A stretch of DNA of 64,000 nt from a virus, in IMG/VR virus record IMGVR_UViG_3300050821_003228, positions 33,818-97,817 of that record; one strand, written 5' to 3'. Shown piece after piece: positions 1-64,000 of this stretch. The first letter of the stretch is position 1; every line of letters starts with the position of its first letter. The notes beneath the pieces were generated by a model. That model was not told the origin of the DNA, did not search any database, and was given only the letters and a program-made list of their open reading frames with translations. Made by a program: the position numbers and the translations under genes.

Positions 1-2
1 TT

Positions 3-3000
3 TATTCGTTCCCCGTTTTTGGCAATAATGCTAATTCTTATCAGCGTGTATTAACTTCATCAAGTTCACAGATTACCGATATTACTGGCGGGGGAAATAA
101 TGTTATTTATAATCGTGCCCAATTAGTACAAACTGGAACGTTAGTTAATATTACAACTTTGAATACTCCAATTTTTGTTTTAGTTGGTAGTATTAATAAT
201 ATGTTTGTCGGACAGAAGTTGAATATTGATGTCGGAGCTAGTGCCGAAGTTGTTACTGTTTTGGGTCTTGAAAATGTGTCCGGTGGGGTTCTTTTCCAAG
301 CTGTATTTACTAAAACTCATGGCGTTGATACATTAGTTGCTGCCCCATATTCAACAAAGGTAACATTTCAAGCAATTGGTGATACAACATTTTTTGCCGA
401 TCAATACAATCCAAGTCAATTATTGAGTTTCATTAGTTCATGGACAGCCAATACTATTTTTCAAATTGGCACTGGAATTACTGACAGTAATGGTAATGTC
501 CAAAAGAATTTGGGCGCTGCCGCCGCTATTACCAGTATTACGATTTCATCGGCTGTCCCTCAATATTCAGTTCAAATAACATATACAGGGACCATTCCTG
601 TTGTTGTTAGTAGTAAAGTTACTTTAGTCAATATCAATTATTATCCATTTACATTTTTAAATGGTACAACGCAAACAGTAACGGCCACTGGTGTAAATAC
701 TTTCACATTTTTAATAAACAATACTGTTCCAATTGGAACCAGTTCATTAACCGGCGCTACTTATGTTTTAGGTACTAATAATGTTGGTTCTACTGGAACA
801 ACACAACCGGCTTGGAGTACATCATATCAGGGGCTAACGTTTGACGGTAATACAATTTGGCAGTATAACGGCCACGCGGTACGTAACATCGGTATTGTAG
901 CTCCTACAACTTCTCCCGTTGTGACTAATACGCCCGCACCGCCAACGGGAAATCCGTGGGCTGCAAGTACTTATTATTTCCCCGGACAGGTGATTTATGA
1001 TTCAACTGGTACGACTGTTCAACAGTTAACAACTGCTGGAACTACAGCGGGGGCACCGCCAGTGTTTGCGACGACAGTTGGTGTAACAACTAATGACGGG
1101 TCCGCTGTGTGGACATGCATTGCTTCAGGAGCAAGTGGAAGTACTTCAGCAACTCGCGCCGTTTCTACTGCTTATGCTGTGGGAGCAATTACATTAATAA
1201 CATGGACGAAAACGTTCATTAGTGGGTATAATACATCACAGAATAGCGATACTCCGGGGCATACAGTAGCTCCTGCAACTCCGATTTATAGCACCGTTAC
1301 ATATTCAGCATTTTTTCAATGTACTATTGCCGGAACTACATCATCAACAGCAACAAATTCAATTTCTTGGCCGTTATCAGGCACCTATGTGGATGGTGGG
1401 GTAACTTGGGCATTTGTTGGTCTTCAAATAAAACGAGGAGCAACCTCATCTTCGCCTTCAGTAACAACTTCAACATTTACGTTTGGTGTTATTGGTAATA
1501 CAACATTAGTATCAATTTTTGGTAGTCTTGCTATTGTTAATTTTGTTTCGGCCCCATTGAATGATGCTGTATCTTCGGGCGGTGGTGCTGGTAATTTTGA
1601 AGTTATCGCGTTGGCCGGTTTAAGTGGTTCTACTCATCCAACATGGCCTTCAGGTGCTGGTTCAAGTGGGGTAACGACGGTTGATGGTGGAGCGAACTGG
1701 ATTAGCGCCGGTTCTGCCGGTTCTGCTGCTAATACTGGATATTGGACTTATGCATATGCATTTTTAAGTTCAAGCACTCCTGATATTTCATCGGCAAGTC
1801 CGCTATCTGTTCCTATTATTCGTGCTCCGGGATCATTCATTTCTATTAGTGGTCAAGGTGATCCTAATAATATGTTCCTTGATGGCGTAGATACAATAAG
1901 AATATACCGCAGTACTCAGCAAGCAACTAACGTTGCATTGCCGGGGGCCGACCTTTTCTGGATTGCTGATATCCCAGCAATGATTAATCCAATTATAGGT
2001 TCAGGATTAGCATGGAATTTTGTTGACACAACTAATGATCCACCTGATCCTAATAGCACGATGAATAATCAGATTATTGCGGATACTATAGGAGTTAATA
2101 CTACTCCACCTTCGGCTATAACGAATTTGGTTTATTATCTTGGCCGACTTTGGGGATCAATCGGTAACACGGTTTATGCAAGTGCTGGACCGGATGTGTT
2201 AAATGGTGGAAACCCGTTTACGGCATTTCCGCCGTCTAATTTTATGGATTTTCCGGCAACAGTTGTACGTATGGTTTCATCGTCTCAAGGATTGATGGTC
2301 TATACGTCTTCTGGTGTACAAGTGGTCACTGGTAACGGTGTCGCCCCTGTCGGTTCATTTTCTGGATTTACTACATTTGTGCCTGTTATCTTTGCTGAGG
2401 GAATTTCTCTCGGTAGTTATGACAATTTGGCAATTGATGGTGGAACAACATATATTTATACAACTGACCGTAATCTTGTAAGTATTTCATCTAGCGGATT
2501 ACGTTGGATGAGCACGGCAATTGCTAATAAACTGATTGCCCCGTTCAATCTTCCAGATGGAACGAATGTTGATTTTAATCCAGCAAACACTTATTTGTCA
2601 TGGTATGTCAACAGTGATGATTATGGTCTATTTCTTTCAGATGGTAAAACCGGCTGGTTTAGAATGATGCCAAGTACATCTCCTGATGCTGGTAATATGG
2701 TTTGGAGTCCATTTGCAGAGATTGCTGGTGGAGTTTCCGCCGTGCAGAATATTGAAGTAACACCGGGCATACATAAGTTGTTAGTAGCTCCGGGCGTTAG
2801 CGGCCCAATCTTACAAAGGGATACAACTGTCAACCTTGATAATAATGCAACATATTCGTGGTTTGCTACGTTTGGAAGTGTCATATTGGCACATCCGGGC
2901 GAAATAGCGATGGTTCAAGCGATTACTGTTGACTCAATTGCTGTCGGTAGTCATCCAACTTTGACTGTCTATTTCGATGAAATTAATAATGTAAACCCGA

Positions 3001-3203
3001 ATGTTTATACTAATTACAAGTATGATCCATATTCGGCAAGTCAATCGAATACAGTCTTCGCTGACAGATTCTTTATGTCAGAAGATACTACTGCTAACGC
3101 TATTTGTCGTCATCTTCAGTTCACTATTGGATTCCCCGCTGAAAACGCGGCTAACACCGTACTATCAGCAACTATCATAGGCGCAACTGAATACGATAAT
3201 TAA
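3..3203 (+). CDS. Virion tail protein (tail tubular/DNA-stabilisation-like) with carbohydrate-binding-like repeats; 5' truncated by the window edge
   Basis: Frame is open from position 3, upstream of the ORF-track start at 159. T/S/G-rich beta-strand protein with repeated W..ST.Y..G...T.AGT...P.W...DG...W modules. Precedes ejection-protein-like genes. Confidence 0.6.
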   Translation, partial: YSFPVFGNNANSYQRVLTSSSSQITDITGGGNNVIYNRAQLVQTGTLVNITTLNTPIFVLVGSINNMFVGQKLNIDVGASAEVVTVLGLENVSGGVLFQAVFTKTHGVDTLVAAPYSTKVTFQAIGDTTFFADQYNPSQLLSFISSWTANTIFQIGTGITDSNGNVQKNLGAAAAITSITISSAVPQYSVQITYTGTIPVVVSSKVTLVNINYYPFTFLNGTTQTVTATGVNTFTFLINNTVPIGTSSLTGATYVLGTNNVGSTGTTQPAWSTSYQGLTFDGNTIWQYNGHAVRNIGIVAPTTSPVVTNTPAPPTGNPWAASTYYFPGQVIYDSTGTTVQQLTTAGTTAGAPPVFATTVGVTTNDGSAVWTCIASGASGSTSATRAVSTAYAVGAITLITWTKTFISGYNTSQNSDTPGHTVAPATPIYSTVTYSAFFQCTIAGTTSSTATNSISWPLSGTYVDGGVTWAFVGLQIKRGATSSSPSVTTSTFTFGVIGNTTLVSIFGSLAIVNFVSAPLNDAVSSGGGAGNFEVIALAGLSGSTHPTWPSGAGSSGVTTVDGGANWISAGSAGSAANTGYWTYAYAFLSSSTPDISSASPLSVPIIRAPGSFISISGQGDPNNMFLDGVDTIRIYRSTQQATNVALPGADLFWIADIPAMINPIIGSGLAWNFVDTTNDPPDPNSTMNNQIIADTIGVNTTPPSAITNLVYYLGRLWGSIGNTVYASAGPDVLNGGNPFTAFPPSNFMDFPATVVRMVSSSQGLMVYTSSGVQVVTGNGVAPVGSFSGFTTFVPVIFAEGISLGSYDNLAIDGGTTYIYTTDRNLVSISSSGLRWMSTAIANKLIAPFNLPDGTNVDFNPANTYLSWYVNSDDYGLFLSDGKTGWFRMMPSTSPDAGNMVWSPFAEIAGGVSAVQNIEVTPGIHKLLVAPGVSGPILQRDTTVNLDNNATYSWFATFGSVILAHPGEIAMVQAITVDSIAVGSHPTLTVYFDEINNVNPNVYTNYKYDPYSASQSNTVFADRFFMSEDTTANAICRHLQFTIGFPAENAANTVLSATIIGATEYDN

Positions 3204-3209
3204 GGAAAT

Positions 3210-3437
3210 ATGGAACGTTTTTTAACGCCCGAACAAGTTGAAAATTTGGGCATGACAGTATCAACTATGAGGCACGGCTCGTTAACCGGGCCGATGCCTA
3301 TAAACCCCGTAATTGCTTTCTATCGTGGGCCATTACCTTCAACAAGTACATTTACTGATAGTGTTGTAAATTTTTATACTGAGAATAATTTTCGTAGTCA
3401 AAGACTATTTCAGCCCCGATTGAATGGAAGTCTTTAA
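3210..3437 (+). CDS. Hypothetical protein (virion module)
   Basis: AAGGA RBS plus ATG, tightly packed with neighbours. Confidence 0.55.
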   Translation: MERFLTPEQVENLGMTVSTMRHGSLTGPMPINPVIAFYRGPLPSTSTFTDSVVNFYTENNFRSQRLFQPRLNGSL

Positions 3438-4179
3438 GGAATGCATGTTTATAACGACTAGAATAACATGGGATTTATCAGGTAAAGTTATTGAACATGA
3501 GGGCTATTTTTATTCCGGGCCGATTTCATCCCTTTGTGGCGCTTCATCGCAGCAAAATCAGATAGAGGCTCAGCAACAAGCCTATTATCAAACTTTGACA
3601 CAACAGGCGCAACAAGAATTCGGCCAAGCATCAAAAGTCTTTGATGATCTTTATGCTGCAATGAGTCCTATAGTTGCTGCTGGAATTAATCAACAAGGAT
3701 TTTCAACTGGTGAATTACAGAACTTGAATTCAATAGCTGAAACTAGTTCTGGTGAAGCTTATAGTGCGGCTGCCCAGAATGTTCGTGAACAAGAGGCCGC
3801 TGCTGGCGGAAGTAATTTCGTTCCATCGGGCGCGAATGAACAGATTAACGCTGAAGTTGCTGCTCGTGGTGCAGGACAAACGGCGGGTGAATTAAATCAG
3901 ATCGAACAGGCTAATTATGCTACTGGACGATCAAATTATCTAGCCGCTGCTGGCGATTTATCTGCTGCAACAGGAACTTATAGTACTTCAATTGGTGCAG
4001 CTAACGCCGCTACTGCGGGCGGAAATGCTGCTGCCAATACTGCCAACCAAATTGCACAAGAGAATAATTCGTGGGTCGGGGCCGTAACTGGCGCTCTTGG
4101 TGGAATCGCGGGATCAGTTGTTTCTGGTGGTATGAGTAATCTTGGTAAAGGTGTTGGATTCTTCGGACAGAACGGATAA
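3424..4179 (+). CDS. DNA ejection/pilot-like internal virion protein
   Basis: A/Q/G/N-rich helical protein with a C-terminal glycine-rich hydrophobic segment; position after the tail gene. Confidence 0.55.
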   Translation: MEVFKECMFITTRITWDLSGKVIEHEGYFYSGPISSLCGASSQQNQIEAQQQAYYQTLTQQAQQEFGQASKVFDDLYAAMSPIVAAGINQQGFSTGELQNLNSIAETSSGEAYSAAAQNVREQEAAAGGSNFVPSGANEQINAEVAARGAGQTAGELNQIEQANYATGRSNYLAAAGDLSAATGTYSTSIGAANAATAGGNAAANTANQIAQENNSWVGAVTGALGGIAGSVVSGGMSNLGKGVGFFGQNG

Positions 4180-4181
4180 AC

Positions 4182-6704
4182 ATGGCAGATACACTAAACA
4201 ACTTTAGCGGGCCAATGATGGGCGATTTTCAGCCAGCTACACTAGATAATGCCCCGTTAAATGATAGAACTGCGCCAATAACACAACAACCAGTTCCGCC
4301 TGTACCAAGTACAAATAATATTCCGGCTGTATCGCCTAAAACGGCGAATACTCCACAGCCGCCCCCTGTACATCCGGCTGTCCAAAAAGCTAGTATGGGC
4401 GCGAACATTGTGAAGGGCATTGCTGATGTATTATCTCCTCCACAATATAAGACTGAAATAAATCCTGACGGTTCTACGAAACAAACGCCAATTCCGCGCA
4501 CTCGTAAAGATGTTGGTATGTCTATTGCGTTAGCTGCATTATCAGGTGCATTTTCTGGATTAGGTCAAGTCGGCCCCGGTCATCTCGGTCGTGCTGCCGC
4601 TGCTGGATTTAATACTACGATGCAACAGAGGCAACAGGCTGATCAACAACAGAGTCAACAGGCACAGGCCGATTTTGCTCGTAAACAGGCTACAGTTTCA
4701 TTTAATATGCAACAAATGAATGCTGCATTAGACCTTGGCACTAAAGATAAGTCGTATCATGAAGATTATGTTCAAAGTTATGATCATCTTGTAAAACAAT
4801 GGTCTGAATTGCCGAATGTTGCAGATATAATTAAATTTGGAAGTCCTGATGCACCATTATCTGAGGATGAAGCCGAAGATATTAAAAAGCATTCAGTTTT
4901 TGAATTGATGCGCGTTCCTGTTAGTACTTATGAACGCCGTGACCCTAAAACTGGTAAACAAGTTTGGGTTAATAATAAGGGGGAAGTAGTTCCAGAGGGT
5001 AGTTATTCTGCTCATCCTGCTTGGGATAACGGTTACATTCTTGTTGATAAAAATGCGCCAGCAAAATTGAGTGATGAAAATGGTCCTACCCAAACGGTGA
5101 AAGATTTAGTTGCTAAATATGATGGTATAATTCCGGGTGTTAATAAATCGTTATTAGCCGGTAAGGGGGTTCAAGAACCAATACCTGCCACATCATACGG
5201 ACAAATGTTGTTTAAGGCCAACACTATTAAGTCAGCGCAAGATACGGTTAATAATTTTGTTAATACATTGAATGAAGGGGAATCTGAGAAAAATCAGATA
5301 AAACCCGTCGATTTGGTCGATGCTATTAAAAATAATAAGATTACGTTGAATGATCTTGATTTATTTCAACGAGCAATTGGCAAGTCTTCACAGGCGAATG
5401 CTACATCATTACAGACAAAACTTGATGCTGTATCAGCAAAAAATCAGGCAGCGGGAGCTAGATTAGTTGGTTTTTTTGATTCATTAACTCCTACAGGGGA
5501 AGGATTAAAAACTTTTGATCAGAAAATTCAGGCCCAAGGTAAAGCATATGTTGCAAAGTTAGAACAAGAATCTAAAGCAATGACTCCTGATGAAGCCGAA
5601 TCTATTCAGGCGAAAGCTGTCGCAGGTCAACATGTTGATCCTCACGATTTAGCTGTTGCAAACGAGTTTACTAGAATTCATACAGCAAATATTGTTAATA
5701 AAGATAAACAAGTTGAACAGGGTAAACAAGATTTAGCTGATCAACAAAATCGAAAAGTTCTTGCATATACTGAAACTCCTCCGGGCTGGGGTTTACAACA
5801 AGCACAAACTGCCGCTAGTATGCGTGATCCTTTTGCAATTGAAGAATATTTAAAGAAGAATAATGTGCCGAATGTGCCTTATCTTCATGATTTAATTTCA
5901 ATTTCACAGTACCGAGATTCATTAGATGAATTTACAAAGAGATTGACGAAAGGTACCGGACAGATGGATGAAGCTACTGCCGCAACATTCATTAATAAGT
6001 TTTTGAATCCGGGGTTCACGAAAGAAAAGTTTAGAGAAGGTAGTGCATGGTTTCAAGAACTTGGTCAAACGAAACCGGGAACTGCTGGCGGTACGATTAT
6101 GGCTGCTGGAACAGCGGCAAGACATCTTGACCATTATGGGCCGTTGTTAGAGGCGGTTAATAATGGCGATGTTCAATTATATAATAAGTTACTTACTAAT
6201 TTAGCTCAACAAACAGGTAGTACACCAATTGTACAGGCGCAGATTGTGGCTAACGCTCTATCTGCTGAAACTGAAAAGGTTATTACCGGATCAACACCTC
6301 TTGAATCAAGAATGAAGGATGCTTCACAAGGATTAAATCCGAAAGCACTTAGTAAGGATCAAGGGTTCGGGGCTATCAAAACTCTTTCAGGATTGATGAA
6401 TGATCGTTTGAATGAGTTGAATGATAAGAATATGGCTCTTTATGGAACGCCATTGAATTTGATTAGCCCACATACAACTCAATTTATGAAGAAACTCGGA
6501 TTTGAGACTTCATGGGATCAAAAGAGCGAACAACAGAGACAACAAGAAACTAATCAACAGAAGCAGCAGAAGCTTCAAGCTATTACACTTCCGGGCGGTG
6601 GTCATCCGGTTGATATAAAGTATAAAGGTAATACCACGATTGTTTCAGATGGTCATCAATGGATAGATTTAGCAACTGGTAAACCTTACGTTGCTCAGAA
6701 ATAG
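4182..6704 (+). CDS. Large internal virion/ejection protein
   Basis: 840-aa Q/A-rich helical ORF in the ejection-protein cluster. Confidence 0.5.
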   Translation: MADTLNNFSGPMMGDFQPATLDNAPLNDRTAPITQQPVPPVPSTNNIPAVSPKTANTPQPPPVHPAVQKASMGANIVKGIADVLSPPQYKTEINPDGSTKQTPIPRTRKDVGMSIALAALSGAFSGLGQVGPGHLGRAAAAGFNTTMQQRQQADQQQSQQAQADFARKQATVSFNMQQMNAALDLGTKDKSYHEDYVQSYDHLVKQWSELPNVADIIKFGSPDAPLSEDEAEDIKKHSVFELMRVPVSTYERRDPKTGKQVWVNNKGEVVPEGSYSAHPAWDNGYILVDKNAPAKLSDENGPTQTVKDLVAKYDGIIPGVNKSLLAGKGVQEPIPATSYGQMLFKANTIKSAQDTVNNFVNTLNEGESEKNQIKPVDLVDAIKNNKITLNDLDLFQRAIGKSSQANATSLQTKLDAVSAKNQAAGARLVGFFDSLTPTGEGLKTFDQKIQAQGKAYVAKLEQESKAMTPDEAESIQAKAVAGQHVDPHDLAVANEFTRIHTANIVNKDKQVEQGKQDLADQQNRKVLAYTETPPGWGLQQAQTAASMRDPFAIEEYLKKNNVPNVPYLHDLISISQYRDSLDEFTKRLTKGTGQMDEATAATFINKFLNPGFTKEKFREGSAWFQELGQTKPGTAGGTIMAAGTAARHLDHYGPLLEAVNNGDVQLYNKLLTNLAQQTGSTPIVQAQIVANALSAETEKVITGSTPLESRMKDASQGLNPKALSKDQGFGAIKTLSGLMNDRLNELNDKNMALYGTPLNLISPHTTQFMKKLGFETSWDQKSEQQRQQETNQQKQQKLQAITLPGGGHPVDIKYKGNTTIVSDGHQWIDLATGKPYVAQK

Positions 6705-6710
6705 GAAAAT

Positions 6711-8513
6711 ATGGAACCAGATGTAACAATCCCTCAACCTGTGAGCAGCGGGGCTGTTGATCACCCAGAAGCAGCACAATCTGGCGTCCCTCAATCGCCC
6801 GCTGTACCAGAAGGTTTTGGGGATACTCAGGGACCGCCCCCACCGGCAGGATTTACTGATACTCCTCCTGAACAGGGTAATACCGAAAAACCGGGTTTTT
6901 TTTCAACTCTTGGTTCTGATGTTTTAAACGCGGGTAAAGGATTGCGCGATTTAAGCTATAATACAGCTAATTTTTTAACATCTACGCCTAATAAAGAAGG
7001 TCTTGAACAAGGTAGACAAATACAAGAAGAACATAAACATAAAGTTTATACTCAAATAAAAGATGATCTGCACAACGGCAATTATGTTCAAGCTTTTAGT
7101 CATTTTGGCGATTTGTTTGATCCTCACTACGATGATCCTAATGATCCTATTTCAAGAGTTATACAGGCTCAATGGGATTCTAGTAAACTTGCCAAAGAGC
7201 GTATGATGGAGGCAGCTAAGAACAAAGATTACGCTTCTGTTGTTCAACATGCAGCAGGAATTCTTCCTGTAGCTAGTCAAGTTGATTCAGCAATGGAAAC
7301 GTATAGAAAAGACCCTACGCGAGAGAATTTGGCCCATGTTATTTCATCAGCTATTCCCGCATTTGTTCCTTCTTTAATGAAAGGGGCAAAATACGTGATG
7401 GAAGGGGCCAGCGAGACTTTAGAGGCGGCAAAGGCCACAGGTAAGGCCACTACTGAAGTTCCTAAACCTAATTTAGTGCGCCCATCAACAGTTAAAATAG
7501 CTGGAGAAGATGTGCCAGTAAGTACGCCGCAATTAAGTACACAATCAAAACTATCAAAAGCCGTTTCATCTGTTGCTACTGAAGAGGGGGCGCAAGGATT
7601 TATTGATAGAGAAGTTCAGCCTGCGGCTATTAATGCTACAGGTAATACGTTTCGTGATGTTGCTCAAAAAGCTGTTTCTGATTTACGAGATCTAAGCGGA
7701 GAATCCGGTTCTATCCCTCGTATGGAAACTATTGATGAAATGGCTAAAGCAATGGAAGCTGAGGCAAAAAAGACCTATTCTCGACTTGATGATGCAGGCC
7801 AAAGTGATATAGAGGCTGTTGTTAAGCGTAACAAAGAGGGGGCAGCAGCAGCAAGAGCGGCGGGCAGAGATTTTACGCCACAAGAATTGCCGAAATCTTT
7901 TACCGAATTGCAAGAAGGTATTAATGATGCTAAAGCTACATTGAAATCTCGTACCGCGAGTACAGTCGATAAAGAGCTTGCAAAAAGTAGTTTAAAAGAT
8001 TATAACAGTCAAATGGGCGAGTTTTTAACTAAACACGGCGATTCTGTAAATTATGGCGAATTGGACGCAGCTAACGGAATTTACCAAAGAGCGCAACGTT
8101 TTAAATACATCGCAAAAAATATACGCTCTGCTGTAAAAGGGGTTGAAGAAAGTGATTCTGAATTAAATTCGGTTCCTAGTTCAATTAATAAAGATGCTCT
8201 TGCCAGCTTACCTGCTAAATTTGATAATCGTTTTGGTGAAGGTGCATTTGAAAAAACCCTTGGTAATGAAGGTTTAAAGAATTTTAATGATATAATAAAA
8301 GTTCTACAGAACCCGTTTTCTAAAGCAGGAAATGAAGGGCTAATTAGTACAACAGCTAAGGCCGGGGCAAAAGCAAGTGATTTTATTACCTCTGTTGCAA
8401 AACTTATAGGTAAACCTGTTTCGTGGACAGCCGATAAATTGTTATTTGATCCTGAATTTGGGCAAAGCATGTTAAAACGTTTCGGCCAGTTAAACAGGCA
8501 ACTAAAGCGTTAG
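6711..8513 (+). CDS. Internal virion/ejection protein
   Basis: 600-aa helical ORF with a Pro-rich N-terminus and an AGGA RBS. Confidence 0.5.
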   Translation: MEPDVTIPQPVSSGAVDHPEAAQSGVPQSPAVPEGFGDTQGPPPPAGFTDTPPEQGNTEKPGFFSTLGSDVLNAGKGLRDLSYNTANFLTSTPNKEGLEQGRQIQEEHKHKVYTQIKDDLHNGNYVQAFSHFGDLFDPHYDDPNDPISRVIQAQWDSSKLAKERMMEAAKNKDYASVVQHAAGILPVASQVDSAMETYRKDPTRENLAHVISSAIPAFVPSLMKGAKYVMEGASETLEAAKATGKATTEVPKPNLVRPSTVKIAGEDVPVSTPQLSTQSKLSKAVSSVATEEGAQGFIDREVQPAAINATGNTFRDVAQKAVSDLRDLSGESGSIPRMETIDEMAKAMEAEAKKTYSRLDDAGQSDIEAVVKRNKEGAAAARAAGRDFTPQELPKSFTELQEGINDAKATLKSRTASTVDKELAKSSLKDYNSQMGEFLTKHGDSVNYGELDAANGIYQRAQRFKYIAKNIRSAVKGVEESDSELNSVPSSINKDALASLPAKFDNRFGEGAFEKTLGNEGLKNFNDIIKVLQNPFSKAGNEGLISTTAKAGAKASDFITSVAKLIGKPVSWTADKLLFDPEFGQSMLKRFGQLNRQLKR

Positions 8514-8566
8514 CCGTTGATGAGACGGCCCGATCGGAGGGATTTATACTTCGTCAAGATGATTTT

Positions 8567-8950
8567 GTGAAGGCCCATTTAGTTACAGTGGGCTATAATT
8601 GCGGGAAAGAATACGGTGCCCATCTAGCAGCATGCATGATTATGTCGTGTATAGCGAACCGCGTGAGGTTGGGGTGGGGCACTTGGCTAGATATAATTAA
8701 TACATTACCGAAATACGCGGCTGAAGAAAATTTACCAACTGGAATACCTTCTCTTTGGGATGTTAATTTTATCAGGTTATTGACCGAAGTTGAGGGTATC
8801 TACGATGGTTCTGCAAAGGATTTATCTTGTGGGGCATTATATTGGTGTGATTCGCGCCGGGTGACTAGGAAGTGGTTTCGTGATGAAATCATTCGTTCAC
8901 CGAATCACATAGTAACCGCAAACATGAACTCTCTCACTTGCTACCGCTAG
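8567..8950 (+). CDS. Cell wall hydrolase (SleB/Hydrolase_2-like)
   Basis: Motifs IANRV and D.S.GALYW resemble the SleB family. Confidence 0.5.
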   Translation: MKAHLVTVGYNCGKEYGAHLAACMIMSCIANRVRLGWGTWLDIINTLPKYAAEENLPTGIPSLWDVNFIRLLTEVEGIYDGSAKDLSCGALYWCDSRRVTRKWFRDEIIRSPNHIVTANMNSLTCYR

Positions 8951-8956
8951 GAAACT

Positions 8957-9274
8957 ATGATACAAGGGCAAAATTTAGAGATTAGCCGACAGTTTTATAC
9001 GGAATTTAAGTTTTGGGGGCCAGTGATCGGCGGTATCTGGTCTGTTTTTAAACTTGTAGATTGGTTTAAAGCTATTAAAACCGATGATTTACAGCAAATT
9101 AAAGATGGTATTAAAAATTTTAATGTTCAACTTGATCAAGGTTTACAGAAGCAGACTGACACTATAGTTAATAGCATGACAGTAAACACGAATGAGTTGA
9201 AAGAATTGCGCGTTGATGTTAAAATGATGACATCAGCCGCGTTAACGAAAGCGGCCCGCGTTAGGAAGAAGTAG
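8957..9274 (+). CDS. Putative holin-like membrane protein
   Basis: One N-terminal hydrophobic helix, coiled coil and basic C-terminus; next to the hydrolase gene. Confidence 0.35.
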   Translation: MIQGQNLEISRQFYTEFKFWGPVIGGIWSVFKLVDWFKAIKTDDLQQIKDGIKNFNVQLDQGLQKQTDTIVNSMTVNTNELKELRVDVKMMTSAALTKAARVRKK

Positions 9275-9310
9275 TTGACTTCTGGTGATAAATCGAGTAT
9301 ACTCATTAAT

Positions 9311-10084
9311 ATGGAGAAAAATAGTCTTGGTCCACGCATACTTGTGCTGGACATAGAAACGCTACCCAACCAAGCCTTTGTCTGGGGCACATATGATCAA
9401 AATGTTATTCGGTTCATTAAACAAAGTTGTATAGCAACATTTTCAGCAAAGTGGTTGGGCGATAAGAAAATGATTTCAAGGGCGTTGATAGATTATTCAG
9501 GGTATGTGCCCGGTTCTTATGATGACCAACATTTAGTTCGTGATTTGTGGGAATTAGTTGATCAAGCTGATATTATTATCGCGCATAATGGTAATGGGTT
9601 TGATTTCAAGGTTTGTAATGCGCGGTTCATATTTCACGATTTGAAGCCGCCTAGCCCGTTTAAGACGATTGATACGAAGAAAATCTTTAAGGAAATCGCC
9701 CGTTTTAATACGAATAAATTAGACGATCTTTGCCAGCTTTTAGGAATTGGCGCGAAGATCAAGACTGATTTCGATCTATGGGAAGGATGTATTAATGGGG
9801 ATAAAAAGTCTTGGAAGTTGATGGTTCAGTATAATGAGCGTGATGTAAAAATGCTTGAAGAATTGTATCTGAAAGCACTTCCGTGGGTGAAAGATCATCC
9901 AAATTTGACTTTATGGACTCAAGGATTGTGTCCGAAGTGCGGCTCACATCAAGTTCAATATCGCGGGTATCAAGTAACAACTACAAGGCTTTATCGAAGA
10001 TTCCAGTGTGTAAATTGCGGCGGTTGGGGTAGAGTAGTAAAGTGTGAAAAAGATGTAAAAGCATTGACAACTAATGCAGTTTAG
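9311..10084 (+). CDS. DnaQ/RNase H-like 3'-5' exonuclease with C-terminal Zn ribbon
   Basis: LDIET, AHNGNGFD and YNERDV (DEDD) motifs plus CPKCGS...CVNC. Start moved to ATG 9311 because the TTG at about 9275 lies in a TTGACT-17-TATACT promoter. Confidence 0.8.
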   Translation: MEKNSLGPRILVLDIETLPNQAFVWGTYDQNVIRFIKQSCIATFSAKWLGDKKMISRALIDYSGYVPGSYDDQHLVRDLWELVDQADIIIAHNGNGFDFKVCNARFIFHDLKPPSPFKTIDTKKIFKEIARFNTNKLDDLCQLLGIGAKIKTDFDLWEGCINGDKKSWKLMVQYNERDVKMLEELYLKALPWVKDHPNLTLWTQGLCPKCGSHQVQYRGYQVTTTRLYRRFQCVNCGGWGRVVKCEKDVKALTTNAV

Positions 10085-10092
10085 GCTATAAT
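10064..10092 (+). promoter_or_regulatory. Sigma70-type promoter
   Basis: TTGACA-17 nt-TATAAT. Confidence 0.75.
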
Positions 10093-10221
10093 TAATTATG
10101 TCAGATTTTACTGCTGCATTAATTGGGGTTGTATTAGCTTTTGTATTGATATATATTTATCAAGAAATAGCTTTTAAATCGGGCGATAAAAAGATTAAAT
10201 AAAAAGATTATTGGAGGATAA

Positions 10222-10614
10222 ATGTTAGCTAGAGAAGTAGTTTATGGTGGATTAACTCGGGAAGATAATTATGCTCAAGGGTGGTCAAAAGGAAAAAAGA
10301 GTTTAGACAATCTTGTACCAGATCATATGGTGTCTAGACGTACCGGACATGCTTTTACAGAAATGGATTGGATTGTATTTGCGGAAAAGTATCTAAATGA
10401 AGCAAAAAGGGCGTATTCAGATTTTTGTCCCGATATTCGTACAGTTCATGTCCGTATGTTGAAGGCGGCATCACTTTTAGTTTCTGGTTTACAGTGTAAT
10501 GCTGAGGAAGTGGAGAGTATTAGTGGTATTTCTAGTAATAAATTTCCCTTACGGCAAGATGGTGGTGGGTTACAATCTTTTTTAAAATCTGATATAAAGC
10601 AGGACGGTGTTTAA
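10222..10614 (+). CDS. Hypothetical protein, possibly all-alpha NTP pyrophosphatase-like
   Basis: GGAGG RBS; DW..F.EKYL.EA...MLK.A.L pattern; translationally coupled to the DUF5664 gene. Confidence 0.4.
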   Translation: MLAREVVYGGLTREDNYAQGWSKGKKSLDNLVPDHMVSRRTGHAFTEMDWIVFAEKYLNEAKRAYSDFCPDIRTVHVRMLKAASLLVSGLQCNAEEVESISGISSNKFPLRQDGGGLQSFLKSDIKQDGV

Positions 10615-11063
10615 TGTCTGCTTATAGACGAAAAGTAAAGTTAAATATTCCCGCTTTGAAGGCAAGTATTTCTGTATTAGATAAACACGTTAATGGTAAA
10701 GAAGTTGATCCAAAAGGACTTGATCCTAAGACACAAGGGGCAAAATTGGATTTAGGAAAGCCGCCCGTTTTTCAAGGCGTGTTAAGTTATTTTCCTAAGG
10801 CATTGAATGCGGTATCTCTCGTTTCTTTAGCGGGCGCTAAGAAGTATCATTGGAAGGGATGGGAGAAGGTAGAAGACGGGTTTAACCGCTACAGTGATGC
10901 GCTTGGTCGCCATCTGCTGAAAGAATCGTATGAATTATATGATGATGTAGACGATAATGGTAATGAAGGAACGCATTTGCTTCACGCAGCGCAAGTTGCG
11001 TGGAACTCACTCAGTCGGTTAGAATTTCTATTACGCGAACACAAAGTCAGCAGTCAAGGATAA
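10614..11063 (+). CDS. dATP/dGTP diphosphohydrolase (DUF5664-like)
   Basis: K.D.GKPP...GAKKY...W..V.DG..RY.DAL.RH...LH...AWN.L..L signature. Confidence 0.8.
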   Translation: MSAYRRKVKLNIPALKASISVLDKHVNGKEVDPKGLDPKTQGAKLDLGKPPVFQGVLSYFPKALNAVSLVSLAGAKKYHWKGWEKVEDGFNRYSDALGRHLLKESYELYDDVDDNGNEGTHLLHAAQVAWNSLSRLEFLLREHKVSSQG

Positions 11064-11065
11064 AA

Positions 11066-11305
11066 ATGTGGCGTTCATTTAAGGTGTTTACTGTAGGCAT
11101 TTCTTGGTTATTGGCGATGTTGTTTTTCGTCATTTCCCTTTACCTTGGTACACACGGCTTTCTCTTTGCTGGTGGATTGATTTTATTCTTTGGTGTTGGA
11201 TTGTGGTGTTTTTCTCGGGCACTTGAACAGGATTTAGTTAGAGAATCGGGCGATAAAGATGATGATGATCAAAATCCTACTACAACGATATATAAATTCG
11301 CTTGA
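11066..11305 (+). CDS. Small membrane protein (two TM helices)
   Basis: Two hydrophobic segments and an acidic tail. Confidence 0.6.
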   Translation: MWRSFKVFTVGISWLLAMLFFVISLYLGTHGFLFAGGLILFFGVGLWCFSRALEQDLVRESGDKDDDDQNPTTTIYKFA

Positions 11306-11330
11306 CAATCGGGCGGTAATGGGGTATAAT
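11302..11330 (+). promoter_or_regulatory. Sigma70-type promoter driving tRNA array 1
   Basis: TTGACA-17 nt-TATAAT, with TCGGGCG in the spacer. Confidence 0.8.
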
Positions 11331-11367
11331 TAATTATGATAGGTACAGAGTGGTTGTAGGTTTATGT

Positions 11368-11444
11368 TGTTTTGTCGTATAATTTGATAGTATGTCGCTC
11401 TGTTAAAGCGAAAGGTGCAGGTTTGAATCCTACCGAAACAGCCA
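11368..11444 (+). tRNA. tRNA-Asn(GTT)
   Basis: Cloverleaf; anticodon arm TCGCT-ctGTTaa-AGCGA; ends GCCA. Confidence 0.85.
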
Positions 11445-11468
11445 AGTTGTTGATTGTAAAATATTTAC

Positions 11469-11551
11469 GGGCCGGACACCGAACGGTTTTGGTAGCAATC
11501 TGTTAAATTGCCGCGTAAGCATAGTTGGTTCGACCCCAACCCGGTTCGCCA
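11469..11551 (+). tRNA. tRNA with GTT (Asn) anticodon and a long variable arm
   Basis: GGGCCGG/CCGGTTC acceptor; GCAAT-ctGTTaa-ATTGC; 12-nt variable region; TTCGA T-loop; GCCA. Confidence 0.8.
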
Positions 11552-11695
11552 TTTTAGTTAGTGTCTTTATCTTAAACAGTAATGTTTACTCCGAATTTAA
11601 AAGCGTGTTAATCGGGCCTTAACCCGAATGATTGTTAAGGTGGTCGGGAGGCTTTTCACTACACCGATGCTCTGAGAAAGCGTCAGTGAAAGCAA

Positions 11696-12037
11696 TTGCC
11701 ATACAAAGATGAAGGGTTACAAAAACTTGCTCAACATGAGCATTATTTAAGAAATAAAAAGTATTTTAAAGAAAGAACAAGATTAAGACGAAAACAGCAA
11801 AGAGCATGGTTTCAGGAATTAAAATCAAAATTGGTTTGTAGTAATTGTCCTGAACCTGATTCAATATGCCTAGATTTTCATCATCTTGATCCTAAAGATA
11901 AGAGCGATACTGTTTCAAAATTGGCAGCAGAATTACGAAATAAAGAAATAATTTTAAAAGAAATTGCTAAATGTATTGTTCTATGCTCTAATTGTCATAG
12001 AAAATTACATAGAGATGAATATCAGCCTGTTGGGTAA
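11696..12037 (+). CDS. HNH endonuclease
   Basis: C..C...LDFHH.DP...EI.KC..LC.NCHR..H. Confidence 0.85.
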   Translation: MPYKDEGLQKLAQHEHYLRNKKYFKERTRLRRKQQRAWFQELKSKLVCSNCPEPDSICLDFHHLDPKDKSDTVSKLAAELRNKEIILKEIAKCIVLCSNCHRKLHRDEYQPVG

Positions 12038-12097
12038 TGGTAACCCCCAATCCTCGGACGATTGTATATGCAGATTCGACTTCTGTCAGGCTGACCA
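12023..12097 (+). tRNA. tRNA-Pro(CGG)
   Basis: CAGCCTG/CAGGCTG acceptor; CAATC-ctCGGac-GATTG; ACCA. Confidence 0.85.
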
Positions 12098-12098
12098 T

Positions 12099-12185
12099 AC
12101 GGGTGTAAAACGGTAGTTGGGAGCCGTCTCGCTTTGGAAGCGAGAGATAAGATCACTAGAGGTCCGAATCCTCTCACCCGTACCA
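12099..12185 (+). tRNA. tRNA-Pro(TGG) with enlarged D and variable regions
   Basis: ACGGGTG/CACCCGT acceptor; CTCGC-ttTGGaa-GCGAG; ACCA. Confidence 0.75.
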
Positions 12186-12372
12186 TTTTCATAATGATCC
12201 TTGAATTGACAAGGTTCTACCGGTTATGATAAACTGGCATTATGTTTGATAAAAGTATACAAACTGAATTAGAAGATTTGTGGAAGAAATTGAATCCATA
12301 TCCAGAAGGAAGTTACAAATGGTATGGATGGAGTTTAGAAGTAGATTGCGAGAATTATCAATTTGATAACAC

Positions 12373-12448
12373 GGACAGTGAGCTAGTTAGGTAATAGCGT
12401 TCGGTTGAAGCCCGAAAGAACGGGGATCGTTACCTCGACTGTCCACCA
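12373..12448 (+). tRNA. tRNA-Phe(GAA)
   Basis: GGACAGT/ACTGTCC acceptor; TTCGG-ttGAAgc-CCGAA; ACCA. Confidence 0.85.
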
Positions 12449-12466
12449 TGTTTAAAAGGAAAAAAA

Positions 12467-12658
12467 TTGCTACAAATTTTAATAGTTTTAATTGTTGTAG
12501 GCGTTTTGTTGTGGTTAGTTAATACATACATCCCGATGGATGGTAAGATTAAGACGATTTTAAATGTTGTAGTAGTCATCTGTGTTGTTCTTTGGTTATT
12601 GAACGTTTTCGGTGTGCTCGGAATGGATGTGCCCGTTCCGCGTGTTCATCGTTATTAA
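12467..12658 (+). CDS. Thivi_2564-like small membrane protein
   Basis: LIVVGVLLWLVNTYIPMD..IK.ILNVVVVI.VVLWLL pattern. Confidence 0.7.
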   Translation: MLQILIVLIVVGVLLWLVNTYIPMDGKIKTILNVVVVICVVLWLLNVFGVLGMDVPVPRVHRY

Positions 12659-12660
12659 GG

Positions 12661-12863
12661 TTTTGATGGGAAGTTGGCTTAGAAGCAGCCATCTTTTAAA
12701 GAGTAGCACTGAACGTGGAACCACTTAAAAAATAGGGCACTCAATTTTAAAACCTATTTGATCCTATACAGGCGGTATAGGTTGAGGACAGTCCCGTATT
12801 GAGCGTTTCTCAGGACGGCCATTTGGCCGATAACACTTTTGGCGTAATAGCACACCATCAAAA
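12661..12863 (+). ncRNA. 23S rRNA GTPase-associated-centre (uL11-binding, H43-H44) mimic RNA with a 137-nt insert
   Basis: GGAAGTTGGCTTAGAAGCAGCCATCTTTTAAAGAG (12669-12703) and GCGTAATAGCACAC (12842-12855) match the conserved 23S 1055-1104 region. Closed by TTTTGATGG/CCATCAAAA. Confidence 0.85.
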
Positions 12864-12870
12864 AGTTTAT

Positions 12871-12958
12871 GCATTGGTTGGGCTAATGGTAGCCTCGCGC
12901 TCTGTAAAAGCGCCTCTCTTAGCGAGAATAGTGAGTTCAATTCTCACCCAATGCACCA
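12871..12958 (+). tRNA. tRNA-Tyr(GTA)
   Basis: GCATTGG/CCAATGC acceptor; GCGCT-ctGTAaa-AGCGC; long variable arm; ACCA. Confidence 0.9.
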
Positions 12959-12973
12959 TTTTAGGAGGAATGA

Positions 12974-13288
12974 TTGAAAGTAAAATTTGAACCGGCACCT
13001 AATAAAGTCCTTGTACGTGTGGCCGATCCTGTAACTATTACGAAAAACGGAATACATGTTCCAGATTCGGCCCAGATGAGGCCAATGGAGGGCGTCATAG
13101 TTAAAATCGGGCCAAATAGTGATACAGTGGATAAACTGACTAAGGGTGTTGTTCATGTCGAACCTCTTTGGAAAGAGAAGGATCACGTTCTATTCGGTAA
13201 GTATGACGGTATTGAAATCAGGATAGATGAAGAGGATTTCCTTCTTTTAAATCATGATCAGATTTTAGGTAAAAGGACAGGCAATTAG
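12974..13288 (+). CDS. groES: Co-chaperonin GroES
   Basis: P..NKVLV...T.NGI.VPDSA....EG.IV.IGP...V.FGKY.G.EI..D.E.FL.L....ILG; GGAGG RBS. Confidence 0.9.
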   Translation: MKVKFEPAPNKVLVRVADPVTITKNGIHVPDSAQMRPMEGVIVKIGPNSDTVDKLTKGVVHVEPLWKEKDHVLFGKYDGIEIRIDEEDFLLLNHDQILGKRTGN

Positions 13289-13352
13289 TTAATTGACATA
13301 ACCTTCGGCCCTGAACCGAAAAAAGAACGTTTGATTCGTTCATTGCCTACCA
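13279..13352 (+). tRNA. tRNA-Gln(CTG), C33 variant
   Basis: AGGCAAT/ATTGCCT acceptor; GTTA/TAAC D-stem; TTCGG-ccCTGaa-CCGAA; GAACG/CGTTC T-stem; ACCA. Confidence 0.7.
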
Positions 13353-13353
13353 C

Positions 13354-13429
13354 GGTGCGGTAGTTTAACTGTTAAAATGCTTTCCTGTCACGAAAGACGA
13401 TGCGGGTTAGAATCCCGTCGGCACCGCCA
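13354..13429 (+). tRNA. tRNA-Asp(GTC)
   Basis: CTTTC-ctGTCac-GAAAG; GCCA end. Confidence 0.9.
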
Positions 13430-13437
13430 TAATTTAG

Positions 13438-13466
13438 TTGACAAAATGGTTTAAAAATAGTAAGAT
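13438..13466 (+). promoter_or_regulatory. Sigma70-type promoter of the Ro60 operon
   Basis: TTGACA-17 nt-TAAGAT; predicted TSS about 13473, the start of Y-like element 1. Confidence 0.7.
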
Positions 13467-13472
13467 TGATCT

Positions 13473-13537
13473 TGACGTGGTGAAGAGTAGAGTTACTTCT
13501 CGATTAGAAAAAACACTCTACTCGTTTGTTCCCGTCA
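13473..13537 (+). ncRNA. Y-RNA-like element 1 (5' leader of the Ro60 gene)
   Basis: TGACG-TGGTG-AA-GAGTAGAG-T-TACTTC-loop-CTCTACTC-GTTTGTTCC-CGTCA; scaffold shared with three downstream copies. Confidence 0.7.
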
Positions 13538-13558
13538 TTTAATTTTCTCGGAGGAGAT

Positions 13559-14947
13559 ATGTCGTCAGTCAATACAGCTACAAAGACAGCAAAATATACG
13601 CATGAAGGCGCGAAGGCGTCTAATATTACGAAGAAACAAGAGCTTCGCCGTAGTGTTACAGCTTGTATGCTTTGGGAGAACACCTTCTATGAAGATGGAA
13701 AGGCGATTGCTGACCGTATCAAGGAATTAGTTCATCAGCTTCCCGGCCAATTTGTTTCAGAATTGGCAATTGAAGCGCGTGAGAAGATGAAACTTCGTCA
13801 CGTTCCGCTGTTCCTAGTTCGTGAATTGGCCCGTCATCCTAAGAAGGCTGAACGACAGTTTGTATCAGATACATTGGCCCGAGTAATTCAACGTCCTGAT
13901 GAATTGACTGAGTATATTGCAATTTATTGGAAAGACGGTAAAGAACCGTTGTCTGCTCAATCCAAACTTGGATTAGCAAAAGCGTTTCTGAAGTTTAACG
14001 AATATAGCTTTGCTAAGTACACCCGTGATGGCGCTGTGAAGCTTCGTGACGCATTGTTCTTATCCCACGCAAAGCCGGGCACGAAGGAACAAGAGAAACT
14101 GTTCAAGAAGATCGTAGATAACACTCTTGTTACTCCTGATACTTGGGAAGTCGCACTTTCAGGTGGGGCCGATAAGAAAGAGACGTTTACTCGATTGCTG
14201 AAAGAGGGCAAGCTTGGTGCATTGGCTCTATTGCGTAATCTACGTAACATGAGTGAAGCCGGGGTATCAACCGAGTTAGTTACAGAGTCATTAGAGAATT
14301 TGGATGTCATTCGCGTACTGCCGTTTAGATTTATTTCTGCCGCGAAGTATGCTCCACAACTTGAATCAGTTCTAGAGAAGACAATGTTTAAAGCGTTGGA
14401 AAGTCATCCTGAATTGCCGGGCAAAACTGTAATGATTGTTGATGTCTCTGGCTCAATGGGCGGCAATGTTTCTGGTAAGTCAGAAATTGGACGAGTTGAT
14501 GCTGCTGCATCTTTAGCAATTCTTCTTCGTGAAATTTGTGAAGATTTTTCAATTTATGCAACAGCGGGTAATGATTATAGTCGTATTCATAAAACGGCAT
14601 TGATTCCTTCACGTCATGGTTTTGCACTGAAAGATTCAATTTTGAAGTCCAAAAATGAATTGGGTGGTGGGGGAATATTTTTGAAACAAGTTATGGATTA
14701 TGTTTATAACTTGGAAAAAAGCAATGATGTCGCTCGTATCATAGTAATTACTGATGAACAAGATTGTGATACTGATCCGGCTAAATCGCCGTCAAAAGCA
14801 AATACGTTTGGTGCTAATAATTATCTGATAAATATAGCTAATGAGAAAAATGGCATTGGCTATGATAAATGGGTTCATATTGATGGTTTTTCTGAAGCAG
14901 TAATAGATTACATTCAAGCCTTTGAAGATCAAGGCGATGAAGATTAA
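13559..14947 (+). CDS. rsr: Ro60/Rsr-like TROVE domain RNA-binding protein with vWA domain
   Basis: L.E..FYE.G, IQRPDELTE, F.EY..AKY, TWE..LS, ALLRNLRN, LPFRF..A, vWA DVSGSM and ITDEQ motifs; GGAGGA RBS before ATG 13559. Confidence 0.92.
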   Translation: MSSVNTATKTAKYTHEGAKASNITKKQELRRSVTACMLWENTFYEDGKAIADRIKELVHQLPGQFVSELAIEAREKMKLRHVPLFLVRELARHPKKAERQFVSDTLARVIQRPDELTEYIAIYWKDGKEPLSAQSKLGLAKAFLKFNEYSFAKYTRDGAVKLRDALFLSHAKPGTKEQEKLFKKIVDNTLVTPDTWEVALSGGADKKETFTRLLKEGKLGALALLRNLRNMSEAGVSTELVTESLENLDVIRVLPFRFISAAKYAPQLESVLEKTMFKALESHPELPGKTVMIVDVSGSMGGNVSGKSEIGRVDAAASLAILLREICEDFSIYATAGNDYSRIHKTALIPSRHGFALKDSILKSKNELGGGGIFLKQVMDYVYNLEKSNDVARIIVITDEQDCDTDPAKSPSKANTFGANNYLINIANEKNGIGYDKWVHIDGFSEAVIDYIQAFEDQGDED

Positions 14948-14996
14948 AACGTATGAAGCGGATTAACCGCTGATTTCAAGTTACCGCTTCGCAAGT

Positions 14997-15086
14997 TTGC
15001 GTGGTGATAGGTTGTAGTTACTTCTTACTGAAAAAAAGGAAGTTGGGTGAAATCCCCGACATACCTGCAATCGCATGTTCCCGCAA
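14997..15086 (+). ncRNA. Y-RNA-like element 2
   Basis: TTGCG-TGGTG-ATA-GGTTGTAG-T-TACTTC...CTGCAATC-GCATGTTCC-CGCAA; internal T-arm-like GTTGGG-TGAAATC-CCCGAC. Confidence 0.75.
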
Positions 15087-15161
15087 TTAATTTAGAGTGT
15101 AGACGCACGATAAAATGTTAAGGTTTTACGGTAGTCCTTGAAATAAACCGTCTAAGTTTAT

Positions 15162-15271
15162 TTGTGATGGCGTAGAATGCAGATACTTCTCTTACTTAAA
15201 GAGACTGTGTGGTTCGATTCCATAAGTAAGGATGGTTCCTAGTCATTTCTGTAATCGCTTGTTCCTCACAA
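15162..15271 (+). ncRNA. Y-RNA-like element 3 (tRNA-mimic domain, YrlA-like)
   Basis: TTGTGA-TGGCG-TAG-AATGCAGA-TACTTC...TCTGTAATC-GCTTGTTCC-TCACAA; contains TGTGG-TTCGATT-CCATA T-arm. Confidence 0.75.
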
Positions 15272-15319
15272 TTATTTGTGTTATAATCACTATAGTAAAT
15301 TCAATTAAAGGATAACAAA

Positions 15320-16120
15320 TTGAGCAAAGTATTGGATGCTGCTACAAAGCTTGTAACTAAAGAGGAAGCTGAAACTGAAAAATTATTGAGTGAAGCGGCA
15401 TTGCGTCGTTTTCGTCTTGAATCGGAGAGAAAGAATGGCCCGAAAGAAGATGAACTGATTCTTGCCCGTCGTCAGGCTGAAGTTGAAAAAATTAAGAATG
15501 AGTCTCAGAAGGCCCACTTTGAAGCGGCCTGTGCGGAATTGATTTTCAATAACGCAAAACGTGAAGAAGATAAGATTCTGACTGGCGACCGTTATAACAA
15601 AGTTTATCGCTTTGTTCATGAAGTTTGTCATGAATCTGTCGCTGACTGTATGATGATTCTTTCTCGTTGGTCGCGTCTTGAGCCGGAATGTGCGATGGAA
15701 ATCGTATTCTGTTCGCCCGGTGGAAGCATTATTGACGGTTTCGCTCTTTTCGATTTTATCCAAGATTTGAAAGCAAAGGGCCATAAGGTCACTACAAAAT
15801 CAATCGGTTATGCTGCAAGTATGGCAGGTGTATTGTTACAGGCCGGAAGTGATCGAGTGATGGGCCGTGAATCGTGGCTTTTGATTCATGAAGCTTCATT
15901 CTTTGCGATGGGTAAAATCGGCGCGGTTGATGATACGGTTGAATGGATCAAAAGGATGTGTGATCGTATTGTAGACATTTTCGCTGAACGTGCATCCGAG
16001 AAAACTGGAAAATCAGTAAAGGCAATTCGGGCAACAATTAAAAAGAATTGGCTTCGTAAAGATTGGTGGCTTTCTGCTGACGAGGCGCTAGAGTACGGTT
16101 TTTGTGATCGTATTAGTTAG
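15320..16120 (+). CDS. ClpP-family serine protease with N-terminal coiled coil
   Basis: SPGGS..DG, GYAASMA (Ser), LIHE (His), DWWLSA.EALEYG.CDRI (Asp). Confidence 0.85.
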   Translation: MSKVLDAATKLVTKEEAETEKLLSEAALRRFRLESERKNGPKEDELILARRQAEVEKIKNESQKAHFEAACAELIFNNAKREEDKILTGDRYNKVYRFVHEVCHESVADCMMILSRWSRLEPECAMEIVFCSPGGSIIDGFALFDFIQDLKAKGHKVTTKSIGYAASMAGVLLQAGSDRVMGRESWLLIHEASFFAMGKIGAVDDTVEWIKRMCDRIVDIFAERASEKTGKSVKAIRATIKKNWLRKDWWLSADEALEYGFCDRIS

Positions 16121-16128
16121 GAGAGAAT

Positions 16129-16338
16129 ATGTCAGTTAATGAAGCAATAATGTTTATACATCCGCTAGATTTTGTAAGAATGCTGAATCATCGTGATGGT
16201 CCGATTGATATTATATTTCGGAAATTACACGGTCTTCAGGTGAATGAAGTTAATGGTGTAATATATTATCAAACGGTTGAAGTGCCAGAAACGCTTCAAG
16301 ATGCAGAACCGGCCAACTGTTGGCCGTATAAATTTTAA
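16129..16338 (+). CDS. Hypothetical protein
   Basis: AGGAG RBS plus ATG. Confidence 0.6.
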   Translation: MSVNEAIMFIHPLDFVRMLNHRDGPIDIIFRKLHGLQVNEVNGVIYYQTVEVPETLQDAEPANCWPYKF

Positions 16339-16341
16339 AGT

Positions 16342-16437
16342 TTGTAGTGGTGATTGATAGAGATACTTCAAGGTGAAAGTTGACTAATACTCAACGTGCT
16401 GTCGAAAGCACAAGCCTCTGTCGCTTGTTCCCTACAA
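16342..16437 (+). ncRNA. Y-RNA-like element 4
   Basis: TTGTAG-TGGTG-ATT-GATAGAG-A-TACTTC...CTCTGTC-GCTTGTTCC-CTACAA; two internal hairpins. Confidence 0.75.
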
Positions 16438-16446
16438 TTAAGTTTT

Positions 16447-16521
16447 GCCCGTATCGTCTAAAGATAAGGCCCACGCCCGATTAGCGTGAGATGATCGGTT
16501 TAATTCCGACTACGGGTACCA
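16447..16521 (+). tRNA. tRNA-Ile(GAT), C33 variant
   Basis: GCCCGTA/TACGGGT acceptor; CACGC-ccGATta-GCGTG; ACCA. Confidence 0.8.
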
Positions 16522-16523
16522 AT

Positions 16524-16598
16524 GCTCGGCTAGTAGAGTGGCTATAACACTTCTCCTACAAAGAAGAGAGCAAGGTTCGATTCCTTGGCTGAGTACCA
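16524..16598 (+). tRNA. tRNA-Val(TAC), C33 variant
   Basis: GCTCGGC/GCTGAGT acceptor; CTTCT-ccTACaa-AGAAG; TTCGA T-loop; ACCA. Confidence 0.85.
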
Positions 16599-16606
16599 TT
16601 TTTATT

Positions 16607-16926
16607 GAGGCAATAACTCGGCACCTGACTGAATAAGGATTGCCAGTCCTCAAAGTATGGGATAGCTAACCGAGAGGTTACTATTCTAGTTGTTGCGTAA
16701 TCGCTACATAAAGGTCTAAATAGTGGCTCTAGATCGAGAGCCATGACGTAAGGACACGACAAATCGTCTATTATACATAGAGATGGCTGTATCGTGCTGT
16801 GAGTAACCATACTCACCAGACATTAACTGTTAGAGTAATTACCTAACAGGTCTGTGACCGAATAATGAGGCGTTTACTGCGAACTTATGGGTATTCTCAA
16901 ATCCCATGATGCTGAGTTATTGCCTC
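16607..16926 (+). ncRNA. Large (about 320 nt) structured ncRNA of unknown class
   Basis: 17-bp closing helix GAGGCAATAACTCGGCA/TGCTGAGTTATTGCCTC and at least 7 internal hairpins; lies between two tRNAs with no credible sense ORF. Confidence 0.7.
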
Positions 16927-16929
16927 TAT

Positions 16930-17005
16930 ACCGGGATCGTTCAACATCCGAGGACGGTTGCCTTTGAAGCAATTTATCTAGGTTGGAATCCTAGTTCCGG
17001 TGCCA
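16930..17005 (+). tRNA. tRNA-Gln(TTG)
   Basis: ACCGGGA/TTCCGGT acceptor; GTTGC-ctTTGaa-GCAAT; GCCA. Confidence 0.85.
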
Positions 17006-17042
17006 TTTTTCACAAGGCATTGTTTAAAAGTGCGACGGGAGC

Positions 17043-17072
17043 GCGGCTCGGATTAATTTCCGGGCCGTTTTT
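17043..17072 (+). terminator. Rho-independent terminator ending array 1
   Basis: GCGGCTCGGA/TCCGGGCCGT hairpin followed by a T-run. Confidence 0.75.
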
Positions 17073-17084
17073 ATTGGAGTAATT

Positions 17085-17363
17085 ATGAAGTGTGGAAACT
17101 GTTATCAAGAACAGCCGTGTAAATGTATTGTGAACACTCCAATTCATGAGCACCAAAAAATTAAATCTAGAACGAATGGACAAGAATATGAAATTATGTT
17201 TGGTCCTCAACCTGGAAATTTAGTTCCGGCTAACCCATTTGCCTCAAAACTTCAAAGTCGATTTGCTCATGCTAATCCTGATAAGTTTGGTGGCAAAAAG
17301 GGATTAGAACATTGGGATAAGGTTACTAACTACTCTAGTTTACCTGAAAAGAAGGAAGGGTAA
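17085..17363 (+). CDS. Hypothetical protein
   Basis: GGAG RBS; Cys-rich N-terminus. Confidence 0.55.
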   Translation: MKCGNCYQEQPCKCIVNTPIHEHQKIKSRTNGQEYEIMFGPQPGNLVPANPFASKLQSRFAHANPDKFGGKKGLEHWDKVTNYSSLPEKKEG

Positions 17364-17367
17364 TTCT

Positions 17368-17817
17368 TTGGCGTTTGACTACATTTGCGAAGGCCCTCCA
17401 ACATTTCCAGTAACAATGAATCCGGCTTTACTATTAGATATAGTAAATAACAATCTCTATGTTTCTTCGCCATACAGCACGAACTGGATTCTAATTGGTA
17501 ATTCGGGCGGAACTAATGATTCTGTCCAGAATGCAAATATATCACAGACAATTAGTTTCCTTGGCGCAACTAATACATTTTTAAAAGCTACTGCTGGAGT
17601 GCCCGGAATTACATTAACTCTGCCCGATTCAGTTGGTAATTCGGGACAAAGAGTAACAGTTATCATGGTTGATACTGGTGCCGGTGGAGTTACGATCAAT
17701 ACAACAAATTCTGAAACTATTAATGGAAATTTATCTTATGAACTTACGAATCAATATCAAGCAGTTACTTTTGAGTCCGATAACGCTAATTGGTTTGTCG
17801 TTGCTACTTCTAACTAG
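17368..17817 (+). CDS. Tail fibre-associated beta-domain protein
   Basis: ITLTLP...GQ.V.V.....VTI....ETING...L..QY..V.F.SD..NW phage fibre domain pattern. Confidence 0.6.
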   Translation: MAFDYICEGPPTFPVTMNPALLLDIVNNNLYVSSPYSTNWILIGNSGGTNDSVQNANISQTISFLGATNTFLKATAGVPGITLTLPDSVGNSGQRVTVIMVDTGAGGVTINTTNSETINGNLSYELTNQYQAVTFESDNANWFVVATSN

Positions 17818-18478
17818 TTGTGCATCGGCCCGAATACCAATAGTTATACCGACTGCTCCCCCATTACAGGTTGCAACGGCTACACGATCTGTTTCTTCGT
17901 TACCAGCAACGTGTAAGGGCGGCAGTCCTTTTATGCCCACTGACATTGTTGTAGTTATATCGGGCGGTAATGGAACGTTAAATTGGTGTAATTCAACGAA
18001 TCATTGGACTTCTGGAACAGGAACCTCGCCGGGCGGTTCTCCTAATCAAATTCAATATAATTTATCAGGAGCATTTGCTGGATTTACAATGACTGGCGAT
18101 TGTACTGCTGTTGTTAGTACGGGCGTAATAACTTGCACAAAAAGTAGTGGCACTCCATTTGGAACGGGCGCGTTCTTAAATAATGTCACCCAAACGATAG
18201 CAAACGGATCGGCTGCACTTGGTACATCAGCGATTTCTTCAGGTTCTTGTGCAAGTCCGGTCACCGTATCAACTTCGGGCGTAGCAACATCTGATGTCAT
18301 ACAAGCAACTTTTAATAGTGATCCAACATCGACTGTAGGATATATTCCGTCAACATCGGGCGGGTTAACGATCTTCGTTTATCCAACCGCAAATAACGTC
18401 AATTTCAAAGTGTGTAATTCAACGACTTCGAGTATAACTCCGGGGGCTGTAACAGTTAATTTTCGTGTAACAAGGTAA
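17738..18478 (+). CDS. Putative exported/lipoprotein fibre-like protein
   Basis: Hydrophobic segment ending LLTSC (lipobox-like); PGG...QIQYN..G.F.G fibre motif. Confidence 0.5.
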   Translation: MNLRINIKQLLLSPITLIGLSLLLLTSCASARIPIVIPTAPPLQVATATRSVSSLPATCKGGSPFMPTDIVVVISGGNGTLNWCNSTNHWTSGTGTSPGGSPNQIQYNLSGAFAGFTMTGDCTAVVSTGVITCTKSSGTPFGTGAFLNNVTQTIANGSAALGTSAISSGSCASPVTVSTSGVATSDVIQATFNSDPTSTVGYIPSTSGGLTIFVYPTANNVNFKVCNSTTSSITPGAVTVNFRVTR

Positions 18479-18480
18479 TA

Positions 18481-21400
18481 ATGAAGAAGTTTTTATTTAT
18501 CATTCTATTATTAGCATTGCCCGCATTTGCTCAAAGTGTAACAAATAACACTTCAGCGTGCGGCCCTGCAAATGGATTTCCAACGGCGGGCTGTAATTTA
18601 ACGACAGGAATGCCGTTTCTTGGTAATCCGGCTAATACGGGTTTAGAAACTGCAACGCCCGATCCATTACCGGTTAACACTTCAACCTTGAGTGTTCATA
18701 ATTATCTTTATGCCGGATCGACAACAAGACATATCGGTGAATATCAGCCGTGGTTCTGTAATACATCAAATCCATGTAACGGGCACAAAGTCAATGGAAT
18801 GGAAGAGTCTAATGCGGCCCAAGTTCTAGTTCAGGCGCAATGGATGTTCACTGTCGGAATGGATGCAACAGTAGTAGATTGGTATGGTTGTTCTGATTAT
18901 TGCTCTACTCCACAAAGTTCTGCTCAACATTATAATAATTCGGTTACCCTTGCTTTAGCTTCAGCTATTAATAGTAATCCTTCGACAACGCCGAAGTTCA
19001 TGATCATGCTCGACATTGGAGCAATTGATGGTTCTGGTACAGGACAATGTGCTCCTGCTGGTGGGGATCAATCAGCGTGTGTAATTGCCGCGATTAATCT
19101 TCAAATGGACTATGTAGCAGCAACTTGGCTAGGCCATAGTTATTATGAGACAGATCGTAACGGTCGGCCAATGGTTCTTATATTTGGTATTAATACGGGA
19201 CCGTATCCGGGCACTAATTTTACTACAGTTTGGAATGCAGTTTCAGCACATGTAACTTCTGGTAATTCATGCGGTACAGGATGTACTTATCCAGCAACAA
19301 TAGATTTTATAGATGAGAACGCTGGCGCATTTAGCGAATCAGGTATTGCGGGCGGATATGCTTGGCCTCAACCGAATTCTTGGAGTAGTACTAATCAATT
19401 TTGTTATCTAGGCAACCCTTGCTCATTCAATTATATTGCTGATTTCTATTCACACGCCCGCTCCAACCCAAGTAAGATTGCAATCGGTGTAGGGTATAAA
19501 GGGTTTGATGATTTCAATGCAAGTTGGGGATCAAATCGTGTTATAGCGCAGGAATGCGGCCAATTGCCCGGACTATTAGGAACTGCTGTATCAACGGCGG
19601 GCTATAGTTCTTCTAGTCAGTTAGATTATTTTCAATGGGCAACATTGAATGATTATGAAGAAGGAACTGAAGTAGAATCGGGCATTGACAATTGTATGAC
19701 TGTAAGTACTCCTGTAATTTCTGGTAGTACGATGTCATGGTCATTATTGAACACTGATGCTACTTATGCCAGCACGAATACTATCAATAGTTTCAGTATT
19801 TATACGGGGACGGGTTCACCAACAACATTATTTGCTTCAGGCATTTCTGCGACCTCGACTAGCCATGCTGCACCCACTTTGACGGCAGGGCAATCTGCGT
19901 GGGTGTACATGGTTGGTCAACCGCTGATTCATAATCAATTATCTGGCCCGAGTGTGAATAATAATCCGGCAGGATATGTTGCTTATACGGGAACAGATAT
20001 TGTTATACCTTCGACAACTCCTCCAAATTTAGGTACATACACGAAGAATAATGCGATTGTTTATGACAATTCTTATGTATCTCATGGATTTAGTTCAGCT
20101 AATTTAAGTCCGCACGCCCGCTGTACGGATCAAAACTTTACGCCTACAAACGGATTGAAGGGGTTTTCAGCGGGACAGGGCGGCGGCGGTGGAGCTATAA
20201 TGTGGAATGCCGGATCACCACCGACATTAATTCACGTTGTAACTAATGGCGGCGGTTCTGCTATTTCACTATTTAATGCAACAACGATGTCTTGTCTTGG
20301 GGCGATTACTGCGGATAAGAATTTATCTCATCCCGGCTCATCTTCTAATATAGCTTCTTTTGGAGACGGACAATTTGATCGTCAAAATTCTAGCAAATGG
20401 TGGGCATTTGGTGTAGTAGGCAATGATATTTTAAGCAATACTTTTGTAACACCACTTACAATTAATACTACTACTGGAACATTTACTGAGGGGGCGACAG
20501 CCGTTGATTTTAAATCAGGGCTACCGCTAGGAACTAATGCTCCTGAATGGTTACCGAATCATGCGTATATTAAGGGCGCTTATGTTTCGCATACAATGGT
20601 ACCGGGTGAATTTTTTACTTATCAATCTAACTATAGCGGATTTCATCTTGGAGATATTATTTGGCCCCTTTATCCTTCTGGATGTGGATTTACTTTAAGG
20701 GTTGCAGGAACAACGGGAGCAACTCCCCCTAATTGGTCAACTTCGGCCAATTGTGGAGTTAATCCTACAGTTGTTAAAGATGGAACTGCAACATGGCATA
20801 GTTTAGTAGGTCCAGCAAAATTTGTATTTCAATTGATCAGTTCTAGTGGTACTTCAGGCAGTCCTACACCAGCATTTGTTCCTGTAGCTACAAAACACCC
20901 TGATGTATTAAGCCAAGTATCAGATAATGGCTTGACTTGGGAAAATGTAGGTGTTAACTCGTCTAATCCAATATGGGGAAGCTTAACTAGTGTTTCATTT
21001 GATGGAACAAAATTTGCAAAAGGGTGGAGTACAAATATTTATGGAGCCGATCCTAGTTCACTCGGCGGCGCGTTTAATCTTTGTGTGTACTCAGGTTGTG
21101 GTGGAGGTCAAGGTACAGGGTTTTATATTGTAACTTACGATTCTGTTGCTAATGTATATCACTTATTGAATACTGTAACAGCAATGCAAACAGATATAAC
21201 ATGTAGTGGCGGAATAGGTTATAATTGTGCCGGTGGAACGCAAGTATTTACAACTGCCGGAACTGCAACCGGAATTGCGTGTCCGTTCTTTATTCATGAT
21301 AATTCTGGTTATGCTAATTCTAATCCAATTCAAATGCAACCACAGGCTGGATATATCGGCGTTGGATGCCCGTCTGGTATAAACAATTTATTATGGTCAC

Positions 21401-22350
21401 CATATCAACCGTTTAATGCGACAACACAAGTACAAGTGTTTCGTACACCGCTGAACCATCCGGCCAGCGGGGTTAGTCATGTTTCATTTACTGGACAAAA
21501 TGCTAGTAATTATGGGTTTGAAACGGGCGCATATGCGGTAGAATATCCTATTAATGATATCGCTGATGTTCCACCTATTACATGGCAAGCCGTTCCGTGT
21601 GACACTATAGTTCCTTCGGTTTGGTTTCCGGGCGATCCTAATCAGCCATGTTTCTTACAATGGGATAACCATCTTTCTTGGGCGTATAACCCCAATCAAG
21701 ATGATACTACCCCCGTTTGTGGAACTTATTTTGGTAACGTTGTAGCAAACGCCGGTCAAGTTCCTGTAGCAGCCTATGAAGGTGAAGTTGTTTGTTATTC
21801 AACTGTTCCATCATGGACTGATACATCAACTCCAAATTCAGGACAAACACAGTGGAGATTCGGGCATACATTTAATTTTCAGGCTAATGTAAATTTTAAC
21901 ATCTGGTTTAACATCGGTCAATGGTCGTTAGATGGCCTTTATTTCGCATACGGCACAGATTGGTACGGGCAATTTGGATCAACTACAGGTGTAGCCCCTG
22001 TATTGCCGATACCTAACGCTTCAGTTCTATGCCTTGGTGGATTTCCTTGGCAAGCAAGCCATACTTATACTTTAGGGTCAGTCATTAATCCGGTGGCTAA
22101 TTTAAGTGGGGGCGGCTCACCATATGATGTGTTTCAAGCGATTGCTGTAACCGGGCCGAGTGGCAGCACTGCTCCGGCTTGGGGAACTGCATCAATTGGT
22201 TCAAATTTGACTGATAATGGAATTATATGGCAAAATGTTGGTGTAGGCAATTGTCGTGGGGATGTTGTCATCGTTAAAATGACTCCATTTTCAACCCCAC
22301 CACCATCAGGAACATTAACAAATATTTCGCCAATTATAATAACATTTTAG
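18481..22350 (+). CDS. Secreted glycoside hydrolase-like protein (GH71/GH99-like barrel) with carbohydrate-binding-like repeats
   Basis: Signal peptide MKKFLFIILLLALPAFAQ; VVDWYG, GFDD..ASW and ATLNDYEEGTEVE motifs; W.A...Y..G...DNG..W repeats. Confidence 0.65.
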   Translation: MKKFLFIILLLALPAFAQSVTNNTSACGPANGFPTAGCNLTTGMPFLGNPANTGLETATPDPLPVNTSTLSVHNYLYAGSTTRHIGEYQPWFCNTSNPCNGHKVNGMEESNAAQVLVQAQWMFTVGMDATVVDWYGCSDYCSTPQSSAQHYNNSVTLALASAINSNPSTTPKFMIMLDIGAIDGSGTGQCAPAGGDQSACVIAAINLQMDYVAATWLGHSYYETDRNGRPMVLIFGINTGPYPGTNFTTVWNAVSAHVTSGNSCGTGCTYPATIDFIDENAGAFSESGIAGGYAWPQPNSWSSTNQFCYLGNPCSFNYIADFYSHARSNPSKIAIGVGYKGFDDFNASWGSNRVIAQECGQLPGLLGTAVSTAGYSSSSQLDYFQWATLNDYEEGTEVESGIDNCMTVSTPVISGSTMSWSLLNTDATYASTNTINSFSIYTGTGSPTTLFASGISATSTSHAAPTLTAGQSAWVYMVGQPLIHNQLSGPSVNNNPAGYVAYTGTDIVIPSTTPPNLGTYTKNNAIVYDNSYVSHGFSSANLSPHARCTDQNFTPTNGLKGFSAGQGGGGGAIMWNAGSPPTLIHVVTNGGGSAISLFNATTMSCLGAITADKNLSHPGSSSNIASFGDGQFDRQNSSKWWAFGVVGNDILSNTFVTPLTINTTTGTFTEGATAVDFKSGLPLGTNAPEWLPNHAYIKGAYVSHTMVPGEFFTYQSNYSGFHLGDIIWPLYPSGCGFTLRVAGTTGATPPNWSTSANCGVNPTVVKDGTATWHSLVGPAKFVFQLISSSGTSGSPTPAFVPVATKHPDVLSQVSDNGLTWENVGVNSSNPIWGSLTSVSFDGTKFAKGWSTNIYGADPSSLGGAFNLCVYSGCGGGQGTGFYIVTYDSVANVYHLLNTVTAMQTDITCSGGIGYNCAGGTQVFTTAGTATGIACPFFIHDNSGYANSNPIQMQPQAGYIGVGCPSGINNLLWSPYQPFNATTQVQVFRTPLNHPASGVSHVSFTGQNASNYGFETGAYAVEYPINDIADVPPITWQAVPCDTIVPSVWFPGDPNQPCFLQWDNHLSWAYNPNQDDTTPVCGTYFGNVVANAGQVPVAAYEGEVVCYSTVPSWTDTSTPNSGQTQWRFGHTFNFQANVNFNIWFNIGQWSLDGLYFAYGTDWYGQFGSTTGVAPVLPIPNASVLCLGGFPWQASHTYTLGSVINPVANLSGGGSPYDVFQAIAVTGPSGSTAPAWGTASIGSNLTDNGIIWQNVGVGNCRGDVVIVKMTPFSTPPPSGTLTNISPIIITF

Positions 22351-22352
22351 AC

Positions 22353-22381
22353 TTGACAATCGCCCGAATTTCTGATATATT
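22353..22381 (+). promoter_or_regulatory. Sigma70-type promoter
   Basis: TTGACA-17 nt-TATATT, with CGCCCGA in the spacer. Confidence 0.65.
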
Positions 22382-22396
22382 CATAATAGGAGAAAA

Positions 22397-22804
22397 ATGA
22401 AATTTAAACAAGTATTAATGGCTTTAATATTGTGCCCGCTATTGACAGTTGGTGTAATAAGTACAACGGGGTGTATGAATCGTCCCGCTGCTCCGGTGCC
22501 CGGATCGTTAAATCAGTTCGATTCTGATACGTACCTCGCGCTAATAACGGCGAAAGGTGTGATTGATCAGACTAAAACTGATTTAATAAATGATATATTT
22601 CCGCCTAATCAGGTTGCAATTGTGAAAAAGTCGGTCAACGATCTTATAACGTATTATAATGTATCAGATACAGCATACACGGCTTATCATGCGGCTTCAT
22701 TAGCAGGAACGGCCACACTTGAGCAACAACAGGCTGTACAAGCGACTGTCGATAATTTGAATAAAGCGGTCGTAGCAGTCAGTACTGCAAAGGCAGGAAA
22801 TTAA
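22397..22804 (+). CDS. Putative lipoprotein
   Basis: Basic N-terminus, hydrophobic stretch, TTGC lipobox-like motif, helical body. Confidence 0.6.
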   Translation: MKFKQVLMALILCPLLTVGVISTTGCMNRPAAPVPGSLNQFDSDTYLALITAKGVIDQTKTDLINDIFPPNQVAIVKKSVNDLITYYNVSDTAYTAYHAASLAGTATLEQQQAVQATVDNLNKAVVAVSTAKAGN

Positions 22805-23007
22805 TGGCAAACTTATCGTTAACAAGTATATTGCAGATCATACAAATTGCACTGACAGCGCTACAAGCAATTCCGGCAACCGGTGCAGTTGATCGTGAAG
22901 TGAGTGCATTAGTCGGGCTATTACAAGCAGGATTGAATGCTTATCATCAAGCTTCTGGTTCGCCACTTGATCTAACTCGAATACCTTTAGAAACGCCGAT
23001 ACCGTAA
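22804..23007 (+). CDS. Hypothetical protein
   Basis: TAATG coupling with the upstream gene. Confidence 0.6.
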   Translation: MANLSLTSILQIIQIALTALQAIPATGAVDREVSALVGLLQAGLNAYHQASGSPLDLTRIPLETPIP

Positions 23008-23036
23008 TTGACAAGTCGGGCGGTTTGTAGTATATT
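23008..23036 (+). promoter_or_regulatory. Sigma70-type promoter upstream of tRNA array 2
   Basis: TTGACA-17 nt-TATATT, with TCGGGCG in the spacer. Confidence 0.65.
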
Positions 23037-23208
23037 AATAATATGTCACATAGAGAATATGGAACTACAAACGGAAAACATTTGAAAATTCATCCAAAGC
23101 AGTTTATATCCGTAATCCGTCACATCCACGAATTCTGGCCTAAAGGCTGTCTTTGTGTAGCGTGTAAAGCAGTTGACAACCGTGAGGATATTGTGGTAAG
23201 ATAGCATT

Positions 23209-23433
23209 ATGATGACTCGCGGCAAGTTTCAATGTTATAGTGATAAGAGAGTTTACTGGAATAAGGACGTTCATGTCTACACGTTTCAGGCAGTTTGTAA
23301 TGATGGAACACCTGAAAACGAGCGGTTTCATAAGTATACGCCATCAGGATCAATTGAAATAACAGTTGATAATCCTAATGTCGTTCTTGAACCGGGCAAG
23401 TTTTATTATGTAGATTTTACTGAAGTAAGTTAA
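23209..23433 (+). CDS. Conserved phage hypothetical protein
   Basis: R.KF.C...F.AV....EN..F.KYTPSG.I...VDNP.....GK.YYVDF pattern. Confidence 0.7.
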   Translation: MMTRGKFQCYSDKRVYWNKDVHVYTFQAVCNDGTPENERFHKYTPSGSIEITVDNPNVVLEPGKFYYVDFTEVS

Positions 23434-23437
23434 AGTT

Positions 23438-23513
23438 GGGCTTATAGCTCATTCAGGAGAGCGCCTGTCTTGCAAACAGGAGGCGACCGGGGCGGAACCG
23501 GTTAAGTCCACCA
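23438..23513 (+). tRNA. tRNA-Ala(TGC)
   Basis: G3:U70 pair; CCTGT-ctTGCaa-ACAGG; ACCA. Confidence 0.9.
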
Positions 23514-23518
23514 TTTTT

Positions 23519-23593
23519 GAGGCTAGGGTATGACTGGCGGTGCCACAGGTTTCCACCCTGTAGAGTCCGATTCGATTTCGGATAGCCTCTCCA
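23519..23593 (+). tRNA. tRNA-Gly(TCC)
   Basis: GAGGCTA/TAGCCTC acceptor; ACAGG-ttTCCac-CCTGT; TCCA. Confidence 0.8.
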
Positions 23594-23597
23594 TTTT

Positions 23598-23672
23598 GGG
23601 CGCGCACCTTCTGGTGAAGGCTCAAGTTTGTGAAGCTTGTAGAAATACATTCGATTTGTAGCGTGCCCTCCA
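23598..23672 (+). tRNA. tRNA-His(GTG), atypical
   Basis: GGGCGCG/CGTGCCC acceptor; CAAGT-ttGTGaa-GCTTG; TCCA; no encoded G-1:C73. Confidence 0.7.
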
Positions 23673-23677
23673 TTTTT

Positions 23678-23753
23678 GGATATGTCGTATAAAGATAAAT
23701 ACTCTGTTTTCGTAAAACAGCTAATGTCGGCTCAATCCCGGCCATATCCTCCA
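23678..23753 (+). tRNA. tRNA-Thr(CGT)
   Basis: GGATATG/CATATCC acceptor; CTGTT-ttCGTaa-AACAG; TCCA. Confidence 0.8.
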
Positions 23754-23828
23754 GTAGATATAATATAATGGCTATTATAATTTCTTGGTAAGAAATTTAT
23801 ATGCGTTCGATTCGCATTATCGGCTCCA
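23754..23828 (+). tRNA. tRNA-Thr(GGT)
   Basis: ATTTC-ttGGTaa-GAAAT; TTCGA T-loop; one acceptor mismatch; TCCA. Confidence 0.75.
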
Positions 23829-23829
23829 T

Positions 23830-23903
23830 GCACTTGTAGCATAATGAAATGCCCCATACTTGTAATATGGCTTATGTCGGCCCATTGCCGATCAAGTGCT
23901 CCA
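23830..23903 (+). tRNA. tRNA-Thr(TGT) with divergent T-loop
   Basis: GCACTTG/CAAGTGC acceptor; CCATA-ctTGTaa-TATGG; T-loop CCCATTG; TCCA. Confidence 0.75.
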
Positions 23904-23911
23904 TTTTTATT

Positions 23912-23986
23912 GCGGGAATAGCTCAGAGGCAGAGCACAACATTGCCAATGTTGAGGTCGCGGTTTCAACATCCGTTTCCCGCTCCA
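23912..23986 (+). tRNA. tRNA-Gly(GCC)
   Basis: GCGGGAA/TTCCCGC acceptor; CAACA-ttGCCaa-TGTTG; TCCA. Confidence 0.9.
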
Positions 23987-23987
23987 T

Positions 23988-24064
23988 ATGCCGTTGGCGA
24001 AGAGGTCAAACGCGGAAAGCTACAACCTTTCTAATCAGGGGTTCGACTCCCTTACGGCATTCCA
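23988..24064 (+). tRNA. tRNA-Cys(ACA), rare A34 anticodon
   Basis: ATGCCGT/ACGGCAT acceptor; GAAAG-ctACAac-CTTTC; TTCGA T-loop; U73 discriminator plus CCA. Confidence 0.8.
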
Positions 24065-24151
24065 TTTTTATGTTTGAATTTATATTAATGATTTTAGCTA
24101 ATTTGGCCCATAGAATCGGGCCGGAATATCCTAATTATAAACAAGATTAAT

Positions 24152-24225
24152 AGGTGATTGATGTAATGGAAGCATGACAGTCTCCAAAACTGTTCGTAAG
24201 GGTTCAAGTCCTTTATCATCTGCCA
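24152..24225 (+). tRNA. tRNA-Trp(CCA)
   Basis: ACAGT-ctCCAaa-ACTGT; GCCA. Confidence 0.9.
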
Positions 24226-24228
24226 TTT

Positions 24229-24369
24229 ATGGGCAAAGCTAATAAAATGCCTTATGTACCGACAGAATGGGCTAAACATCTTCGCCCGTTTCTGAAACGG
24301 CTGTTCTGGAAGAAAGTTCGCCGTAAAACGAAAGAATTGACAAATCGAGTAAAGGATGATATAAGTTAA
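24229..24369 (+). CDS. Small basic protein (46 aa), below the ORF-track cutoff
   Basis: MGKANKMPYVPTEWAKHLRPFLKRLFWKKVRRKTKELTNRVKDDIS fills the gap between tRNA-Trp and the HNH gene. Confidence 0.45.
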   Translation: MGKANKMPYVPTEWAKHLRPFLKRLFWKKVRRKTKELTNRVKDDIS

Positions 24370-24371
24370 AT

Positions 24372-24878
24372 ATGCAAGACTGTTTAGTGGTGGATTCAAC
24401 ACATCGGCCCATCGCTTACTGCTCTTGGATGGAAGCGGTCAAACTTTATTATGAAGGTGTAGCGGACATTATTAAAGAGGATGCTGAGAAAGAAATACAC
24501 TCGCCCTCTGTAACAATGAAGGTTCCAAGAGTTATAGCAATTAGGAATTACGTCTCGAAGAGATTCGGGCGCGATACTATAACACTTACAAGACGTAATA
24601 TTGCTATCCGTGATGAACGAAAATGTCAGTACTGCGGGCTGGAATTAAGTAATGATGAACAAACGCTTGATCACGTTATTCCCCGTTCTCGCGGCGGCAA
24701 GAGTTCATGGGATAACCTTATATTATGTTGCAAGCCATGTAACCGCTTAAAGGCAGATTTAACTGTTGAAGAAGCAGGAATGAAATTGTTAAGCATTCCA
24801 AAGAAACCCAAACCGGGAGTGCAGTACCGAGGAATCGGGCACGTTAGACCGGAATGGGCCGATTACGAGAGGAATTAG
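24372..24878 (+). CDS. HNH endonuclease (McrA/HNH_5-like)
   Basis: RRNI..RD...CQYCG.....TLDHVIPRSRGG...WDNL..CC..CN..K. Confidence 0.9.
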   Translation: MQDCLVVDSTHRPIAYCSWMEAVKLYYEGVADIIKEDAEKEIHSPSVTMKVPRVIAIRNYVSKRFGRDTITLTRRNIAIRDERKCQYCGLELSNDEQTLDHVIPRSRGGKSSWDNLILCCKPCNRLKADLTVEEAGMKLLSIPKKPKPGVQYRGIGHVRPEWADYERN

Positions 24879-24952
24879 GCTGTTTAGCTCAAAGATGGAG
24901 CAAGCGTCTCATTAACGCAAGGCTATTGGTTTAAATCCAATAACAGCCACCA
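24878..24952 (+). tRNA. tRNA-CAT (Met or Ile2)
   Basis: GGCTGTT/AACAGCC acceptor; GCGT-ctCATta-ACGC; ACCA. Confidence 0.8.
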
Positions 24953-25124
24953 AGTCGGGCCGGGGAGAGAGGTTAAATGGGAACTATGCCTATTCTCACA
25001 AGTGATTCCCACAACGGTCCATCAATTTTTGAGTAGCCCACATTGCTGAGGCAAGGCCAGCCCAAAGATAAACGGAAGAGAAAGCACCACAGCCTAGCGC
25101 CGTTTCTCAAAAACCAATTTTTAT

Positions 25125-25201
25125 GGCGAGTTAGTAGCGTAGGACAATACGAGAGGCTCATAACCTCTAAACGGTGCGTGCAAATCCACCACTCGCAACC
25201 A
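25125..25201 (+). tRNA. tRNA-CAT, initiator-like (1:72 mismatch)
   Basis: GGCGAGT/ACTCGCA acceptor; AGAGG-ctCATaa-CCTCT; ACCA. Confidence 0.7.
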
Positions 25202-25258
25202 ATTTAGTTGTACAATAGTTACTAGGGAGAGAAACAGCTTCCTAGTAACAGCGCGTTT

Positions 25259-25336
25259 GTGGAATTAGTTTAAATGGCTTAGAACCCTTGACTTTCAATC
25301 AGGAAGATGCGAGTTCGACTCTCGTATTCCACACCA
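25259..25336 (+). tRNA. tRNA-Glu(TTC)
   Basis: GTGGAAT/ATTCCAC acceptor; CTTGA-ctTTCaa-TCAGG; ACCA. Confidence 0.85.
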
Positions 25337-25344
25337 AAATTTAT

Positions 25345-25434
25345 GGATAACGGGCAGGACGGGTAATGCAATGTCCTGCTAAGTCATGATAACCGAAAGG
25401 TTATAACCGAGTTCGACTCTCGGGTTATCCGCCA
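25345..25434 (+). tRNA. tRNA-Ser(GCT)
   Basis: Long variable arm ATAACC-GAAA-GGTTAT; ctGCTaa loop; GCCA. Confidence 0.9.
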
Positions 25435-25435
25435 C

Positions 25436-25528
25436 GGAAGGTACCGCTGAGAGGTCAGCAATTGGCTTTGAACACCAAGGAAACCGTATGCACTACGGTT
25501 TAGCGTTCGACTCGTTTATCTTCCGCCA
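25436..25528 (+). tRNA. tRNA-Ser(TGA)
   Basis: Long variable arm; ttTGAac loop; GCCA. Confidence 0.85.
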
Positions 25529-25529
25529 C

Positions 25530-25603
25530 GAAGCTGTCATCTAATGATAGGATAGAACTTTCTCAAGGTTTTAATACGGGTTTGACTCCCGTCAGCTTCA
25601 CCA
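25530..25603 (+). tRNA. tRNA-Glu(CTC)
   Basis: GAAGCTG/CAGCTTC acceptor; ttCTCaa loop; ACCA. Confidence 0.8.
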
Positions 25604-25634
25604 AATTTAATGGGATCATTGATCCCGCCAAATC

Positions 25635-25660
25635 AGACTCACTTCGGTGGGTCTTTTTTA
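25635..25660 (+). terminator. Rho-independent terminator ending array 2
   Basis: AGACTCAC-TTCG-GTGGGTCT followed by a T-run. Confidence 0.85.
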
Positions 25661-25673
25661 TTTTAAGGAACTA

Positions 25674-27182
25674 ATGCCAGTTACTATTGATGAAATCTAT
25701 GGCGGAAAATTTTCTAATCCTGACGGATCACCGTTAAACGGTGGAAAAATTCTTTTCCAGTTATCAACAAATGCAATGGTCACTGGCGGGGATGAACAAA
25801 TAGCTCAAGGCCATATCATTGCTTACACATTAGATTCTAACGGCAGTGTGCCCGGTCCTGATACTAGTCATGTACTTTGGGGCAATGATCAATTAACGCC
25901 TACTAATACTTATTATATTGTACGCCTTTATAATGCAAATGGTCAACTCGTTGCTGGCCCGATGAACGGGGTAATTCAAGGGACATCACCGATTGATTTA
26001 GGTTCTGTCAATTTTTCAAGTGGCGCGGGTTCGGGCGGTATTGGCTCTAGTCTTCTATTACAAACGAATGATGTTAACAATACAAATCAAGCTTTATTAG
26101 ATTTGAAACAAGGCTCTAATATCAGCCTTGCAAACGTCAACGGTGTAACAACTATTACAGGCACGGCTGTTCCTATTACACTACAAACAAACGGAACGCC
26201 CAATTCTAACCAAAGTCTATTAAATATTGCTCAAGGCAGCAATATGACAATTAGTAACTCAGCCGGGACAACGACTATTACCGGGCCAACTCCCCCTCTA
26301 TTACAGACTAATGGTAGCACAAATTCAAGCCAAACGCAACTAAATCTTGCTGCTGGAACGGGTATCAGTCTTGCTAACGTTACTGGTACTACAATGGTGA
26401 CTAACAGTGCTCCCGCCTTGCCATCGGCCCAAATTGGAGATGTCGCTCGCTTTAATGTTAACGGTGATTCATTGTGGGATAGTGTCAATTTTGCCACTAA
26501 AGCAGTAACAATCTTCGCTAATTATGCTCAAGGTGATTTAGAAGCATATGGAGCAACTAAAAATAACCCTACCGTTAATTCACCAAGTCACGGCACAGTC
26601 GCACCAACTGCGACAGATAGTGGAGCATACAACCAATCCGCCCCTGCTACCGCATCTACTAGCACTGTCTTAGGGTTTACTGAAGGCGCAAATCCGAACT
26701 TTGGTGGTTATGGATTTGGAGCATTCTATCGTTGGTCACTTCGTTATGCTCTTGGCGTTACAACTAATGCCCGATTTTGGTTAGGAATTACTGCGTATAA
26801 TACAAGTGGTGGTGGTACAGAAGGACAAGACCCGAAAGCTTCTGCTAGTTTTGCTACTAATACTCCAAACCGTTCTACAATAGCGTTTCGTTATTCGGCG
26901 GGCACCGATACGACATGGAAAGCTACGACACAGGTGACGGGCGGTTCTCAAACTGTTGTTGATACAACTGTTGCAGTTGATACTAATCCACATAATTTTG
27001 AATTCACTTATGATGGAACAACAGTACGATTTTATATTGATACAGTGTTACGGGCATCAATAACAACGAATATACCGGCAGCTAATGCTAACCCGTTTAT
27101 GCAAATTGCTGTAGTTGATAATCAAAATACAAATAATGCAGTATCAGCCACGATTTATCATGGCTTTCTTTCTTTGAAATAA
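25674..27182 (+). CDS. Tail fibre protein
   Basis: N-terminal fibre-anchor-like domain, three LQTN...N..Q..LN...G repeats, lectin-like C-terminus; AAGGA RBS before ATG 25674. Confidence 0.65.
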   Translation: MPVTIDEIYGGKFSNPDGSPLNGGKILFQLSTNAMVTGGDEQIAQGHIIAYTLDSNGSVPGPDTSHVLWGNDQLTPTNTYYIVRLYNANGQLVAGPMNGVIQGTSPIDLGSVNFSSGAGSGGIGSSLLLQTNDVNNTNQALLDLKQGSNISLANVNGVTTITGTAVPITLQTNGTPNSNQSLLNIAQGSNMTISNSAGTTTITGPTPPLLQTNGSTNSSQTQLNLAAGTGISLANVTGTTMVTNSAPALPSAQIGDVARFNVNGDSLWDSVNFATKAVTIFANYAQGDLEAYGATKNNPTVNSPSHGTVAPTATDSGAYNQSAPATASTSTVLGFTEGANPNFGGYGFGAFYRWSLRYALGVTTNARFWLGITAYNTSGGGTEGQDPKASASFATNTPNRSTIAFRYSAGTDTTWKATTQVTGGSQTVVDTTVAVDTNPHNFEFTYDGTTVRFYIDTVLRASITTNIPAANANPFMQIAVVDNQNTNNAVSATIYHGFLSLK

Positions 27183-27184
27183 TT

Positions 27185-27403
27185 ATGACGACGACGATTT
27201 CACAAGTCAAGTTTCCAAAAATGTATATTAAAGGCGGGCAAGGTAATATTGCCGATGTCAATAATAGTTCCCAATTATTAACCAACACTGGTGGAGTAGG
27301 AATTTCAATTTTAAGTATGGGTTCGCAATCAATGATTGCCGGGCCAAGCGGTTATATAGCCAACGTTTCATCAACCGGCGATTTACAAACAACGAACGGA
27401 TAA
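27185..27403 (+). CDS. Small fibre-associated protein, paralogous to the N-terminus of 27974
   Basis: TI.Q..FPK and GPSGYIA.V.S.G.LQT shared with ORF 27974. Confidence 0.55.
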   Translation: MTTTISQVKFPKMYIKGGQGNIADVNNSSQLLTNTGGVGISILSMGSQSMIAGPSGYIANVSSTGDLQTTNG

Positions 27404-27404
27404 C

Positions 27405-27968
27405 ATGAAAGTTTATTACACCTATTTATGGTTGCGCGAAGACGGAACGCCTTACTATGTGGGTAAAGGGACTGGCATTAGAGCGTTTACTAATAGTTCA
27501 CATAATGTTCATAAACCTTTAGATGAATCTTTAATTTTAACACAAGAATTTCCTGATGAACAATCCGCTTTTGCTGCTGAAAAATTTCTGATTGCCTATT
27601 ACGGACGTAAAGATTTAGGTACAGGATGCCTTCGCAATTTAACCGACGGTGGGGAAAATCCTCCAACACATAGAAGAGGCAATCCGGGTCATATACCTTG
27701 GAACAAGGGTAAACCGTGGTCTGAAGAAATTAAATTAAAATTTAGTAACGCGAAAAAAGGAAAACCTTCAAACTGGTCGGGGATGAAAGCATCTGATGAA
27801 TTAAGACGAAAATTAAGTCGAGCACACTCTAAGTTTACGCAAGAACAAATAAATGAAATAAAAGAATTAAGAAAACAAGGTATTAAATATCAAGTTATAG
27901 GAAAACAATTTGATATAAGTGCTAGTTATGTTGGTGAAATTTGTTCTGGAAAGAAGTGTAATTTCTAA
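27405..27968 (+). CDS. GIY-YIG/NUMOD3-type homing endonuclease
   Basis: YYTY...REDG.PYYVGKG...R, E..LI..YGR.D.G.G.L.NLTDGG, PWNKGK and a C-terminal HTH. Confidence 0.85.
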   Translation: MKVYYTYLWLREDGTPYYVGKGTGIRAFTNSSHNVHKPLDESLILTQEFPDEQSAFAAEKFLIAYYGRKDLGTGCLRNLTDGGENPPTHRRGNPGHIPWNKGKPWSEEIKLKFSNAKKGKPSNWSGMKASDELRRKLSRAHSKFTQEQINEIKELRKQGIKYQVIGKQFDISASYVGEICSGKKCNF

Positions 27969-27973
27969 AAAAT

Positions 27974-28675
27974 ATGGCTAATACTATAAATCAAATAAAT
28001 TTTCCAAAAGTTTTCGTGGTTGGTCCGAGCGGTTATATTGCCGATGTGACGAGCGCGGGGCAGCTTCAAACTACTGGAAGTGGAGCAAGCGGTAGCGTCA
28101 CTAGTGTAGGAACTGCCGGTATTGCTACAGGTGGGCCGATTACTACAACCGGAACTGTAACAGTTCTAGGTTCTGGTAATACGACAACTGCTGTTACAGC
28201 CGGAGCTAGTGTCGCTGGCGCTGCTAATAACGACGTTCTAGTTGCTGACGGTTCAGGTAATGCTAAAGATAGTGGCGTATTGATTGGTAGTCTCGCCCCA
28301 TTAGCATCGCCCGCATTCACTGGTAATGCATCTGCTATCAATATTACAATTTCAGGCGCACAGGTTAACACACCGACAATAATTGCGTTCTCTGCTACAC
28401 CCACTTTTAACGCGGCTACAGCTAACAACTTTAAAATTACATTGACCGGTAACGTTACTAGCTCAACACTCTCAGGAGCAACAGCGGGCCAAAGAATAAT
28501 AATGGAAATTATACAAGATGGGTCCGGGGGACACACTTTTGTATGGCCTAGTAATATGAAAAATACAATGAATATCGCTGATCAAGCGGCAGGAGCAAAC
28601 GAAGTCTCATTACAAGAATTTTACTATGATGGTACGAACGCCTATGCGCTTACGACCGGAATGATATACCCATAA
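27974..28675 (+). CDS. Tail fibre/spike-like protein
   Basis: GSVTSVG, LAPLASPAFTG and I.QD..GGHT..WP fibre motifs. Confidence 0.65.
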   Translation: MANTINQINFPKVFVVGPSGYIADVTSAGQLQTTGSGASGSVTSVGTAGIATGGPITTTGTVTVLGSGNTTTAVTAGASVAGAANNDVLVADGSGNAKDSGVLIGSLAPLASPAFTGNASAINITISGAQVNTPTIIAFSATPTFNAATANNFKITLTGNVTSSTLSGATAGQRIIMEIIQDGSGGHTFVWPSNMKNTMNIADQAAGANEVSLQEFYYDGTNAYALTTGMIYP

Positions 28676-28682
28676 GGATTTA

Positions 28683-31538
28683 ATGAAAAAGATAATCACA
28701 GTTTTATTAACTATTATAGCGTGTCTCGGCGTTTCTGTAGCCCAAAACTCGTCTGTCAACAGTTTAACATTTGGGCCGCGCTATACAGTAAGTACGTTAC
28801 CCGCCGCTGCATCAAATAATAAAAGAATTTTTGAAATTACAGACGGTACTACAGGGGCAGATTGTACAGTCGGGGGCGGTAGCTCAGTTAATCTTTGCCA
28901 ATCAAACGGCAGTGTATATGCTTCTTTGAATACTAATAGCATTACTTCAATAGTGACAGCAAACCAAATAGCTGCTGCCGCAAAATGTAATGATATATCT
29001 GTCTCAGCTAATACTATTACCTGTAACCCTACGAATGCTTTGACTGCTTATGTCGATGGAACATTGTTGGAAGTAAAAGTAGCTAATACTGACACCGGAG
29101 CTACAACAATTAACGTTTCATCTATTGGTAGTAAAAATGTAAAGTCTAGTCTTGGCAATCCAACCGCATTAAGTGGCGGTGAATTGGCCGCTGGATCAAC
29201 TTATTTATTATATTACGATGGAACACAATTCGTAATGATGAACGATTTTGCTTGGGTAGATGCAGCAACATTCCCTGGAGCAACGGCTGATGTTCAAATT
29301 GCTAATGCAATTACTGCCGGATGTACAAGCCGTTCGGCTGTTGTTGAAGCACGAAACCTTGTTTCTCCAGTTTTTGTTGCTAACCCATTTCAGGCATTAA
29401 TTGGGGCCGGATATAAGCCTTCTTGTACTGGAATATTGTTACTTCCGTCAGGTGTTGTAACAGTTAATGTGCCGTTAATTATTCCGGGCGGTTGGAGAGT
29501 TCTTGGCGTAGGCGCTAATGATACGTTGAATAATGCTAATTCTACTGAAATTTTAGCTTCTGCTACCAATTTTAAAGGGCCATATTCAGCCGGAACAGCG
29601 GCTAATGCGGTCTGTTCTGGAACACCGCTGACTTGCGCTATCACAGGTACAACAACATCATGGACAACAGCTAATATATCTCTTGGTATGCGTTTTACAA
29701 TGTGTACAGCCGCGATTACAGGAACAGCTTGTGGCGGAACCCCCGCAGCTAACGCTGTCACCGGATTAATTACAACGATTACAGATAGTACACACATTAC
29801 GATTACAACGAATCAGGCGTATTCATCTAATACAGCGTCTAGTTATGTCATAGTGCCTTCTGTAGTTGAAATGGGTGATGAATCTGGTGTAGCTTCTCAG
29901 CCGGGCAACTTTGATGTCGGCATTGGTGGGTTTGTAATTCAAACTAATAATATAACAGGTGTAAATGGTCTAGCTAATTATAGCTGCCAAAACTTATGTC
30001 ATTTTATTGATAGTATTTTTATTCATCCTGCACCTAGCGCAATCGGGTTCGATATGGAAAGTCCACAAGCACAAAATTCTGGACCTTTTTATCCATTATG
30101 GGTTGTAGGACAAACTGGCGGTTGTAATACAAGTACAATTGGAATTGTTGTTCGTGCTTCAACTTCTATGCCGTTCGCTCTTGATAATGCCAGCGTATTT
30201 TTAAACCAATGTGGCGCGGTCGGTACCGGCATTGCTGTTGAAGGGCCGATGACATTGAATAACGCTCACGTTGGCGTTAGTAGCACTGCTGGAACTGGTG
30301 TAGCTGTAGATGTCGGAGATGCAGTAACTTGTCCACAGATTTGTGAAGGTGGAGCACTTGCGGCTAACGGTGCAGCTATTAACAATTTGAATATCACGGC
30401 CAATGGATTGACTGGCTTAAAATTTGGTAGCACTGCTAGAAATTTCATCGCTAGTAAGATTGTAGACGCTAGTTCTGGCGGATATACTAATCTATTCGCT
30501 GAGGGTGCGCGTGGCTGTACAATTCCTATCAGTACAGTAAGATTAGAAACATATATCGTTGGAGATTCAGCAAGTACGTACTATTCTAGTTCTGAAGCGA
30601 CAAGCACAGGAACAGGATCATGTACTGGAATGGGCACTTTAGGCATAATTACTGGAGTTATTGGTACAGCTTCAACTACACCTAATTTCTGTGCAACTGA
30701 TACAGGAAGCGCAAACGCGTATGCAATCGCTCCCTCTCCCGCTGCTACATTGACTACTAATACTTGGGTTTGTTTCCAAGTTGCCAACGCTAATACAACG
30801 GCCTCAACCCTTGCGGTCAATGGTTTGGCTGCTAAAAACTTAACAAAGAATGGTAACACCGCTTTGGCAAACGGCGATTTATTTACAGGAACTTATTACA
30901 TTGCTATTTATGACGGAACAGAATGGCAGTTAGTAACTAACATTCCCGGTTCATTATCAGCATCAAGTACAACCTTATCAAATAACGTAATACCAAAGGG
31001 TGCAGGAGCACATAAACTTACTAACGGTGGTATAACTGATAACGTAAATATTACTTCCTCAGAAATTTTCTCGGGCGGCAACACTGTTCGATTAACTGCC
31101 GATAGTAGTGGCATTACAGCTACAACTCCGGGCACAACGTTCCTAACTCTTGGCACCTTGATTGCAAACACTAATTACTCATTTACTTGTGAAATATTGT
31201 ATAGTCAGGCAACTGCTGCCGTGCTAGACGGGTTTTCTGTGCAAGCAGCCACGAACGCGGCGACCGATTGGGATGCGTGGGGAACGATGTATACAGCCGA
31301 TCCTTTAACTGGAACCGTGGTAGGATCACAAAGTTCGGCTTTACGAGTAACTACAACGACAGCAACACCGATTGTTACAGCTACTCCTGCCGCAACTGCA
31401 ACTGTATATCAGGCAAGAATAGCGGGTAATATTCAAGTTGGTGCAAGTGTTCCAACAATTAATATTCTTGCATTCACTGGAAACGCCTCAGATGCAGTAA
31501 CAATTAAAGCAGGGTCGTTCTGTTCGGTACACATTTAA
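28683..31538 (+). CDS. Tailspike/fibre-like protein with N-terminal signal peptide
   Basis: MKKIITVLLTIIACLGVSVAQ; two copies of a D.GSAN.Y...ANT...TL.VN..G.K...G.L......YDGT domain around a beta-helix-like core. Confidence 0.6.
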   Translation: MKKIITVLLTIIACLGVSVAQNSSVNSLTFGPRYTVSTLPAAASNNKRIFEITDGTTGADCTVGGGSSVNLCQSNGSVYASLNTNSITSIVTANQIAAAAKCNDISVSANTITCNPTNALTAYVDGTLLEVKVANTDTGATTINVSSIGSKNVKSSLGNPTALSGGELAAGSTYLLYYDGTQFVMMNDFAWVDAATFPGATADVQIANAITAGCTSRSAVVEARNLVSPVFVANPFQALIGAGYKPSCTGILLLPSGVVTVNVPLIIPGGWRVLGVGANDTLNNANSTEILASATNFKGPYSAGTAANAVCSGTPLTCAITGTTTSWTTANISLGMRFTMCTAAITGTACGGTPAANAVTGLITTITDSTHITITTNQAYSSNTASSYVIVPSVVEMGDESGVASQPGNFDVGIGGFVIQTNNITGVNGLANYSCQNLCHFIDSIFIHPAPSAIGFDMESPQAQNSGPFYPLWVVGQTGGCNTSTIGIVVRASTSMPFALDNASVFLNQCGAVGTGIAVEGPMTLNNAHVGVSSTAGTGVAVDVGDAVTCPQICEGGALAANGAAINNLNITANGLTGLKFGSTARNFIASKIVDASSGGYTNLFAEGARGCTIPISTVRLETYIVGDSASTYYSSSEATSTGTGSCTGMGTLGIITGVIGTASTTPNFCATDTGSANAYAIAPSPAATLTTNTWVCFQVANANTTASTLAVNGLAAKNLTKNGNTALANGDLFTGTYYIAIYDGTEWQLVTNIPGSLSASSTTLSNNVIPKGAGAHKLTNGGITDNVNITSSEIFSGGNTVRLTADSSGITATTPGTTFLTLGTLIANTNYSFTCEILYSQATAAVLDGFSVQAATNAATDWDAWGTMYTADPLTGTVVGSQSSALRVTTTTATPIVTATPAATATVYQARIAGNIQVGASVPTINILAFTGNASDAVTIKAGSFCSVHI

Positions 31539-31567
31539 TTGACAAAGCTGTAAAAATATAGTATTAT
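31539..31567 (+). promoter_or_regulatory. Sigma70-type promoter of nrdJ
   Basis: TTGACA-17 nt-TATTAT. Confidence 0.7.
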
Positions 31568-31633
31568 TATAAATACGATAGGTGTGGGGTATCTCAATGA
31601 GAGATACCCCTCATTTTTCATTTAGAAAGGTTT

Positions 31634-33538
31634 ATGAAAGAGTTATCGCAATATCAAACGTATATTGCCAAATCGCGCTATGCGAAGTGGATACCAGAAT
31701 TAAGCAGGCGAGAGAATTGGGACGAAACAGTTAACCGTTACATCACATTTTTTAAAGATAGAATACCAAAATCAGATCGAGAAGAAGTAACTAAAGAATT
31801 ACAAAAGGCCATTTTAGAAATGGATGTAATGCCTTCAATGCGGGCTATGATGTTTGCGGGGCCGGGATTAGAGAGGGATAACTGTGCGGGCTATAATTGC
31901 TCGTATTTAGTAATAGATGATCCCAGAGCATTTGATGAAACTTTATACATATTAATGTGTGGTACAGGAGTAGGCTATTCAGTCGAACGCCAATTTATAT
32001 GTAAAATGCCGTATATTGCTGAGGTCTTTTATGAGACTGAAACTACGATTAAAGTGCCCGATTCTAAGATTGGATGGGCAACATCATTTAGACAATTGAT
32101 CGGACTTTTATATGGTGGACTAGTTCCTAAATGGGATATGTCGTTAGTTCGTCCTGCCGGAACGATATTAAAAACAGGGGGCGGGCGTGCCTCTGGTCCT
32201 GAACAACTAGAAAAGCTATTTAAATTTACAATCAATCTGTTTAAAAATGCTGCCGGAAGGAAATTGAATTCTGTTGAATGCCATGATTTGATGTGTGCAA
32301 TTGCAGATATTGTTGAAGTTGGTGGGGTACGTCGCGCTGCAATGATTAGTCTTAGTAATTTTAGTGATGATAGAATGCGGAATGCAAAAAACGGGCAATG
32401 GTGGTTAGAACATAATTATCGCCGTCTTGCTAATAATTCTGTCGCATATACTGAAATGCCAGATGTTGAATCGTTTCTGAAAGAATGGGCAACGTTAGTG
32501 GAGAGTAAATCAGGAGAGAGGGGCATATTTAATCGTGAGGGAGCTAGAAAGCACATTTTGAAAAATGGCCGTAGAGCCATCAAGGTAAACGATGAATTTA
32601 TAGAGTTTGGAACCAACCCTTGCGGCGAAATCCTTCTTCGTCCGAATGGATTTTGTAATCTTTCAGAAGTTATTATCCGTCCAGATGATGACAAGAAAAG
32701 CTTGAAGAAGAAGATAAGATTAGCCACTATTATCGGGTGCCTTCAATCAACATTGACTGACTTCCGTTATCTTCGTAAAATTTGGACTAAGAATGCCGAA
32801 GAAGAAAGGTTATTAGGAGTTAGTTTAACCGGCATAATGGACAACCCGCTGATGTATACGAACGGGACAGAATTAGAAAAGTTATTGACTGAATTGCGAG
32901 AATATGCTGTCACAGTAGCTATGGAATGGGCCGAAAAGTTAAAAATTAACGTTCCGGCGGCGATCACTTGTGTTAAACCGTCTGGAACTGTCAGTCAACT
33001 AGTCAATTGTTCGCCGGGCATACATACTCGTTGGAGTCCTTACTACATTCGGGCCGTTCGAGAAGATAATAAAAGTCCTATTACCCCCTTTTTACGCGAT
33101 ACAGGCGTTTACAGCGAGGTTGAAAATTCAAGGCCGAACGACTCAACCGTGTTCTTTTGGCCGCTAGAATCGCCCCTAATGAGCCGCTGTAAGGATGATT
33201 TTACAGCTATCGAGCAACTAGAACTGTATCTAACATATAAGAAATGTTGGACCGAGCATAATCCATCATGTACTGTATATGTTAAACAAAATGAATGGAT
33301 TGAAGTTTGTGCGTGGGTATATCGTAATTTTGCTGACATAGGCGGGGTTTCATTCTTACCTAGTTCGGACCATATTTACCAACAAGCCCCCTATCAACAA
33401 GTTACAAAGGAAAAATACGGAGAGTTTAAAAAGAAAGTGCCAGCGATTGATTGGAATAAATTGACTGACTATGAGAAAGAAGACATGACCGATGTTAAGC
33501 ATGAACCGGCCTGTAGTTCAGGAGTGTGCGAACTGTGA
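31634..33538 (+). CDS. nrdJ: Class II (adenosylcobalamin-dependent) ribonucleotide reductase
   Basis: MPSMR, YNCSY, GTGVG, GGRASGP, VRRAA, TNPCGEI, CNLSE, TCVKPSGT, EHNPS and C-terminal CSSGVC. Confidence 0.92.
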   Translation: MKELSQYQTYIAKSRYAKWIPELSRRENWDETVNRYITFFKDRIPKSDREEVTKELQKAILEMDVMPSMRAMMFAGPGLERDNCAGYNCSYLVIDDPRAFDETLYILMCGTGVGYSVERQFICKMPYIAEVFYETETTIKVPDSKIGWATSFRQLIGLLYGGLVPKWDMSLVRPAGTILKTGGGRASGPEQLEKLFKFTINLFKNAAGRKLNSVECHDLMCAIADIVEVGGVRRAAMISLSNFSDDRMRNAKNGQWWLEHNYRRLANNSVAYTEMPDVESFLKEWATLVESKSGERGIFNREGARKHILKNGRRAIKVNDEFIEFGTNPCGEILLRPNGFCNLSEVIIRPDDDKKSLKKKIRLATIIGCLQSTLTDFRYLRKIWTKNAEEERLLGVSLTGIMDNPLMYTNGTELEKLLTELREYAVTVAMEWAEKLKINVPAAITCVKPSGTVSQLVNCSPGIHTRWSPYYIRAVREDNKSPITPFLRDTGVYSEVENSRPNDSTVFFWPLESPLMSRCKDDFTAIEQLELYLTYKKCWTEHNPSCTVYVKQNEWIEVCAWVYRNFADIGGVSFLPSSDHIYQQAPYQQVTKEKYGEFKKKVPAIDWNKLTDYEKEDMTDVKHEPACSSGVCEL

Positions 33539-34038
33539 GTTTAAACAAAGATAACGCTTTATCAAAGGAAACCGAATACCGCAAGAAATACGGTCCGCGA
33601 TATACGTATTTATTTAAATGTTCTGAACCAGAATGCACTAAAATAATAAGAGTTAGAAGTGATTATCTTAACCGATCATCGGGTCAATGTAATATTCATT
33701 CTCATCAAAAACGTCCATTTGAAAGTTTATATAACTCATTATATAACGATTGGCGCGGTACTGAAGTAACCTTAACTTATGAAGAGTTTTTAGAATTTAC
33801 AAAAATTAAAAAATGTCATTATTGCAGTTATGGTATTTTGTGGATTCCATTTGGAACGGTAGCGGGAGAGTACAAATCAAGAGCATATTACTTAGATAGA
33901 AAAAATCATAATGAAGGGTACACTAAAGAAAATTGTGTTGTTTGTTGTTCTAAATGCAACATCATTAGGCGGGACCACTTTACATATGAACAATTTTTAG
34001 AAATTGGTAAATTAATAAATAAATGGCGTATTGAATAA
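33526..34038 (+). CDS. HNH-type homing endonuclease
   Basis: LTYEEF...CHYC...LDRK....GYTKENCV.CC..CN; paralog of 38411-38950. Confidence 0.8.
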   Translation: MRTVSLNKDNALSKETEYRKKYGPRYTYLFKCSEPECTKIIRVRSDYLNRSSGQCNIHSHQKRPFESLYNSLYNDWRGTEVTLTYEEFLEFTKIKKCHYCSYGILWIPFGTVAGEYKSRAYYLDRKNHNEGYTKENCVVCCSKCNIIRRDHFTYEQFLEIGKLINKWRIE

Positions 34039-34280
34039 GCAGATATTTGTGAGATTAGTAAGGGCGGTAGTTGCGGATCATAAAATGGGGCCGTTTTATA
34101 CGGTCCCATATTCTTTAGGATAAATTGTTACTATACATCCATTTACAACCATATTAAATATGTCATGGGCGGTTAAAATATCTTTCAATTTTGGCGATTG
34201 TGGTTGATAACCAATTATTTCTTCTATAGTGAAAGATGTACAATAATAACTTGGGTTAGTCATTCTAATTCTAAACTCTG

Positions 34281-34622
34281 TCATCTATTATCTCCTTCAC
34301 TTTTAATTACCCCGCGTTTACGTCGGTCCTGTAATTTTTCAATATTAATGTGGGCTATAGTTTCTAACGATATCCCCAATTCTGACGCTAAAGCCGCGCA
34401 ATACCATGTCACGTCACCAAGCTCCCTAATTAATTCAGACCGTTGTTCATCATTTAATTGCTTGCCCGAAGTAATACCAAAATTGCGCCAATACTTTTTA
34501 ATCTTGTCCGCTGTTTCCCCGGCCTCGCCAGTCAAACCTAAAGCTGGATATAGCAAATTTCGGCCTTTATATGGATAATCCGCTGTTTGTAAAGCGGCAT
34601 GTTGATATTCGTTAAAATTCAT
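34281..34622 (-). CDS. MazG-like nucleotide pyrophosphohydrolase
   Basis: FNEYQ..A..TA...LGL.GEAGE.ADK.KK...ELGDV.WY...N..KL..R. Confidence 0.9.
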   Translation of the reverse strand: MNFNEYQHAALQTADYPYKGRNLLYPALGLTGEAGETADKIKKYWRNFGITSGKQLNDEQRSELIRELGDVTWYCAALASELGISLETIAHINIEKLQDRRKRGVIKSEGDNR

Positions 34623-34776
34623 TCTTCTCCTGTTTTTACTGCACAATAAAACGTTACACTAGTATAGATTAAAAATAACACCATACTTTTATAAAAAGGT
34701 AATGTTATTAGTAATACAAACAGTCCTCCAACAAATGAAACAAGTATTAATAAAATAAATCCGTAAATAGCTTGCT

Positions 34777-35784
34777 TCATTTAGTTTTATGTCCGTAGAC
34801 ATATCCCCTATTTTTATAGTCTAACACGATTTCATCCTCTTGTCCAGCGATACCTGAAGCTATAATACGGGCCAACGGAATTTCAAGTCTCTGCTCTATG
34901 ACTCTTCTGATATTCCGACCATTATACTTTGGATCATAACCCTCATCTATTAACGCCCGTCTTGCCTCTTTTGTAACGTTTAGAAATATGATATTCTTAC
35001 TCTTCGATAGAATATTCTGTTGAATAATATTAATTTCTAGATCACAGACCTTCTCAATTTGCTCTTTTGTCAATGTGTGGAAGGCAATAATCCTGTCAAG
35101 ACGGTTGATAAACTCGGGCGTGAACTTCTTCTTAGCTGAAGAGATACCAATTTCAGCAATTCCGGCCTCATCAACCCCTGCTAACTTATTAAAGCCAATA
35201 CCGCCACCATGAATCAACTTATCCATTTCTGCTGAACCGGCGTTAGATGTCATCAGTATCACAGTGTCTTTAAAATCTGTCGTACTATTATCGCCAAGAG
35301 TAATTGTTGCCTTATCCATTATAGTTAAGAGAAGGTGCCATAATGAGTCTGAAGCCTTCTCTATCTCATCAAAGAAAATGATAGACAGTTTATAATGTTC
35401 AGTATGTAGCGCGTTCAATGTCTTCTGTGTAAATCGGGCCGGGGTTTCTTTATGACCGAGGTAGCCCGGAGGAGAACCGATCAACTTAGCAATTTCATGA
35501 GAATGCTGGAATTCGCCACAATCAATCTTAACACAATGATGTGTATCATTACCAATAGCTTCGCAGAATGATTCAATCAATCTAGTTTTACCTACACCGG
35601 TCGGCCCTAAAAATAACGCTGTACCAATCGGGCGATTTTTATCATGTAAATTAGCGTGATATTTTTCAATAATATCAATGATTGCATCAATTCCTTCTTG
35701 TTGGCCGATCACTTTCGATCTTAGTGTTTCTCTAATCGCCTTTGCCCGATCACTTTCAATTTGTGTTAAATCTAGGATGTTCAC
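34777..35784 (-). CDS. ClpA/ClpB-like AAA+ ATPase (D2 domain only)
   Basis: VIGQ, FLGPTGVGKT, LIGSPPGY.G, FDEIEKA, MTSN, PEFINRLD. Confidence 0.9.
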   Translation of the reverse strand: MNILDLTQIESDRAKAIRETLRSKVIGQQEGIDAIIDIIEKYHANLHDKNRPIGTALFLGPTGVGKTRLIESFCEAIGNDTHHCVKIDCGEFQHSHEIAKLIGSPPGYLGHKETPARFTQKTLNALHTEHYKLSIIFFDEIEKASDSLWHLLLTIMDKATITLGDNSTTDFKDTVILMTSNAGSAEMDKLIHGGGIGFNKLAGVDEAGIAEIGISSAKKKFTPEFINRLDRIIAFHTLTKEQIEKVCDLEINIIQQNILSKSKNIIFLNVTKEARRALIDEGYDPKYNGRNIRRVIEQRLEIPLARIIASGIAGQEDEIVLDYKNRGYVYGHKTK

Positions 35785-35941
35785 ACTTTTTCCCAGAACC
35801 CACCAGATTTACCATCTTCTTCTAAGATATAGCTGATCCAACGCTGTTTCGGTCGGCCAATCCGCTTATTTTTCATCCATTCTTGAAAGGCTTGATAATT
35901 CTTTTTCTGGTTCATTTTCTTACCACGTCTTGTGTTTTCAC

Positions 35942-36400
35942 TCATTGATTTGCCCGCTTCAACCATCCGGTAAGGAATTTACCTAATTTTGGATTCTTTT
36001 GTACTAACTCTTGGTAATAGATACAAAGTGATTCTCGATAGTGAATTAACAACATGCCCGGATCATACTGATTTATAGCCTTCTCTGTCATTGGACCATA
36101 TTGACCGTCCTGTGTAACGTTAACGAGCCTCTGCATCAATCTAATCGCTGCCGCGCCCATGTTTACGAAGGCATCAAATAGCTTAGTCGCTATATCTTGA
36201 TCATTGATACCATCGAATTTCCAGAAGTCTCGGTGATAAATCTCAGTCGCTCCCTCAACTGTCAGGTTTCTTATATCAATATTGGGGTAACTTCTTTGGC
36301 TAATGCCAAAATTCGTAAGACCTCCGGGGTCTGAATAATCATCAACCAGACCACCTTCGTTAGCTAATACAGTTTTAATTGCTATTGAAAAATCAGCCAT
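35942..36400 (-). CDS. Endolysin, glycoside hydrolase family 108
   Basis: EGG.VD...DPGG.TNFGI, DG..GP.T and F..GW..R motifs. Confidence 0.9.
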   Translation of the reverse strand: MADFSIAIKTVLANEGGLVDDYSDPGGLTNFGISQRSYPNIDIRNLTVEGATEIYHRDFWKFDGINDQDIATKLFDAFVNMGAAAIRLMQRLVNVTQDGQYGPMTEKAINQYDPGMLLIHYRESLCIYYQELVQKNPKLGKFLTGWLKRANQ

Positions 36401-36753
36401 TAGTGCCCCGGTTGTAAAGGTAGTCCAACGTCTTTAACGTGGTTATTGATCTTCTGGGCCAATTCAAATGCTCGATGGACAGCCGCTTGTGGTGTAAATT
36501 CTCCACTAGAATAGATGACAGCCGCCGCCTGTAACAATTCCTGTCTTGTAAAATATTCTAACATGTTAATCCTTTACAACGAGATAGGTATTATCAACAC
36601 GAATAGCGTGTACTAAATTACGCGATTTTACTCCCCCAAAAAATCCTTTTACATGCTCATAAAATCGAGCTAATGTCAATCCAATATCAAAACTATCGGC
36701 CACAACAGTCATTATCTCGGTCTTAATGCCTAAATCCATTAACCTTATAAATT

Positions 36754-37476
36754 TTATAACGATTCATCTTTTCCTCCAAATTGGACTACAACAGCGGTGA
36801 CATTATCAAATGAATTCTTATATTTCTCAATCAACTCTTCAGCCGTTGTATGCTTCGTCAATAGAAATGGCGCGGTTTGGTGGGCCGGGTCTGTCAATCC
36901 GTCCGAAGCTACTAGGAGTGAAGTCACATTCTCTCTCATAAATAAAACGACTTCCGGTTCCTGTGAAGTTACTCCACGCAATTCGACATCGCCTAACACC
37001 CGAGACATCTGAATGCCTTTGTTATAATCACCATACGTTTTAAAAAGATAACCGTTAACGATTACCCCGCCCCGAGACTGTACTTCTAACGCTTCACAAT
37101 AATTGCTGCGAACGTTATGCTCTGGTAATACGACTTCTTCCCCACCTTTATAAAGTATCTGGATGGGCGAATCACCGAGGACACCAGTAACAACGACTTC
37201 AGGCGTGATCAATACGAGTGATGCTGTGCTTCCGCCTTTAAAATCTTTTGTTTCGGTATCGAGAACACTGAAGATCGTATTGACAAGATCAATCGGTTTT
37301 CTGTTTATATAACGAAGAAATGTTGCTGCTAGAATATTATAGCATTTCTCTGAGACTTCTGCGCCCGAATGCCCATCAAAAACGCCGATCAACGTTAGTT
37401 CGCCCTGTTTCACTACGAGATAACGATCTTCTTGATAAGGTCTTTGGCCTATCGCTGTTCCATGCGTTATTTTCAA
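36754..37476 (-). CDS. PP2C-family Ser/Thr phosphatase
   Basis: RPYQEDR, VFDGH.G, GSTA, GDS, SR.LGD, ASDGL, DNVT. Confidence 0.9.
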   Translation of the reverse strand: MKITHGTAIGQRPYQEDRYLVVKQGELTLIGVFDGHSGAEVSEKCYNILAATFLRYINRKPIDLVNTIFSVLDTETKDFKGGSTASLVLITPEVVVTGVLGDSPIQILYKGGEEVVLPEHNVRSNYCEALEVQSRGGVIVNGYLFKTYGDYNKGIQMSRVLGDVELRGVTSQEPEVVLFMRENVTSLLVASDGLTDPAHQTAPFLLTKHTTAEELIEKYKNSFDNVTAVVVQFGGKDESL

Positions 37477-37796
37477 TTTTTCTCTCCTAAAAAACTAGTA
37501 ACTAATGCGGTCAATTTTCTATCGCAACTTGAACAAAGGTAATAATAAGTATTAGGAAGAAACCATCCCCTATTAATAGAAACTTTTGTAGACGGATAAG
37601 GCGGGGTTTCATTTCCACAACGATCACAATAATGTTTAGTCATTTTTAACCACCCTTACCTTACATCCTTTTCCGCACGTCATACAGTGCCATTTCCCGA
37701 GAGTGCTTTGACTAAATTTTCGTTCCTTTCGATCTGATTGAGAACGAGTACATGCATTTTTCTTGGCCTGAGTATTGCAGCAAATTGAAATATAAA

Positions 37797-38414
37797 TCAT
37801 TTCCGCCCTTTTGTCAACTCAAAATGTCGATCTAAATATCTTTCTCTTGCTTCTTCCGGTGCCCAAGGTATGATCTTTTCTTTAAACGGTTGCCCGAAAT
37901 CGTCAGACCATTCACACTTTTGTTGAAATAAGTCCCTTGCTTCAGTGACTAACATTCTAGAATCGGCTAACTTGACACTCTCAGGTTCGGGCCGAAGATT
38001 GAATTTCTTTTCAATCGCTTTCATCGTTAATCTTTCATACATTCGATAGACTTCCATTCCCGGCGCACGTTTCAACGGCCTTGGTATATCAACACAGCCT
38101 AATCCTTCAGAATCGTCATGATGTAACCCTTCTAACGCATCATTAGGATCACAATATTGACTCACAAGGACGGCGTGTTGAGCAATTGAATAAAAAGTCC
38201 TTATCTGGCCCCCGAAACGACAAAGTAACGATAATCCTCTCGCAATATCGTTCAAATCAACGTCTTCTGAAAGCGGCCACATATGGCGGAACTTCTTCCC
38301 AGAGAAAGTTTGAATGTAAGGAATTGATTCACGATCAACGCCTTTCAGCGTTTGCTGAAGTGTTTTATTAGCTAAATCGAACATCAATTCACTTTGCTGC
38401 TTAGTATAATTCAT
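37797..38414 (-). CDS. HD-domain phosphohydrolase (YfbR/5'-deoxynucleotidase-like)
   Basis: DIA..LS..CRFGG....YS.AQH, LHHD..E...DIP.PLK, VK.AD. Confidence 0.85.
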   Translation of the reverse strand: MNYTKQQSELMFDLANKTLQQTLKGVDRESIPYIQTFSGKKFRHMWPLSEDVDLNDIARGLSLLCRFGGQIRTFYSIAQHAVLVSQYCDPNDALEGLHHDDSEGLGCVDIPRPLKRAPGMEVYRMYERLTMKAIEKKFNLRPEPESVKLADSRMLVTEARDLFQQKCEWSDDFGQPFKEKIIPWAPEEARERYLDRHFELTKGRK

Positions 38415-38950
38415 TTCATTCGTGATTCTTGTATTTTTCTTAATCCTTCCGAAAGCATCATAAACTCATTATACGTGAACTTATTACTTTTTGTCAAATT
38501 ACATTGTGTGCAACAAATAACGCAATTTTCTTTAGTATATCCTAAGTTATTATCTTTTCTATCAATATTATAAGAATGCGTAACATTATCTTTTAAATAT
38601 TTGTTTATAATCACTTTATCGCCACAATAATGACATTCCGGCGTTTTAATTAATTCTAAATATTCTTCAAATGTTAAAGATGAAAATTCTTTACGTTTAC
38701 TGGCGTTTAACATTAATCTATTATAACGGGATTCATAGGGCCGTCTCTTACATAAACAACCACAACTTTTAGTGTGAGCACTGACTAATCCCCTCGCCTG
38801 AATTAATTTACTTGTTCCACAATCACAAAGACATTTTAATATAGCAGATCGTCCTTTACCTATTATATTCTCAATCTCTTTTGTTCTGGGAATCCGCTCA
38901 ATTACTAAAAGTTTTCCAAAACGTTGTCCAATAAGTTTATGTTCGAGCAT
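38411..38950 (-). CDS. HNH-type homing endonuclease
   Basis: L.GQRFGKL.V, C.CDCG, SCGC, CHYCG, IDR.DN..GY..EN. Confidence 0.85.
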   Translation of the reverse strand: MLEHKLIGQRFGKLLVIERIPRTKEIENIIGKGRSAILKCLCDCGTSKLIQARGLVSAHTKSCGCLCKRRPYESRYNRLMLNASKRKEFSSLTFEEYLELIKTPECHYCGDKVIINKYLKDNVTHSYNIDRKDNNLGYTKENCVICCTQCNLTKSNKFTYNEFMMLSEGLRKIQESRMK

Positions 38951-39992
38951 TTAATAGCTCTTTTATTTTATCAAAGGGCACGTCATCCTTTCGGTATGAT
39001 TCACCGTTTAGTTTAAACCAGCCGCCCACCTTTTCAATGACTCCTAAGGAAGCGGCATAATCAACTAAATCGGCATGTTTATCAAACCCTTTGCCATAAT
39101 ATAAATTTAACAATGTTTCCCTAAAGGGGTTAGCAACTTTATTTTTTATACCTTTAATACGTATTACATGTCCAACAACTACATTTTCTTCTTTAATTAG
39201 CTCAGTTTTACGAATATCTAGCCGTAAGCTTGCATAAAACTTTAAAGCACGGCCCCCCGTCGTTGTTTCATTTGATCCATATGTCACGCCAATTTTTTCT
39301 CGTATTTGATTAATAAAAATTAAAGTAACTTGATTAAGATTACATTTACCTCGTAATTTTCGCATTGATTGGCTGAGAAGTCGCGCCTGCAGCCCCATGT
39401 GGCTTTCTCCGAAATCTCCCTCTAACTCAGCCCTCGGGACTAAAGCAGCAACTGAATCAATAACAATTAAACTAACGGCCCCTGAATCCACTAATGCTTC
39501 AACAATACTTAACGCTTCTTCACCACTATTCGGTTGTGAAACAACAAGATTATCAATGTCAACGCCCAATTGTTGGGCATAATTAATATCGACCGCATGT
39601 TCTGCATCTATGAACGCGCAAATATTTTTTCTTTTCTGTTCTTCTGCAATTACATGCAATGTAAAGGTTGTCTTTCCTGAAGATTCCGGCCCTATTACCT
39701 CAATTATTCGTCCTTTTGGTATACCACCTATACCGGCAACATTATAATCAAAACTATATAATCCTGTAGAAATTGAAGGCATTACAATGCCAACTTTATC
39801 ACCTAATCTCATCATAGATGCTTCATTATCAAACTGCTTATTAAATTGCTTTTCAATAGATTTAAGTGTTTTCCACTTTTCTTCTAATGTCTTAGGTAAC
39901 TGTTTCGTTGTTTCCACTATTGGCGCTTGCCATTTCCCCACTGATGTCGTCTGTTCCTGTACTACTTCCTTCAACTGCTCTAATACCTTCAT
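38937..39992 (-). CDS. recA: RecA recombinase
   Basis: GPESSGKTT, FIDAEHA, IDSVAALVP.AE, GLQARL.SQ, FINQIR, TTGG.ALKFYAS.R. Confidence 0.97.
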   Translation of the reverse strand: MKVLEQLKEVVQEQTTSVGKWQAPIVETTKQLPKTLEEKWKTLKSIEKQFNKQFDNEASMMRLGDKVGIVMPSISTGLYSFDYNVAGIGGIPKGRIIEVIGPESSGKTTFTLHVIAEEQKRKNICAFIDAEHAVDINYAQQLGVDIDNLVVSQPNSGEEALSIVEALVDSGAVSLIVIDSVAALVPRAELEGDFGESHMGLQARLLSQSMRKLRGKCNLNQVTLIFINQIREKIGVTYGSNETTTGGRALKFYASLRLDIRKTELIKEENVVVGHVIRIKGIKNKVANPFRETLLNLYYGKGFDKHADLVDYAASLGVIEKVGGWFKLNGESYRKDDVPFDKIKELLNART

Positions 39993-40311
39993 TCTCCCTC
40001 AATCGTTTTTGTATCTCGTTCATGAAGCGAAGATACCACTTCGTAAATCTCTTGCCTTTCACTTTAATCAGTACTTCTACACCCTCTTTTTGGAATACTT
40101 CATCAGCTATAGCCGCAATCTGTCCCTGAGTAAAAAAGAATGCTGCCCAACAATGCCCGCACCCTGTTCGTGGTTCATCAGTCGGATGAAATTTATGACC
40201 ACATGCGCTTACTTGATCATGTCTCTGAGTAAAGAAAGTGCCCATCGCCCTCTTATATTCGGCCCGAGACATCGGCTTTTGCGGTTCCGTCAATGCTTTA
40301 GTTACTTTCAT
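39892..40311 (-). CDS. Hypothetical Zn-finger protein
   Basis: CGH...C.HC motif; in operon. Confidence 0.5.
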   Translation of the reverse strand: MKVTKALTEPQKPMSRAEYKRAMGTFFTQRHDQVSACGHKFHPTDEPRTGCGHCWAAFFFTQGQIAAIADEVFQKEGVEVLIKVKGKRFTKWYLRFMNEIQKRLRENEGIRAVEGSSTGTDDISGEMASANSGNNETVT

Positions 40312-40465
40312 TTTTAATTAAATAACGCTCCGATGGGGTTAGTTGGGCCGCACTCAGGCCGTATTTCATTCTCAGCATGTGCTTTTCTTTCGCTGGTATA
40401 GGATGTTCTATTAAATCGCCTACTTCTTCATTAAATTGCGCTGTAACTGCTTCGACCAATTCCAT

Positions 40466-40843
40466 TTATTTCTTTCTCATTACTCTGAAATATTTGTTGA
40501 CAGGTACTATATTCCGTCGCCTCAATTCAAATCCTATTTCATTTTCTAGATGTGACTGCTGCTCTCTATTCAATTCCTCTATACCTAGTATATAATGATT
40601 GAAGAACTTTTGCAAGAGCGCCCGATCCATAAACTGTTTCAGTATATTATCTACATCACAACAGAAATCGGCCCGACATGGCGTAGCCGGATTTCTTGTA
40701 GGACTTGTGCCGCCCGTATAAACTGTTACATTCCGAAGATTATTACTTTTAAACCGTACATACGCCCCCGGATCATTTACATCACCAAATACTTCTAAAA
40801 ACGCCAACTTGTTAAAGTGGGTTTTCAACGACCAACGTTTCAC
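40466..40843 (-). CDS. Hypothetical protein
   Basis: Overlapping start/stop coupling with neighbours. Confidence 0.5.
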   Translation of the reverse strand: MKRWSLKTHFNKLAFLEVFGDVNDPGAYVRFKSNNLRNVTVYTGGTSPTRNPATPCRADFCCDVDNILKQFMDRALLQKFFNHYILGIEELNREQQSHLENEIGFELRRRNIVPVNKYFRVMRKK

Positions 40844-41202
40844 TTTTTCCTTTTTACAGGTGCCATCAATACTCCTCTAGTTTTTAGAATAGCTGCCCAT
40901 TTGTTCATATACGCGGCAAGCTTATTGGGATCAATTCCTTGTTTTTCCATATAACCAACCACGAATTTATTACATAAATAACATAACACGCCGCGAGTAC
41001 AGCGGCCACAGAATGTTGTTTTCTTGTCTTTACCTTTTGTTGGACAACAACCATGAAAATGATCTTGAAATGCCCGAAACTGTGGAAATTTCCGGCCACA
41101 GATTGCACACCCGCCGCCCTGTTCTTTCACTTGAAAATCAAACACTACTTTTGTTGTCTTATAAATTTTGCGTAATCTTAAATCTTGTGCTTTCGTACTC
41201 AA
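40840..41202 (-). CDS. Endonuclease VII-like Holliday junction resolvase
   Basis: Q.G.CAIC, DH.H, RG.LC..CN. Confidence 0.8.
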   Translation of the reverse strand: MSTKAQDLRLRKIYKTTKVVFDFQVKEQGGGCAICGRKFPQFRAFQDHFHGCCPTKGKDKKTTFCGRCTRGVLCYLCNKFVVGYMEKQGIDPNKLAAYMNKWAAILKTRGVLMAPVKRKK

Positions 41203-41669
41203 ATTAGTCCTAAATCTATTATAACATACTCACCATCTGCGTTACAAGCTACATTTGAACTATGCATATCGCCCGAATCGCCATTTATATCAAATAACAT
41301 GTTTCCTATAAAATCGGATACTATCCGGCCTTCGTTGTATTTCAACATTCTATATTTAGGCATCAAAATTATACCTTGTTTGTTAGCATAATAAACCTCT
41401 GGAAGATAGCGCCGAAGTAATTTGTATTTCTTATCTTTTTTTATTTTGTTAATTTTAGCTATTTCGATCAATGAATGCTCGACATTTTCATCCCAACTTA
41501 TAGACATTGGAATTTTAACAATTAAAGGTAATTTATTAATTTGATAAGTATTACGGAACACGCCTGAACCGATAGGATGAAGCGATAAACCAATATCAAG
41601 AATTTCATCAAGATTGGCCGGTTTGTGTTCTTTAAATAAAGCAATGACCTGATCTACATCAAGCTTCAT
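41199..41669 (-). CDS. Minimal protein-kinase-fold protein
   Basis: IGSG.FR..Y Gly loop, IVKIP, catalytic GDMH..NV, IIDLG (DFG-like). Confidence 0.7.
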   Translation of the reverse strand: MKLDVDQVIALFKEHKPANLDEILDIGLSLHPIGSGVFRNTYQINKLPLIVKIPMSISWDENVEHSLIEIAKINKIKKDKKYKLLRRYLPEVYYANKQGIILMPKYRMLKYNEGRIVSDFIGNMLFDINGDSGDMHSSNVACNADGEYVIIDLGLI

Positions 41670-43567
41670 ACAGTAATATTACCAATAACCCTTTCTGCTT
41701 CTTTAATAACATTCAACTCTCTTAGCGTGCTCGTTGCTCCATCGAACTCTAGTTTGACGCTGCCCCCGCCCGAATAACGAGTCAGCCCGATGTTAAAGTG
41801 TGTAATAGGATCAAAAGATTCGGCCCGTTCAGCGTAATCAGCAATATCTTTTTCCTTCAAATCGGCATCAAATGACTTTCGATGAATAGCAATCATAACA
41901 TCGCAATCCTTTGCTATTTGGCTTGCCCCATCTACATTATTCGTAGTAACGACCTTACCATCATAAAGACGGTGCGGCTGAAGAATACGAATCATTTTAA
42001 TCCCGTAGTCCTTCGCTATCTGACTCAAAACCTTACTGATCTGAGAAAGATGAATCGTTCGATTTTGATTAACTAAAGTTGTATCACATAATCTCTGAAT
42101 GTTGTCTATCATTACCCATTTTACACCATAACGACGAATACAATCTTTAATCAACTTATAAATATCATCAACTGTTTTATAGTGTGGATAACAGAAATAA
42201 AGCGTGCCGGGACGGTTTGCAGCTAATTGCCGTGCCCTTGGTATCGCTTTCTTAAACTGTTCTAACTGGAAACGATCAGATTTATCATCAGTCGGTATTA
42301 AATCTGGTACTCCAGTGACATGACTAACCCATTTCTTACTAAAGCGAAGAACTGTCATTTCAAGACAAATGATGACCGCGCTTTCTTCATATTTATTAAC
42401 GGCATATTCCAGCATGTTCATGCCAATTGTCGATTTGCCTATCTTCTCTGGCGCGACTAAATCTATAATATCTCCGTCTTCAAAGCCGACATACTTATTA
42501 ACAGATTCCCATGGTGTTCCGTACTTTGGACGCACCGAAGTCTTGCCTTTAAACATATCTTCTAATTCATCTAACGCGCCTTCTGTACTTGATACACCTT
42601 GGACATCAAATAATTGAGCATCTTGTTTTAGCTGCTCAAAATTTTCAAGATTTCCGTTTCCACTGACAAACCATTCGTTAAGGTCTTTACCCGGCTTTGT
42701 ACTTCCGTCAGAACTGCCGGATACGGGCACGGTAAAATTAGGCAATACGATCTTATAGCATTTTTCGATGCCAATCTTTGATGCAAGCGTTTGCGCCGAT
42801 TTTTGGCCGACTTTATCTGTGTCATAGCAAATATATATTTTCTCTGGCGCGATTCTATCAATTAATTCGATCCATAAAGACTTCTGAACATTCGCGCCCG
42901 GTACACCAACGATGTTATAAATACCATGATCCATCGCAGCTATGCAGTTAGCTTCACCCTCGACCATAATCAACTCGGTCAGCCCTTCATGCAATATTTC
43001 TCCGTTATAAAGCGGAGCATCCCAACCCTTCGGGCTACTAAACGCCTTTTCTGCCGGGGGTAATGTCCTGTAATGAACATAAATCGGCTTACCTTGTACT
43101 AAGTACGGATAAACTAGTGCTCTGACTTCATTCGTTTCTTTGAAGTACCTTCGAGTCAGCCCGAGTTTTTGTTTCTCTATAATCTCTCTACTGAACCCGC
43201 GCTCGTTAATCAAATAATCAAGAACATCAATATCTTCTAATAAAGCCTGATGTAATACGTCTATATCAGGCAATTGTTCTTGTTCACGTTCGCCCGGCCT
43301 GCTCCAATTTGAGGGAGACATAACTCCCGGTACTTCTAGTCCAAGATGTTCTCTAAGTCTTCGCCCATTGCCTGAAACCCCGCATTTATGACAAATAAAT
43401 AGATTATCACGATTAGTTCCATCAGCAATGACGTAAAAATGCCCGTAGCCCGATTTCTTACAAAAAGGGCAGGTTTCTAATTCTAATTTATCGCCGTTTT
43501 CCTTATAATTCCATCCTTGTGACTTAACTAACTGTAATGCTTTACTATTCTCGGCAATCTCTAACAT
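41666..43567 (-). CDS. Primase-helicase (T7 gp4/Twinkle-like)
   Basis: Zn finger CPFC..CHKC, TOPRIM VEGE..D.D..G, KDLNE, SF4 helicase APEKIGKS and IDN. Confidence 0.9.
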   Translation of the reverse strand: MLEIAENSKALQLVKSQGWNYKENGDKLELETCPFCKKSGYGHFYVIADGTNRDNLFICHKCGVSGNGRRLREHLGLEVPGVMSPSNWSRPGEREQEQLPDIDVLHQALLEDIDVLDYLINERGFSREIIEKQKLGLTRRYFKETNEVRALVYPYLVQGKPIYVHYRTLPPAEKAFSSPKGWDAPLYNGEILHEGLTELIMVEGEANCIAAMDHGIYNIVGVPGANVQKSLWIELIDRIAPEKIYICYDTDKVGQKSAQTLASKIGIEKCYKIVLPNFTVPVSGSSDGSTKPGKDLNEWFVSGNGNLENFEQLKQDAQLFDVQGVSSTEGALDELEDMFKGKTSVRPKYGTPWESVNKYVGFEDGDIIDLVAPEKIGKSTIGMNMLEYAVNKYEESAVIICLEMTVLRFSKKWVSHVTGVPDLIPTDDKSDRFQLEQFKKAIPRARQLAANRPGTLYFCYPHYKTVDDIYKLIKDCIRRYGVKWVMIDNIQRLCDTTLVNQNRTIHLSQISKVLSQIAKDYGIKMIRILQPHRLYDGKVVTTNNVDGASQIAKDCDVMIAIHRKSFDADLKEKDIADYAERAESFDPITHFNIGLTRYSGGGSVKLEFDGATSTLRELNVIKEAERVIGNITV

Positions 43568-43578
43568 ACTTAATTATA

Positions 43579-43933
43579 TCATTCTCGATAGATGAAGTCA
43601 AAAGCTTCTTGTGTTAGATAGCCTAAATGATATGCCACAACTTCGTCATCAAACTCAGCACCTACCCGGTCACATATTTTACGGGCACAGTGCCAACATT
43701 CATGGGCTATAGTACCAACCTTACATTTTATCAGGGAATACTAAATAGGATATGCCAACAGCACCGATCCAAATGTGCATTGCCTCACATTCATCAGCTT
43801 TATGTGGTATATCGTATAATTTAAAAATCTTTTTGATTGACCGTTGCAGATCGTTACTAACTATAATTCTTACTGAATAATCAGCAAAAACAGGGAATTT
43901 TATTACTTTTGAGCGTTCTTTAAATTTTTTCAT
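43579..43933 (-). pseudogene. HExxH metalloprotease-like gene, frameshifted near 43727
   Basis: ORF 43721-43933 continues in the next frame as KCKVGTIAHECWH...DEVVAY.LGYL to a stop at 43579; one extra A in an AAAA run. Confidence 0.6.
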
Positions 43934-44289
43934 GTTTGCGGCGTAATGATGACATAATCAACGCCAACTTTCTTTAATCCGATCAATTCTGCGGCCCGCT
44001 CTGATAAGTCAATTGTTCGGCCCTTGATCCACGGACCACGATCATTAACTCTAACAGTTACAGATAACCTTGTTCGTGGATAATATACAGTCAATATAGT
44101 GTTTTTAGGATAAAATTGGGATGCACAGGTCAATTCTTTAGGATTAAATGCTTCTCCGTAGGCCGTTTTCTTACCAGCAAATCTAATTCCGTAAAATGAT
44201 GCTAACCCGCGAGTTATTGGCAATTTAGTTAACATAGCGCCCATAGTTAATGTTAACATCATTATTATAACAATTGTTAACTTAATCAT
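43930..44289 (-). CDS. RlpA-like DPBB lytic transglycosylase
   Basis: G.ASFYG..F.G.KTA.GE.F....LT.A, V.VRVNDRGP...R.IDLS..AA..IG. Confidence 0.9.
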   Translation of the reverse strand: MIKLTIVIIMMLTLTMGAMLTKLPITRGLASFYGIRFAGKKTAYGEAFNPKELTCASQFYPKNTILTVYYPRTRLSVTVRVNDRGPWIKGRTIDLSERAAELIGLKKVGVDYVIITPQT

Positions 44290-44642
44290 CAGGCATTATT
44301 CCTTGAAATTCATTCAATACAGTTCCGCAGCGGACTTTACTCCACAATTCTTTCCTGTTAATCCAAAGAAGACGATCTAATACTTTGAAGGCCGTTTCTA
44401 TGTCGGGCCGGGTTCCCTTATAATTCTTCTCATTCAATCGAGCACCTAATGCCCAATTGCCCGATTCTGGCTTCAATTCTAGGAAATCGCCGTCTGGGAG
44501 GAGCACTTGGAATCCGGCCCCCATTCGTTCCCAAGTATACCCATCCCGAACTTCGGGCCGCCCTTTTTTTGGTACTGCTACGGCCTTACCCTCGATAATA
44601 TTGTTGTTCCAAGCATTGTGCTTTTAATTTTTGCGTTCTCGA

Positions 44643-45278
44643 TCATATTGTAACCTCAAATGGATTATATACCACTTTATAAGATTCATCAACAACGGTT
44701 GAATTATAGAATTTAGTACCATTCAACTCATATTCACCGCGCCCACCATGTAAATGTCCAAATGTATGAATCTTAGGTTTAACTTCTAACACTCTAGTCA
44801 GAAGATCATCACACCCGGCTGAAATACCATCTTGAATTCGATCTAAAATCTTATGGGGCGGGCCGTGCGTAATAAGTACATCAGTATCGCCCGGTATGGC
44901 ATCCCAAAAACGCTTAATTTTCAGTCCACGGTCAACGTTAAACGCCCAATCAGAAAACCACGGAGTCATTGGTGAACCGTAGAATTTTAGTCCTTGTATC
45001 GTTACAGCACTATTCTGAAGATAATAAACACCGGCCTCAAGCATCATGTCTCTTGCTTTCTTCTGGCGATGATCTTCAAAGCAAAAATCATGGTTTCCGG
45101 CGATAGTCACGATTTGCTGATAACGATCAGTTTGTTTCTTGAACCAATCGGCCACTTTAGCCAATTCATCTAATGAACCAGACATAGTAAGGTCGCCACT
45201 ATGAATCAAAATATCACCTTCCGGCAGGTTGACCTTATCGTGTTGTCCGTGCGTGTCTGAAATTAGTATTAGTCGCAT
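44643..45278 (-). CDS. Calcineurin-like metallophosphoesterase
   Basis: SDTH, GD, GNHD, THGPP, FGHLH. Confidence 0.9.
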   Translation of the reverse strand: MRLILISDTHGQHDKVNLPEGDILIHSGDLTMSGSLDELAKVADWFKKQTDRYQQIVTIAGNHDFCFEDHRQKKARDMMLEAGVYYLQNSAVTIQGLKFYGSPMTPWFSDWAFNVDRGLKIKRFWDAIPGDTDVLITHGPPHKILDRIQDGISAGCDDLLTRVLEVKPKIHTFGHLHGGRGEYELNGTKFYNSTVVDESYKVVYNPFEVTI

Positions 45279-45709
45279 AGATATTTACCAATTTATTGTG
45301 TAGAATGCAGTATAAGTAGTACATTCATATTCACTTCCGTTAGTTTCCGAATATGAATAATGCTCTTGTGGATTAACGCTCTCCTCAATAATATAACCGG
45401 ACCTTCTATATTCATCAAGAATTTTAGTAACTTCTTTAATGTAAGGATGAAATTTAAAGGCTTTTTCTGCCTCTGTTCGATAATCATAGCCGGGTTGTAA
45501 ATCTTTAGTACAATAGGTCTTTCCGGCTTTAACTGCATCTGCTATCTCAGAGTCTAAGTATGATTTAAACCAAAATAAGTAATCTTTTTTATCTTTCTTT
45601 GCTTTTTCGATAGCTTCTAAAGCTTTATTTTTCTCTCTTTCTTCTCTTGCCTTATTTCTATCGTCTACAACTTTCTGGGCCGTTAATCGCGCCGCTTTAG
45701 CGTTCATAA

Positions 45710-45970
45710 TCATGGCTTCCAACTCCCTCTTGGAACGAACTTCACATCAACATTACGATTATACACCTTTATAACAATTAAATCAAGGTCTTTGTGATGA
45801 ACCGCATTATGGCAGGTGATACAAAGGCATAAAAGATTGTTCAAAACGTCTTTACCGCCCCGGCCCTTAAACTTTATGTGGTGGGGCGTTAATCCGGCCC
45901 GATTATGACAATAACGACATTTCCAGTCATCACGAATATAAACTTTTAAAGCGAGACTTTTAGAAATCAC
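45710..45970 (-). CDS. Small HNH endonuclease
   Basis: RD.W.CRYC.....HHI...GG.D..NNL..LC..CH..H. Confidence 0.8.
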   Translation of the reverse strand: MISKSLALKVYIRDDWKCRYCHNRAGLTPHHIKFKGRGGKDVLNNLLCLCITCHNAVHHKDLDLIVIKVYNRNVDVKFVPRGSWKP

Positions 45971-46424
45971 CGGGCGGCTCTAATTCATCTTCTAAATCTT
46001 CTGCTCTCCTATGCTCTAAAATTAGAGCTTCTCGCAGTATAGTAATTACTTCATCTTTCTCAGCAATAATCTCTTGCATCGTAGTTCCTGTATTCGGTTG
46101 TAGCTGGACTGCACGGTCGTCCCATAGTTCGTACATGTGAAAGTCTTTTTCTGCTGTAATTGGTAGAATCTGGCCGATATACTTCAGACACCACTCTTGT
46201 ATCAATCCTTGTTGTAATTTATGCTGATCAGGAAATTCATTCGCGCCGTTTTTATAAACTCGGGCAGTCATGATCTTAACATTCTTTCCTTCTTTTAACC
46301 ATTGCTTCACACGATTGACCATCTTCGGTATCGGCGCACCAATTGAACCATCATTTCGCCAACCATCGTAGATAGCGAGCGAACCGTCTAAATCAACTCC
46401 AATCCAACCTTTATCATGGGACAT
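45960..46424 (-). CDS. HAD-superfamily phosphatase (polynucleotide phosphatase-like)
   Basis: IGVDLDG.LA, I.TAR, K..., DDRA. Confidence 0.75.
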   Translation of the reverse strand: MSHDKGWIGVDLDGSLAIYDGWRNDGSIGAPIPKMVNRVKQWLKEGKNVKIMTARVYKNGANEFPDQHKLQQGLIQEWCLKYIGQILPITAEKDFHMYELWDDRAVQLQPNTGTTMQEIIAEKDEVITILREALILEHRRAEDLEDELEPPGDF

Positions 46425-46726
46425 AAACTGCTACCTCCGGTAATCTCTCAGTTCCTTCTGTATACGTTAACTTTCTCTCAACCGTGTAATAATAAGTCTT
46501 TTCAGTTTCGGGCGGATTATCAACAAATTTGGCATCTTGAAGATGTTCGGTTTATGACTTCATAATACCCGCCCCTCGTAGTTGATCTTAATACTGTGTC
46601 ATAAGAATTACTATCCCATTCAAGATAGACTTGATGATTGCTGACGTTCGCCCGAATTGAAGAGGCAAACGCGGTTAGAACGGCCAAGACTGTTATAAAA
46701 CTGTAAAGTGTTACAAAAAATTTCAC
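46414..46726 (-). pseudogene. Secreted fibronectin-III-like protein, frameshifted near 46552
   Basis: Signal peptide plus V.L.W...V.RST..GG.Y; continues in the next frame as EHLQDAKFVDNPPETEKTYYYTV to a stop at 46414. Confidence 0.55.
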
Positions 46727-46903
46727 AAATAGGACGGTCCCTTACCGTTGTAACCTTCTTGAACTGTGCTATAAGTTGTAGGCATAACTTTCTCAATCAC
46801 TGCCCGAACTTCCTCATTTTCCCAAGCAATCGGCCAATTATGGCCCTGTGCCTTCTGGATTAAAGTTCTAAGAATTCTTAATTCATGATCATCAAATTGA
46901 ACA

Positions 46904-47638
46904 TTAAACGACATATTCACCTTCTAACGTTTCAGACTTTAATTCGCCAGCTAAGAATTGATTGGCCGGATTCAAAAGATACTCAACACTAATCATTTCT
47001 AACGCTTTACCGTCACTATAATCCTGTGCCATACCTTCTGAGTCTTTAGATGCAGTTCCGAGATTCTTTTTACAAAGCTGGAAGGCAGGTGTAACGGTCT
47101 GTTCAAATGCTTGTTTGTTAAGGCAAATATTAACCCAAACAGTGTCGTTATCACCGACAAATCCTTTAAGCGTTCGCACATAACTCTTCAATTCACCAAT
47201 AGTCATATCGGGCGCTTTTGTTACTAATCCGCGCACGATGTCACTCATCAACTCAGTACTTCCATCCTCTTTCTCGTATGTGATCGCCCGACCTTCATTA
47301 TCTGTTACATCAAGGCTAGAAATCTCCCTCAGCTTCCCGATACCAACAGGTTCATAGACCTCTCTCGGTATTTCTACTTCACCCATTACGTCTACCATAC
47401 GAACTAGATAATGGGCCTTACTCGTTTTCAATTCTAGCCCTTCGATATACTCAGCAAAACTGCCGAAGCCATAATTCTTATAAAATCCATTCCTTTTCAC
47501 TTGGTACAAAAGTTCTGCCAAATCAAACGTTGACCTATTTATCGAGTAAATCAACTTCTCAAGTTTCTTACGTGTCTCTTCAGCTTCCCCTGCAACCGTT
47601 TCCCCTACTATCGCATAGGGAACCATCATTTCATTCAT
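46904..47638 (-). CDS. Hypothetical protein (possible DNA-binding protein)
   Basis: L..VK..G.Y...GF.SF.EY helical motif. Confidence 0.5.
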   Translation of the reverse strand: MNEMMVPYAIVGETVAGEAEETRKKLEKLIYSINRSTFDLAELLYQVKRNGFYKNYGFGSFAEYIEGLELKTSKAHYLVRMVDVMGEVEIPREVYEPVGIGKLREISSLDVTDNEGRAITYEKEDGSTELMSDIVRGLVTKAPDMTIGELKSYVRTLKGFVGDNDTVWVNICLNKQAFEQTVTPAFQLCKKNLGTASKDSEGMAQDYSDGKALEMISVEYLLNPANQFLAGELKSETLEGEYVV

Positions 47639-47911
47639 AATTTTCCTAATTTTACATCAGACAGATTGTAAGGTAAGCGGGCGGTTTCCATATATACCCA
47701 ATGTGTAGTATATGGAATGTCTAAAATATCTAACATATCATCGGCTTCATAAGAGTGATTTTCTCTTACTAATTTGCCGTTAATATAGATACCAACCCAA
47801 TCGCCCGAATTGTCATTAACAAATACAATATCTTGTTTTTTCATTTAAACCTTTTTAAAGGGGCGGCACAAACTTATACCATGTACCGCCTCCACCAACT
47901 AGTCAACTAGA

Positions 47912-48751
47912 CTAGATTTCAATGTATTCCTGCTCTCCCGGCTCACTCAACTCTGAGACGACTTCAATTTCAGCTACTCCCGCTGCTTCAGCCTTCGCCT
48001 GTTGTTTCTGAGTAGCTAACTTACTGTTAGTATACTGGATGAAAACCGGCCCGAATGTCGCCTTTTCTTCCTCGGCTAATCGACGGAATTCAGTCATTTT
48101 AAGGACAAAATTCTTTTGATTTCCGGGCACAACCGTGATCTTAAAGCGAACATCGAAAATATTAGGATTACCGCCCGATGCCTTAATCGTTAACAATTGG
48201 CGCATGATATTCTTCATGCCCTTCTCAAATTCAGCCTGAGACGCGCCACGGATGTACATCTGAAGTGGAAGCTTCGTTGCTGTGTCAATAAAGACTGCAT
48301 AATACGTAGTTTCACACTTCGGAATTAGATTACGCTTCTGGAGATTGGGCAACTGTGACTCGCGCCACGGCCCCCAAGCATCATTATTATCGGTATTATG
48401 ACGACAATTCGCGCAGAGGATTGATTGAGGATCAACGGCCCGATCATCCGGGCGAATATTATCACGGCTGAAGCACATCAATGTGTCTGGACTCTTATTC
48501 TCTCCAACGTGATAGTTCTTAATTTCCTTAGGCATCGCCAGAAGCGCAACTGTCAACTCAGTGAATACTTCGCCCGTTTCTTTCACATAAAGTGATCCCG
48601 GCTTGACATTCTCTTTCAGAAAGGCATCGGACATATTCTGTACGATACTCAGCGTAGCAGGAGATAATTCAGCAAACTTACCTGAATAATCAATCCCCTG
48701 ACCGCCCTCTTGTAATTGGTTCTGTCCCACGATAGCTAAAGCTGTACTCAT
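47912..48751 (-). CDS. Putative ssDNA-binding/recombination protein
   Basis: C.S.D...P....C.NC..N motif, acidic C-terminal tail, replication module context. Confidence 0.5.
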   Translation of the reverse strand: MSTALAIVGQNQLQEGGQGIDYSGKFAELSPATLSIVQNMSDAFLKENVKPGSLYVKETGEVFTELTVALLAMPKEIKNYHVGENKSPDTLMCFSRDNIRPDDRAVDPQSILCANCRHNTDNNDAWGPWRESQLPNLQKRNLIPKCETTYYAVFIDTATKLPLQMYIRGASQAEFEKGMKNIMRQLLTIKASGGNPNIFDVRFKITVVPGNQKNFVLKMTEFRRLAEEEKATFGPVFIQYTNSKLATQKQQAKAEAAGVAEIEVVSELSEPGEQEYIEI

Positions 48752-49291
48752 TTATTCTCCTGTCTCAATAAAATGTTCAATTCGAGCAACTGTTACTTTC
48801 GCATAAGCCTTAGTTCCCGGCTTAATCGCTTCGAGTCGTTTTGCAAATTCATCCGGCCAACCAATATATTCCCCGGTTTCATCATTATATTCGGCTTCCC
48901 AATATTTCAAAAAGAAAAGTTTTGCCGCTTCAAGATAAGACAAACCTAACGCTTCAGCAGCCTGTTTAGGCGTATTCCGCGAAAATTCATAAACTTCAAT
49001 ATCAGAATCAAAATTTTTAATAATCTGTTTTGGTTTAATTATTCCAGAAAGAATGCAAAGATTTCCAGCAATACAGCCTACAGCGCCACAGGGCGGCTTT
49101 TGTTCAACCACAGTAGCTTCATAATAACTGCTGTTTTCTAATTCTCGTAGTTGTTCTTTATCTTTAAATATCTTTGGATCAACGATTTCTCCCCAAAGTG
49201 TGAGATTAAATCGTTTTGGTTCTTCAAGAATGTAAGCTTCAAGTTTACGCAGTAGATCAACCGTTTTCTTACTCAGTTTCGTTTTTGTCAT
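48752..49291 (-). CDS. Hypothetical protein
   Basis: CG.VGCIAG and A...LGL...EA..LF phage family pattern. Confidence 0.55.
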   Translation of the reverse strand: MTKTKLSKKTVDLLRKLEAYILEEPKRFNLTLWGEIVDPKIFKDKEQLRELENSSYYEATVVEQKPPCGAVGCIAGNLCILSGIIKPKQIIKNFDSDIEVYEFSRNTPKQAAEALGLSYLEAAKLFFLKYWEAEYNDETGEYIGWPDEFAKRLEAIKPGTKAYAKVTVARIEHFIETGE

Positions 49292-50009
49292 GTGAATCTC
49301 CTCTATTTAATTTAATCAATTTCTTGATATACGCCCGATGCCGTTCCTCAGCCTGTTCATAGTTAATGATACAAATTGAGACATCAGCAATACGATCAAT
49401 CTCAATTACATCGTCCCGATGGACACTTGGAAATGTTAAATCTAACATTATCCCCTACTTACGCCCTTAATTCGGCCTGTTCCTTCACAGTGAGGACAAT
49501 AACTCTTTTGTTCAGTTAAAGCTTCTAATTGATCGTCAAGATCATAAAAATGATTCCAAGCCATAGACAATTTTAAATCAAGCTTATCGGCAATTTTATT
49601 GGCTTTATCATACGCCTTTTGAAGCGCATTGACATTAATTTTCTGCTCTTTAAGCAATTTCTTTAACTCTTCTTTAGTTTTAGCCATTATCTTTGAACCT
49701 CAGCAAGATCGGCCACAAATGTAAACGGTTTTACCTTCTCACCACTATCAAATTTTTGAACAAAGATATCGTTTTTAGCTGGCCCGTAATACGTAGTAGT
49801 AAACCCGCCCAATGTACCTGTTACATCACTGCCGCCGACATCTAAATCCTTAAAACCCAAATCACGCATAGCATAAGCAATCGGGCAATATTCTGGATTA
49901 TGCGGCTTACCTTTATCAATATGTTTCTGTGTCACTGATACTTTCAACTTTGTAGGAATACATTCAAGCTTCTTTGACATTTATTTTCTCCTCATTAGAT
50001 TATGACTGA

Positions 50010-50429
50010 TTATACCAAACCCACCGGATGATTGTCAAGATATAACTTCAAGCAATATTCACAGGGATTGCCATTATTACATCTTGGCCGATTTTTGCCT
50101 TTATAACGCGCCCAATTCTTACACTTCACTTTCAATTCAGCTTCCTTTGCCATCTTCACACGATCTTTTATCGCCCGTTTTATGAAATCTTTCTTAACTT
50201 TCATTCGGGCTTCAACAACTTCGATTGCCCGAGTCAAGTCTAAACAGGCTAAAAATGCATCCAAATCTTCTTCAAATGTTTCCGGCCCTAATCGCCAAGG
50301 TTCAAATTTACCGCTAGTTTTATCAAGACGTAAAACCCACCGATCAATTTTATTATTTTTTTGTAGTGCAAAGGCTTCTTTTATCTCCAAGAACTCCTCC
50401 GCAAAATACACCCAATCGTTGAATGACAA
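50010..50429 (-). CDS. C-terminal part of the split PD-(D/E)XK exonuclease
   Basis: IDRWVLRLDK..G.FE.......D..AFL.CL.L reads as the expected continuation of the 50847-51548 protein; start uncertain. Confidence 0.6.
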   Translation of the reverse strand: MSFNDWVYFAEEFLEIKEAFALQKNNKIDRWVLRLDKTSGKFEPWRLGPETFEEDLDAFLACLDLTRAIEVVEARMKVKKDFIKRAIKDRVKMAKEAELKVKCKNWARYKGKNRPRCNNGNPCEYCLKLYLDNHPVGLV

Positions 50430-50860
50430 ACATTATATTTTTTTGCTAAGGCTCTGTGAGTAATTTTATGTTCAATGTATTCATTGCGTATTAAATCAAC
50501 CTGTTGTTGAGTTAATTTTGCTTTAGCTGCAAATTCTCCCTTTGGATTAATTAGTAATCCACGCCTTACAGCGTCTTGCATGTTTTGTTTATGTGTTCCT
50601 TGTTTAAGATGCGAAAATCTAATACACGGAGGATTATCGCATTCGTGTAAAACATCTTGAACCGGCCATTCTTTTGTTTCTAAATATATTGCAACATGGC
50701 TGGCTCTAACTACTTTATTTCCATCCCATATAAGACCATAACCTAACGGATGATGGCCCCCAATCCAAAGCCAACAAGGACCAAGATCAGTGTATATAGT
50801 GGGGCCGTTTTTATCTACTTTTTGCCAAAAACGGGCCTCTAATGTTTTAAGATATGCCAT
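50381..50860 (-). CDS. HNH homing endonuclease inserted in the exonuclease gene
   Basis: RFW.KVDK, CW.W.G, GYG, H.CDNPPC...HL..GT...NM.D, C-terminal HTH. Confidence 0.9.
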   Translation of the reverse strand: MAYLKTLEARFWQKVDKNGPTIYTDLGPCWLWIGGHHPLGYGLIWDGNKVVRASHVAIYLETKEWPVQDVLHECDNPPCIRFSHLKQGTHKQNMQDAVRRGLLINPKGEFAAKAKLTQQQVDLIRNEYIEHKITHRALAKKYNVCHSTIGCILRRSSWR

Positions 50861-51548
50861 ATTCCTCAATTAATGCCAATAGATAGGCCGCCGTTTGATA
50901 GCAATAGTCAGGATATAATGCGTTTGAAGTTTTCCAATCAACCACACTTAACCGTCCTTTAAATTCTTCAGAACAACACAAAGGATCATTACAAGAATCA
51001 ATTAGAGCTAAACCGTCAGTAGTTCCGGCGAATTTATGCTCTTTAGAATATACTTTTTGTTCTGTACAAACCCATTTAACATTGTGCTTTTTTTCCCAAT
51101 CGAGAGCAGCATTAATACAACTAATGGCCCGTTCATCTTCTGGTAAAGGATTATCTAAAATACAAAACTGATTTAATTGATTTTCAATATGCTTTTCCAA
51201 CCAACTATGCGCTAAATGGCCAATATTACCGGCTTCTTCAAGTTTTTCAGTGTGGGCCGACTTAGCCTCTAGAACTAATTTTTCAAACTCGGCCCTTGTA
51301 CTTGGTAAATCTACCGAAGCCAATAACTTTTGACTCATCATTTTACAGCCCCACGCTATTAAAGCATTTGACTTATCAATAATATGAACAATCTGGGTAA
51401 CTGATGGGATATTAACTAATTGATCACCATCTACGAGAAGATACTGGTGCTCGTCCTTATCGAATCTTAACTCGATTGTATCATTATAAAAGCGATAAGA
51501 CTCTGAAATTCCACCCCATCGAGCGGCTGCTGCATCTAAATCTAACAA
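50847..51548 (-). CDS. PD-(D/E)XK exonuclease (RecB/Cas4-like), N-terminal part
   Basis: PSVT.I, G...H, E..V, AGT.D, DWKTS, Q.AAY. Confidence 0.85.
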   Translation of the reverse strand: MLDLDAAAARWGGISESYRFYNDTIELRFDKDEHQYLLVDGDQLVNIPSVTQIVHIIDKSNALIAWGCKMMSQKLLASVDLPSTRAEFEKLVLEAKSAHTEKLEEAGNIGHLAHSWLEKHIENQLNQFCILDNPLPEDERAISCINAALDWEKKHNVKWVCTEQKVYSKEHKFAGTTDGLALIDSCNDPLCCSEEFKGRLSVVDWKTSNALYPDYCYQTAAYLLALIEEYGIS

Positions 51549-52410
51549 CTAATCCTTTCTAACAATTACGCTGATACAAATCATAGCCGTCTTGTTTGAA
51601 TAAGTGCCGTAAACGGCGGTACATAAACGAAACTGTGTCTTTTAGTTTCTCCTGATCGCCCGATTTACATAATTCCATGTAATACCAACGAGTACGTTCC
51701 ATATCGTGTTCATTCGCGCCCGTTGTAGCTCTTGCCCACGCTAAAAGAAGTCCTTGATCCGGCTCAATCTTCAAGATAGCATCCTGTCATGCCGTATTTA
51801 TTCAAAACAACTGCCCGAGCACCAAAGACGTTCGTCACAAAAGCGCCACCTAACCAATAAAAGAAATGCCCGTCGTTATAAGGGTTATAATAAATCGGCA
51901 TTGCTAATCGACCAAAACGATCAGTACCAAATGCGCTGCCTGTATCAGTTTCATCGCTTGATTTCGGCCCATTTATCTTCACTTTAATGTTTACATATCC
52001 AACCAAAACCGTATATTATCGTAAAAACCCAAATGATAGACAATAACCAAAAAGTTTTTTTATAACCGCGTTCAAAGGCCAATAATGTTCCGACAACTGA
52101 GGCAATAAATGCACCAGCAATTAATAATACTGTTCCTACTAATATAAATCCGCACCATAAAGTTGATAAAAATTCAATCATTTTTTCTCCTCAATTCTTT
52201 CTATGTCTTTCATTGGTATTTCAACCGTGTGTGGCTTCTTTCCCTTATAGCCCGCTATTGGCTGTACTGTCCCCGTTTTATCGGTCGCCCGAGTTAGGTA
52301 TCCAATTCTCCACCCCTCGTTGTAGTACCTAACTAACGTGTTATCAACAACTCGGACAATATCAAATACTCGGGCCTTCGCTCTACGATTCTTCTTTTCA
52401 GCCATGTATT

Positions 52411-52439
52411 ATTATATCAAATACAGTAAGAGAAGTCAA
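52411..52439 (-). promoter_or_regulatory. Sigma70-type promoter
   Basis: TTGACT-17 nt-TATAAT on the minus strand. Confidence 0.7.
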
Positions 52440-52949
52440 TTATAATCCAACCGCCTTAGCGAATGCTTTACTAGCCTGATCGTCGTTTACCTTCAAATAT
52501 TGCCCTGTCGATGAGAGTGACTTATGCCCGAGATAGGCTTGTACTTCGTTTAATTTCATTCCGCCCTCTAATGCAAGCATGGCTGTTGTATGTTTTAATT
52601 TATGAGGGGAACACTTATGATAAGGAATACCGGCTAATTTTCCATACCGATGCATCAACTTCTGGAACCAGCGAGTAGAAAAAGGGAAAAGTCGGCCTGT
52701 TAACCCGACCGAAGCCGCTAACTTTTCAACTGCTTCCCTTTCTACTAATAACGGTTGTACTGTCTTCAGACTACCCTTCAATCGCTCGACAGTCAAATAG
52801 CCGTCTTTCACTTGACTTCCACGCATCTGAGTAACTTCACTCGCTCGAAGTCCGTGGCTATAAGCGATTAGGATAGCGAGATAATGTACTTTGTTAACTT
52901 TCGCGGCCTCTAATAGCCGTATTAACTCGTTCTTATCAAGACTTTTCAT
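52440..52949 (-). CDS. Tyrosine recombinase, catalytic domain only
   Basis: HGLRASE (R), RLKG (K), PHKLKH, LGH...ST..Y. Confidence 0.85.
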   Translation of the reverse strand: MKSLDKNELIRLLEAAKVNKVHYLAILIAYSHGLRASEVTQMRGSQVKDGYLTVERLKGSLKTVQPLLVEREAVEKLAASVGLTGRLFPFSTRWFQKLMHRYGKLAGIPYHKCSPHKLKHTTAMLALEGGMKLNEVQAYLGHKSLSSTGQYLKVNDDQASKAFAKAVGL

Positions 52950-53677
52950 ATTTCATAAACCTGTACAACATCTTCGACTTTATTGGCCTTTAAACTATTG
53001 ACCTGATCAATCCAGTCAGCAGTAAATTGATACTTGAACTTCTTGATAATCTTTTCCTTCGCCTCACTCTCATTCCGGGCGAACGTTGTGTAATGATAAA
53101 CTTGTCGATCTAACCGAAGAATTAAATGATACATAGACAACTCTTTTTCATTCACTACGGGCGGGACTTCAATCAATTTAGGTACTTCCAACTTAAAAGG
53201 GTTAGTTACCGGCCATGAAACTGTCAATTCTGGGTTAATTTTCTTTCCATTATCCTCAACTAACTTATACGCCCCGGCCTTTATAAAATAATCATCATGT
53301 TTAAAACATGAAGCAAAATAAACAGTTTCATCCTTGGGATAAACTTTATGATATTCAAACACCTTGCCCGATAATTCGCCCGGTTTTCCACATTGCGGGC
53401 AATAACCATCATAACTAAGTTTATAATAACTACTTGTATGCTTAGCCTGAAACACGCCGTATTTCATTGCCTCTTCGGGCGACACCTTCGTCCAAGATGA
53501 ATAGAAATGCTCATGGGCCGTACACGGCATAAATGGAGCGTCCGGCACGATATTACTTACTAAATAAAGATTATTTGACGGCACGCCCGAATGTTTACCT
53601 TGAAAGTGACCTTCAGCACAAGGACAAGGATCATAGTGTAAATATATCGGCCCGGATTTAACGATATAACCTTCCAT
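52946..53677 (-). CDS. Hypothetical Cys/His-rich protein
   Basis: 243-aa ORF coupled to the recombinase gene. Confidence 0.5.
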   Translation of the reverse strand: MEGYIVKSGPIYLHYDPCPCAEGHFQGKHSGVPSNNLYLVSNIVPDAPFMPCTAHEHFYSSWTKVSPEEAMKYGVFQAKHTSSYYKLSYDGYCPQCGKPGELSGKVFEYHKVYPKDETVYFASCFKHDDYFIKAGAYKLVEDNGKKINPELTVSWPVTNPFKLEVPKLIEVPPVVNEKELSMYHLILRLDRQVYHYTTFARNESEAKEKIIKKFKYQFTADWIDQVNSLKANKVEDVVQVYEI

Positions 53678-54412
53678 ACAGTATTCAGTCTAATTCAAAA
53701 GAAAAAAATTGATCTGTTAAAACAGTCGTATATTCATTTTGACATCCAACCCAATAGCATTTTGTATTAGAATTTAACATCAGTATCTCCAAAAATTTGA
53801 ACCCCGTCTTTCGTCTCTAGATATGAAAGATCATAAGTTGGAATATCTACTCGAACACGGACAGGCAATAACGCCCGTTTCATCATAAACTTTCCATCCC
53901 TGACATACTCTCTCGCCGTTTTCTTCTTCAGATTGACTAGGTAAGCATCCTTTGGCCCGGTCCAAGCGAGACAAACTCCGTGTGGTAGTTGTCCATTCAT
54001 AAAAGCGGCCCGGACTGTTACCCGTCTCGGCTCAGGACGATCTTGATTGATAATCGTCTGACAAAGCTTACGCCTCTTTTGATTAACTTCTTGTTTCATA
54101 GTCCTAATCGGGCCAATTCTTTCCTTGCTTCTATAATTTCTTTATCTGTGGCTGTAATTGGATATAATCTATGGCCTAACTCACCACTATCGGGCATTTC
54201 AAGATCATTAATTATTCCTATAGATGGGAACTTATTAAGCAATTTTACAATTGCTGAACGTTCTCGCCGTTTTTTATTCATTCTATTAGTTTCATTCATA
54301 AATTTGCCCTTCGGTTAGGACGATTACACCATTAGTCATGACTATGCAGGATTCTACTGCCCCTGAAGGTCTTTTGAGCTAAACGCTCTAGAATCGGGCC
54401 GATATACAGCCC

Positions 54413-54482
54413 TCATCCACAACATTTATCTATAATATAATAATATAATTGCTTTCTAATCAAGGCCGTTCTATGTGGATAA
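54413..54482. other. Candidate replication origin: inverted DnaA boxes flanking an AT-rich tract
   Basis: TCATCCACA (54413-54421) and TGTGGATAA (54474-54482) around TATAATATAATAATATAATT in a non-coding gap. Confidence 0.4.
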
Positions 54483-54541
54483 TTGTTAACGTGGCACCCA
54501 CTGACCACAAATCCTTAACTAGTTTTCGAGTGTGCTCTTGG

Positions 54542-54874
54542 TTAATTGTTAACTATTCCATACGTCTTAACATCGCCGTTCAGATAATAAACCTTAACTG
54601 CTGGTATATCCTTATCGGCCCAAGATGATGTATATTTTTCAGCCGGTTTACCATAAACTTCAGGCTTTTCAGTGCCATCTTCCCAAGTAGGATACCACCG
54701 GTCACCACAACATTCGCAATCATGGCCTTTGTCAACGCCGTCGAAATAGACATCAAAATCATGCGCCCTTTCGTTAGCATGTTCTGTACTATTAGCTTCA
54801 ACGATCACGTTTAACGCAGGACCACCAAATACCCCGCCTGAGTTATTTTGGTGAAATGTATAAAACTTTGTCAT
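54542..54874 (-). CDS. Conserved phage hypothetical protein
   Basis: FY.F.QNNSGG.F, VEA....AN, DC.CCGDRW pattern. Confidence 0.65.
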   Translation of the reverse strand: MTKFYTFHQNNSGGVFGGPALNVIVEANSTEHANERAHDFDVYFDGVDKGHDCECCGDRWYPTWEDGTEKPEVYGKPAEKYTSSWADKDIPAVKVYYLNGDVKTYGIVNN

Positions 54875-55081
54875 ACTTCCTCTTTTCTTAGTCTTCATAA
54901 GATAAGACATCTAGCATCATATCTATTTCATCACGCAGTACTTCCAAATTTTCTTTTGTCTTCCCGCGTGGTACAGTCGTATCGCTAAACATCTTCGTAA
55001 TCCCGTCTAGCGCATCTTCGTACAGTTCATCATTCGTGTCCATACTCTCCCCTTTATATCAAATTTGTTAAGACTTGTCAA

Positions 55082-56173
55082 TTACTCTTTTCCAGCTACA
55101 GCGGCTTCAGCTAACGGTACTTTAGCCATCTGTTCAATATAAAACTCTTGCATCGTTGTTTCAATTGCTTCATCACAATAATTCTTACGAACCCATTCAA
55201 TCGCCTGTTTCGGCGTATAATTCAATACCATAGTCATCATTACAGCTAATGCTGTACCTGTCCGACCATGACCGCCTGTACAAAAGACTAACATGCGAAG
55301 CTTATTATCTTCAAGATATTTCAGTAGTTTGGCCCAAAATTCTCTTGGCATCCTAATAACACTATAATCCGGCCAATCTAATTGAATTTCTTTGAACTGA
55401 CAATTCATTTCCTCGAACTCTTCTAATTCAGGGATAGGTATGATATGCGGCTCTTTAATACTAGTGAATGTCAGATTTAAGACAACATCATAATCATTTG
55501 CATAGCTTTGGCAGTCAATCTTTTTCCCGGCCCATACTCCCCACCCCTCGCCCGCGATAATATGTTGTGGCCGATGCGTACAGGAATTATTAGTCCCGTA
55601 ACTTCCTGTATATGTATTCGTCCCGCCCTTCGGTTCATACGCCTTCAACTGTCTGCGGATAGCTCCAAGCTTACAGGTAGAAAAATGACATCCATTCCGG
55701 CCATCACATTCCTTACAAGTGCCTTTAAAGTCGTCATTACCGCCAACGATACGGTCGGCCATTTGACTCACTGTTGCAGGATCATCTGAGACTAAATCGT
55801 TCAAACTCTCACGATTCATTTCTTTCAACTCTTCAGACAAAGCCTCAGCGTCACTTATCAAGACTCCATCCATATCAGCGACATCAAATTCTTGATCACA
55901 CTGGCAGCAATAACATGTCTTTTCATCGTCATAGATATAAACGAAGTTATCACTCGTACAGTGTGGGCATATGACAGTGACTTCCCGCCATTCTCCCGGT
56001 AACTGTGTCGTATCTTTGATATGTTCTTTATTCGTCTCTGTCAATTCGTCTCCCCACGCCTGTTTATCCCAACGATTTTGTAAATCTTCTCTCGTATTGA
56101 CGCCCGGCAAGTGTTCCCAATGGTCCTTAGAAGGGATTCTTAAATTCTTATTAATTTGATCGGCCAGTGTCAA
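55082..56173 (-). CDS. Cys-based (PTP/dual-specificity) phosphatase with N-terminal Zn ribbon
   Basis: WPD loop, VFC.GGHGRTGT (CX5R), AI..VR......ET..Q. Confidence 0.85.
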   Translation of the reverse strand: MTLADQINKNLRIPSKDHWEHLPGVNTREDLQNRWDKQAWGDELTETNKEHIKDTTQLPGEWREVTVICPHCTSDNFVYIYDDEKTCYCCQCDQEFDVADMDGVLISDAEALSEELKEMNRESLNDLVSDDPATVSQMADRIVGGNDDFKGTCKECDGRNGCHFSTCKLGAIRRQLKAYEPKGGTNTYTGSYGTNNSCTHRPQHIIAGEGWGVWAGKKIDCQSYANDYDVVLNLTFTSIKEPHIIPIPELEEFEEMNCQFKEIQLDWPDYSVIRMPREFWAKLLKYLEDNKLRMLVFCTGGHGRTGTALAVMMTMVLNYTPKQAIEWVRKNYCDEAIETTMQEFYIEQMAKVPLAEAAVAGKE

Positions 56174-56335
56174 AACTTAATCTCCTGATCGACTAGACCG
56201 AATGCCTTCGGCTTTGTCAAAATATTCTCTGGCAATTTGAATGCATAGTAACCCTTATCAGTCCAAGAACTCATTGTGTTCATTCGTAGATACCAATGTT
56301 TACCAAAAATACCTTGGACTAGCGGAATTGAAGAT

Positions 56336-58291
56336 TCATTTGCATTTAATTTTCCATGATTCTGCAATCTTCTTAATATGGTCCATTTCTTCAGCCGGAA
56401 ATAGATAATTAGAACAGGCCGTAACTAACTCACCGTTAAGTTTATATTTCACCGTGAAGCTTCCATCACTAAATAACTTAAACTTTGCCTCAGTAGCATT
56501 ACCTATTGTCGGCCATAAATCTCCAATCTTGTCAGTTTTTGGAAGAGGAACTTCAATCTTATCTTCTTTATGATACTTATGAAGATGATTCGGTTCAGTT
56601 CCTTTATCCCGCTCTCTCATTTCATCCCGCTTCGCGCCCTCTTCATCAATTTCTTCTAACTCGATATGATGCTTCCCCTTGAACCAATCGCAAACTTCCT
56701 TATCGCTTTCAGCCTTCAGGATGACATCATATAACATCGGCGCGATTCCTAACAACGTGATGCTCGGGTTTTTCGCTGTGATATTCATCACGTCCTGAGA
56801 AATGAATTTGTCAAACGCCCATCCATTGTTATGAACGGCGTTCACGCATTTATTCAAATTCTCTAATGCTTTCACGATGTTACCATCAAGTAATTCATTG
56901 AACATCGCACTTGCGAAAGCACCGAATGTATACCATTTCTTACCTCCGAATGATCCCGGCCATTCAGGATTATTAGCAAATGAAGCTAACGCTTTTAAAT
57001 ATCGTGTCCGTGTTGAACTGTTCAAGACTTTATTCCATACACCCTTATACACGATATTACGGGCCGGTTTACGCTTCCTGCCCGGTTCGTGACGGAATTC
57101 ACCTAACGCGGCTGTAACAGTCAGTCGGTAAGCACAGCCCATTGCGAAACCAAGAAGAACGTCTTGACGGCCTAACCAAACTGATGTACTATGACAACCT
57201 GTGACCATTGCATAAGCAGCATCTTGAAAAGTAGTGTCATGAGTCGCACCGAGGACAAAACCCTTCCTGATGTCATCTAACTTTGGCTCATAAACCTCAG
57301 TATTCGGGCGAAGAGTCTCACCAATGACGGGTTTCCGAGAAATTAGAACAGGAAGCTTCGCTAGAACAGCATGAACTGCATAATGCGAAGCAAGGCTTCC
57401 TTCAGGATGATAAATACACGTCCCTCTTGGGAATTCCTTCGCTTTCGTTTCCCACTCTAATAGGTCACCTTCTGCAAGAACGATATTCTTAACTTCAACT
57501 TCTTCAGGAATGTAATCCACAGTATTAGGAAGTGCCGGGCCATTCCGCAATTGAACGAAGTAGTTAATTAATGAAGTATCATATTCATACTTCTTAGCCC
57601 ATAACAATTCGACATAAGGTGTCTCTGTAATCCGGGCCGCACTCAAAGCTTGTGACCATCCCCAACTATCTCCCGGCATTCCTAATGCTGGAATACAACG
57701 TGAAGAGTGCCCTGCTGTAGCTCCATCATTGCCTTTTCCAATGACTAGCTTTCCTGTCGTCCAAATGCCCGAATATTCAGCTTTGATAAACGGCATCACA
57801 ATAAACTCGGCCCGATCTTCAGCTTTCAACGTCTCTTCAAATAGCTTCTCAGCCTCTTCAACTGTATTGACCGGGCGGGAATCTACGAAGCCGTGGCGCG
57901 GAACCATAGGACAAGGACGAACGAACTTATTAACCATTCGACTGAAATCTCGCGCCTGAAACAGACCTAACTGTTTCTGAGTGATTAACTTCTCTTCTCT
58001 AGTAATTTCAGCCTGAAGATCATTCATTGCTGCTTCAAGATAAATCTTTTGATGATACTTGTCAATTGAAGCTTTTAGAATTGTCTTCAACTGTTCCAAT
58101 CTTTCTTTCTTCTCTGATAATTCAACCGTCAAAATCGGGCGGTCATAAGGCGATTCAAAATTGAAATGTTCAACTCCATAGACATCAAATGCAGGAGTCA
58201 GGAACCCGTTTGTTTTCAATGCCTTCAATCCTGCCGCCTTCTGTGTTCGGTACTCAGGATTGACTGCCGTTGCTTGTCCTACTTGTGCCAT
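56336..58291 (-). CDS. PEP-utilising/dikinase-like protein with a His swivel domain
   Basis: GSLASHYAVHA resembles the GGxxSHAAI phospho-His motif; YFVQLR.GP resembles the end of the ATP-grasp domain. Confidence 0.55.
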   Translation of the reverse strand: MAQVGQATAVNPEYRTQKAAGLKALKTNGFLTPAFDVYGVEHFNFESPYDRPILTVELSEKKERLEQLKTILKASIDKYHQKIYLEAAMNDLQAEITREEKLITQKQLGLFQARDFSRMVNKFVRPCPMVPRHGFVDSRPVNTVEEAEKLFEETLKAEDRAEFIVMPFIKAEYSGIWTTGKLVIGKGNDGATAGHSSRCIPALGMPGDSWGWSQALSAARITETPYVELLWAKKYEYDTSLINYFVQLRNGPALPNTVDYIPEEVEVKNIVLAEGDLLEWETKAKEFPRGTCIYHPEGSLASHYAVHAVLAKLPVLISRKPVIGETLRPNTEVYEPKLDDIRKGFVLGATHDTTFQDAAYAMVTGCHSTSVWLGRQDVLLGFAMGCAYRLTVTAALGEFRHEPGRKRKPARNIVYKGVWNKVLNSSTRTRYLKALASFANNPEWPGSFGGKKWYTFGAFASAMFNELLDGNIVKALENLNKCVNAVHNNGWAFDKFISQDVMNITAKNPSITLLGIAPMLYDVILKAESDKEVCDWFKGKHHIELEEIDEEGAKRDEMRERDKGTEPNHLHKYHKEDKIEVPLPKTDKIGDLWPTIGNATEAKFKLFSDGSFTVKYKLNGELVTACSNYLFPAEEMDHIKKIAESWKIKCK

Positions 58292-59885
58292 TTTTTATTC
58301 CTCAAAAATTGAATGTATCAGATACAGAATTACTTGTCAAGCTTTTTTAAACGTGGATTATATTTTGTTAATTCTAGCTGTGCCAGATAGTTGCCCGCGT
58401 CTTCAAGAAATTCTTCGCCGTGATATTTAGAAATGTTAAACACTTTTTTAAAAAAGATTCGTGCTTCTTTAGTGTTTTTCAAATCATTGTCTTCTAAAAA
58501 CCGCTCGTAATATCCTTCAGGAAAATAATATTCTCTTCTTTTAACTGTTCCGCCCATAAATATACTGAACCAGAATACTATAAGTGGAATTAGAGCAATA
58601 GCGCCGATAATGAATTTCAATGTCTTACCTCCGTCAAATGTCCGTTTTTACAACTGATGACTTTCGGGCCGGGCATATCAATTGTTACATGCGCGGATTC
58701 TTCGGGCCGTCCCATCACAGGTTCACAGGAAGTACAATAAACTCGGTAAGAAATGCCCGGTTTCGTATTAGTCCTCGAACCGTTTGACAACGTTTTCTTT
58801 CTCGTTGCCAAACCTCTGATTTTATAAAGTCTTTGATCACCGTGTTTTGCACTCATTTATTTAACCTTTCGATGAAGATGTAGATTTTACCATTCCGCCC
58901 ATGAACATACTGAACCAAAACGCTTTCCAATATGTCAATGCCCCACCGAATACGAATGTTAGAAAAGTGGACGAAAATAGGTAATTGGTAACCCACATGA
59001 CTAACAACACGATTACGCCGAATACCGTAACAGCGCCAACTACTGTTAAAACTGTTTTCATTTTTTCTCCCTTACGAGTGATTGGATGCTACTGTTCAAA
59101 ATTAGATTCAAAAAAGCGTTCTTTCCTTCTCTAAATTACAAACGACACAATAGCGCCGTTGAAAGCAGAACGATGATTTACTCCATACCGACCATGTATG
59201 GAACCAATGCCAGCTTTGTAGCAATTTCTTAAATTTATTCAAAATGTTATCTCCTAGTCTGGAATCCTGAAACGCACCGAAGCCAGAAAAACTTGACTAA
59301 CGGAATCGTAAAAAGCACCGAAGCCCAAATATCTCACGATAGCCCGACAATTGTCAAGCGAAAAAGTTAACCGTTACAAAAAAAGATTAAACTAATTTAT
59401 TAGTTTCTTAAGAACGTAACATCCACCTAAGATGTTGAAATTGTAGGGCCATAGAAGCAATCCATTCGACAAAGGTTAATCCCTGCCGTGGCCCATCAAA
59501 ACAAACGTGATCCCGCGATACATAACTACCGCACGCACAAGTACGCTCCCTGTACTGCTGTCTTAGCTCTCGCTCCAAATAAGCGATTCCGTTTAGTTTT
59601 CTGTTCCATAGCAATTAGATGGCCTAACGCCGTGGAAGATTCAAAATTTTTTAGGGATAAACTAGGGTATCAGTCGAGGGGATGTGCTGTACCATCACAG
59701 CTTCTTGAGAATTAAGCTTGCCTATCGCGTCTGCAATGGCCGTTATTTCGTCTACGGGCCGATCTGAGAGGTCAATTACTAGGGATTGCTCTTTGACTCC
59801 ATGCCAAACGCCAATAGCAGAAAAAGCCGTACAATCGCCGCAAAGCGAAAGTACGGCATCGAAGTTTTTATTCTCTGTCAGAATT

Positions 59886-60368
59886 CTATACATCGTAATC
59901 CTGAGACACGAACGCGGCAGGATTCCGCATTGTAAATGTTAAAGGTTTAACCGCTTTGACGTAATCAGCCGGAATCGGACACTGGCAGGTTAGCCCGTCG
60001 AACATATCCGCCTGTACGTCCGTTTCTAGCTGAATATCCTCGGGAATGTCTAATTCGACAATAGCCGGATTAGCTTTCCTCTGTGTCCTTCCAAGCTTGA
60101 TTAGTTTTAATCCGCCCCATGGAAGTGCTTCGCCCGGTTTAGCCCGTTCATACTGTGCGCGGAATTGAGCAAACATCTCCGCTACATCTTTCCTCCGAGT
60201 GACATAAACCCTTGGTTCATTTTCCATCGGAGTATTGCCGCTTTCATCACGCAATTTCCATCCATTGTCAGATCGCATCGTATTAAAGGCTGTTTCTCTG
60301 TGCGGAATCAGCCCGATTTTACGAATTTGTCTAGCCGCCGATAAGGTAGTGCCGTGGTAAACAATCAT
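59886..60368 (-). CDS. ADP-ribosyltransferase/Tpt1-like fold protein
   Basis: YHGT....A..I...GL, VY.T....A..FA, IP...V. Confidence 0.6.
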   Translation of the reverse strand: MIVYHGTTLSAARQIRKIGLIPHRETAFNTMRSDNGWKLRDESGNTPMENEPRVYVTRRKDVAEMFAQFRAQYERAKPGEALPWGGLKLIKLGRTQRKANPAIVELDIPEDIQLETDVQADMFDGLTCQCPIPADYVKAVKPLTFTMRNPAAFVSQDYDV

Positions 60369-60787
60369 CGGCCTAACCCTCGGAATAAGGATTCGATTGT
60401 CATTCCCTTCGTTTGATCTTGATAAGTGCTAAGGGAACGACGTTCATTATCTTTGTCGAGGTCAGGAACCATCAAGTTTGCTAATTCCCAAGCCTTTTTT
60501 TCAGCAGGAACCTGAGAACGGACGTTACCAGTTAACGCAATTTCCATTACGTTAATATTCCTGTGCGTTTGATCTTGTGAAACGATTGAAACAAAATGAC
60601 CTAACTCATGAGCCAATGTCGTTTGAAAGTCTTTTTGTGTCTTGACTCTGAAATCACCATATTTCTTATCCACACTCCCACCGTTTACGGTAATTTCAAA
60701 GAGGTTAAAAGATTTTTGTTGAGTAACACTCGAATCGGGCGAATCGGGGTCAACGTATAGATCGAGAGTAGCAATTTTACGTCTCAA
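60365..60787 (-). CDS. HExxH zincin-like metallopeptidase
   Basis: TLAHELGH...E..AW..A. Confidence 0.65.
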   Translation of the reverse strand: MRRKIATLDLYVDPDSPDSSVTQQKSFNLFEITVNGGSVDKKYGDFRVKTQKDFQTTLAHELGHFVSIVSQDQTHRNINVMEIALTGNVRSQVPAEKKAWELANLMVPDLDKDNERRSLSTYQDQTKGMTIESLFRGLGR

Positions 60788-60801
60788 TTATTTTCCTCTA
60801 G

Positions 60802-60851
60802 GGTAGTTACCCTAATAGCCCGTCTCCGAACGGGCTAATGTGAGAACTACC
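60802..60851 (-). repeat. Intergenic hairpin repeat, copy 4
   Basis: Minus strand GGTAGTT.TCACATTAGCCCGT-TCGGAG-ACGGGCTATTAGGG.AACTACC. Confidence 0.7.
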
Positions 60852-61434
60852 GAACTACTCATGAAAAAAACCTTTTCCGATTGAACGGTCAGCCCACAAT
60901 TCCCCGCCCAGATGGATTAGGCGAACAATGAATCCAGCGAAAGAGAACTTTGCTAAACCGTGTTCTCCGACAATCGTAAGCGTAATTGCGATAAACAGGA
61001 ACACGCCGGCATGTTTAAGCTTAGGGTGTTTCTGTCCTACAACGTGCGTGAGTATTACGATTTTTCTTAGTCTCTTCATCTACCAAATGCCTGTAGGGTC
61101 GGAATTGCGTCTCGAATCCTTTTCCCGTTGAATGCAATCTAATACAGTGTCAGCCCCTTCAGTATGGCAGACATGAAAATCGGAATCATCCGGGCGTACA
61201 TTCGCACCGATAGGGGAAACTACCGGAGTAATAGACGCGCCTTGATGATTGAAAATGTAAGAAGCGTATTCCTCGGGCCAAGTACCAGACGGAAGATGAT
61301 TAGCCTTATGGAATTGTTCAGCCGCTTTCAGCGTTTCAGCTAGATCAGCAACAGAGTAGAACGTTACAACCTGTCTAATCTGTCGATTAATAGGGGCGAT
61401 TGCAGATTGTCTCTTCATTCGTCTATCCTAGAGG

Positions 61435-61490
61435 GTAGTTCCCTCAATCGCCCGATTCTAATAAACTAATCGGGCCAATGTGAGCACTAC
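61435..61490 (-). repeat. Intergenic hairpin repeat, copy 3
   Basis: Minus strand GTAGT..TCACATTGGCCCGATT-loop-AATCGGGCGATTGAGGG.ACTAC. Confidence 0.75.
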
Positions 61491-61677
61491 AATTTAGGTA
61501 AATAAGCCTCTGATTCTTCTGATAATTCCCCGCCGTCTTCATGATCGAGGAGAATCATATCGTGCTTTACTAATATATTAGTCACTGGTGAAATCATAGT
61601 TTCTTCCAGATAATTAGCAAAGCACACTGTTACATCAGCGCCGTTTAGCAATTTTTGGGCTAATGTATGGGCCGTCA

Positions 61678-61959
61678 TTAGTCATCCCCTACAATTTTTT
61701 CATCAAACGATTTAAATTCTTCGGGCGAATAATCATCCAATTCGTCTGAAAAATCATCTTCGTCATCTGACTCGGGCGATTCGGTATGATCCATGATTGT
61801 AGTCAAGAGATGGTTATAGTCTCCTGACTTAGCTTCGTCTAATACGACCTTAATTTCCGCAGCCGTCCAACCTTCCCGTTGTGCCTGTCTCTGGAAAGCG
61901 CCCATGATAGAAAACGCATTCCCATCTAGCCCGACTAATTCAAGTTTTACTTTTTTCAT
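61678..61959 (-). CDS. Conserved phage hypothetical protein with acidic tail
   Basis: L.LVG.DGNAF.IMG......R.GW...EI.....EA.SGDY..LL. Confidence 0.7.
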   Translation of the reverse strand: MKKVKLELVGLDGNAFSIMGAFQRQAQREGWTAAEIKVVLDEAKSGDYNHLLTTIMDHTESPESDDEDDFSDELDDYSPEEFKSFDEKIVGDD

Positions 61960-62727
61960 TCATTTTACCTCTTTGATTAGATTTTGACTACATTACGGCA
62001 CCCCTACAAAGTAGGATGCCGGATGAGGTCAAAATACTTGCGCTATCGCGTCTCCAATGACTAACGCGATTAGCGCGGCAATCGAGAGAATCAAGTAATA
62101 GTCTAGATTACGCATCAGGATAAATCCTCTCTCCAACCTGTTCACCGTAGATCGGTAGATAGGGCGAGACATCAAATCCGCCGTCATGAATGGGTACCTG
62201 ATAGACTAATTGACTCATTCCAGTTTGATTAGCAAGCTTTACTCCCTTGTCTACCGCTTGCTCAAAACTGAGAGGAGATGGTTGTGGGAATCTCATCGAA
62301 TGCCCCACAGGAACGTTATCAGGCATCCTAATAGCCCACAAATGCCTGAAACGAAGATCATACCGAAGAAAAATACAATCATCGTTTCCCCCTCTTCACT
62401 GACTCAATTTTGACAGTCTCGCCGTTAACGAATTCAGAGAACAGAAAACCCTTTGCGCTTTTCTTGTCTGTGGCGTCGATGACGGCGCGATATTTGAATC
62501 CGCCATTAACCCGGTAGTCAATCGAGTACGGATTAGTCTTCCTCGGTACGAGAGAATCATGCGCGATTTGGGCAATGTGATTAATCGCGGAATCGGCATT
62601 CATTCTTTGACCGTTAATCATGAACGTTTGTGCGAGGTCATTATCCGTATCGTAATTCCGAGTACGGACGATAGCGGCAATCTTTTCTAATGCTGTCCTC
62701 TCCTGCATAAGCTTTTATCTCCCGGAG

Positions 62728-62774
62728 CTAATTAGCTCAATCGCCCGTCTGCGAACGGGCCAATGTGTTAATTA
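62728..62774 (-). repeat. Intergenic hairpin repeat, copy 2
   Basis: Minus strand TAATTAACACATTGGCCCGT-TCGCAG-ACGGGCGATTGAGCTAATTA. Confidence 0.75.
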
Positions 62775-63060
62775 ATAAAGCGAGATACCTAACTCATGTA
62801 ATACTTGTGGAGACTCGCTCTCTAACTCCTGATAGAACCGGGACTCTTGAATCGGATGGTTTTGCACGTAATGGCGAACTGTCGATTCGCCTAAAACATC
62901 TTCCATTGTCGTTGTATCTGGTACAGTAGCTACTTCGGGCAGGGAATCAACGTATTCCTTCGGATGACCGTTAATCAACGGGCAGGTTTGGTAATGCCCG
63001 ATAACCCTTACATACTCGCTCGAATTTTCGTTATCGCTTGCCATCGGTAAGCTCCTAATT

Positions 63061-63110
63061 TTAGTCACTCAATCGCCCGATTCTAAAAAATCGGGCCAAT
63101 GTGTTACTAA
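63061..63110 (-). repeat. Intergenic hairpin repeat, copy 1
   Basis: Minus strand TTAGTAACACATTGGCCCGATT-TTTTAG-AATCGGGCGATTGAGTGACTAA. Confidence 0.75.
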
Positions 63111-63688
63111 AACTTAATCCTCTTTTCCTTAAACAACCGCATCATTAGGGAATAGGGAGTGTGGAATTTACCTTTTCCCCACAGTGTTTTATCCTCTCGG
63201 AAATTACACGCACGTTGTACGTGTACGCCTGAATACGGGCAGGGTCCGCCATTTGCCCAAATGTCGAATGCTTTTCTATTCGGGTGACAAGATGCATCAT
63301 ACATCATTAAATCGGCGCACAATTCGGGCGATACTCTTCCCCACGAAGCGAGTAATACCATTGTTGGTGAGGGTAGGTCAGCCCAACGGAGGTCAGCCGA
63401 ACTGAGGTTAGCCCAACTGAGGTCAGCCGAACTGAGGTTAGCCCAACTGAGGTCAGCCGAACTGAGGTTAGCCCAACGGAGGTTAGCCCAACTGAGGTCA
63501 GCCGAACTGAGGTTAGCCCAACTGAGGTCAGCCGAACTGAGGTTAGCCGAACTGAGGTTAGCCCAACGGAGGTTAGCCCAACGGAGGTCAGCCGAACTGA
63601 GGTTAGCCCAACTGAGGTCAGCCGAACTGAGGTTAGCCGCGTCTATTTCCTTGATTAACACGCCTGTGTAACGATTAATTATTTTCAT
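63107..63688 (-). CDS. Pentapeptide repeat protein
   Basis: About 17 tandem A(D/N)L(S/R)(S/W) repeats encoded by 15-bp DNA repeats at about 63375-63638. Confidence 0.92.
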
Positions 63689-63742
63689 TTTCTCCCCTTT
63701 AGCCGATTGGCCGATTTTTGAATCGCACCGAATACCAGAAAC

Positions 63743-63771
63743 ATCTAATCATGATACCAAAAAATTGTCAA
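63743..63771 (-). promoter_or_regulatory. Sigma70-type early promoter
   Basis: TTGACA at 63766-63771 on the minus strand with a -10-like hexamer; heads the early gene run. Confidence 0.55.
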
Positions 63772-64000
63772 GAAAATAATGCCTGTGGAAAACTGCCCGA
63801 ATCTGTATTTCCATAATCTCAAAATGAGATTACAGAGAGTCGAATCCAGTTTTTCATTGTCACTCATTAGAGACTGTCCTACATGCCCGAATTTCAGATG
63901 ACCTAGAGCCTACCTGATACAGAGATAGGCTCTAGGATTGGCTGCTATTGCAATTGTGAATCATCGCATAGCAGGGCGGAACCCACAATTACGTCATAGT

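What the first reader, a model, noticed from the sequence alone, without database searches (positions are those of the whole stretch)
16607..16926. Unassigned multi-branched ncRNA of about 320 nt between tRNA-Val and tRNA-Gln
Seen: a 17-bp terminal helix encloses hairpins AGGA/TCCT, GGGATAG..TAACC-GAGA-GGTTA..CTATTCT, TGGCTCT/AGAGCCA, CACGA/TCGTG, GTGAGTA/TACTCAC, CAGAC..CTGTTAG/CTAACAG..GTCTG and ATGGG/CCCAT. The motif GACYGAATAA occurs twice in linkers (about 16627 and 16856). It lacks RNase P, tmRNA, SRP and group I/II hallmarks that I can recognise. Established: large ncRNAs such as GOLLD and ROOL occur in phage tRNA arrays but are longer. Inference: a distinct large structured RNA excised by tRNA processing.
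Basis: partly seen in the sequence, partly recalled or inferred. Interest (0 to 1): 0.72.

Follow-up and report, generated by a model that had tools for sequence, protein, structure and literature searches.

The report
Phage tRNA-array RNA related to manA
The 320-base stretch is a real, expressed and conserved folded RNA from an unannotated family found in phage tRNA gene clusters (including the giant Lak phages), which shares its end modules with the cage-forming manA RNA and carries loops that imply copies bind each other.

Summary
The fold is far more stable than shuffled sequence (z = -6.2). No Rfam 15 family matches the window RNA, even at E<=10.

It is not an orphan. A motif scan followed by profile searches found about 30 distinct homologues of 280-366 nt. 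They lie on IMG/VR viral contigs (many 180-554 kb), in all 15 Prevotella Lak megaphage records, in a 735-kb phage and on two Bacteroidales MAG contigs. Of the 22 first aligned, 17 lie inside tRNA arrays on the tRNA strand. A profile built without the window RNA finds it at E = 7e-28.

Covariation is very strong: 96% of cells pair, and 48 of 64 pairs show compensatory changes, including a pseudoknot.

The family shares its closing helix, GUGACUGAAUAA module and 3' hairpin with manA RNA (RF01745). Members score only 12-29 bits against a cut-off of 55, and the window RNA scores nothing.

Two hairpin loops stay self-complementary while their sequence changes. This marks symmetric kissing loops between copies.

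Soil metatranscriptome contigs cover the core at about 45 times the depth of the neighbouring gene.

I read it as a self-assembling manA-type RNA of unknown function. The scan had not found it before on other DNA.

The parts
16524..16598 (+). tRNA-Val(UAC) with encoded CCA. Its 3' processing would set the 5' side of the RNA, 8 nt upstream of P1.
   Evidence: ARAGORN; Rfam tRNA 48.1 bits
16607..16623 (+). P1, 5' strand of the 17-bp closing helix
   Evidence: Fold. A closing helix of about 8-16 bp with unrelated sequence is present in nearly all 22 homologues.
16625..16636 (+). Module A strand (CUGACUGAAUAA). ACU 16628-16630 pairs with AGU 16654-16656; UGAAUAA is one strand of an internal loop. 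This is the same module as in the manA consensus.
   Evidence: (helix 1: 3 of 3 pairs with compensatory change)
16635..16651 (+). Hairpin H1. Loop bases GCCA 16642-16645 form a pseudoknot or kissing pairing with UGGC 16784-16787.
   Evidence: Covariation scan; helix 3 (3 of 4 pairs with compensatory change, 96.7% paired); Lak-A1 against Lak-B2 swaps GACA/UGUC for AGCA/UGCU
16659..16687 (+). Hairpin H2 with a GNRA loop: GAGA here, U-GAAA-A in most members
   Evidence: helix 4
16693..16717 (+). 5' strands of the long-range helices that enclose the central domain. LR0 is about 16693-16706, CAU is 16707-16709 and GGUCU is 16713-16717. They flank the conserved CAUAAGGU..AAAUAG stretch.
   Evidence: (helices 5, 6)
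16723..16744 (+). Hairpin H3. Loop AGAUCG 16731-16736 holds the palindrome GAUC, the proposed symmetric kissing loop 1.
   Evidence: Family variants are GGCC, GGCU, GGUC, GUAC and GAUC, all self-complementary.
16745..16754 (+). Junction GACGUAAGGA, nearly invariant in the family (CGUAAG.A)
   Evidence: invariant columns
16753..16798 (+). Hairpin H4 (stem CACGA/UCGUG) with the conserved GACAAAUCGU and CUGUAUC. Its interior holds the pseudoknot partner UGGC 16784-16787.
   Evidence: (helix 8)
16799..16816 (+). Hairpin H5, loop UAACCAUA (family consensus UAAnCAnU)
   Evidence: helix 9
16817..16854 (+). Hairpin H6, made of an outer and an inner stem. Loop 16834-16842 holds the palindrome GUAAUUAC, the proposed symmetric kissing loop 2.
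   Evidence: (helices 10, 11). Family variants are UAAUUA, UAGCUA, UGAUCA and UCAUGA.
16853..16886 (+). Module B strand (UGUGACCGAAUAAU, the second copy of the motif) followed by the 3' strands of the long-range helices. UGACC 16855-16859 pairs with 16713-17.
   Evidence: (helices 5, 6)
16887..16907 (+). Hairpin H7 (AUGGG/CCCAU) with an 11-nt loop. The family loop UAGUCAGGAAU matches the 3' hairpin of the manA consensus. The window copy has a diverged loop.
   Evidence: helix 12
16910..16926 (+). P1, 3' strand
16930..17005 (+). tRNA-Gln(UUG). RNase P cleavage at its 5' end would leave the RNA with a 3-nt tail.
   Evidence: the cleavage itself is inferred
17043..17068 (+). Terminator-like hairpin with a T run, the end of the transcription unit

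Best explanation
Window 16607-16926 (+) encodes a stable non-coding RNA of about 320 nt. It belongs to a conserved family that Rfam 15 does not annotate. The family occurs in tailed-phage genomes and is typically embedded in their tRNA gene arrays.

The RNA is transcribed with the tRNAs. In this phage it is probably released when the flanking tRNA-Val and tRNA-Gln are processed (inferred).

It folds into a closing helix P1, which clamps two copies of a GAC-UGAAUAA internal-loop module, seven hairpins, long-range helices around a central domain, and an H1-loop/H4 pairing. All of these are shown by covariation.

The terminal clamp (P1, module A, H1 and the 3' hairpin H7) is the same as in the manA motif RF01745. 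I therefore read the family as an expanded, diverged relative of manA.

Two hairpin loops (H3 and H6) are self-complementary in almost every member, although their sequences change. I infer that copies of the RNA bind one another through two symmetric kissing loops and form a defined RNA-only oligomer (ring or cage). A 2026 cryo-EM preprint reports oligomers for manA, and earlier work reports them for the tRNA-array RNAs GOLLD and ROOL.

What the assembly does for the phage is unknown. My guess is a scaffold or container acting on tRNAs, ribosomes or host RNA-handling factors during infection.
For: Real and expressed:
- Fold z = -6.15.
- RNA-seq contigs from three soil metatranscriptome runs, listed under three study codes that may belong to one campaign, are 100% identical to the window. 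They cover 16632-16869, 16635-16874 and 16642-16884 at depths of 125.8, 13.8 and 8.1.
- The neighbouring ClpP-like gene and tRNA stretch reach only 2.2-3.3 in the same best run.

Family:
- The motif scan of genome contigs gave two true homologues, L141 and L129, at nhmmer E = 3.5e-10 and 1e-7.
- An IMG/VR scan with a conserved block gave 31 loci, 28 of them with full-length homologues (E from 1e-22 to 1e-50).
- A second, independent motif scan added 7 loci on contigs of up to 554 kb.
- BLAST and nhmmer found copies in Prevotella Lak megaphages and the 735-kb phage LR756501.
- A leave-one-out profile finds the window copy at E = 7.1e-28, the only hit in 64 kb.

Structure:
- RNAalifold predicts 58 pairs, 45 of them with compensatory changes.
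- For 64 named pairs including the pseudoknot, 96.4% of cells pair, against 73.5% in shuffles and 38-45% when partners are slid.
- 48 of those pairs show double changes. The covariation score is 0.673 against 0.216, reached by 0 of 500 shuffles.
- P1 and the LR0 helix are kept with unrelated sequences.

Context:
- 17 of 22 members lie in tRNA arrays, always on the tRNA strand. The Lak copies lie between tRNAs.

Link to manA:
- RF01745 matches at the members' own positions in 16 of 22 records at 11.7-28.7 bits, and matches nothing in 14 control genomes.
- The alignment puts P1, GUGACUGAAUAA, H1, UAAAGU and the 3' hairpin on the same model positions with high posterior probability.
- The canonical P-SSM2 manA shows the same modules.

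Self-association:
- The H3 loop core is GGCC, GGCU, GGUC, GUAC or GAUC. The H6 loop is UAAUUA, UAGCUA, UGAUCA or UCAUGA.
- Adjacent-nucleotide 'pairs' covary: columns 147-148 are GC 18, UA 3, AU 1, GU 1; columns 271-272 are AU 15, GC 8. Overall 92.8% pair, against 5-50% when slid by one or two columns.
- Kretsch et al. (bioRxiv 10.1101/2024.12.08.627333) used the same signature to confirm symmetric kissing loops in OLE and GOLLD.
- manA RNAs form octamers, decamers and a 60-mer cage through kissing loops (bioRxiv 10.64898/2026.07.01.735769).
Against: - The window RNA gives no RF01745 match even at E<=10, and no member reaches the 55.2-bit cut-off.
- A sequence-only profile of the family does not find canonical manA. 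Homology with manA therefore rests on shared modules, and convergent use of those modules is not excluded.
- Oligomerisation is inferred from loop palindromes only.
- One member (L171) lacks the H6 palindrome.
- The closest relative by the ClpP-like protein (L014, 70% identity) has tRNA-Val and tRNA-Gln 3 nt apart with no such RNA. The gene is therefore dispensable or recently gained.
- The RNA-seq contigs do not reach P1 or H7. Contigs cannot show ends, so the mature ends are unknown.
- Five family members have no tRNA within the fetched locus.
Confidence: 0.7

Rival explanations
1. It is a miniature transposable element (MITE-like). The 17-bp terminal helix would be terminal inverted repeats, the element would have inserted between two tRNA genes, and it would be transcribed passively.
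For: The closest relative L014 has the same Ile-Val-Gln tRNA order with only 3 nt between Val and Gln, so the 320 nt look like an insertion. The stretch has perfect-looking inverted ends, and TAT stands on both sides if a 1-nt offset is allowed.
Against: The terminal helix is kept in homologues with entirely different sequences, which is covariation and not conserved inverted repeats. The conserved parts are internal loops and junctions. There is one copy per genome. A scan of IMG/VR for the same ends found nothing. There is no transposase and no convincing target duplication. RNA depth is about 45 times that of the flanking gene.
Confidence: 0.03
2. It is a cis-acting regulatory RNA or riboswitch, as first proposed for manA. 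It would sense a ligand and control downstream expression or tRNA processing.
For: manA was listed as a riboswitch candidate in 5' UTRs (PMC2864571). The family has highly conserved junction nucleotides that could form a binding pocket.
Against: Here the downstream gene is a tRNA followed by a terminator-like site, not an ORF. 17 of 22 members sit between tRNAs. No expression platform is apparent. The closing helix and high steady-state level fit a stand-alone stable RNA.
Confidence: 0.07
3. It is a monomeric protein-binding or decoy RNA. For example it could partner the phage Ro60/Y-RNA system encoded 1.7 kb upstream, or act as a decoy for a host RNA-targeting defence, without self-assembly.
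For: Ro60 (TROVE) lies 1.7 kb upstream here. It lies 2-8 kb from the RNA in 5 of 18 other records. YrlA-like matches lie next to the L129 and L141 copies. The same array holds an rRNA-like element.
Against: 13 of 18 records, including a complete 554-kb and a 95%-complete 227-kb genome, show no TROVE protein. The conserved palindromic loops are not explained by a monomer that binds protein.
Confidence: 0.15
4. It is a very diverged catalytic RNA, such as a reduced RNase P RNA that serves the phage tRNA array.
For: A related phage (L011, Ro60 61% identical) carries a genuine 322-nt class A RNase P RNA in its tRNA array (148.7 bits). The window phage has none. The sizes are similar, and GACCGAAU..UGAGGC loosely resembles the conserved ACAGAA..CGGCUUA region.
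Against: No RNase P model matches at E<=10. The helix order does not fit: there is no P2/P3, an extra hairpin lies between the would-be P4 3' strand and P1, and the family-wide pairing of the GAC bases is with GGU, not a P4 helix.
Confidence: 0.02

Closest known systems
manA RNA motif (Rfam RF01745; Weinberg et al. 2010, PMC2864571)
   Same: It has a closing helix followed directly by GUGACUGAAUAA. The GAC pairs with GU(N) after hairpin H1, and the opposite loop strand is UAAG. A 5-bp 3' hairpin with an 11-nt loop (UA..CAG.AAU) abuts the 3' strand of the closing helix. It is encoded by phages. Loop-loop contacts are central to its biology.
   Different: manA is about 190 nt against 280-366 nt here. 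The central domain differs: the new family has a second GACUGAAUAA module, long-range helices, H3-H6 and two palindromic loops. manA lies in 5' UTRs of metabolic genes of cyanophages and marine bacteria, whereas this family lies in tRNA arrays of gut, soil and other phages. Members score 12-29 bits against a cut-off of 55.2, and the window copy scores nothing.
GOLLD and ROOL RNAs (phage/prophage RNAs near tRNA islands that form RNA-only nanocages; Kretsch et al., bioRxiv 10.1101/2024.12.08.627333)
   Same: The genomic niche is the same: phage tRNA arrays. They are abundant stable RNAs of unknown function. Symmetric palindromic kissing loops whose palindromes covary were their bioinformatic sign of homo-oligomers.
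   Different: GOLLD and ROOL are much larger (about 580 to over 800 nt). There is no sequence or model similarity, with no Rfam match at E<=10. Their secondary structures are unrelated.
Stable RNAs C and D (species 1 and 2) of the phage T4 tRNA gene cluster (from my own knowledge, not checked here)
   Same: They are non-tRNA stable RNAs co-transcribed and processed with a phage tRNA cluster, and their function is unknown.
   Different: They are shorter (about 120-140 nt). No homology was tested or expected.

Membership tests
New family found here (provisional: long manA-like RNA of phage tRNA arrays) | Significant match to a profile built from the other members only | tested here: met
   The leave-one-out nhmmer profile of 22 members hits window 16626-16907 at E = 7.1e-28 (91.9 bits). 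It is the only hit in the 64-kb window.
New family found here (provisional: long manA-like RNA of phage tRNA arrays) | All 12 covarying helices plus P1 and LR0 present in the window copy | tested here: met
   Pair counts are. One U.U in LR2 and a 1-nt register shift in LR1 are the only deviations.
New family found here (provisional: long manA-like RNA of phage tRNA arrays) | Self-complementary cores in the H3 and H6 loops | tested here: met
   The window has GAUC in H3 and GUAAUUAC in H6.
manA RNA (RF01745) | Covariance-model score at or above the gathering cut-off of 55.2 bits | tested here: not met
   The window has no match at E<=10. Other family members score 11.7-28.7 bits. The canonical P-SSM2 manA scores 181.6 bits.
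manA RNA (RF01745) | Closing helix, then GUGACUGAAUAA, hairpin, UAAgGU module | tested here: met
   Model alignment of L141. The P-SSM2 sequence shows the same. The window has CUGACUGAAUAA, H1, then CAAAGU.
manA RNA (RF01745) | 3' hairpin GGUA..CAG.AAUCC next to the 3' strand of the closing helix | tested here: inconclusive
   It is met in 20 of 23 aligned members, where the hairpin reads GGUAGUCAGGA(A/G)UC. The window keeps the stem, the 11-nt loop length and loop positions 1, 2, 5 and 9-11, but reads UC where the consensus has AG.
manA RNA (RF01745) | About 190 nt, located in the 5' UTR of a protein gene | tested here: not met
   The window RNA is 320 nt, lies between two tRNA genes and is followed by a terminator-like site.
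manA RNA (RF01745) | Forms RNA-only closed oligomers (cryo-EM preprint) | not testable with these tools
   Only indirect evidence is available: palindromic loops that covary.
GOLLD (RF01998) / ROOL (RF03087), accession numbers from my own knowledge | Match to the Rfam model | tested here: not met
   No match among 4227 families at E<=10 over 16000-17300.
Bacterial RNase P RNA (RF00010 and clan) | Model match; P4 helix with conserved regions CR-I and CR-V | tested here: not met
   No match in the whole phage genome at E<=10, although the same search finds the gene in relative L011. The family-wide pairing contradicts a P4 helix.
MITE / small transposable element | Conserved terminal inverted repeats, multiple copies, target-site duplication | tested here: not met
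   The ends covary rather than being conserved. There is a single copy. No other element with these ends exists in IMG/VR.

The most novel reading that the evidence does not exclude
This is a further, previously unrecognised class of phage-encoded RNA that builds an RNA-only ring or cage inside infected cells. Two symmetric kissing loops (H3, H6) plus a heterotypic H1-H4 loop contact would hold it together. It would be an expanded descendant of the manA fold that has moved into tRNA arrays, the niche of GOLLD and ROOL. It spans phages from a 98-kb soil phage to the 540-735-kb megaphages. That would make self-assembling RNA a recurrent accessory of phage translation modules.
Probability: 0.45. 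Interest if true: 0.85.

Novelty: new variant of a known kind. Interest (0 to 1): 0.78.

Why it matters
Large structured RNAs of unknown function are rare. Three of the few known classes (GOLLD, ROOL, manA) have recently been reported to form RNA-only oligomers or cages, and what these assemblies do is still open.

This finding adds a well-supported, mid-sized family with about 30 distinct sequences, heavy covariation, a pseudoknot and two covarying palindromic loops. The family connects the manA fold with the tRNA-array niche of GOLLD and ROOL.

It occurs in published but unannotated genomes of the largest known phages (the Lak megaphages and the 735-kb phage) as well as in a soil phage. Soil metatranscriptomes show that it accumulates.

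It gives structural biologists a ready cryo-EM target of about 300 nt with explicit, testable interface predictions. It gives annotators a missing RNA gene model for phage tRNA arrays.

Tried and rejected
- BLAST and megablast of the window RNA and its 6-kb surroundings against INPHARED phages found no match.
- nhmmer and blastn of the single sequence against loci around Ro60 and ClpP-like relatives found no match. The same query against five relatives' whole records also found nothing.
- An IMG/VR scan for both exact copies of TGACYGAATAA at the window's spacing found none. The first attempt at this scan was a syntax error.
- An IMG/VR scan for the terminal-helix sequences found none.
- The genome-contig scan for the motif pair gave 34 loci. 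Only two (L129, L141) are homologues. The other 32 look like chance matches, with no profile hit.
The IMG/VR alignment scan gave only relatives at 55% identity or less.
- The RNase P reading was considered because relative L011 has a real RNase P RNA. It was rejected.
- The MITE reading was rejected.
- The RNA-seq contigs do not cover 16607-16631 or 16885-16926. Contigs cannot show RNA ends, so I draw no conclusion from that.
- Literature searches found no description of this long form, of an RNA of this kind in Lak phages, or of a phage-encoded RNase P RNA. The library is incomplete, so this is weak evidence of novelty.
- No covariance model of the whole family was built. A model of about 320 positions would probably exceed the tool's calibration limit.

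Full report
**1.

The details are in the observation check.
- A 17-bp terminal helix: 16607-16623 pairs with 16910-16926.
- Seven hairpins.
- TGACYGAATAA at 16626-16636 and 16855-16865.

The stretch lies 8 nt after tRNA-Val (16524-16598) and 3 nt before tRNA-Gln (16930-17005). A third tRNA, 16447-16518, is seen only by Rfam.

The + strand folds to -116.6 kcal/mol, with z = -6.15 against dinucleotide shuffles. The minus strand folds about as well. G.U pairs in P1 and in the GGGAUAG/CUAUUCU stem would become A.C mismatches on the minus strand, and all neighbouring genes are on the + strand.

Rfam 15 gives nothing for the stretch at gathering thresholds or at E<=10. A terminator-like hairpin follows tRNA-Gln at 17043-17068. 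No promoter-like site lies just upstream on the + strand.

**2. Where the window comes from**

The window is part of a 97.8-kb IMG/VR virus record with direct terminal repeats.

**3. It is expressed and accumulates**

A word index found soil metatranscriptome runs that hold the stretch. I laid four RNA runs on 15800-17500.
- Three of them, under three study codes (possibly one campaign), gave contigs of 238-243 nt that are 100% identical to the window.
- These contigs cover 16632-16869, 16635-16874 and 16642-16884 at depths of 125.8, 13.8 and 8.1.
- In the best run the ClpP-like gene and the tRNA stretch reach only 2.2-3.3.

A local peak of about 45-fold argues against DNA carry-over. Contigs cannot give ends or strand, so the mature termini remain open.

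**4. Finding relatives**

Direct similarity searches failed.

Synteny gave one useful result. The closest relative by the ClpP-like protein, L014 (70% identity), has the same tRNA-Ile, Val, Gln order followed by a similar Cys-rich small ORF. In L014 Val and Gln are only 3 nt apart. The RNA gene is therefore present or absent between close relatives.

Two copies of TGACYGAATAA at the right spacing occur in 34 places in the GTDB genome collection. Two of these, on Bacteroidales MAG contigs rich in tRNAs, are true homologues (nhmmer E = 3.5e-10 and 1e-7) with visibly compensating stems.

A conserved block from the three sequences, CGUAAGRA-N3-GACAAAYCGU, found 31 IMG/VR loci. Of these, 28 carry full-length homologues at E from 1e-22 to 1e-50.

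A second, independent block pair (module B plus the H7 loop) added seven loci on contigs of 33-554 kb.

BLAST with two IMG/VR members then found the family in all 15 Prevotella Lak megaphage records and in the 735-kb phage LR756501/LR756503. None of these records is annotated. Full-length copies were confirmed in Lak-A1, Lak-B2 and LR756501.

A profile built from the 22 other members finds the window copy at E = 7.1e-28, the only hit in the window.

**5. Structure and covariation**

The 23-sequence alignment A2 has 63% mean column identity and long invariant single-stranded blocks.
- RNAalifold predicts 58 pairs, 45 of them with compensatory changes.
- A scan of all column pairs added a pseudoknot between the H1 loop and the interior of H4.
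- For the 64 named pairs, 96.4% of cells are standard pairs. The shuffle control gives 73.5%, and sliding the partners gives 38-45%.
- 48 of these pairs change on both sides. The covariation score is 0.673 against 0.216, reached by 0 of 500 shuffles.

The closing helix P1 was misaligned by MAFFT, because its sequence differs in every lineage. Nearly every member has about 8-16 complementary bases at exactly the same two places. A further long-range helix, LR0, behaves the same way.

GAC pairs in a covarying helix, and UGAAUAA (GAAUA in the second copy) forms one strand of an internal loop opposite (U)AA(G).

Lak-A1 and Lak-B2 are almost identical, yet they swap GACA/UGUC for AGCA/UGCU in the pseudoknot.

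**6. Context**

Of the 22 homologues first aligned, 17 lie inside tRNA arrays, always on the strand of the tRNAs. The Lak copies lie between tRNA-His or tRNA-Thr and tRNA-Met.

In some members P1 starts or ends within 0-8 nt of a tRNA (L168, L167 and the window). In others the gap is 50-200 nt. A tRNA-Met is the next downstream gene in many arrays.

**7. Relation to known RNAs**

Rfam gives no family at threshold for L129, L141 or L127. RF01745 (manA) does match L141 over the full model at 26.4 bits, E = 6.7e-5. The 5' module and the 3' hairpin align with high posterior probability.

Across the records of 22 members, RF01745 matches at the member's own position in 16, at 11.7-28.7 bits. It never reaches the 55.2-bit cut-off and matches nothing in 14 control genomes. 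The window copy gives no match.

The canonical manA of Prochlorococcus phage P-SSM2 (181.6 bits) shows the same features:
- a closing helix;
- GUGACUGAAUAA;
- a hairpin;
- UAAGGU;
- a 3' hairpin GGUAAUACAGAAACC next to the closing helix.

It sits upstream of purL and hsp20, not among tRNAs.

The terminal clamp is therefore shared. The centre, size and context differ, and a sequence-only profile of the new family does not see canonical manA. I file the family as a new variant related to manA, not as a manA member.

**8. How it probably works**

The H3 loop core is GGCC, GGCU, GGUC, GUAC or GAUC (GAUC in the window). The H6 loop holds UAAUUA (GUAAUUAC in the window), UAGCUA, UGAUCA or, in the Lak and megaphage copies found afterwards, UCAUGA.

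These are all self-complementary, and the changes between them are double changes that keep the palindrome. When the palindromes are counted as 'pairs', 92.8% of cells pair, against 5-50% when slid by one or two columns. The adjacent columns 147-148 and 271-272 switch between GC, UA and AU.

Adjacent bases cannot pair within one loop, so the constraint must act between two copies. Kretsch et al. used the same argument for the symmetric kissing loops of OLE and GOLLD, and their cryo-EM structures confirmed it.

A July 2026 preprint reports that manA RNAs form octamers, decamers and a 60-subunit cage from pentamers held by kissing loops and a GNRA-receptor contact. The new family also has a conserved GNRA-type loop: U-GAAA-A in H2, GAGA in the window.

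I therefore infer a defined homo-oligomer. Its stoichiometry, whether the H1-H4 pairing is within or between molecules, and its biological role are not known.

**9. Rivals**

- **Mobile element.** This is contradicted by covarying ends, a single copy and conserved internal loops.
- **Riboswitch or cis-regulator.** This does not fit a gene that lies between tRNAs and ahead of a terminator.
- **Reduced RNase P RNA.** This was attractive because relative L011 has a true phage-encoded RNase P RNA. It fails the model and the helix topology.
- **Monomeric partner of the Ro60/Y-RNA system.** This remains possible. Ro60 lies within 2-8 kb in 5 of 18 other records, but it is absent from the complete 554-kb and the nearly complete 227-kb genomes.

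**10. Verdict**

The RNA is a member of a sizeable, unannotated phage family that is related to manA and shares its niche with GOLLD and ROOL. Self-assembly is a specific, testable prediction.

Noticed in passing
L011:3047-3368 (IMGVR_UViG_3300050821_003619, 109-kb phage with terminal repeats; also in L003): A related phage encodes a full class A RNase P RNA of 322 nt (148.7 bits against a cut-off of 100, E = 6e-48). It lies inside the phage's tRNA array, between tRNA-Leu and tRNA-Thr, and lacks P13/P14. I found no paper describing a phage-encoded RNase P RNA. The window's own phage has none.
   Followed up: partly
This supports that note, which reads it as an rRNA mimic inside the tRNA array.
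   Followed up: partly
window 16447-16518: A tRNA (anticodon loop CCGAUUA, Ile-GAU-like) that ARAGORN missed is found by Rfam at 34.4 bits. The syntenic tRNA-Ile(GAU) is present in relative L014.
   Followed up: partly
L014:1053-1295 (Ga0181514_1013637): The closest relative by the ClpP-like protein (70% identity) has tRNA-Ile, Val and Gln back to back, with 3 nt between Val and Gln and no 320-nt RNA. The RNA gene is gained or lost between close relatives.
   Followed up: yes
G008, G009, G010, G011 and G016 (records of L170, L169, L157, L163, L168); L129:6073-6175; L141:1064-1177: A TROVE/Ro60 gene lies 2-8 kb from the RNA in 5 of 18 records. Sub-threshold YrlA (Y RNA-like) matches lie in the L129 and L141 loci: 44.7 bits about 300 nt from the L129 copy, and 26.2 bits about 5.6 kb from the L141 copy. 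As in the window, this RNA, Y-like RNAs and Ro60 tend to share tRNA arrays, but not always.
   Followed up: partly
L198:1811-1884, L200:1734-1807, L160:673-747, L158:3136-3210, L159:2733-2807, L171:12830-12906, L129:6188-6265: In at least seven arrays the next gene downstream of the RNA is a tRNA-Met(CAU). In L168 a tRNA-Met ends 1 nt before P1. The GOLLD example used for cryo-EM was also described as lying downstream of a Met-tRNA. In the window the downstream gene is tRNA-Gln.
   Followed up: no
L199:1487-1842 (LR756501, 735-kb phage); L164, L156, L173, L162, L181: A subgroup of members is 335-366 nt long, with an extra hairpin inserted in the H6 region. It has GUGGGUGAA instead of GUGACUGAA in module B, and no tRNA within the fetched loci. 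It gave no RF01745 match.
   Followed up: no
L141:6934-7050: A weak match to RAGATH-14 (21.6 bits against a cut-off of 149) aligns the H6 hairpin, whose loop AUUAGCUAC holds the palindrome UAGCUA. The same kissing-loop-like hairpin may recur in that unrelated family.
   Followed up: no
L141:7324-7398; L155:3716-3788: Suppressor-type tRNAs (anticodons UUA and CUA) stand in the same arrays as the RNA. This fits phages that recode stop codons, as reported for Lak phages (PMC6784885).
   Followed up: no
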